Below, piece after piece: positions 1 through 25,983 of a DNA stretch of 25,983 nt. Position 1 is the first letter of the stretch, and the number at the start of each line of letters is the position of its first letter. The position numbers and the translations under genes are program-made. This DNA comes from a virus (Duplodnaviria; Caudoviricetes). Location of the stretch: the IMG/VR virus record IMGVR_UViG_3300020044_008930, positions 1-25,983 of that record. One strand, given 5' to 3'. Below the pieces are notes generated by a model, which worked only from the letters and a program-made list of their open reading frames with translations, was not told the DNA's origin and searched no databases.

Positions 1-3
1 GGG

Positions 4-880
4 CTTCTCTGGAAAATTTGCCGCTTGGCGGCTTGGCGCAGCGGGTTAACTGAAAGGCAAATGTGAGTAAATTATCTGATACTATTAACAGCAAATTGGC
101 GGAATATGGAATCACCCCTCACCCTAGTGAGGAAGAGACGCAACCCAAATCGGAGACGAATACTCTCCCGTATATCGAGCTGGTGCCGGTCATCTCGTCG
201 ATGGCGAGAGAGATCGGTGGGGTGCTCTCTCAGAATGGAGTCTTTGTCCGGCAGCGTGCTGCCATGACGGTCTCGCCGGATGGCCGCTTGGTGGAGATGA
301 CGGCGCGCCGCTTCCGTACCTATTGCGAGGAGCACCTTGTGACTTTCAAGTGGGCCACACCTTCTCCGAATGTTTTTGAAAAAAAGGCGCAAACCATGAC
401 GGTGGAGTCGGCCGCGACTATCCTGGAGTCCGATCAATTCCTCGCTCGTCAACGTGAGCTCATGCGCGTTGCCACGGTCCGGCAGCCGGTGAAGAGGAAG
501 GATGGGAGGGTGGAGTTGCTGGACTATGGGTATGATGCCGAGGCTCAAACATACACACAAAACTCGGGAGTGGAGTTTGCACATGATATGCCGCTCGATG
601 AGGCAAAGACGGTGTTGCGTAATCTTCTCAAGGAGTTCCCATTTGGGGATCGTCGATCAGATGGAGGATCGCGCAATGAGGCGATCGTCCTCGCATCGAT
701 GCTAGGCATGTATGCGGCCCCACTGCTCCGCCCATCGGCTAGGCGTCTCAACTTCATGTTCTCATCGAACTCAGTTGGCTCCGGTAAGACTTTGCTGGCC
801 CAGCTCGCCATCATCACAACGATCGGCTCATGTGACGTCCAGCCTGTGCCGTCTGCCGAGCGTCAAATTTTCCATAGAAG
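4..880. repeat. Imperfect 26-bp inverted repeat, 4-29 versus 855-880
   Basis: cttctctggaaaatttgccgcttggc (4-29) versus reverse complement of 855-880, cttctatggaaaatttgacgctcggc; 23/26 identical. Confidence 0.85.
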
Positions 881-986
881 TCGCACGCGGCAGCCGCCCT
901 CGCCGTATCTGGCTGAGGGTAGTTTTGTTCTGCCAACCGGATTGCCTCCCGACGCCAAAACCCCAGCACATCCCGCCGAGGCATAA
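63..986 (+). pseudogene. Truncated phage replicative helicase/P-loop NTPase; the genuine coding part probably ends near 855
   Basis: GTG start; Walker A-like SNSVGSGKTLLA near the end; after about 855 the frame reads into the antisense strand of the primase gene and becomes Pro-rich. Confidence 0.7.
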
Positions 987-1965
987 GGTCGGACAACGTC
1001 AAAGACGGAGACGACGGCGCAAAATAAAGAAGCTTCTGGATTTTCTCGCCACGCAGACACCCCGGCAGACGAGTCAATCGCACGGCACTAAGCGCGCCCG
1101 GGTCAGCACCAGCGACAACGAGACCCATGACCTTACGCTTTTCCTCATCCCATTCCTTCTTCGATCGAGCATCCACCCTGACCAGCGCATGGACAGAGCG
1201 CCCGCCTGAAGTCGTGATGGCCGCGATCCTCGGCATGATACGAGCCAAAGCAGCGAGCCAGAGCTTCACCGGAGCCTCATCAGACTCGAGGACCATCCAT
1301 CTCCAGGCCAACACCGACTCCTCGGAGCGTCGGGACATTTTCCCCAGGCGAGGATTTGGGCGAGACTTCCCATCCACCGGCTGGGCGAGAAACCAAATGC
1401 CTTCCGGTCCCGAAGTCGGTATCCGATCAGTCGGCCAGATCGCTTGGCCCTGGCTTTTGTATTCAGAAAAGACAACCACCCTCTCTCCGGCTGGAGCATT
1501 ATAAAGCCGAGCAAGGAACTCTTCAGCCGATACGGTAGCAGGATCGACCTCGGAACGATTCGCAAGCCAGACCAGATCGACCTTATCAGCCAGATCACCG
1601 GCAAGACGAGAGAGAGCATTGACATCAAAAATTCTTTTCTCTGGAGGCCTCGCTGGGCGGGTGGGAGCAAAGTGAGTTGACTCAGGAGCCGAGGCCGACC
1701 CGAGCAGATAGCCGTCAGCACCAGGACCATTCGCGGCGGAGCGGATCTTGTGCTCGAGTTCGTGCTCGGTCCAGCGATCCGCATTCCCTTGGTTCCACTC
1801 AGCCAACAAAGCCAAAGCATCCGAATGAGGAATCATAAATCCCTTCACCAGCGATTTGGCCGCCAGCAGTGTATGGGTATGTCCACCAGCCCCAGATATA
1901 GCCGGACCCACCTTTGCCAGATAACGACGCGCGCGCTCGATGACTGGAACTTTTTCCTTGCTCAC
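814..1965 (-). CDS. DNA primase: N-terminal PriCT-like helical domain plus RepB/AEP-type catalytic domain; C-terminal residues below 855 are probably chimeric
   Basis: Motifs WMVLESDE, TTSGGRSVHALVRVDA, DPGALSAVRLTRLPG; N-terminal LAEWN...WTEHELEHKIRSA; GTG at 1965 preceded by GGGGAGGGG. Confidence 0.75.
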   Translation of the reverse strand: MSKEKVPVIERARRYLAKVGPAISGAGGHTHTLLAAKSLVKGFMIPHSDALALLAEWNQGNADRWTEHELEHKIRSAANGPGADGYLLGSASAPESTHFAPTRPARPPEKRIFDVNALSRLAGDLADKVDLVWLANRSEVDPATVSAEEFLARLYNAPAGERVVVFSEYKSQGQAIWPTDRIPTSGPEGIWFLAQPVDGKSRPNPRLGKMSRRSEESVLAWRWMVLESDEAPVKLWLAALARIMPRIAAITTSGGRSVHALVRVDARSKKEWDEEKRKVMGLVVAGADPGALSAVRLTRLPGCLRGEKIQKLLYFAPSSPSLTLSDLMPRRDVLGFWRREAIRLAEQNYPQPDTARAAAACDFYGKFDARQTAQAGRHMSRSL

Positions 1966-2022
1966 AATCCCCTCCCCGTGCAGAGTCGGATCTTGTTGCA
2001 CACCGGCGACCACCCTAAAAAT

Positions 2023-2187
2023 ATGGGAGCCGTGTGGGAGTATCCCGCAAGTGCAACGAAATTAAGAAGTTCTACTGCCCTGTGGTGTAATGGTAAGGAT
2101 GGCGACACCGCATAAGATGCTGATTCACAGCAATAGCTTGCATCGTTTTGCAACATTTTCATTGAGGTATGTGGGAGCATGTGGGAG
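2023..2187 (+). other. Putative attP: tRNA-5'-like core at 2076-2096 flanked by two pairs of (A)TGTGGGAG arm-type repeats
   Basis: Repeats at 2023-2029 (atgggag), 2033-2040, 2169-2177 and 2179-2187; core tgccctgtggtgtaatggtaa; lies directly upstream of the integrase. Confidence 0.65.
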
Positions 2188-2196
2188 TTTGATGGC

Positions 2197-3231
2197 ATGG
2201 CACACTTGATTCGCAGCGCTAAGTCTCGTTTCTGGTTTCTTAGGTACAGAGATCTGGATACGGGACGATGGAGGGAACGATCCACCAGATGCGATGCGGA
2301 GGACTCTAAGGCGACTCGACGAGCGCAACGTATGGCGGAGGATGCGACGAGGCTGGAAGCGCAAGTCGGGCCTACCATCAAGGGTGAGTTTAGCGCTTGG
2401 GTTCCTGACTTTCTCGAGCGGCACTTCACGAATGTTCGATCGTTGAAGCGGTATCGGCTGGCTTGGGCGCGGCTCTCGGAGTGGCAACGATTGCGACGGG
2501 TGCGGCATCCGGCTGCGGTACGTTTTGAGCATGTGCAGGACTTCCTTGATTGGAGAAGGGCGGATGGGGCTTCGCAAAATACGGCCCGGCTGGAGTTAAA
2601 GTTTTTCTCCTTCGTCATGCAGGAGGCCATGCGACGGGAGTGGGCAGATAAGAATCCGCTCGCGTTGGCTAAGGTGCCGCGCAAGGCGTCGAAGGTGAAA
2701 AAAGAAATCAACGATGATGAGTTCAAGTTGGCTCGGCAGGCGTTTACGGCCCGCGATGGCGCGCCTTGGATGCTCACTGCTTTTGAGATCTGCGCGAATC
2801 TAGGGTGCCGATTCTCCGAGTCGGAGTTTGGAAAGGATGCGGTTGATTTTGATAAAGGCATGGTGACTATTGTGGATTCAAAGAGGGATGACACGGACCC
2901 GAGGAAATCTTTTTGCGTTCCTCTTCCTGCTACTTTGGCAGCCCATCTGAAGGGGGTATTTGAGAAGAGAGACCGCACTACCCCACCGCTCGGACTGAGC
3001 GGTGAGCATAATAGGCAGTTCAACAGAACGCTGAAGGAGGCCACGGGGGCGACTTCGCATTCGTTGAGGGTCTCCTTTGTGACTCGTTGCCACCGAGCGG
3101 GTCTGACGGAAGCGCAGGCCATGCGACTCACGAACCACTCCACTCGTTTAGTGCATTTGATTTATTCGCGGTTGAATTTTGCGGATGCTCAGGATGCGGC
3201 TGCAAAGGTGCCCCCGCCTGGTGGGATATAA
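2197..3231 (+). CDS. int: Tyrosine recombinase (phage integrase)
   Basis: Catalytic pattern GCRFSE (R), HSLRVSF (HxxR), NHS...IYSR (H, Y); N-terminal arm-binding-like segment FWFLRYRD..GRW..RST; start chosen at MAHL (upstream ATG 2179 lies inside the repeats). Confidence 0.93.
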   Translation: MAHLIRSAKSRFWFLRYRDLDTGRWRERSTRCDAEDSKATRRAQRMAEDATRLEAQVGPTIKGEFSAWVPDFLERHFTNVRSLKRYRLAWARLSEWQRLRRVRHPAAVRFEHVQDFLDWRRADGASQNTARLELKFFSFVMQEAMRREWADKNPLALAKVPRKASKVKKEINDDEFKLARQAFTARDGAPWMLTAFEICANLGCRFSESEFGKDAVDFDKGMVTIVDSKRDDTDPRKSFCVPLPATLAAHLKGVFEKRDRTTPPLGLSGEHNRQFNRTLKEATGATSHSLRVSFVTRCHRAGLTEAQAMRLTNHSTRLVHLIYSRLNFADAQDAAAKVPPPGGI

Positions 3232-3370
3232 AATCTCGCACCCAGCGCACCGTTGTCTTTCTGCCGTAAAACGGACACCCTTTTAGCTTCATGTAGGCGA
3301 TCTCGCGAAGAGAGAGACCGATGGTCTCTGCGATCTCATTTGGAAAGTGAAGGCGGTCAGGGTCCATCAT
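3128..3370 (-). CDS. Small basic HTH protein, putative excisionase; overlaps the int 3' end
   Basis: LHFPNEIAETIGLSLREIAYMKLKGCPF resembles a MerR/Xis-type winged HTH; adjacent and convergent to int; ATGA-coupled to the upstream gene. Confidence 0.6.
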   Translation of the reverse strand: MMDPDRLHFPNEIAETIGLSLREIAYMKLKGCPFYGRKTTVRWVRDFISHQAGAPLQPHPEHPQNSTANKSNALNEWSGS

Positions 3371-3561
3371 ATCTCGGGAGGGTTGGGGAATGGGGCCCAG
3401 TGGAGGACGGGTTCGTCTATGGCGTCTGCGCTGACGTAGCGCCATTGACCGGCATCGAGGAAGCCGGTCCAGACTTCCCCGCATTGCAGATGGATGAGCA
3501 CGGTAGTGTCATCGTCGGGCAGATCTTCATCTACCGATCGCCATTGTACGGAGGCACTCAT
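3367..3561 (-). CDS. DUF551-like small phage protein
   Basis: WRSVDEDLP...VL...VLHWAPFPNPP signature. Confidence 0.8.
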   Translation of the reverse strand: MSASVQWRSVDEDLPDDDTTVLIHLQCGEVWTGFLDAGQWRYVSADAIDEPVLHWAPFPNPPEI

Positions 3562-4217
3562 TATTCGGCTCCCTTCTCAAGCGACATAGCGGAGCATGTG
3601 CGGTGGATGGCGGCGATGGGCTGGAGGAGATCGCGGACCATGCGGAGGCGGCGGGCGTCCCAGGCGTCGGGGAACCCATCGTCTTCCTTGACCTTGCGAA
3701 GCCAGAGGTTAAATTGCATGTGGACGCCCTCGATGGTGACGAGGCCGACGCTGCGGTCATTGACGTTGAGGCGGGGCTTCGTGTCTTCTTCCCGGGTGAC
3801 TTCACCGGCTTTGATGCTGTTTTGGAGTTCGAGCGGGGTGAGTTTTTCCTTGTGGGCTCGATCGAGCCACTCTTCGGCATCGTAGGAGTTGGCACAGAGC
3901 TTCGCTGCGACACAGGCATGGGCATCGCTGGGGGCGGATGGGTGAGATCCATCGAGCTTCTCGAGGGCTTCGGAGGCCTTGAGGTCTTTAAATTCAAACT
4001 CCAGTTGCTTTTCGGCGGCGAGCACGATGGCGTCGCCAAATTGGCGGCGGCCTTCCATGCGCCAATCGGTCATCCACCGGAGACTCGATCCCCTGGCGGC
4101 GTGGACGTATCGCCCGATTTGCTCCCATTCTTCTTGCGTGGGGGTGCGGGTAAACATAAGGGCGCCTTGCGAAAACGTGCAAAGGCCTTCTGGTAAGGTG
4201 AGTTCTTTATTTGTCAT
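3561..4217 (-). CDS. LmbU-like DNA-binding phage protein
   Basis: PTQEEWEQIG...SSLRWMTDWRMEGRRQFG and EEWLDRAHKEKLTPLELQNSIK resemble the LmbU-like family; start trimmed to MTNKEL. Confidence 0.6.
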   Translation of the reverse strand: MTNKELTLPEGLCTFSQGALMFTRTPTQEEWEQIGRYVHAARGSSLRWMTDWRMEGRRQFGDAIVLAAEKQLEFEFKDLKASEALEKLDGSHPSAPSDAHACVAAKLCANSYDAEEWLDRAHKEKLTPLELQNSIKAGEVTREEDTKPRLNVNDRSVGLVTIEGVHMQFNLWLRKVKEDDGFPDAWDARRLRMVRDLLQPIAAIHRTCSAMSLEKGAE

Positions 4218-4222
4218 ATTAT

Positions 4223-4798
4223 TTATGCCTTTCTTTTTGCCCACGATTTGGTTGCGGCGGCGCGGTAGGTCTCCCGTGAGCTGGAGCCTTTGCGGAATTT
4301 GAAGACGTTGATTTTGAGGAGGTCGGCCCATGTGGTGACGTAGTAGCTCATGAGGGCGCGGGTGACTCCGAGCTCTCGGGCGACTTCGGCTTGGCTGTGG
4401 GTGCCGTTGAGCTCGGCGAGGCCGGTGGCGAGGGCGAGCCCACGCACCAGGGCGCGGAGGTTTTTGGTGGGCTTGCAGAGGAAGGAGACGATGAGGTTGA
4501 GCTGCTCGGCTTTGGCCCATTCGATCTCACGGGCGATCGTGGAGAGGTGCCAGGCATGGACGCGCTCGGCTTCCTCGAGGCCGAGGCGGAGATCTTCGGC
4601 GAGCTTCCACTCGGGGCGGTCCACGTCGAAGGCGGAGTCGGGGTCGGGGAAGGATTCCAGATACTCGGCATCCACGGTGGACAGGGCGGAGATGGGGGTG
4701 AGGGTGGCCGAGATGGTCGCTCGATCGAGGGGCTCGAGGCCGTCGAGCCAGTTGCGGAGGAGGGTGTCTTGCTCGATTTCTTGTGGCGTTTCCTTCAT
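4223..4798 (-). CDS. HTH DNA-binding protein (C-terminal HTH)
   Basis: SQAEVARELGVTRALMSYYV; strong GC3 codon bias. Confidence 0.75.
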   Translation of the reverse strand: MKETPQEIEQDTLLRNWLDGLEPLDRATISATLTPISALSTVDAEYLESFPDPDSAFDVDRPEWKLAEDLRLGLEEAERVHAWHLSTIAREIEWAKAEQLNLIVSFLCKPTKNLRALVRGLALATGLAELNGTHSQAEVARELGVTRALMSYYVTTWADLLKINVFKFRKGSSSRETYRAAATKSWAKRKA

Positions 4799-4803
4799 AG
4801 AGA

Positions 4804-4983
4804 TCAATCTTGGGCGAGTTGGGCGCGGAGTTGGCGGAAGGCCTCCCTGATCTCTTCGGGGGTGGCGGGGTCTTCGGGAGGTTGAGGGGGCGCGATGGGC
4901 TTCGGGGGAGATTGCCTCCGGGTGAGGCGATCGACGGCGGCGAGGTGGCGACGTGCGGCGGATAGGTGGGCTGTGAGGGTCAT
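4804..4983 (-). CDS. Hypothetical protein, 59 aa (not in ORF track)
   Basis: MTLTAHLSAARRHLAAVDRL...PATPEEIREAFRQLRAQLAQD*; fills the gap in the operon. Confidence 0.6.
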   Translation of the reverse strand: MTLTAHLSAARRHLAAVDRLTRRQSPPKPIAPPQPPEDPATPEEIREAFRQLRAQLAQD

Positions 4984-4990
4984 GGTTTTT

Positions 4991-5080
4991 TTATTGGGTG
5001 TCTTCGTCGGAAATGAGCCAGAGGAAGTAGCTGGTGAAGAGGAGCGCGAGGATGAAACCGGTAATGATCAGCAGTTTCAT
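4991..5080 (-). CDS. 29-aa single-TM microprotein (not in ORF track)
   Basis: MKLLIITGFILALLFTSYFLWLISDEDTQ*; ATGA overlap with the upstream gene. Confidence 0.6.
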   Translation of the reverse strand: MKLLIITGFILALLFTSYFLWLISDEDTQ

Positions 5081-5214
5081 TCTTGGTCTTCTTCAAAGCG
5101 GCGGCGGCGGGCCTTGCGGGCGCGCTCGCGTTCGCACTCGATGCCAAGGTGGAATGTCGTGTAGAGCGACATGAGGATGAGGGAGGCGGCGATGAGGGCG
5201 GTCGTGTCGCTCAT
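5077..5214 (-). CDS. 45-aa TM protein with basic tail
   Basis: MSDTTALIAASLILMSLYTTFHLGIECERERARKARRRRFEEDQE*; ATGA coupling on both sides. Confidence 0.65.
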   Translation of the reverse strand: MSDTTALIAASLILMSLYTTFHLGIECERERARKARRRRFEEDQE

Positions 5215-5423
5215 TGGGATGCCCTCCCATGGAGAAGCTCGCGGAGGGCGTTGCGTTGGCGCTCGAGGCGGCGACTGCACTCGCGGAGGGGAATGCCGTA
5301 GCCGGTGCCGCTGGCGGCGACGGCGGCTTCGGTCTCGGGAGTTTCGGTAGTCCACGCACTCTCGGGGAGGGCTTCGGCGCGGTCGCGGTTGGCCTCGATT
5401 TCGGTCCAGTTCGGCGTGCTCAT
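5211..5423 (-). CDS. Hypothetical protein, 70 aa
   Basis: MSTPNWTEIEAN...TPETEAAV...ECSRRLERQRN; ATGA coupling. Confidence 0.65.
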   Translation of the reverse strand: MSTPNWTEIEANRDRAEALPESAWTTETPETEAAVAASGTGYGIPLRECSRRLERQRNALRELLHGRASQ

Positions 5424-5539
5424 CGTGCAAGCCTCCAGGCGAAGAATGCCATTGAGATCACCGGCACGGTGAGGGTGAGGAAGTCTAAGAAAAAGCCGAT
5501 GCTGCGGCAGATAGTTTGTGGGTCGTGGAGGTCGATCAT
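5420..5539 (-). CDS. 39-aa TM microprotein (not in ORF track)
   Basis: MIDLHDPQTICRSIGFFLDFLTLTVPVISMAFFAWRLAR*; ATGA coupling on both sides. Confidence 0.6.
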   Translation of the reverse strand: MIDLHDPQTICRSIGFFLDFLTLTVPVISMAFFAWRLAR

Positions 5540-5706
5540 AAAATATTTTCTTTGTCTGAATTATTTTTTGCAAAGTCTCTCGCGATGAGAGATTGGATGT
5601 AACTCGAGAGAGTTCTGTGTTCCTCGCGTGCCTTGCAGAGCGCCATTTCAAGCATCTCTGCGGGCAGGGAGATTGATTTTTTGATGGTGGTTTGTTGTAT
5701 GTTCAT
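5536..5706 (-). CDS. 56-aa ribbon-helix-helix regulator in the Cro-like position (not in ORF track)
   Basis: MNIQQTTIKKSISLPAEMLEMALCKAREEHRTLSSYIQSLIARDF; typical RHH strand-helix-helix pattern. Confidence 0.8.
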   Translation of the reverse strand: MNIQQTTIKKSISLPAEMLEMALCKAREEHRTLSSYIQSLIARDFAKNNSDKENIL

Positions 5707-5723
5707 TTGCTACTTCTTCGCAA

Positions 5724-5752
5724 AAAGTAGGAAAAAGAAGGCATGGGGTCAA
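5724..5752 (-). promoter_or_regulatory. Sigma70-type leftward early promoter
   Basis: TTGACC (5752-5747), 17-bp spacer, TACTTT (5729-5724), just upstream of the ATG at 5706. Confidence 0.7.
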
Positions 5753-5805
5753 TACCTTATTTGGGAAAAAGTTGCTTTTTTTCTTACCTAGTGCGAAAGT
5801 CCCGC

Positions 5806-6111
5806 ATGCCCAATGATCCGTGTGTAAAAAAATCTATCTCGATGCCTGAGAGTTACTATCGACTCGCAAATATCCGCATCGAACAAGAGCGCTTAAAAGG
5901 CCTCACCGAATACGTTCAAATGCTGATCCGCAACGACACCACTCACTTGGTGAACGTGGTAAAGCCAAGCGCGGCAACAAACGGAAAACCCGCGTCCGTA
6001 AAGAAAACACCGAAGTTCAAAGTTGCTGGTGCCAAAACAATCAATCCGTCCGAGATTTCCGATGGTGGGTCATCAACTCTCCAGAAGGGGAAATTCCGCC
6101 GGACTGGATAG
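5806..6111 (+). CDS. RHH-domain regulator with low-complexity C-terminal tail, in the repressor-like position
   Basis: VKKSISMPESYYRLANIRIEQERLKGLTEYVQMLIRND; divergent from the other RHH gene. Confidence 0.7.
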   Translation: MPNDPCVKKSISMPESYYRLANIRIEQERLKGLTEYVQMLIRNDTTHLVNVVKPSAATNGKPASVKKTPKFKVAGAKTINPSEISDGGSSTLQKGKFRRTG

Positions 6112-6216
6112 GAAAAGTGATCGACCTTTCTACGCACCCTGACTCTGACCCCGACATGATGGGGGCGGGTGGGGGCTAATGTGCTGCTTACTATCGCTTT
6201 ACGCTAGTTGGTTTCC

Positions 6217-6696
6217 CTACGCCAGAACGTCGATTTTTTTTGAGACTCGGGAGCGGAGGGCGGCGAGCATGTCGCGCTCGGTCATGCCGGTCGCCCACTT
6301 CGGTCGGAGCTGGTAGTGGGGCTCGTCGTTGAATTTCCAACGGCCTCCCCACTCGAGGCCAAGGGATTCGCCGAGGGGTCCGAGCTCGCGATAGAATGCG
6401 TGGTCTCCGTAGTAGGTCTTGCCGTCTTTTGAAAATACGGCGATATCGAAAGCCAGTGAGTAGTTATGCATGGAGGCCCCACCGGCGGCGTTACTGACCC
6501 TAGGGCCGGGCGTGGTGCGGCCTTTGGCGTAGAGGGCGTCCTGCTCGGCCCATGTGCGGAGGCCACAGATGCATTTGACGTCGAGGTTGAGCGGGGCGGC
6601 GAGATTTTTGGCCGCGAGGATAAAGGAGGCGGCGCGGTCGTAGAGATCGGGGTGCAGGGTGGAGAGGTTGCGCTCGCTGCGTTCGTCGAGGTTCAT
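6217..6696 (-). CDS. Endolysin, peptidase M15 family (L-Ala-D-Glu peptidase-like)
   Basis: GLRTWAEQDALYAKGRT, SMHNYSLAFD (SxH...D), LEWGGRW, DEPHYQL. Confidence 0.92.
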   Translation of the reverse strand: MNLDERSERNLSTLHPDLYDRAASFILAAKNLAAPLNLDVKCICGLRTWAEQDALYAKGRTTPGPRVSNAAGGASMHNYSLAFDIAVFSKDGKTYYGDHAFYRELGPLGESLGLEWGGRWKFNDEPHYQLRPKWATGMTERDMLAALRSRVSKKIDVLA

Positions 6697-6941
6697 TTGT
6701 CTTTTAGTAATTTGGCTTCGCCGTATTTTGACCAGGCGAAGGCGATGGCGTTGTCGCCGGGCTTTTCGGGCGGCGTGTTGGGAATGTATTTTGCGCTGAT
6801 GGCGAGCTGGAGGTTGCCGAGCTCGCCGATGCGGTCTCCAAATGGCGGGATCGGCACGTTGACGCAACTTGTCAGGAATGCCATTCCGAGGAAGACGAAG
6901 GACAAGAGGACCATCAACAGCGCGATCCGGCGGGCGTTCAT
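6693..6941 (-). CDS. Lipoprotein in the lysis cassette (spanin candidate)
   Basis: Basic N-terminus, hydrophobic signal, lipobox LTSC, Pro-rich mature part. Confidence 0.65.
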   Translation of the reverse strand: MNARRIALLMVLLSFVFLGMAFLTSCVNVPIPPFGDRIGELGNLQLAISAKYIPNTPPEKPGDNAIAFAWSKYGEAKLLKDK

Positions 6942-7111
6942 TTTCCTTTGCGGATCACGTTGATGAGGCCGACGAGGCCAAGGCCTGCGGCGACAATTTG
7001 ATTTTGCAGATCGGGCTCGAGGTTCACGCCTGCCGCTGTGGCCAGCAGGATGAGCCCACGCCAGGTGGAATTTTCGGATAGCTTGTCGAGGATTTTAAAT
7101 AAAATGACCAT
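6938..7111 (-). CDS. Putative holin
   Basis: 57 aa, ENSTWRGLILL and two hydrophobic segments, basic C-terminus RKGK; upstream of the endolysin. Confidence 0.7.
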   Translation of the reverse strand: MVILFKILDKLSENSTWRGLILLATAAGVNLEPDLQNQIVAAGLGLVGLINVIRKGK

Positions 7112-7112
7112 A

Positions 7113-7388
7113 CTATTGGGGCCGCGTGTCAAGTTTCCGCTCCACTCTTTCGATGACGGATCTGGCAGATGCGATCACTGAAAGCATTTCGCTGTTGGCT
7201 GTTTTGAGGTGCTCCACAAACTCTTCGGTCTGTTTGTCCATGCGGGTTTGAAGCACGTCGAGGCGTCCGGTGAAGTAACGAAAAAGGGTGAAGACGGCGC
7301 CGAGGCCGATGACGAGGAGGCAGACAAAGAGCCAGCGGTCGGATTGACCGCTGGCGTAGTTCGTTAGCTCGAGGAGCTGCTTGTCCAT
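7113..7388 (-). CDS. Single-TM plus coiled-coil protein (BhlA-like holin/antiholin or inner spanin candidate)
   Basis: TM WLFVCLLVIGLGAVFTLF followed by an amphipathic helix; first gene of the lysis cluster. Confidence 0.6.
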   Translation of the reverse strand: MDKQLLELTNYASGQSDRWLFVCLLVIGLGAVFTLFRYFTGRLDVLQTRMDKQTEEFVEHLKTANSEMLSVIASARSVIERVERKLDTRPQ

Positions 7389-7389
7389 T

Positions 7390-8487
7390 TTAGGAATTAG
7401 CCTGGGCGATGAGGTTGCCGACGATGGCCGTCGTGGCCACGTTTGCGAGGCGGTCCGTGTTGAGCAGATCCGTTTTGGCTTTGATGGCCGTGATGTCCGA
7501 ATTGCTTGGCGCTGTGTAGCCCGAGGACGCGAGGCGTGTGCTTGTCGCTACGTCCACTCGCGCAAGCTCCGTAGCCAACTCCGTTCGGACTGCGGCGGCA
7601 TTCTGCGCTGCGGTGCTCGCGGCTGTGTAGGCGATCGCTGCAAGGCGGGTGCTGACAGCGGCGTCGAGGCGACCTAGCTCGGTCGTGAGCTCGGTGCGGG
7701 TGGCCGATGCTATCGAAGCGGCGGAAGGCACAGATGGCGAGTTGGTGAGGGTGTCCACGGTGCCGCCTGTGATTTGTTTGGTGGCTGCGCCCCACACTGC
7801 GGTCGCGTTCGCGGCTGCTGTCGGTGCGGCGGTTGTCGGGATGGAGTCGATTTTTCCGCCGACGCGCTCGAGGTCGGCACGGACTGCGGCGACGAGGGAG
7901 ACTTCGCTGAGGTTGGTGTTGCCGATGGCGCCAACGATGGCGTTGAGGACGGCTTGGCCGTCTGCTTCGTTGAGGAGGGAGCCTTCGACTGCAGTTGCGA
8001 TCTGTGCTGTTGTCGGTGCGGCTGTGTAGCCAGATGTGGCGAGTCTGCTGGATACCGTGGCGTCGAGGTTGGCGAGCTTGGTGCTGTTGCTGTCCAACTC
8101 CGAGCGGATCTGGACCACGGTTGGGATCGAGAGCGCGGTGATGGCTGCCTCGACGAGGCTTTGGTCTGCGGGGTCGCTTGGGAGGTTGTCGGTTTTAGCC
8201 TGTATGGCGGAAATCGAGGCGCTGGGGATGTCGGCGGTGGTGATCGTGGACACTGGCACTTCGGCAGTGCCGCTCCACACGATGCTACCGCTGCCGACAT
8301 TGGCGGAGGCGGAGATGAATGCGACTTGGTAGGTGCCAGCCGTGCCGGTCATGTTGCCAGAGTAGAATCCGCTTGATCCGGTTTCGGGGCAGGAGATGGC
8401 AGAGCCTACGGCGGTTCCGGATTGGTAGCGTTGAGCGGTGACGGTGAGGCCCGATTTTGCGAGAGCGATGTTGAGTTCGTTGGCCAT
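7390..8487 (-). CDS. Ala/Thr-rich putative virion fibre/accessory protein with internal repeats
   Basis: Repeats RTEL(T/A)TEL(G/A)R(L/V)D.A.STRLA..YTA and I.AI.AKTD.L. Confidence 0.7.
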   Translation of the reverse strand: MANELNIALAKSGLTVTAQRYQSGTAVGSAISCPETGSSGFYSGNMTGTAGTYQVAFISASANVGSGSIVWSGTAEVPVSTITTADIPSASISAIQAKTDNLPSDPADQSLVEAAITALSIPTVVQIRSELDSNSTKLANLDATVSSRLATSGYTAAPTTAQIATAVEGSLLNEADGQAVLNAIVGAIGNTNLSEVSLVAAVRADLERVGGKIDSIPTTAAPTAAANATAVWGAATKQITGGTVDTLTNSPSVPSAASIASATRTELTTELGRLDAAVSTRLAAIAYTAASTAAQNAAAVRTELATELARVDVATSTRLASSGYTAPSNSDITAIKAKTDLLNTDRLANVATTAIVGNLIAQANS

Positions 8488-8491
8488 GGTT

Positions 8492-8905
8492 TTAGGAGTT
8501 GAGGATGGTGAGTGTTTCGGTGAGCGTTGCCTCGAATGTGTGCGGGGCGGCGGGCCAGTTGCTGGCGGCGGGGGCGAGACCAGAGGCGATCATGCCATCA
8601 AGCCAGCCCTGGACTTCGACGAGCTTGGGCGAGGATTTCGCAGAGGCGTCGAGGCGGAGTTTTTGGTAGAGCATCGTGGTGGAGCGGTTGCCGCCGTAGC
8701 CTTGGGAGTCGGTCCATTCCTCGGCGGTGTAGGTGGGCGCGGATGGCGTGATCCATTGGCCGTCTTGCCACGCTGCATCTTCGCTGGGCTTTGCAGGCGC
8801 TGGTTGCCATTGCTCGGCTTTGGGGTTCCCTGCTGCGATGAGTGCGGCGATGTAGCTCTCTGGGAGTTCGCGGAGTTCGTTGGTGGTTGTGTTGAGGTAA
8901 ATCAT
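8492..8905 (-). CDS. Hypothetical protein, possible fibre assembly chaperone
   Basis: PAKPSEDAAWQDGQWI resembles tail-fibre chaperone motifs; ATGA-coupled to the LamG gene. Confidence 0.6.
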   Translation of the reverse strand: MIYLNTTTNELRELPESYIAALIAAGNPKAEQWQPAPAKPSEDAAWQDGQWITPSAPTYTAEEWTDSQGYGGNRSTTMLYQKLRLDASAKSSPKLVEVQGWLDGMIASGLAPAASNWPAAPHTFEATLTETLTILNS

Positions 8906-9594
8906 GGGTAGATGCGAGGATGGTTGGCGACGGTTGCGCCGTTGTTGTTGGTGATGGCGAGTCCGCCTTTTTGGTCGGTGAGGTCGCGGACGAGGGGGGC
9001 GTAGAAGACAAGCGATTGAGGACGGATTTTGTCAGGGGTCATGCCCTTTGCGAGGGAGGCGATTTCGGCGGCGGTGAGTGATGCGTTCCAGATGCCGACT
9101 TCGGCGGATTGAAATGAGTTTAAATTGTTTGCACCGTTTCTTCCGTTAATTTGAGGGATAACAGAATTTGTAATGGAGGTAATAAGGGTATTCCCGCTTA
9201 TCCCATTGGTTCCTTGCGTCCCGTTAGCATAAATCTTCATGTCGTTTGTTGATGCAGATGTTGAAGAAAATGCGGCGTGAAACCATTGCCCACTTGTCGC
9301 TGTAAATGGGATGTTTGCCCACGCCTGATCAGCTCCAGAAAATCGTTTTTGAAAGCCTAAAAAATTACCGATTCCAGGCGTGCCAACATTGAAATTGTGA
9401 AAATAATTGACCGACCACCCTGTTGCATTGCCTGAGTTCTGCTGTTTATTTACTAAAGCATAAAAACCAGTAGCAACGGTCGGGATGTAAAACCAGCCGA
9501 CAATGGTGAGAATATCGTCCTTGTTAAAAACCAAGTTTGAAGATGACCCAATGGTCAAATACTGGCTACTTGCCGCTGTAAAGTTGAAAGCCAT
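8902..9594 (-). CDS. LamG/concanavalin-A-like lectin domain protein
   Basis: LTIVGWFY, GQWFHAA, MKIYANG, AEVGIWNASLTAAEIASL. Confidence 0.85.
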   Translation of the reverse strand: MAFNFTAASSQYLTIGSSSNLVFNKDDILTIVGWFYIPTVATGFYALVNKQQNSGNATGWSVNYFHNFNVGTPGIGNFLGFQKRFSGADQAWANIPFTATSGQWFHAAFSSTSASTNDMKIYANGTQGTNGISGNTLITSITNSVIPQINGRNGANNLNSFQSAEVGIWNASLTAAEIASLAKGMTPDKIRPQSLVFYAPLVRDLTDQKGGLAITNNNGATVANHPRIYP

Positions 9595-9595
9595 A

Positions 9596-10108
9596 TCAAG
9601 CCATGCTCCTTACTTCGACGGCGATAAACTCGGCATCGCCCGTCATTGTGTCGTTGGTGGCATCGCTGCCGACGCGAGAAATTCGCAGGCGGTAAGGCTC
9701 ACCGACAGCTACGCTGTCGAGGGTGGAAAGCGAAATGCTGGTGGTGCTGGGAATGCCGCTTGTGCCGTTTGCCGCGCCATTGCCCTCGGCTGCGGTGTCG
9801 AAGCTGTCGGCATCGAGGTCGGTGTTGCCGCGCTCCAATGCTACGCGCCAGCGCACATTGCCGGTGGTGGCGGTGGTCGCCATCCATGTGATTCGCACGC
9901 TCAAGCCGCTGGCGAGGTCTGCCGCTTCGGGGATGATTGACGGGAAGATCGCGCTCTCGATTGTGGCGTCATCGAAATCGAGGACGGCAACCGAGTTGCG
10001 CGTGTCGAGAGTGGCAAAAAGAGTGGCGGGCGGCGAGCTGTGGCGCGGCGTGAATACGGCGAGGGTCTTTGTGCCAGAGGCACCGGAGAGGATGGGTGTT
10101 GCGATCAT
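9596..10108 (-). CDS. Putative beta-sandwich virion protein
   Basis: LDFDDATIESAIF...VRITW...GNVRW...LRISR...DTMTGDA; coupled to neighbours. Confidence 0.65.
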   Translation of the reverse strand: MIATPILSGASGTKTLAVFTPRHSSPPATLFATLDTRNSVAVLDFDDATIESAIFPSIIPEAADLASGLSVRITWMATTATTGNVRWRVALERGNTDLDADSFDTAAEGNGAANGTSGIPSTTSISLSTLDSVAVGEPYRLRISRVGSDATNDTMTGDAEFIAVEVRSMA

Positions 10109-10470
10109 GCGTAGGTGAGATTGGTTTTGTTTGACCACGCGCCGGTGGCGCTGGCTTCGGCGGTGACGTTGCCGTTGGCGTCGGTGGTGGTGCGGGAGAC
10201 GTCCCAGAGGGCGCTGTCGTAGATGGACCCGCTGTTTGGGAAATCGGCGTAGGCGAGTTTGCCGTAGAAAAGATTGTTGCCGATGATGTCGAAGACTTCG
10301 ACTTTATCGGGCACCGGACGAGTGCCGATGCGGAAGACATTGCCGTTTGCGTCTTTCGAGTAGAGGCAATGGTCGGCTAGATTTTGCACCAGTTCTCCGA
10401 CTGCGAGATCGCCAGCGAGTGGGATCTTGCCGAGGACGGAGGATTTTTTGGGAATGATTTGTGTGGCCAT
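10105..10470 (-). CDS. Short fibre adaptor with a T4 gp37-N-terminus-like domain
   Basis: IIPKKSSVLGKIPLAGDLAVGELVQNLADHCLYSKD; C-terminal module shared with 11725-13347. Confidence 0.7.
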   Translation of the reverse strand: MATQIIPKKSSVLGKIPLAGDLAVGELVQNLADHCLYSKDANGNVFRIGTRPVPDKVEVFDIIGNNLFYGKLAYADFPNSGSIYDSALWDVSRTTTDANGNVTAEASATGAWSNKTNLTYA

Positions 10471-10485
10471 GTGGCTTGTTTATTT

Positions 10486-10531
10486 CGCGGTGGAGACCCC
10501 CGCGTGGCGAGGCGCTATGGAGCGCCCCGCC
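10486..10531 (-). promoter_or_regulatory. Tandem intergenic RNA hairpins with no U-tract
   Basis: 11-bp stem 10506-10516/10521-10531 and a cgcgg/ccgcg stem 10486-10504. Confidence 0.5.
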
Positions 10532-10551
10532 GGGGTTGGTTGGTTTAGGGA

Positions 10552-11445
10552 CTAGTAAGTTCCGCCATCTATGCTGGCCTCGAGGCTGTCCAGTCGTGCG
10601 TCGAGCGCGTCGTCTGCACTGGTCCTGGCTGCTGCCTCTGCCGTGATGTTGGTCTGTAGGCTGGTGTCAGCACTCGCTCTCGTGCTGGCCTCGCTTGTGA
10701 TGTTCGTCTGAAGAGTCGTGTCAGCGCTGGCTCTAGAGCTAGCCTCTGCCGTGATATTTGACTGAAGAGTCGTGTCGGCTGCTGCTCTGGCAGTCTCTTC
10801 CGAGTTGATGTCTGCCTCGGCTGCTGTGACTCTACCGGCCAATGCTGTGGCTGCTGTGTTGGTCACGCCAAGCGCGGTGGTCAGCGTTGCATCACCGGCT
10901 TCACGGTTCGAAACTTCGGAAGCGAGGGCTGCGTTGTTGCTCGAGACGTATCCAGCAAATGCGGAATCGTTCGTGGCATCCACGCTGTTGATCAAGCTGA
11001 CGATCTCGGCAAAGGTGTCGCTGTTCGCGCCTGCTGCGGAAAGGATGGCGTCGATGCGGCCTTTTTCCGTTGCGATCTTTCCGTCGAGGGTTGTGTCAGC
11101 GGAGCTACGAGCGGAGGCTTCTGCGCTGATCGCGGCTGCGCGGTCTGTGAGCTCTTGTGCGAGTCCTGCGGCGATGACGCCTTCAGCACTTTGCGCCCGT
11201 GAAATTTCCGAATTCAGCGAGGAGGTGAGTGTCGAGTCGCCTGAGCTGCGAAGCGCGGCTTCTGCTGCTACGGCGTCATTGACGAAGGTCTTCTTGGAGA
11301 AGATGTGCTCGCCACCGATTGGCAAAACGCCTTCGGCTGTGCCGATGAAGAATGATTTGTTTGCTGTGTCGAAGGCGACCTCGCCGACTTGAAGCGACAC
11401 CGGACTACCGGAGCCGCGTTTTACGCGAATGATTGGATTGGGCAT
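10552..11445 (-). CDS. Coiled-coil fibre protein
   Basis: N-terminal IRVKRG...LQVGEVAFD...FFIG; 18-aa repeats ITAEASSRASADTTLQTN; ends IDGGTY. Confidence 0.8.
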   Translation of the reverse strand: MPNPIIRVKRGSGSPVSLQVGEVAFDTANKSFFIGTAEGVLPIGGEHIFSKKTFVNDAVAAEAALRSSGDSTLTSSLNSEISRAQSAEGVIAAGLAQELTDRAAAISAEASARSSADTTLDGKIATEKGRIDAILSAAGANSDTFAEIVSLINSVDATNDSAFAGYVSSNNAALASEVSNREAGDATLTTALGVTNTAATALAGRVTAAEADINSEETARAAADTTLQSNITAEASSRASADTTLQTNITSEASTRASADTSLQTNITAEAAARTSADDALDARLDSLEASIDGGTY

Positions 11446-11497
11446 GGCTAATTAGGGTGTTGTTGGTTTTGGTTGGGTGTTCGTGGTGGGGAGATTG

Positions 11498-11725
11498 TCA
11501 AAAACTGCCGCAGTCGATGACCGGGATCATGAGGGCGTAGGCGGATGCGGTGGGCGACCACCGGTAGGGCATGCCCTCGTCGAGAGCCATGTAGAGGCGG
11601 TCTGATTTTCCGACGCTCGGGAAATTGGAGCGGGTGGGATATTCGACGACGATGCCTGGCAGCGTGAGGTCGAAGCTCGAGAGATCGAGTTGCTGGGTTA
11701 GGTTGCTCTCGGTGATCGTTGTCAT
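11498..11725 (-). CDS. 75-aa fibre connector-like protein
   Basis: VEYPTRSNFPSVGKSDRLYMALDEG..YRW; ends IDCGSF; TAATG overlap with the upstream gene. Confidence 0.7.
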   Translation of the reverse strand: MTTITESNLTQQLDLSSFDLTLPGIVVEYPTRSNFPSVGKSDRLYMALDEGMPYRWSPTASAYALMIPVIDCGSF

Positions 11726-13347
11726 TAGTAAGCGAGAGTCTCCCGGTTGAGCCACGATCCGGTGGCGGATGAGGTGGCGAGGACGCGCCCGGCGGCGTCT
11801 GTCGTGGAGCGGCGGACGGTCCACGCTGTGGCGGTCTCTGGCAGGGCTGGCAAGGCGGGGCGGTTGGCGTTGAGGAGGCGTCCGCTGTAGGTCGTGAGTC
11901 CGTCCGTGCTGGTGGCGAATGCGAAGAGGTAGAGGGTGGGATCGATGGGCGGCTGGACGCTGCGGAGGCCGAGGGCGGTGGCGGCGATCTGGGTGCCGAC
12001 TGCGGGCGCGGCGTCGAAGGTGATCGTGCCGCTGGCTTCGCTGACCGTGTAGTCGGTGACGGGGGTCTGGGTGACGCCATTGAGGGCGACGAGGACATGC
12101 TCGGGGTCGTTGCCTGCGAGGCCGTCGATAAGGAATGTGGTCGCGCTGCCGTCGCCGGTGCGGACGGTGGTGTTGATGCTGAGGCCGGGGGCCGATGCGA
12201 CGATGAAAGCGGAGAGGCCGGTGATGTCCGTGGCGGGGTGCGTGTGGATCGTGTCGGCCTTGGAAAGCTCGACCCAGAGCTTGAATGCGGGCGAGGCGGA
12301 TGGATTGAATGCGGCCCAATAGCTAGTGCCGGGTGGATAGCCGGGGTTTGGTTCGGCGATGCGGATGTAGAGAGCGCCGCCGTAGCTGACGATTTGTCCG
12401 GGCCAGTAGTCGGCACCGTTGTCGTAGGCTCCGCGATAGTCTGCGGGCTCGGGCTGGAGGGCGGTGTCGGCGAGAGCGCCTTGCGCGGCGGTGGCTTTGC
12501 CGTCGATCTGCGTCTGGAGCGATCCGATGCTGGCGGCGGCTTCGGCGATGCTGTCCAGCGCGGCGGGGTCGAGGTTCGCGGCGAGGAAATCGATCCTTTG
12601 GCCGAGGGCTGTATCTGATGCAGTGAGGGCGGCGAGGTCGGCATTTAAGCCGGTGATCTCGCCTTTGAGGTGCGTGTGCGCGGACGGCGCAAATGTGGCT
12701 GGCTTGCCGGTAAGGCTTGACCAATCGACGGGCGGGGAGACAGCGACGACGGCGCTGGCAAAGTCGGTGATGTCGGCAGAGGTGTGCGTGTGGGCGGATG
12801 GGGCGAATGTGGCGGGCTTGCCGGTGACGCTGGCCCATGTGGGAGGAGGGGCGAGAAGCGCGATGGCCTGCGCGGTCCGCAGCGGGGTCATCCAGGCGGA
12901 GTTGTCGGTGCCTGCCTCGGCTTGCGCTTGGGTGGCTTTGCCGTCGGGCATGGCGGCGGGTGTGCCTTCGCTGCCGAGGATGACGGAGTTTTGCACTTCC
13001 ACGGGGAGAGTGGCGGTGCGCGTGGCTTCGCCGGTGGAAGCCCACTTGACCTCGAGGAGGGCGGTGACTACGGCGGGGGAGGATGCGAATGCGGCCTCGA
13101 GGGGGATGGTGTTGAGGTCGAGCACACCGGCGGCGGCGAGGGCGAGGAAATTGGCGTCGGCGTAGCTTTGCTTGAGCGCGGTGGAAAATGTGGTGCCGGA
13201 GGGCGTAGCGACGGCGGCCCCGCGAAGCACAAACTGGATCTCGATGGGGAGAAGGTCGCGGCGTTTAAGCGTGAGCGAGGCGAGGGCGGCGGAGGATGCC
13301 GCGCTTTTTACGAACCGCCGAGATGTGAGATCGATGAATAACTTCAT
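11725..13347 (-). CDS. Tail fibre protein 2 (baseplate-anchor-like N-terminus, HxH fibre repeats)
   Basis: W..(V/L)TGKPATFAPSAHTH repeats, ATQAQAEAGTDN..WMTPLR, GDGSATTF...V.LNGVTQ.P..DY domain. Confidence 0.85.
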   Translation of the reverse strand: MKLFIDLTSRRFVKSAASSAALASLTLKRRDLLPIEIQFVLRGAAVATPSGTTFSTALKQSYADANFLALAAAGVLDLNTIPLEAAFASSPAVVTALLEVKWASTGEATRTATLPVEVQNSVILGSEGTPAAMPDGKATQAQAEAGTDNSAWMTPLRTAQAIALLAPPPTWASVTGKPATFAPSAHTHTSADITDFASAVVAVSPPVDWSSLTGKPATFAPSAHTHLKGEITGLNADLAALTASDTALGQRIDFLAANLDPAALDSIAEAAASIGSLQTQIDGKATAAQGALADTALQPEPADYRGAYDNGADYWPGQIVSYGGALYIRIAEPNPGYPPGTSYWAAFNPSASPAFKLWVELSKADTIHTHPATDITGLSAFIVASAPGLSINTTVRTGDGSATTFLIDGLAGNDPEHVLVALNGVTQTPVTDYTVSEASGTITFDAAPAVGTQIAATALGLRSVQPPIDPTLYLFAFATSTDGLTTYSGRLLNANRPALPALPETATAWTVRRSTTDAAGRVLATSSATGSWLNRETLAY

Positions 13348-13426
13348 GCCGCTACGAGGCGGCGTGATGTCAAATGCGCGGGGGGCGCTGAACTAGGTCA
13401 GGAGCGGAGCGGAGGGGGAGAGACTC

Positions 13427-13454
13427 ACGCGGAGGCGCGGGGGGCGCGGAGGGG
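13427..13454. repeat. 28-bp GC-rich direct repeat, copy 1
   Basis: acgcggaggcgcggggggcgcggagggg; 27/28 identical to 15892-15919. Confidence 0.9.
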
Positions 13455-13455
13455 T

Positions 13456-14589
13456 CTATACACTAGGCCAGAGCTTTTGCGGGCCGTAATAGACCGCCTG
13501 AGCGGGAGTTGACCCTGCATAAATTGCGGAGACGAGGCTGCTGCCTTTGTAGATTGGCGGGACATCTTGGAGTGCATAACGCCTAATGACTCCAGCCCCT
13601 GCGCTGCCAGCGGCAACCGACCCATCGTCTGATATCGCTCCAATGGTATCCCATTGGAACTGCCAAGCTGTGCCGGTCCAGAGATAAAGTTTCCCGCCAA
13701 CATTTAGCAGTGTGCCTGCACTATTGAGCCGAGGAGAGCCGGGCGGCATATCCCCGCCCAGTTGCGCCCATATTGCCCCAGTTTTTTGAAAAACTTTTAC
13801 AGCAGACGCGTCTGATGTTTCAGCGGCTAAAATGGTTCCGTCAAAATTTGAAAAAAAGGCTGTCCCTGTGTTTAATATGTTGTTTGCAAACTGCCAACTC
13901 GATCCATTCCAGTTAAATTCTCTTAAAGAACCGCCAATAAAAACGAAAACACTGGAACCATTGCCGGAAATCTCAAAATTCCTAAGAGTATTCCCATAAG
14001 TCCCATTAAACTGGAAAAACAAACTCGGCCTCCCAGTCGCCTCAATAAGGTTATTGAAGCTTTGAAAATAAACAAAACGAAGCGTCGCGTCGTCGCTAAA
14101 TCGAATGCTCCTAGGTATATATTCTGAAGAAGAGATACGGTTTGCATATCGCGTGATTTTTGTTCCCGACAAACTGGCTGGCGCGCTTAAATCTGCGGGC
14201 ACAAATGGATTGATCGAGTCAGAGTTTCGCCCACTTATTTGGATTCCAAAATACTTAGAGTAATTTGGGGAGTGAAAAGTAAAGTCCCAAGCAACATTTT
14301 GGCCATCTTTGGAAATCTCAACCAAGTTATATCCTTCATCGTAGATTTCCGAGCCCCCGCTCCAGCCTCCTAGCCCTGATACTGTTAACCATTGAGACCC
14401 ATCCCAATCTACAGCTCCGATATACCCCTCAAATTGGTTTCCGTTTACTCCTGTGGGGTAAGTTAAAGCGGTTTGAGCTCTCCAAAAAGCACGGAGGCCG
14501 TTTCCAGACATTAAAACTTTGGTAGGAGACCCGAGCTGTGGCCCGCTTGACGGGCTGATTGGCCCTGTTGCAACAAGTTTCAAGCTCAT
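13456..14589 (-). CDS. Putative receptor-binding beta-propeller-like protein with an AT-rich body
   Basis: Repeats W.G..WQ, ISKDGQ/ISGNGS/ISDDGS, WAQLGGD; ATGA-coupled to fibre 1. Confidence 0.7.
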   Translation of the reverse strand: MSLKLVATGPISPSSGPQLGSPTKVLMSGNGLRAFWRAQTALTYPTGVNGNQFEGYIGAVDWDGSQWLTVSGLGGWSGGSEIYDEGYNLVEISKDGQNVAWDFTFHSPNYSKYFGIQISGRNSDSINPFVPADLSAPASLSGTKITRYANRISSSEYIPRSIRFSDDATLRFVYFQSFNNLIEATGRPSLFFQFNGTYGNTLRNFEISGNGSSVFVFIGGSLREFNWNGSSWQFANNILNTGTAFFSNFDGTILAAETSDASAVKVFQKTGAIWAQLGGDMPPGSPRLNSAGTLLNVGGKLYLWTGTAWQFQWDTIGAISDDGSVAAGSAGAGVIRRYALQDVPPIYKGSSLVSAIYAGSTPAQAVYYGPQKLWPSV

Positions 14590-15848
14590 CCTGTGACGAT
14601 GTAGAGAGTCGTTGCGACTGGAGAGGCAGGCATGGTGGCGACAACGGCGATGGCGGTGATGTCGACAGAGGTGGGCAAGTAGTTTGAGTGTGTGTGGTTG
14701 CCTGCCGCAAATGTTCCTGCCGTCGTTCCGAAGGAGCCTGCCTGCAAGACACCACTGGTTCCGGTGATGATTGGCAAAGTCGCAGTCGTGCCGATGGCTC
14801 CGGCGGTAGTGATGTTCCCGTGCGTGTGGTTGCCAAGGGCCACCGTGCTCGATGTTGTGCCTGTCGGGATGCGAGCGAGAGCGAGTGTGCCGCTGGTGAT
14901 GTCGGTGGCGGCGTGGGTGTGTGTGGAAGCCGCGTAACTCCCTACTGCCTGCTTGCCATCTAGCGCCGTCTGCAAGCCAGTAGTGTCCGAAATAGCGTGG
15001 GTGTGTGTGGTCGCTGCTTTGCCATCAAGAGCTGTCTGCAAACCTGTCGTGTCCGAAATAGTGTGGGTGTGGGCCTCTGGCGGGAAGGTGCTGGGCTTGT
15101 CGGTCAGGTCGTTGTAGCTGGTGATGCCGCTTGGCGTCTGCGGCACCCATGCGGTGCCGTCCCAGGTGACGACTTGGCCGCTTGTGGCGGTGGATTGTGT
15201 GAGGTCGGAAAGCGGGTGGGTGTGAGTCGCTGGCGTGAATGTGGTGGGCTTGTCGGTCAGGTCATTCCATGACGAGACGCCTCCTCCGCCTCCGCCGAGC
15301 TCTTCGATGGCTTGAGCCACGCGCAAGGGCGACATCCATTTTGTGTTGTCGGAACCGGCTTCTGCTTCGGCTTGCGTGGCGAGAAAATTGGGTGTGCTCG
15401 AGGTATAGAAGATCGGCAGGTCTGCGGGTGTGCCTTCGTCGCCACGGATAACATCGTTGAAGATCAAGATCGGGAGCGTCAGCGAGGAGCCGACGGAAGA
15501 GCCGCTCACCCACTGCACCTCGAGCATCGCAGTGATGCTGGCGGGCTCTTCGGGGAATAGTGCCTCGAGTGCCGTGGTGTTGAGGTTAAATGCTCCGGCG
15601 TAAACGGTGTCCGCGCCTGTGCCTGTGACTGAGAGCGTGTCGGTGGCTAGAAACTCCCCGGCGAAATCCTCCGTGGCCTTCACGCCCACCCTGGCGATCG
15701 TGCCGACGGGCAGCGACTGGACGGCCCCGGCGCGCAGGAATTGCACCTCGAAGGCATCGTTGTCCCGGCGCTTAAATTCCAGACGGGTCGCAGGGCGAGT
15801 GGCGGTGGTAAGAATCTTCCGGGAATCGATGTCTATGAATATACGCAT
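14586..15848 (-). CDS. Tail fibre protein 1, paralogue of 11725-13347
   Basis: MRIFID...KRRD...EVQF; SWNDLTDKPTTF.P..HTH repeats; 66-bp duplicated HTH.ISDTTGLQTALDGK; ends TTLYIVTG. Confidence 0.85.
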   Translation of the reverse strand: MRIFIDIDSRKILTTATRPATRLEFKRRDNDAFEVQFLRAGAVQSLPVGTIARVGVKATEDFAGEFLATDTLSVTGTGADTVYAGAFNLNTTALEALFPEEPASITAMLEVQWVSGSSVGSSLTLPILIFNDVIRGDEGTPADLPIFYTSSTPNFLATQAEAEAGSDNTKWMSPLRVAQAIEELGGGGGGVSSWNDLTDKPTTFTPATHTHPLSDLTQSTATSGQVVTWDGTAWVPQTPSGITSYNDLTDKPSTFPPEAHTHTISDTTGLQTALDGKAATTHTHAISDTTGLQTALDGKQAVGSYAASTHTHAATDITSGTLALARIPTGTTSSTVALGNHTHGNITTAGAIGTTATLPIITGTSGVLQAGSFGTTAGTFAAGNHTHSNYLPTSVDITAIAVVATMPASPVATTLYIVTG

Positions 15849-15849
15849 G

Positions 15850-16185
15850 CTATTGCCTTGAGGGGGTGTCAAAAGCAGACGGGGAGGGCTTACGCGGAGG
15901 CGCGGGGGTCGCGGAGGGGGGAGAGAAACTGGAAACCGGAGACTTGAGACTTGAAACCTCGATGGCTTCCCATTTGCCGAGCGGACACCTTTCGGTTGCC
16001 ATGCGGAGTTTTGCCCAAGTGCTGCAACCGCATTTGCGGCAGCGGCCGGTGTTGTTGAGGGCGGTTGCGTCCCATTCTGGGCAGGATCGGCAGATGGCTT
16101 CGCGGGTTGCGAGTGCTTCGGGTGGCGTGGTGGCGAAGCCGGAGCGGGCGAAGCGGTGCGCGGCGTTGCCGAAGCGGGCGAGCAT
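15850..16185 (-). CDS. Small Cys-rich (Zn-binding-like) phage protein
   Basis: R.AICRSCPEW...RCRKCGC....KLRMATERCPLGKW; the frame then runs through repeat DNA. Confidence 0.75.
   Translation of the reverse strand: MLARFGNAAHRFARSGFATTPPEALATREAICRSCPEWDATALNNTGRCRKCGCSTWAKLRMATERCPLGKWEAIEVSSLKSPVSSFSPPSATPAPPRKPSPSAFDTPSRQ
15892..15919. repeat. 28-bp GC-rich direct repeat, copy 2
   Basis: acgcggaggcgcgggggtcgcggagggg. Confidence 0.9.
15924..15958. repeat. Degenerate heptamer tandem array, 5 units
   Basis: agaaact ggaaacc ggagact tgagact tgaaacc. Confidence 0.85.
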
Positions 16186-16204
16186 TTGGGCGCGGCGAGC
16201 GAGC

Positions 16205-16804
16205 CTATGAGAATGTGACGGTATAGGTTCCACCTTCATAAGAACCCCATCCATCTGGCGGAACATAGGTATATGCTGTATAAGTCTTACCGTTTATTAT
16301 TATAGATGAAATGTTAACTTCATAAGTCTCACACAAATCACTTGGCGTTGCTAAAGAGATAGGAAACCCTGCCTGTGTATCCATAACATTAAGAATGAGG
16401 CATCCGTTTTCAAGGATATAAATAGATGATTCAATTACTCCGTCATCTCCATAGCTTTGATAAAAGCCGCAATCTGTTCCTAGAGGGGGGGCAGCATATA
16501 TGTCTTGCGCCTTCAATGGAGGATCTCCTATGCAATCAGTCGGAGTTATCCAAGAACCTGAATATCCACCAGAAAACGGGGTTCCATTTACAACAATAGA
16601 AAATGAAATCGAGACATTTGTGAATGCAGCTGGGTCTGTGCCTAAAAGTTTTTTTGTAAAATTAGGGTCGCTAGGAGGATTGATTGGTTTGATTTGAAAA
16701 CATCCGCAACCCCCACAACACGCGCAATTCACAGCGCGAAGGCCGCCGCCTTCTTCGTCGGTTTTGATTTTTACTGCGCCGGAGGATGTGAGGCCGAGGG
16801 TCAT
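16205..16804 (-). CDS. Variable Cys-rich tail-associated protein
   Basis: GC-rich N-terminus ending RAVNCACCGGCGC, followed by an AT-rich body. Confidence 0.7.
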   Translation of the reverse strand: MTLGLTSSGAVKIKTDEEGGGLRAVNCACCGGCGCFQIKPINPPSDPNFTKKLLGTDPAAFTNVSISFSIVVNGTPFSGGYSGSWITPTDCIGDPPLKAQDIYAAPPLGTDCGFYQSYGDDGVIESSIYILENGCLILNVMDTQAGFPISLATPSDLCETYEVNISSIIINGKTYTAYTYVPPDGWGSYEGGTYTVTFS

Positions 16805-16811
16805 GGAAGAG

Positions 16812-16906
16812 AGTTTTAAGTTTTAAGAATTAGGTTTTAAGTTGGCGGGGCGCGTGATTGTCTCGGTGGTGACTCTTAAAACTTACAAACTTAACACTTA
16901 AGACTT
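16812..16906. repeat. Inverted pair of heptamer arrays forming a long imperfect hairpin
   Basis: agtttta agtttta agaatta ggtttta ag ... cttaaaa cttacaa a cttaaca cttaaga ctt. Confidence 0.85.
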
Positions 16907-16909
16907 GTG

Positions 16910-17167
16910 CTAGCATTCCTCGGTGGCGATCCATTGCAGAGTGCCGTCTTTCACTCCGAGGACGTGGGTGCCGGTGGTGGGTGCTGAGGGGAGCAGGAGG
17001 GTTCGTTGGCCGTTGCCGCTCTCGCTCACCCAACTCGAGTCGATATCGATGGCGACGGCGTTGAAATTTTGATCGAGGTCGCGGCCTTTCAAGGAATACG
17101 GATACGCTCCGGAGACTGGCGTGTTAGTCGCGCGGGCGAGGGCCTCGAATTTAACGGGAAGGTCCAT
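16910..17167 (-). CDS. Small minor tail protein
   Basis: LPSAPTTGTHVLGVKDGTLQWIATEEC; tightly packed in the tail operon. Confidence 0.7.
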   Translation of the reverse strand: MDLPVKFEALARATNTPVSGAYPYSLKGRDLDQNFNAVAIDIDSSWVSESGNGQRTLLLPSAPTTGTHVLGVKDGTLQWIATEEC

Positions 17168-17170
17168 GGT

Positions 17171-17902
17171 CTATGATGAAGGGGACGGCGGATCGTTTAG
17201 ATAGTCGAAGCCTATTGGTAAAATGCTGGGAATAAAAGTGGCGCGCTCCTCCCAAATGTCTCCGTAATACTGGAACTCAGCCAGGCTTTTTGCGATGCTA
17301 TATTGAATGGACGCTGAGACATTTGCGAATGGCGCGCCCGATGGGCCAGGGCCAAAAATTTCAACTGAACTAAAACTTCTGGTTGTGATTTTGGTGCCTG
17401 CGGCTTTGTAGCCGATTTGTTGTCCAGCGTATATTTCAAGAGAAGCGAGGTGGGTAGTCATCAAATCTATCTCGCCCCGCCCACTACGGACTTCTTTGGA
17501 AAGCTCTACGACAATAAGAAATTTTTTTGAAATAAACCTAACTTCGCCGTTGTCTGGGTGGTAATAAGCTGCACCAAAAGATAGACCCTGCGAATAGGGC
17601 AAGGCTATAGCCCCGCGAGACTCAACTTTTTGCACGCCTGCGCTGCCGGGGGCGAGGCCGTAGGCGCTGACAGTGGCGGATTGGAGACCGTTGCCCAGCT
17701 CGCGGTATTCGGGCAGGCCGTAGACTTTGGCGCTGGTGCCTGCATCGTCGGCGGGGAACGGAGCGCCGTGGTCGGCGACAGGCCCCAGGGTGTCGAGATT
17801 GCCGATGAATTCCTGCTGGAGGAGGACAAGGCCGCTGCTCCATGTTCTTGTGATTCGACCAGGCTGCGGAATCCAATCGCTTAAGGATGTGTAGAGCGTC
17901 AT
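17171..17902 (-). CDS. Tail protein following the tape measure (distal-tail position)
   Basis: ATGA-coupled to the tape measure gene; GC-rich N-half, AT-richer C-half. Confidence 0.7.
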   Translation of the reverse strand: MTLYTSLSDWIPQPGRITRTWSSGLVLLQQEFIGNLDTLGPVADHGAPFPADDAGTSAKVYGLPEYRELGNGLQSATVSAYGLAPGSAGVQKVESRGAIALPYSQGLSFGAAYYHPDNGEVRFISKKFLIVVELSKEVRSGRGEIDLMTTHLASLEIYAGQQIGYKAAGTKITTRSFSSVEIFGPGPSGAPFANVSASIQYSIAKSLAEFQYYGDIWEERATFIPSILPIGFDYLNDPPSPSS

Positions 17903-20418
17903 GTCAGTACAGGAGTGGGGAGCTTGTTGCTCAGGGTGGTGACGAGGGTTTTGATGTCGGAGACGAGGGATTTTAGTTCCGAGAAAATGCTGGTGTCCGA
18001 TGCGGGGGGCTCGGGCATCGGGGAGGTGCCAGGACCGAAACTTGGGACAGAGTCGGTGAGGTTAAATTTGAAGGGCTCGCTGAATGCGGCGGCCGCGGCG
18101 GACTTGAGCGAAGCGAGCGAGTCGGCGAAGGCGGCCATATCGAACTTAGCGACGAGATCCACTGGCTTTGCTCCCAGCTCGGCGATGCTGGCGGCGGCGT
18201 CTTTCGTGTCTGCGGTGGCCTTCACTTTGACCTCGGTTGGCTTTTTGCCAGATTCGACGATGGCATACAGGGCGGCTTGCACATTGGCTAAAGATCCCCC
18301 CATGTCTTTTGCAACGATCTCGGCCTTGGCTCCGTTACCGATGGCGGCGATGGATTCCTTGTATTCTTTGAGCGACGCAAATCCTTGCTCCTTTAGGGTG
18401 AGCAAAACTTCTTTGGTGGGAGCGAGGTTTTTAACCGCAGCGGCGGCGGACTCAAAATCATCTTTGCCGGTCAGCTTAAAAGCCAAATCCACATCTTTCT
18501 GAGTTGGCAGGCTGTAGAGGATTTTCTGCAAATTTTCGACTGAGTCCACACCGGCGGTCTTCATCCCAACCTCGATATTTTTGCTTTCCATCAGGCCAAG
18601 GATTGTGCGGGCTCCAGTGAGATCGGACTGCCCGGTGAGCTTGAGGGCCACATCGATGGCGTGCTGCGTGGCGGTCTCGGAGTTGATCTCGGCCAGAAGG
18701 GTCTTCCAGCGCTTGTCTTCGACCGTGGTGGTTACGGTGATGAGGATGTCTTTGCCGGAAATGGCGTCGGTGATCTGCTTGGTCCTGAGCATGGCGTCTG
18801 CGAAGGCGTTGGCGTTCGCTTCGCCCATGCCGGAGTCGGTGGCTTTTTTCCAAGCGTCGAGCCATGCCTTACGCTCTTCGAGGGCTTTTTGTTCGGCTTG
18901 GTTGCCTGTGGCTTTTGCTGTGGCGAGATCGAGCTCAAACTGGAGTTCGACTTGCTTGGCGGCTTGAATTTTTAAGCTGGTGTCGAGTTGAGTATTGAGT
19001 TCCTGCGTGATTTGTTTTGCGCCTTCGGTAGCTGGGACCATGGCTGTCTCCATCGATGTGCGGGTCGCTTTGCCGCTGGCCTCGATGGCCGCCATCTCAG
19101 CATTCATTCGCTTCGTGGCATCTTCGGCTCCAAAAAAATCCTCTTTAAATACGCGAGTTTTTGCGGCGGTTTTATCAAATTCTTGAGTCACGAGAGCGGC
19201 GGCTTTGGCGGTCTCGCCCATGTTGGCAATCTGAGCTTCGCCGAGCGCGGTATTTGCGGCGTCGAGCACTTGGAACATTTTGTCGCCTGCGGCTTGGAAG
19301 CCCGGCAACTCGGAGACCGCTGCGGAAAATGTCATGAGCGCCTCGGTGATGTGTCGCCCAAATGTGAGCGCGGCATCGGTGAGCGCGCTGCCAATGTAGG
19401 CTCTGACCGCTGATGCCAAGTTGGTCTCCATCGACTTGACCAAAAAATCAATCACCGTGGAGGACGTATTAAAAAACGCATTGCCGAAAGTCTTAACTGC
19501 GACCTCGAACGAGGTGCCGTAGGCCTTAATGGTGGCGATGGGATCATTAAAAGCCCCAATGAGTCGGTCTGCCAAGCGGACGACTATGTCCATTGTGGCC
19601 TTCCCCCAACCGGCAGCATCCACGCCACTGAGGGCGGCAGTGAATACGTTCAAGGCTGGTAAGGCTTTTTCTAAAAATCCGGCGGCAAACTCAAGCACCT
19701 TGTTGTTAAGAGCGGCCATGTTATCGCCCACGCTGTCGAAGGCGGCGGCGGAGCGATCCATCACGCCAGGGAGTCCGCCGAGTTGCCCCTTGGCCCCTTC
19801 GATCTCTCCGCTGAAATTTTGAAGGATGGGGAGAAGCTCTCCGCCGGATTTACCGAAGATCGACATTGCGGCCTCGGCGCGCTGCGCGGGATCTTGAATA
19901 GAAGAGATGCGTTGAGCGAATACGCCCATCTGCTCGGTGGGTGTCTTGCCTGCGAGGTCTCCCATGGTGATGCCGAGGCGCGCCATTGCGTCGGATTGAG
20001 CGGCTCCGCCTTGAGCGGCATCCACCATGAACTTTTGCATTTTGTTCATGGAGCTGCCGACAGCATCGGCGCTGACTCCGGTATTCGTGAAGGCGCGCTC
20101 GAGAATGAGGAGATTGCCTGCGGTTTCGCCTGTGCGGCTTGAGAGGTCGTTGAGCTTGCCGCCGAGGTCTATGGCAGCGCCGAATTGATCAACCACAGCG
20201 CGGGCGGCGGCGGTGGCGGCTTCGACTGCCATCATGCCGACCTTGACGGCGGCACCGGCAACGCCTGCGGCGAGGCCGATCTTGCCGAAAGACATATCAA
20301 ATCCATTGGCGGCTCCTGCGCCCTTTGCTCCAAAATCGTTGATGCTATTCGTGACGCTCTTTAAAGAGTTGCTGAGGCCTTCGTCTTTGGCGCCGAGGGT
20401 GACTGTAATATCGCTCAT
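17899..20418 (-). CDS. Tape measure protein
   Basis: 839 aa, Ala-rich helical; DITVTLGAKD start, LNDLSSRTG, RAEAAMSIFGKSGGELLP. Confidence 0.92.
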   Translation of the reverse strand: MSDITVTLGAKDEGLSNSLKSVTNSINDFGAKGAGAANGFDMSFGKIGLAAGVAGAAVKVGMMAVEAATAAARAVVDQFGAAIDLGGKLNDLSSRTGETAGNLLILERAFTNTGVSADAVGSSMNKMQKFMVDAAQGGAAQSDAMARLGITMGDLAGKTPTEQMGVFAQRISSIQDPAQRAEAAMSIFGKSGGELLPILQNFSGEIEGAKGQLGGLPGVMDRSAAAFDSVGDNMAALNNKVLEFAAGFLEKALPALNVFTAALSGVDAAGWGKATMDIVVRLADRLIGAFNDPIATIKAYGTSFEVAVKTFGNAFFNTSSTVIDFLVKSMETNLASAVRAYIGSALTDAALTFGRHITEALMTFSAAVSELPGFQAAGDKMFQVLDAANTALGEAQIANMGETAKAAALVTQEFDKTAAKTRVFKEDFFGAEDATKRMNAEMAAIEASGKATRTSMETAMVPATEGAKQITQELNTQLDTSLKIQAAKQVELQFELDLATAKATGNQAEQKALEERKAWLDAWKKATDSGMGEANANAFADAMLRTKQITDAISGKDILITVTTTVEDKRWKTLLAEINSETATQHAIDVALKLTGQSDLTGARTILGLMESKNIEVGMKTAGVDSVENLQKILYSLPTQKDVDLAFKLTGKDDFESAAAAVKNLAPTKEVLLTLKEQGFASLKEYKESIAAIGNGAKAEIVAKDMGGSLANVQAALYAIVESGKKPTEVKVKATADTKDAAASIAELGAKPVDLVAKFDMAAFADSLASLKSAAAAAFSEPFKFNLTDSVPSFGPGTSPMPEPPASDTSIFSELKSLVSDIKTLVTTLSNKLPTPVLT

Positions 20419-21194
20419 TGTAGTTCGGCTTGTTTGGCTTTTTCCGCTTTGATGGCGTGGGACATCATGCTCATCATTTTTTTCTTCGCCAGGGTGACGG
20501 CGAAAGATTCGCCCCCGGCATCGAGGGTGGCGCGGGCGTAGGACACAGAGTTGGTAATCGCGATGGAAAATCCCATGCCTTCTTTTTGCATGGCGGCGAC
20601 CATGCCCGCAGCTTTAGGCATATTCCGCTGGACCCATGACGGCACGCCCTTGAGGGGCTCGCGCACGTCGGCGTTGCACTTCTCGGCCACGATGGCCCAG
20701 CCTGCCTTGGCGATGCCGACTTTTTTCAGCGTCTCTTTGAGATAATTGCGATAGGTGGCTTGCTTAATGAGAGCACGGTTAAGGAGGCCGAGGCGAGTGG
20801 TCTGCCCGGCGGCGGTCTTGTGCGATTTGTGCCAAGACTTGGCGGCACCGACATCTGAAATCTGCGTCTGTGTATCGGTCGCCCACACGATGCCGCTTTT
20901 GCTATGGAGTGCCGCGCCGCCGGAGCTGAATGCGGTGCCTTTTTTTAGCTCTTTCCACCAGGTGGGATTGATGATGGTAAATATGCTGCGGATGTCTCCG
21001 GCGACTTGCTTCTCTCCTGCTTGCTTGGAGGTCCCGCTTGTGCCTGACGGCGCGGTGTAGCGCATGCACTCGAGAGCGCAGAGCCGGGCGGCATTATTGA
21101 CAAGCTGGCCGACCTCTTTGCCGACAAGCATTTCGTATTTCTTCATTTTCCGAAGAAACTTCGTGTCGTCGATTTGTATGCTTGGAGTTGCCAT
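20415..21194 (-). CDS. Neck/tail completion protein (HK97 gp10-like)
   Basis: Basic protein; IQIDD..F, KVGIAKAGW, ITNSVSYA. Confidence 0.6.
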   Translation of the reverse strand: MATPSIQIDDTKFLRKMKKYEMLVGKEVGQLVNNAARLCALECMRYTAPSGTSGTSKQAGEKQVAGDIRSIFTIINPTWWKELKKGTAFSSGGAALHSKSGIVWATDTQTQISDVGAAKSWHKSHKTAAGQTTRLGLLNRALIKQATYRNYLKETLKKVGIAKAGWAIVAEKCNADVREPLKGVPSWVQRNMPKAAGMVAAMQKEGMGFSIAITNSVSYARATLDAGGESFAVTLAKKKMMSMMSHAIKAEKAKQAELQ

Positions 21195-21201
21195 GTTTTA
21201 T

Positions 21202-21818
21202 TTAAAGGCGTGCAAAGACGGCTTCTATATCGCTTGCCAAGTCAAAAGCGGCTGCGGTGTTATTGCGCTTCCAGGCTTTGGGTGCTCCCTGCGCGGTGGC
21301 GTCTGCGTGCAGGAGTTGCAGTCCTGCCGTGAATGGGACCTCGAATAAAATGGCGTGATGGCCCCAACCGGTAAGTTTCGCGACTTGGTAAACATAAGAG
21401 GCGAGCCAGTTGGGGCTGTTTAGTTTCCCGCTGAGTTGCCCGTGGCTGAGGTGGACTCCGATGCGTTGATGCGCTCGAACTCAAGCTTGACGGCCTCGGT
21501 GAGCGCGGCTTGAGATTCGAGGGTTTCGAAATTCTCAATATGCCATTTGCGGACGGCGCGGGAGAAGGCGTCGGGGTTGTCTGCGATCTCGAGCACTTCG
21601 TCGAGCGGGACGGTGTGGACGTAGCCGAAAGCGGCGACCGACCAGAAGTTGCCTTTCTTGCCCGTGCTGTTGCTCTGGACGATATCGATGGTGCCTGGCA
21701 CAAAGCGGCGGAGCTTGAGGTCGCCGACTTTGGTGGACCCGGGGCGCATGCCTTGGAGGCGGAGTGCGTCGTCGTCTTTTGCAAAATCGTTGTCGTTGGG
21801 TTTTTGTTTTGTTTTCAT
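21202..21818 (-). CDS. gpGT-like chaperone made by a -1 frameshift at GGGAAAC (21429-21423)
   Basis: -1 frame is open from the slip site: GKLNSPNWLASYVYQVAKLTGWGHHAILFEVPFTAGLQLL...VFARL*, with no ATG of its own. Confidence 0.8.
21420..21818 (-). CDS. Tail assembly chaperone (gpG-like)
   Basis: Position between tube and tape measure genes; ends G GGA AAC TAA. Confidence 0.75.
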   Translation of the reverse strand: MKTKQKPNDNDFAKDDDALRLQGMRPGSTKVGDLKLRRFVPGTIDIVQSNSTGKKGNFWSVAAFGYVHTVPLDEVLEIADNPDAFSRAVRKWHIENFETLESQAALTEAVKLEFERINASESTSATGNSAGN

Positions 21819-21836
21819 TTTTTTTGGTTTTGGTTT

Positions 21837-22229
21837 TTAGAAAAACTTGGCGAATTTTTGACGCGTTTCCTGCGTGGCGTTTTCGGAGAGAAGAAGGATT
21901 TTGCCGTTGCGGCGGATCTCGATGGTGCGAGTCGTGTCGTGGTGGAGATCGATGAGACGCTCGCGGTTAATAAATCCGGCGCGGATGTAATTGACGGGGT
22001 GCTCGGCGTCGGACTCCTCGAGCTCGGCGTGGCCTTTGGTCATCCAATGGATGACCTTGCTGGCGCGCATGCCTCGGGGGCCGTCTTCGGCGACCCAGTA
22101 GGCGCTGGATTCTTTGCCGTCTTCGCGGGCGATGCGGACGCAGGGCGTGGATTCGTGGAAGTCAAAGCCGAGCGTGGCGAGGGCCGATGCGGCTTTGAGG
22201 TTACCGGTGGACGTGTAGGAGCGGGTCAT
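21837..22229 (-). CDS. Hypothetical protein (DUF5659-like N-terminus)
   Basis: YTSTGNLKAASALATLGF...REDGK...YW; strong GC3 bias. Confidence 0.6.
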   Translation of the reverse strand: MTRSYTSTGNLKAASALATLGFDFHESTPCVRIAREDGKESSAYWVAEDGPRGMRASKVIHWMTKGHAELEESDAEHPVNYIRAGFINRERLIDLHHDTTRTIEIRRNGKILLLSENATQETRQKFAKFF

Positions 22230-22249
22230 TATTTCGGGTTCTATTTCTC

Positions 22250-22283
22250 AAAAAAAGGGCGGCTCCCGGTTAGCCGGGGAGCC
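22250..22283 (-). terminator. Rho-independent terminator after the tail tube genes
   Basis: ggctccccggctaaccgggagcc hairpin followed by gccc and T7 on the minus strand. Confidence 0.8.
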
Positions 22284-22298
22284 AGCGGCGTAGGGATT

Positions 22299-22658
22299 TT
22301 ATTGCTCGGTGAGCGTGAGGTCGTATTGCGTCGCGGCAATTTTGACCTTGGCGAATCCATCCGAGCTTTTGGAAACGACCACAGAATCAACGAGGATCGT
22401 GCCTGTGAGTTGGCCCATAGCGGTATTGGCAATCGAGGCCATCTCGTCGCCGACTTCTACGGACGATGAGGACGCAAGGCCCTCGATGGAAATCGAGGCT
22501 TTTTTGTTGAAGCGGTGCGTTTGGACGATGTCGCCGTTGATGTCCATGACCTCAGCTTTGTCGGACGACACGTCGTAGCTGAAAGACTGAACCATCAGCC
22601 CGGCTTCGTCGGTCATTCCGAATTCGGTCGTTTGAGTGGAGAAGAATTTTGCGGCCAT
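22299..22658 (-). CDS. Tail tube-like protein B
   Basis: FG...GLMVQS...AEV.D.NGD.V......KASISIEG...VG...ILVDSV.VSKS.DGFAKV.I.A. Confidence 0.7.
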   Translation of the reverse strand: MAAKFFSTQTTEFGMTDEAGLMVQSFSYDVSSDKAEVMDINGDIVQTHRFNKKASISIEGLASSSSVEVGDEMASIANTAMGQLTGTILVDSVVVSKSSDGFAKVKIAATQYDLTLTEQ

Positions 22659-22663
22659 AATGA

Positions 22664-22981
22664 TTAGGAGTTGGAGGCTGAGATCTGGATTTCGGCAAAG
22701 CCCTCGAGCGAGCGACTGGTGGATATGGAATCGATCTTCCAAGTGCCAGCAGGAGCCCCAGTGAGAGCCAATGTGGCGCCCACAGTTTGAGCTGCTGTGA
22801 GATCGCCTACGGCGGATATGGAAAGCTCTTCTTTGAAGCCATAATAGCCAACGGCGACGGTCTCACCGTCCGGCCCTTGGAGTTCCGTTTTTTGCGCTGA
22901 CTTGGTGTGGTCCATCGACTTGACGAGCAAGCTGGCGCTCGAGATGCCGGTGATTCCAAAAGTTTGAGTGGTAGATGGCAT
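22664..22981 (-). CDS. Tail tube-like protein A, paralogue of B
   Basis: FG...SLLVKS...TEL.G.DGE.V......EELSISA...VG...WKIDSI.TSRS.EGFAEI.I.A. Confidence 0.7.
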   Translation of the reverse strand: MPSTTQTFGITGISSASLLVKSMDHTKSAQKTELQGPDGETVAVGYYGFKEELSISAVGDLTAAQTVGATLALTGAPAGTWKIDSISTSRSLEGFAEIQISASNS

Positions 22982-23009
22982 GGTTGGTGGGTTTCGTAAA
23001 TTGCGTGTG

Positions 23010-23414
23010 TCAAATTTCGGCAACGAGGCCGAGCGAGATTTGCAACGTGCAAAGCCACCGGCCTTCGGAAATGGAGTTGTTGATCGAAGTCAAAACAGAA
23101 CCAGCCAGGCGCAATGTGGCGGGAAAATAATCGGCGAGGTCGTTGGGCGGGACGGCGAGCGAATGCAGCCGGGCGCTCAGGGATTGGTGGGCGTCGAGGC
23201 CACCTTCCAGTTCGCAGGGTGTGGCCAATACCAGCGACACCGTGGCTTTTGATATGTTGGCAACGAGGACCGTGTTGGAGTCGAGGCCAACGACGATCAC
23301 GGGCTGATCGCCGGGGATGGTCTCTGCGCTCTGTCCGGTGAGGATTGTGATGTCGGCGAGGTCGGGATCGGCGAGGAGCCAATCGCGGATGGCGAGTTCG
23401 AGGGCTGCGTTCAT
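23010..23414 (-). CDS. Tail terminator-like protein
   Basis: MNAALELAIRDWL...; position between head-closure and tube genes; ATGA coupling. Confidence 0.65.
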   Translation of the reverse strand: MNAALELAIRDWLLADPDLADITILTGQSAETIPGDQPVIVVGLDSNTVLVANISKATVSLVLATPCELEGGLDAHQSLSARLHSLAVPPNDLADYFPATLRLAGSVLTSINNSISEGRWLCTLQISLGLVAEI

Positions 23415-23734
23415 AAGGAGGAGCCGGGGGAAATCATGGCGACGTATTCGCCTGGGGTGGTGACGACTTCCTTGAGGGTCTGGATCGTGTAGGCCTTGCC
23501 GCCGATGAGGATCTGCTCGCCACGGCGTGGCGGGGTGGCAAGGGACGTGGCCAAAAATCGGCAAGTGAATTCCCCACCCTGGCGAAGTCCTCCGGTCTCA
23601 AGATCGAGGCCGATGGCGATGGGCGAGAGCACGACGCGAAGGGGCTGGCTGCGGAAGGTGGCCGTGTGGCCAAGGGCTGCGTTGCGCAGCGCGGCGGCGG
23701 TGAGAGTGAATGCGTGGATCGCGTCGGGCGACAT
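23411..23734 (-). CDS. Head-tail joining/closure protein (gpFII-like)
   Basis: PPRRGEQILIGGKAYTIQ; directly after the capsid gene. Confidence 0.7.
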   Translation of the reverse strand: MSPDAIHAFTLTAAALRNAALGHTATFRSQPLRVVLSPIAIGLDLETGGLRQGGEFTCRFLATSLATPPRRGEQILIGGKAYTIQTLKEVVTTPGEYVAMISPGSSL

Positions 23735-23751
23735 ACCCGTGGCGAGGTGTC

Positions 23752-23793
23752 AAAAAGAAAAGCCCGGCTGGTGAAAGGCTCCAGCCGGGCTTT
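23752..23793 (-). terminator. Rho-independent terminator after the major capsid gene
   Basis: 13-bp stem aaagcccggctgg/ccagccgggcttt with a TTTTCTTTTT tail. Confidence 0.88.
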
Positions 23794-23823
23794 GCGGGTG
23801 GGCGCTGTGAGGCGCGAGGAAGA

Positions 23824-24675
23824 CTACGCTGCTGGCACGATGAGGGCCATCGTTCCACCGGTGATGCCTTTAGCTGCACCGAACATCACTTCCAAGGAAG
23901 CGATGATCGAGCGGGTGCTCTTGTCGCTGTACACGTTGTAAGCGATGGTGAGGCCGATCTGATCGAGGGTCACGCTGTCCGAAACCATGTAATCGTTGTC
24001 TGCAAGTGCTGGCACGGCGGAGGCCATGACGAGCGCTTCGGGTGAGCAAGCGAATCCAGCCAGGTTGGCTTGGCCGCCGAATGAGGATGCGTAATGCACA
24101 CCATTCTCGAAACCATATGCGCCTTCGCTGAGGCTGATGTTCGTTGTGTTCGTTGGGATGAGGTTCGAGTAGATCACGGGATTCACTACGAGGCCTTTGC
24201 GTGCGCTCTTCGATACTGCTGCCCAGAGATCAGGAAGGTCTCCGCTCGATGCGTTGATGCTGCCTGCCGCTGTGGTGACGGTCGCTGCGCCGAAGTTAGC
24301 AACGGTGATCGGAGCGGTAACGAGCGCCCAGATTTTGTCTGCCATCGCGTCCAAGTTGATTTGGATGAGGCGGTCCAAGCGGTGCGCGCTTTGGAGGTCG
24401 CTGTATGCCAAACCGAAGGGCTGGTAGATGTGATCGAGAACGACCGAGGCTTTGCCGACGGTCGTGCCGCCGATGCTGTTGAAAACAGATGGGTTGACCT
24501 CTGTGCTCGCTGTCGCTGATGCGATAGGCACGTGGACGGTGTCCTTGGGTTTCTTGACGTCGGACGAGAAGTCGGACGCGAACAAGTTAAGAGCCGTGAG
24601 GCGCTTACTGAGGATGGTTTTTGTCTGTGCGGCGATGGAGTCCGCAACCAGAGCGCTATCGAATGAATTTGCCAT
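23824..24675 (-). CDS. Major capsid protein
   Basis: Follows the protease/scaffold gene; FASDFSSDV.KPKDTVHVP, LVVNP.IYSNL, SLEVMFGAA; followed by a terminator. Confidence 0.85.
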   Translation of the reverse strand: MANSFDSALVADSIAAQTKTILSKRLTALNLFASDFSSDVKKPKDTVHVPIASATASTEVNPSVFNSIGGTTVGKASVVLDHIYQPFGLAYSDLQSAHRLDRLIQINLDAMADKIWALVTAPITVANFGAATVTTAAGSINASSGDLPDLWAAVSKSARKGLVVNPVIYSNLIPTNTTNISLSEGAYGFENGVHYASSFGGQANLAGFACSPEALVMASAVPALADNDYMVSDSVTLDQIGLTIAYNVYSDKSTRSIIASLEVMFGAAKGITGGTMALIVPAA

Positions 24676-24723
24676 AATGGGTGATGTGGTTGTGTTTGGG
24701 TTGTTGGTTGGGTTCTCCTCGGC

Positions 24724-25227
24724 TTATGCCTTGGAAATCTTTTGGCGGGCTTGCCAGATGAGAGATTTGTGTTTCTCAAAAAGGGCGGATGCGGCCTTGC
24801 GGTCGCCGGACTCTACGGCGGCGAGATACTCGGCGACGGGGTCGAGGGCTTCCGGTGCGGCATTGGAAATGATGGGAACGACGCGGGCGGCGGAGAGGCC
24901 GAGGCTGCGCTCGAGGCGGGCGAAGGATTCGCGCTCTTCGTTGAGCTCGTCGCGGAGGGTCTCCACTTTGGCGGAGTAGGCTTGGAGGGCGAGGATGGCG
25001 GAGTCGCGCTCGGCTAAGATGGCGTTGTATTTTGCCAAGATCGAATCGGCGGCGGCGAGGGATACGGGGCTGACAATGGGCTGGGGTGTTGCATCTGGTG
25101 CGACTTCGACTTGGTCGGCGGGCGCGATCTCTTCGATGATCTCGATCTCTTCGGCGGGAACGGATTCGCTGACGATGCTATCGGCGATGACTTCTTCGAC
25201 GATCTCGGGTGTGATTTCTATTTCCAT
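24724..25227 (-). CDS. Putative nested scaffolding protein from an internal in-frame start (MEIEITPE...)
   Basis: In-frame ATG at the protease domain boundary with TTTGACA 15 nt upstream, as at other late genes. Confidence 0.5.
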   Translation of the reverse strand: MEIEITPEIVEEVIADSIVSESVPAEEIEIIEEIAPADQVEVAPDATPQPIVSPVSLAAADSILAKYNAILAERDSAILALQAYSAKVETLRDELNEERESFARLERSLGLSAARVVPIISNAAPEALDPVAEYLAAVESGDRKAASALFEKHKSLIWQARQKISKA

Positions 25228-25842
25228 ACGATGTGGCTGGGCTGTCAAATTGGCGGGGGCGTTTTTGAATTTCGCCATTCTGGCGAATTTATTGGAGGAG
25301 GCGGCGAGGGCGAGGGTGTCGGTGATCTCGTCAATGAATCCGGCGGAGAGGGCTTCGGCGGCGGTGAACCATGTCTCGGCGTCCATCCACTCTTGAATCT
25401 GCTCGGGGTCTTGGCCGCTCTTGGCGGCATAGGCTCCGACCATGTTGGACCGGATCTTGTCGAGCAACTCGGCTTGGTCGCGGAGCTCGGCGGCGTCTCC
25501 CATGGCAACGCCCCAGGGATTGTGAATCATGTAAAATCCATTGGCGGCCATCTTGACTGGCATACCGGCGAGGGAGATGACGGTGGCCATGCTGGCGGCG
25601 AGGCCTTCGATCTGGACCTCTACGTTGCCGCGACGCTGGAGGGCGTTGAAGATGGCGTTGCCGTCGAAGACTTCTCCACCTGGGGAGTGGATCTTGAGGA
25701 CGATCTTGTCGGTGGCGGGGATGGCCTTGAGGTCGGTGATGAATTGCTTGGCGCTGATGCCATACATACCGATCTCGTCGAAAATGGAGATTTCGGTTTC
25801 GCTGACCGAGGGCTTCGGAGTGAGGGCATACCAGTTACGCAT
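24724..25842 (-). CDS. ClpP-family head maturation protease fused to a scaffold domain
   Basis: IHSPGGEVFDGNAIFN, IEGLAASMAT, YMIHNPW, MDAETWFTAAEA...GFID; acidic linker and coiled-coil C-terminus. Confidence 0.93.
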   Translation of the reverse strand: MRNWYALTPKPSVSETEISIFDEIGMYGISAKQFITDLKAIPATDKIVLKIHSPGGEVFDGNAIFNALQRRGNVEVQIEGLAASMATVISLAGMPVKMAANGFYMIHNPWGVAMGDAAELRDQAELLDKIRSNMVGAYAAKSGQDPEQIQEWMDAETWFTAAEALSAGFIDEITDTLALAASSNKFARMAKFKNAPANLTAQPHRMEIEITPEIVEEVIADSIVSESVPAEEIEIIEEIAPADQVEVAPDATPQPIVSPVSLAAADSILAKYNAILAERDSAILALQAYSAKVETLRDELNEERESFARLERSLGLSAARVVPIISNAAPEALDPVAEYLAAVESGDRKAASALFEKHKSLIWQARQKISKA

Positions 25843-25983
25843 GTGATTCTGTTTGGTTGTCAAAGGCGGCGTTGCGGATGCGGGCACTGGGGAGGTGCAT
25901 GCGAGCGCACATCCACCGGTAAATGCGGGAATCGATGAAATGGCTGGCGGTGCTCTTGTCGTAGGCGGCGGCGTTGTTCATCT
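25835..25983 (-). CDS. Partial 3' end of an upstream gene of unknown function
   Basis: Frame ...NNAAAYDKSTASHFIDSRIYRWMCAR...ESHA* has strong C/G third positions. Confidence 0.45.
   Translation of the reverse strand, partial: MNNAAAYDKSTASHFIDSRIYRWMCARMHLPSARIRNAAFDNQTESHA

Follow-up and report, generated by a model that had tools for sequence, protein, structure and literature searches.

The region at 1958-2187 of the window (by which we mean the whole stretch of 25,983 nucleotides analysed here, a linear virus record of 26 kb that includes genes for head, tail and lysis) reads, with a probability that we put at roughly 0.88, as the attP of a temperate Chthoniobacterales phage, whose integrase (Int) is predicted to recombine in the D-loop region of a host tRNA-Gln(UUG) gene, with the prophage lying upstream of the tRNA. 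This attP belongs to a known, rare class (integration at tRNA 5' ends); the integrase clade and the host group are new, and the mapping is unusually thorough for such a site. If the window's phage behaves as its relatives do, one junction would consist of the host promoter, a 21-bp tRNA fragment, the right arm and int, and the other of the phage left arm, the intact tRNA and host DNA.

The probable attachment site and its neighboring genes

The site and the genes around it comprise the following features:

814..1965, minus strand: primase-like gene diverging from att (PHROG 2597, E 6.3e-14)
1958..1986, plus strand: predicted phage promoter TTGCTC-17-CAGAGT, pointing at the core
1996..2024, plus strand: second candidate promoter TTGCAC-17-AAATAT, shared with the window's close relatives only
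2022..2049, plus strand: left (P) arm-type repeats, with TATGGGAG at 2022-2029, TGTGGGAG at 2033-2040 and an inverted copy at 2043-2049, putatively bound by Int
2060-2072, 2113-2125 and 2151-2163: weak IHF-like sites between arms and core, with 1-2 mismatches to the IHF consensus
2076..2096, plus strand: att core TGCCCTGTGGTGTAATGGTAA, identical to bases 1-21 of the host tRNA-Gln(UUG), which span the 5' strands of acceptor and D-stem as well as the D-loop
2170..2187, plus strand: right (P') arm-type repeat pair, copies at 2170-2177 and 2180-2187
2197..3231, plus strand: tyrosine integrase, 344 aa (PHROG 1, E 5.9e-35)
3128..3367, minus strand: conserved small protein, 79 aa, convergent with int, which it adjoins in 7/7 elements tested

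The original prediction held that the core is a tRNA-Gln-like 5' end, that the match stops where the CAC closing the D-stem would be expected, and that it lies between two tandem repeat pairs and before int. All of this agrees with what was found: real tRNA-Gln(UUG) genes start with the 21-mer followed by CAC, the core is followed by GGAT with no CAC, and both repeat pairs were located in the window, with 100 bp between the end of the core and the conserved int start (ATG at 2197). In a viral collection, exact matches to the 21-mer stood just 5' of a homologous int in 8/8 cases (Int identity 65-99%), and the 21 bases are invariant in these related phages while the bases on both sides of the core vary, so a chance origin can be dismissed. 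Metagenome matches to the core plus G had int downstream in 10/10, and the control, the 21-mer read backwards, gave 0 matches in sets of 17, 401 and 102 genomes. Rfam (E up to 5) gave no match on 1800-2400 and ARAGORN called 0 tRNA genes over the whole window, which is itself a genome fragment. Phages do carry tRNAs with such 5' ends (a looser pattern has 101 viral matches, of which 62 are complete tRNA genes), which would suit the idea that the 21-mer plays no part in integration, being either the remnant of a phage tRNA gene or a coincidental match; yet 29 of the same 101 are fragments directly 5' of the same Int family, and the ends of the mapped prophages coincide with the core, which already refutes that idea and leaves it a negligible probability. 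Five viral contigs (L155, L165, L198, L229 and L238) carry tRNA genes with a CUA anticodon and a Gln-like 5' end; these are probably amber-suppressor tRNAs of recoded phages, unconnected to the attP.

Left and right arms of a single element have a word of at least 8 bases in common in 12 of the 15 elements compared (these 15, like the 14 crossover comparisons and the 23 phage-side flanks discussed below, include G002:C171/G002:C5, later found to be no pair), and in non-cognate arm pairs the mean shared word is 5.2-6.9 bases. The shared word differs from one Int lineage to another, as would be expected of arms bound by Int, and we infer that Int binds the TGTGGGAG arms. The second P' copy contains GGGAG 9 nt 5' of the int start, so that it may double as a ribosome-binding site.

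Lambda-type attP sites are built around arm sites, IHF and Xis. The present site resembles them in its paired direct repeats on both sides, its IHF-like sites and its small convergent gene, and differs from them in that the right side of the phage site lacks an inverted core-type sequence. Int gave no match to a Pfam arm-binding domain (E up to 10). Int itself is intact, with all six invariant catalytic-type residues (R211, K235, H294, R297, H320 and Y329, numbered from an ATG at 2179), and found no match among 50,697 GenBank phage records. The 79-aa convergent gene is a candidate excisionase with no named family, its protein family giving weak hints only (PHROG 66 at E 0.12 in 2/7 members).

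Elsewhere in the window, the ORFs at 63-986 (plus strand) and 814-1965 (minus strand) overlap by ~170 bp; the G004 homologue of the former is similar over only 263 of 307 aa, so the end of this ORF may be rearranged or misassembled. Long Ala/Thr-rich ORFs at 7390-16266 (minus strand), between the lysis and tape-measure genes, probably encode tail fibres.

Probable host, prophage boundaries and integrase clades

A search of genomes with the 21-mer, as the original prediction proposed, found it exactly in 58/102 genomes in the family of G001 (Terrimicrobiaceae); of the 61 matches passed to ARAGORN, 58 are full tRNA-Gln(UUG) genes and 3 are cut by contig ends. Genomes with Int homologues have tRNA-Gln genes that start with the fragment. 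This distribution of the 21-mer, together with the location of the Int relatives, makes a Chthoniobacterales bacterium (Verrucomicrobia) the probable host. The suggestion that the core could identify the host therefore stands insofar as the host is narrowed to Chthoniobacterales, and does not stand for the core alone, which is not exclusive (6/401 genomes sampled across the phylum, three of them outside the family list).

Prophages with a homologous Int are bounded at the core, as had been predicted for a phage integrating at a tRNA 5' end. Mapping gave four elements with both ends on a single contig:

G004:C20: 30,156 bp, CUG target
G008:C12: 84,543 bp, UUG target
G016:C3: 44,331 bp, CUG target
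G015:C110 (L145, 44381-53075): 8,694 bp, CUG target, int inverted

In 4/4 of these the order is host flank, 5' fragment (21 bp in each), element, phage arm and intact tRNA-Gln. The fragment lies 5' of the intact gene, in the same orientation and within the 2-200 kb used to define 5'-fragment tDNA elements, and the tyrosine integrase lies inside the mapped elements, with int whole in the prophages. In these relatives, then, it is the fragment that adjoins the host promoter, with the intact tRNA downstream of the phage arm, so the predicted cutting of the intact tRNA from its native promoter holds for them. The closest mapped prophage, G004:C20 (whose target is the CUG isoacceptor), matches 15/26 tested window ORFs; int (64%) comes first, and the primase homologue (69%) and arm come last, directly 5' of the intact tRNA, which is the window's gene order opened at att. 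Once the phage is integrated, the primase-like gene would be the prophage gene nearest to the rebuilt tRNA. L145 is low in GC, belongs to the Gln-5' Int clade and may be a satellite or an island.

Set against the sequence 5' of unoccupied tRNA-Gln genes elsewhere, the host flank to the left of the fragment matched in 8/13 comparisons (6 junctions) and gave no match to the chosen empty sites in 5/13; right-flank comparisons matched in 3/9 (two of which involve a locus later recognised as a scar) and did not in 6/9. G011 compared with the empty UUG site of G013 agrees in both flanks (449 nt at 84% and 1261 nt at 78%), and the G013 CUG junction matches the empty CUG site of G011. In viral contig L180, the 136 nt left of the core are identical to the L152 attP and an intact tRNA follows. 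G002:C5 was tried as the tRNA-side junction of the G002:C171 prophage and rejected, as the usual host gene stands directly upstream of it, which marks a scar and not a pair. To the left of the fragment, G006:C90, G007:C16 and G009:C29 carry arm-like or phage-type sequence unlike the right arm; these are likely tandem integrations at one tRNA.

Among the metagenomes and runs searched there is no integrated copy of the exact window phage, and junctions are seen in relatives only: a metagenome scan for the tRNA-side junction of the window's own phage gave 0, the core-plus-G metagenome matches are the free-phage form in 9/10 cases (the tenth has a 44% Int), and the contigs of 8 of 24 listed runs hold no junction at the core of this phage. 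Two metagenome scans and 8 runs without a junction are what would be seen if the site were real for the clade and the window's own lineage no longer integrated, its attP being a relic. Rare forms, however, drop out of assembled contigs; Int retains its full catalytic-type set, the core is invariant while adjacent bases drift among close relatives, and in G002:C171 a 66% Int sits at a host junction carrying the same 21-mer. We consider a relic improbable.

The Int tree, from the quick tree search only, has 59 rows (the window, 50/59 genome loci and 8/26 viral loci; 7 partial genome loci were left out and 2 dropped as short). A 26-row clade (SH-aLRT 100) contains 25/25 rows with a Gln 5' fragment, and its 26th row is the inverted-int element, with the fragment lying beyond int; among the other 33 rows, a loose pattern finds a reversed T-loop/3' motif in 29 and none in 4. 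Going by these sequence motifs, the window's Int clade is one that targets Gln 5' ends, with UUG and CUG targets interleaved, and its sister clade is one that carries ordinary tRNA 3' ends; the tree, having no outgroup, gives no direction for the switch between 5' and 3' use. The sister clade (L036-L074, from Verrucomicrobiota and Planctomycetota) carries TACTGCAC-type arm repeats, and its int is preceded by a tRNA 3' end in reversed orientation; we take its main target to be tRNA-Gly. Runs X1, X3 and X15 contain a sibling phage with the window's primase and left arm (window 1700-2067) followed by a CUG-type core, which reads as an isoacceptor switch by module exchange.

Predicted strand exchange and promoter swap

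Fragment and tRNA are identical up to base 21 in 13 of the 14 comparisons and up to base 23 in one (the 14 including the false pair named above). Bases 14-20 of the tRNA are the D-loop, and the stop at base 21 points to a crossover there; we infer that strand exchange ends at or just before base 21. On the phage side, bases 22-32 are unconserved (no more than 0.38 bits across 26 halves), so the phage half-site is no mirror of the D-stem, while base 21 tracks the isoacceptor (A in 12, G in 14). The phage half-site thus looks degenerate and dependent on the arms. The tRNA-Gln(UUG) gene does read GTGT-AATGGTA-ACAC, a 4-bp inverted repeat around 7 bases, and the sister clade carries T-loop ends; both would suit a symmetric core of the lambda type, with the D-loop (bases 14-20) as a 7-bp overlap and the inverted repeat of the D-stem on either side; such a core would add a third symmetric tRNA sublocation beside the anticodon and T loops. 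The CAC is not kept on the phage side, however (C stands at base 22 in 5/26), the dependence of base 21 on the isoacceptor fits a homology region rather than a binding site, and the conservation of the 26 phage halves lends a symmetric D-stem core no support. The better fit is an asymmetric site that depends on the arms and ends at base 21; the symmetric core is a possibility that we hold to be doubtful.

In the circular phage, the promoter at 1958-1986 would drive int. Integration would swap promoters, the tRNA coming under the phage promoter at 1958-1986 with a leader of ~80 nt and int ending up behind the host tRNA promoter. As the interval from core to int holds no terminator-like site, transcription from the host promoter would continue into int in a lysogen, and Int could lower its own expression by binding the right arm.

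Native UUG flanks carry TTGCnn-17-nAnnnT near the tRNA in 41/58 family genomes. On the phage side, TTGnnn-16/17-nAnnnT stands 88-129 nt 5' of the core in 22/23 flanks vs 1/20 host flanks; the 23 are related, so that the counts are not independent trials, and they include the false pair and L115, later recognised as a scar. A matrix was made from 11 of the 20 host flanks; with it, the phage flanks score 9.39 on average, compared with 5.79 when shuffled (0/300 reach 9.39) and 5.05 on the reverse strand, and 11/23 single flanks reach p<0.05. A generic sigma-70 scan found no promoter, 1958-1986 included; the phage promoter agrees with the E. coli consensus at 6/12 positions, and the native promoter also at only 6/12. 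From these motifs we consider it likely that the rebuilt tRNA runs on the phage promoter.

The tRNA could instead be transcribed from another phage promoter or by read-through, with the 1958-1986 motif kept for an overlapping primase start. The -35 of this motif does overlap the likely start (the first codons) of the primase-like ORF, no other site in the window scores as high with the matrix as the candidate at 1996-2024 (p 0.013 from 300 shuffles), and the generic scan was negative. Yet the motif stands at the same distance in L106, L115, L118, L136 and L131, where no adjacent primase homologue was found, it is present in scars lacking the primase gene, and primase transcription runs away from the tRNA. 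We think this alternative unlikely and retain 1958-1986 as the likely promoter of the rebuilt tRNA.

Probable prophage scars at host tRNA-Gln genes, and known integration systems

A profile built from free-phage left flanks alone matched 5/58 host UUG flanks at E<1e-3 (G475, G002, G463, G457 and G459), the best reversed control reaching E 1.4. In G475, G002 and G463 the tRNA is preceded by ~120 bp of phage-type sequence comprising promoter and arm (in G002, 90/133 columns are identical to a phage flank). Directly upstream comes the usual host gene (72-89% to its copies at empty sites); no tRNA fragment is left, and the native promoter has a changed -10. No Int was found at E<=1e-40 in G475, G463, G457 and G459 (incomplete assemblies), a search of the scars for the tRNA fragment gave nothing convincing, and in G002 and G475 the stretch of ~150 nt that separates the native from the phage promoter had no match in the sequences searched. 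On these sequence features, L115 (G002:C5), L283 (G475:C322) and L274 (G463:C113) are probable prophage scars, with misassembly or the capture of a host promoter by a phage as the alternatives; weaker cases are L268, L279, L275, L269 and L271. The free-phage profile gave no new scar on 36 CUG flanks, where only two known junctions reached E<1e-3. At CUG sites, 7 intact-tRNA flanks resemble the G008 phage-side flank with z of at least 6.8 (among 30 loci of 87 matches), some of them probably resident elements. Such G008-like tRNA-Gln(CUG) flanks are found in soil-type genomes (L348-L352, L354, L355, L357 and L358); in two of these, L351 and L358, the promoter motif is retained and the leader is shorter.

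We lean, by a little, toward the view that several Chthoniobacterales lineages have deleted the prophage but kept its promoter and arm, the phage promoter being domesticated while the native one decays, in a ratchet that would rewrite tRNA promoters family-wide. On this view the prophage would take over the transcription of the essential tRNA-Gln and would therefore be deletable save for promoter and arm.

Reverse-orientation (5'-fragment) tDNA islands were reportedly described by Zhao and Williams in 2002. Islander counts 159 5'-fragment islands out of 3919, and the available part of that account names anticodon and T-stem/junction subsites only (PMC4383910). The present elements resemble those islands, as described there, in having the fragment 5' of the intact tRNA, the same orientation and the integrase inside, and differ from the listed subsites (PMC4383910) in an identity that stops at base 21 and does not reach the anticodon arm. 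Klebsiella genomic islands at the 5' end of the tRNA gene arg2 have an integrase of clade I.d and a D-loop sublocation (10.1101/2020.11.02.365908); as here, the repeat spans the acceptor 5' strand, D-stem and D-loop and the element lies 5' of the tRNA, but the present target is tRNA-Gln in Verrucomicrobia, with both isoacceptors used and complete phages involved. The accessible description of the arg2 islands gives no element promoter map or scars, unlike the analysis here (10.1101/2020.11.02.365908).

In pTN3-like archaeal integrases the attB is likewise the 5' part of a tRNA gene, and the rebuilt tRNA runs on the integrase promoter, an arrangement seldom met in bacteria according to a review (PMC8371274). 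Those suicidal integrases are split by integration, whereas the att here lies 100 bp 5' of an intact int with arm repeats. In the tRNA-dependent lysogeny of mycobacteriophages, a phage tRNA takes the place of a host tRNA whose gene is disrupted (PMC10865867). The present case would resemble it in that the lysogen's supply of an essential tRNA hangs on the prophage, and differs in that the host tRNA-Gln is rebuilt at the right junction and only its promoter would be phage-derived. A literature search (titles and abstract openings, with few subscription journals) returned no Verrucomicrobia tRNA-Gln case, experimental D-loop crossover or tRNA promoter scars.

Of the subsites used for integration into tRNA genes, this one has been studied least, and an entire integrase clade, with prophages and empty sites mapped, is now available for it; with a sister clade on ordinary 3' ends the switch of subsite and orientation becomes testable. 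Tools that seek 3' tRNA fragments alone would miss such prophage ends. An uncultured group of lake phages is linked to Chthoniobacterales, in which the predicted promoter swap would tie an essential tRNA to the prophage and put int behind the host tRNA promoter, and the scars suggest that phage promoters can become fixed on core host genes.
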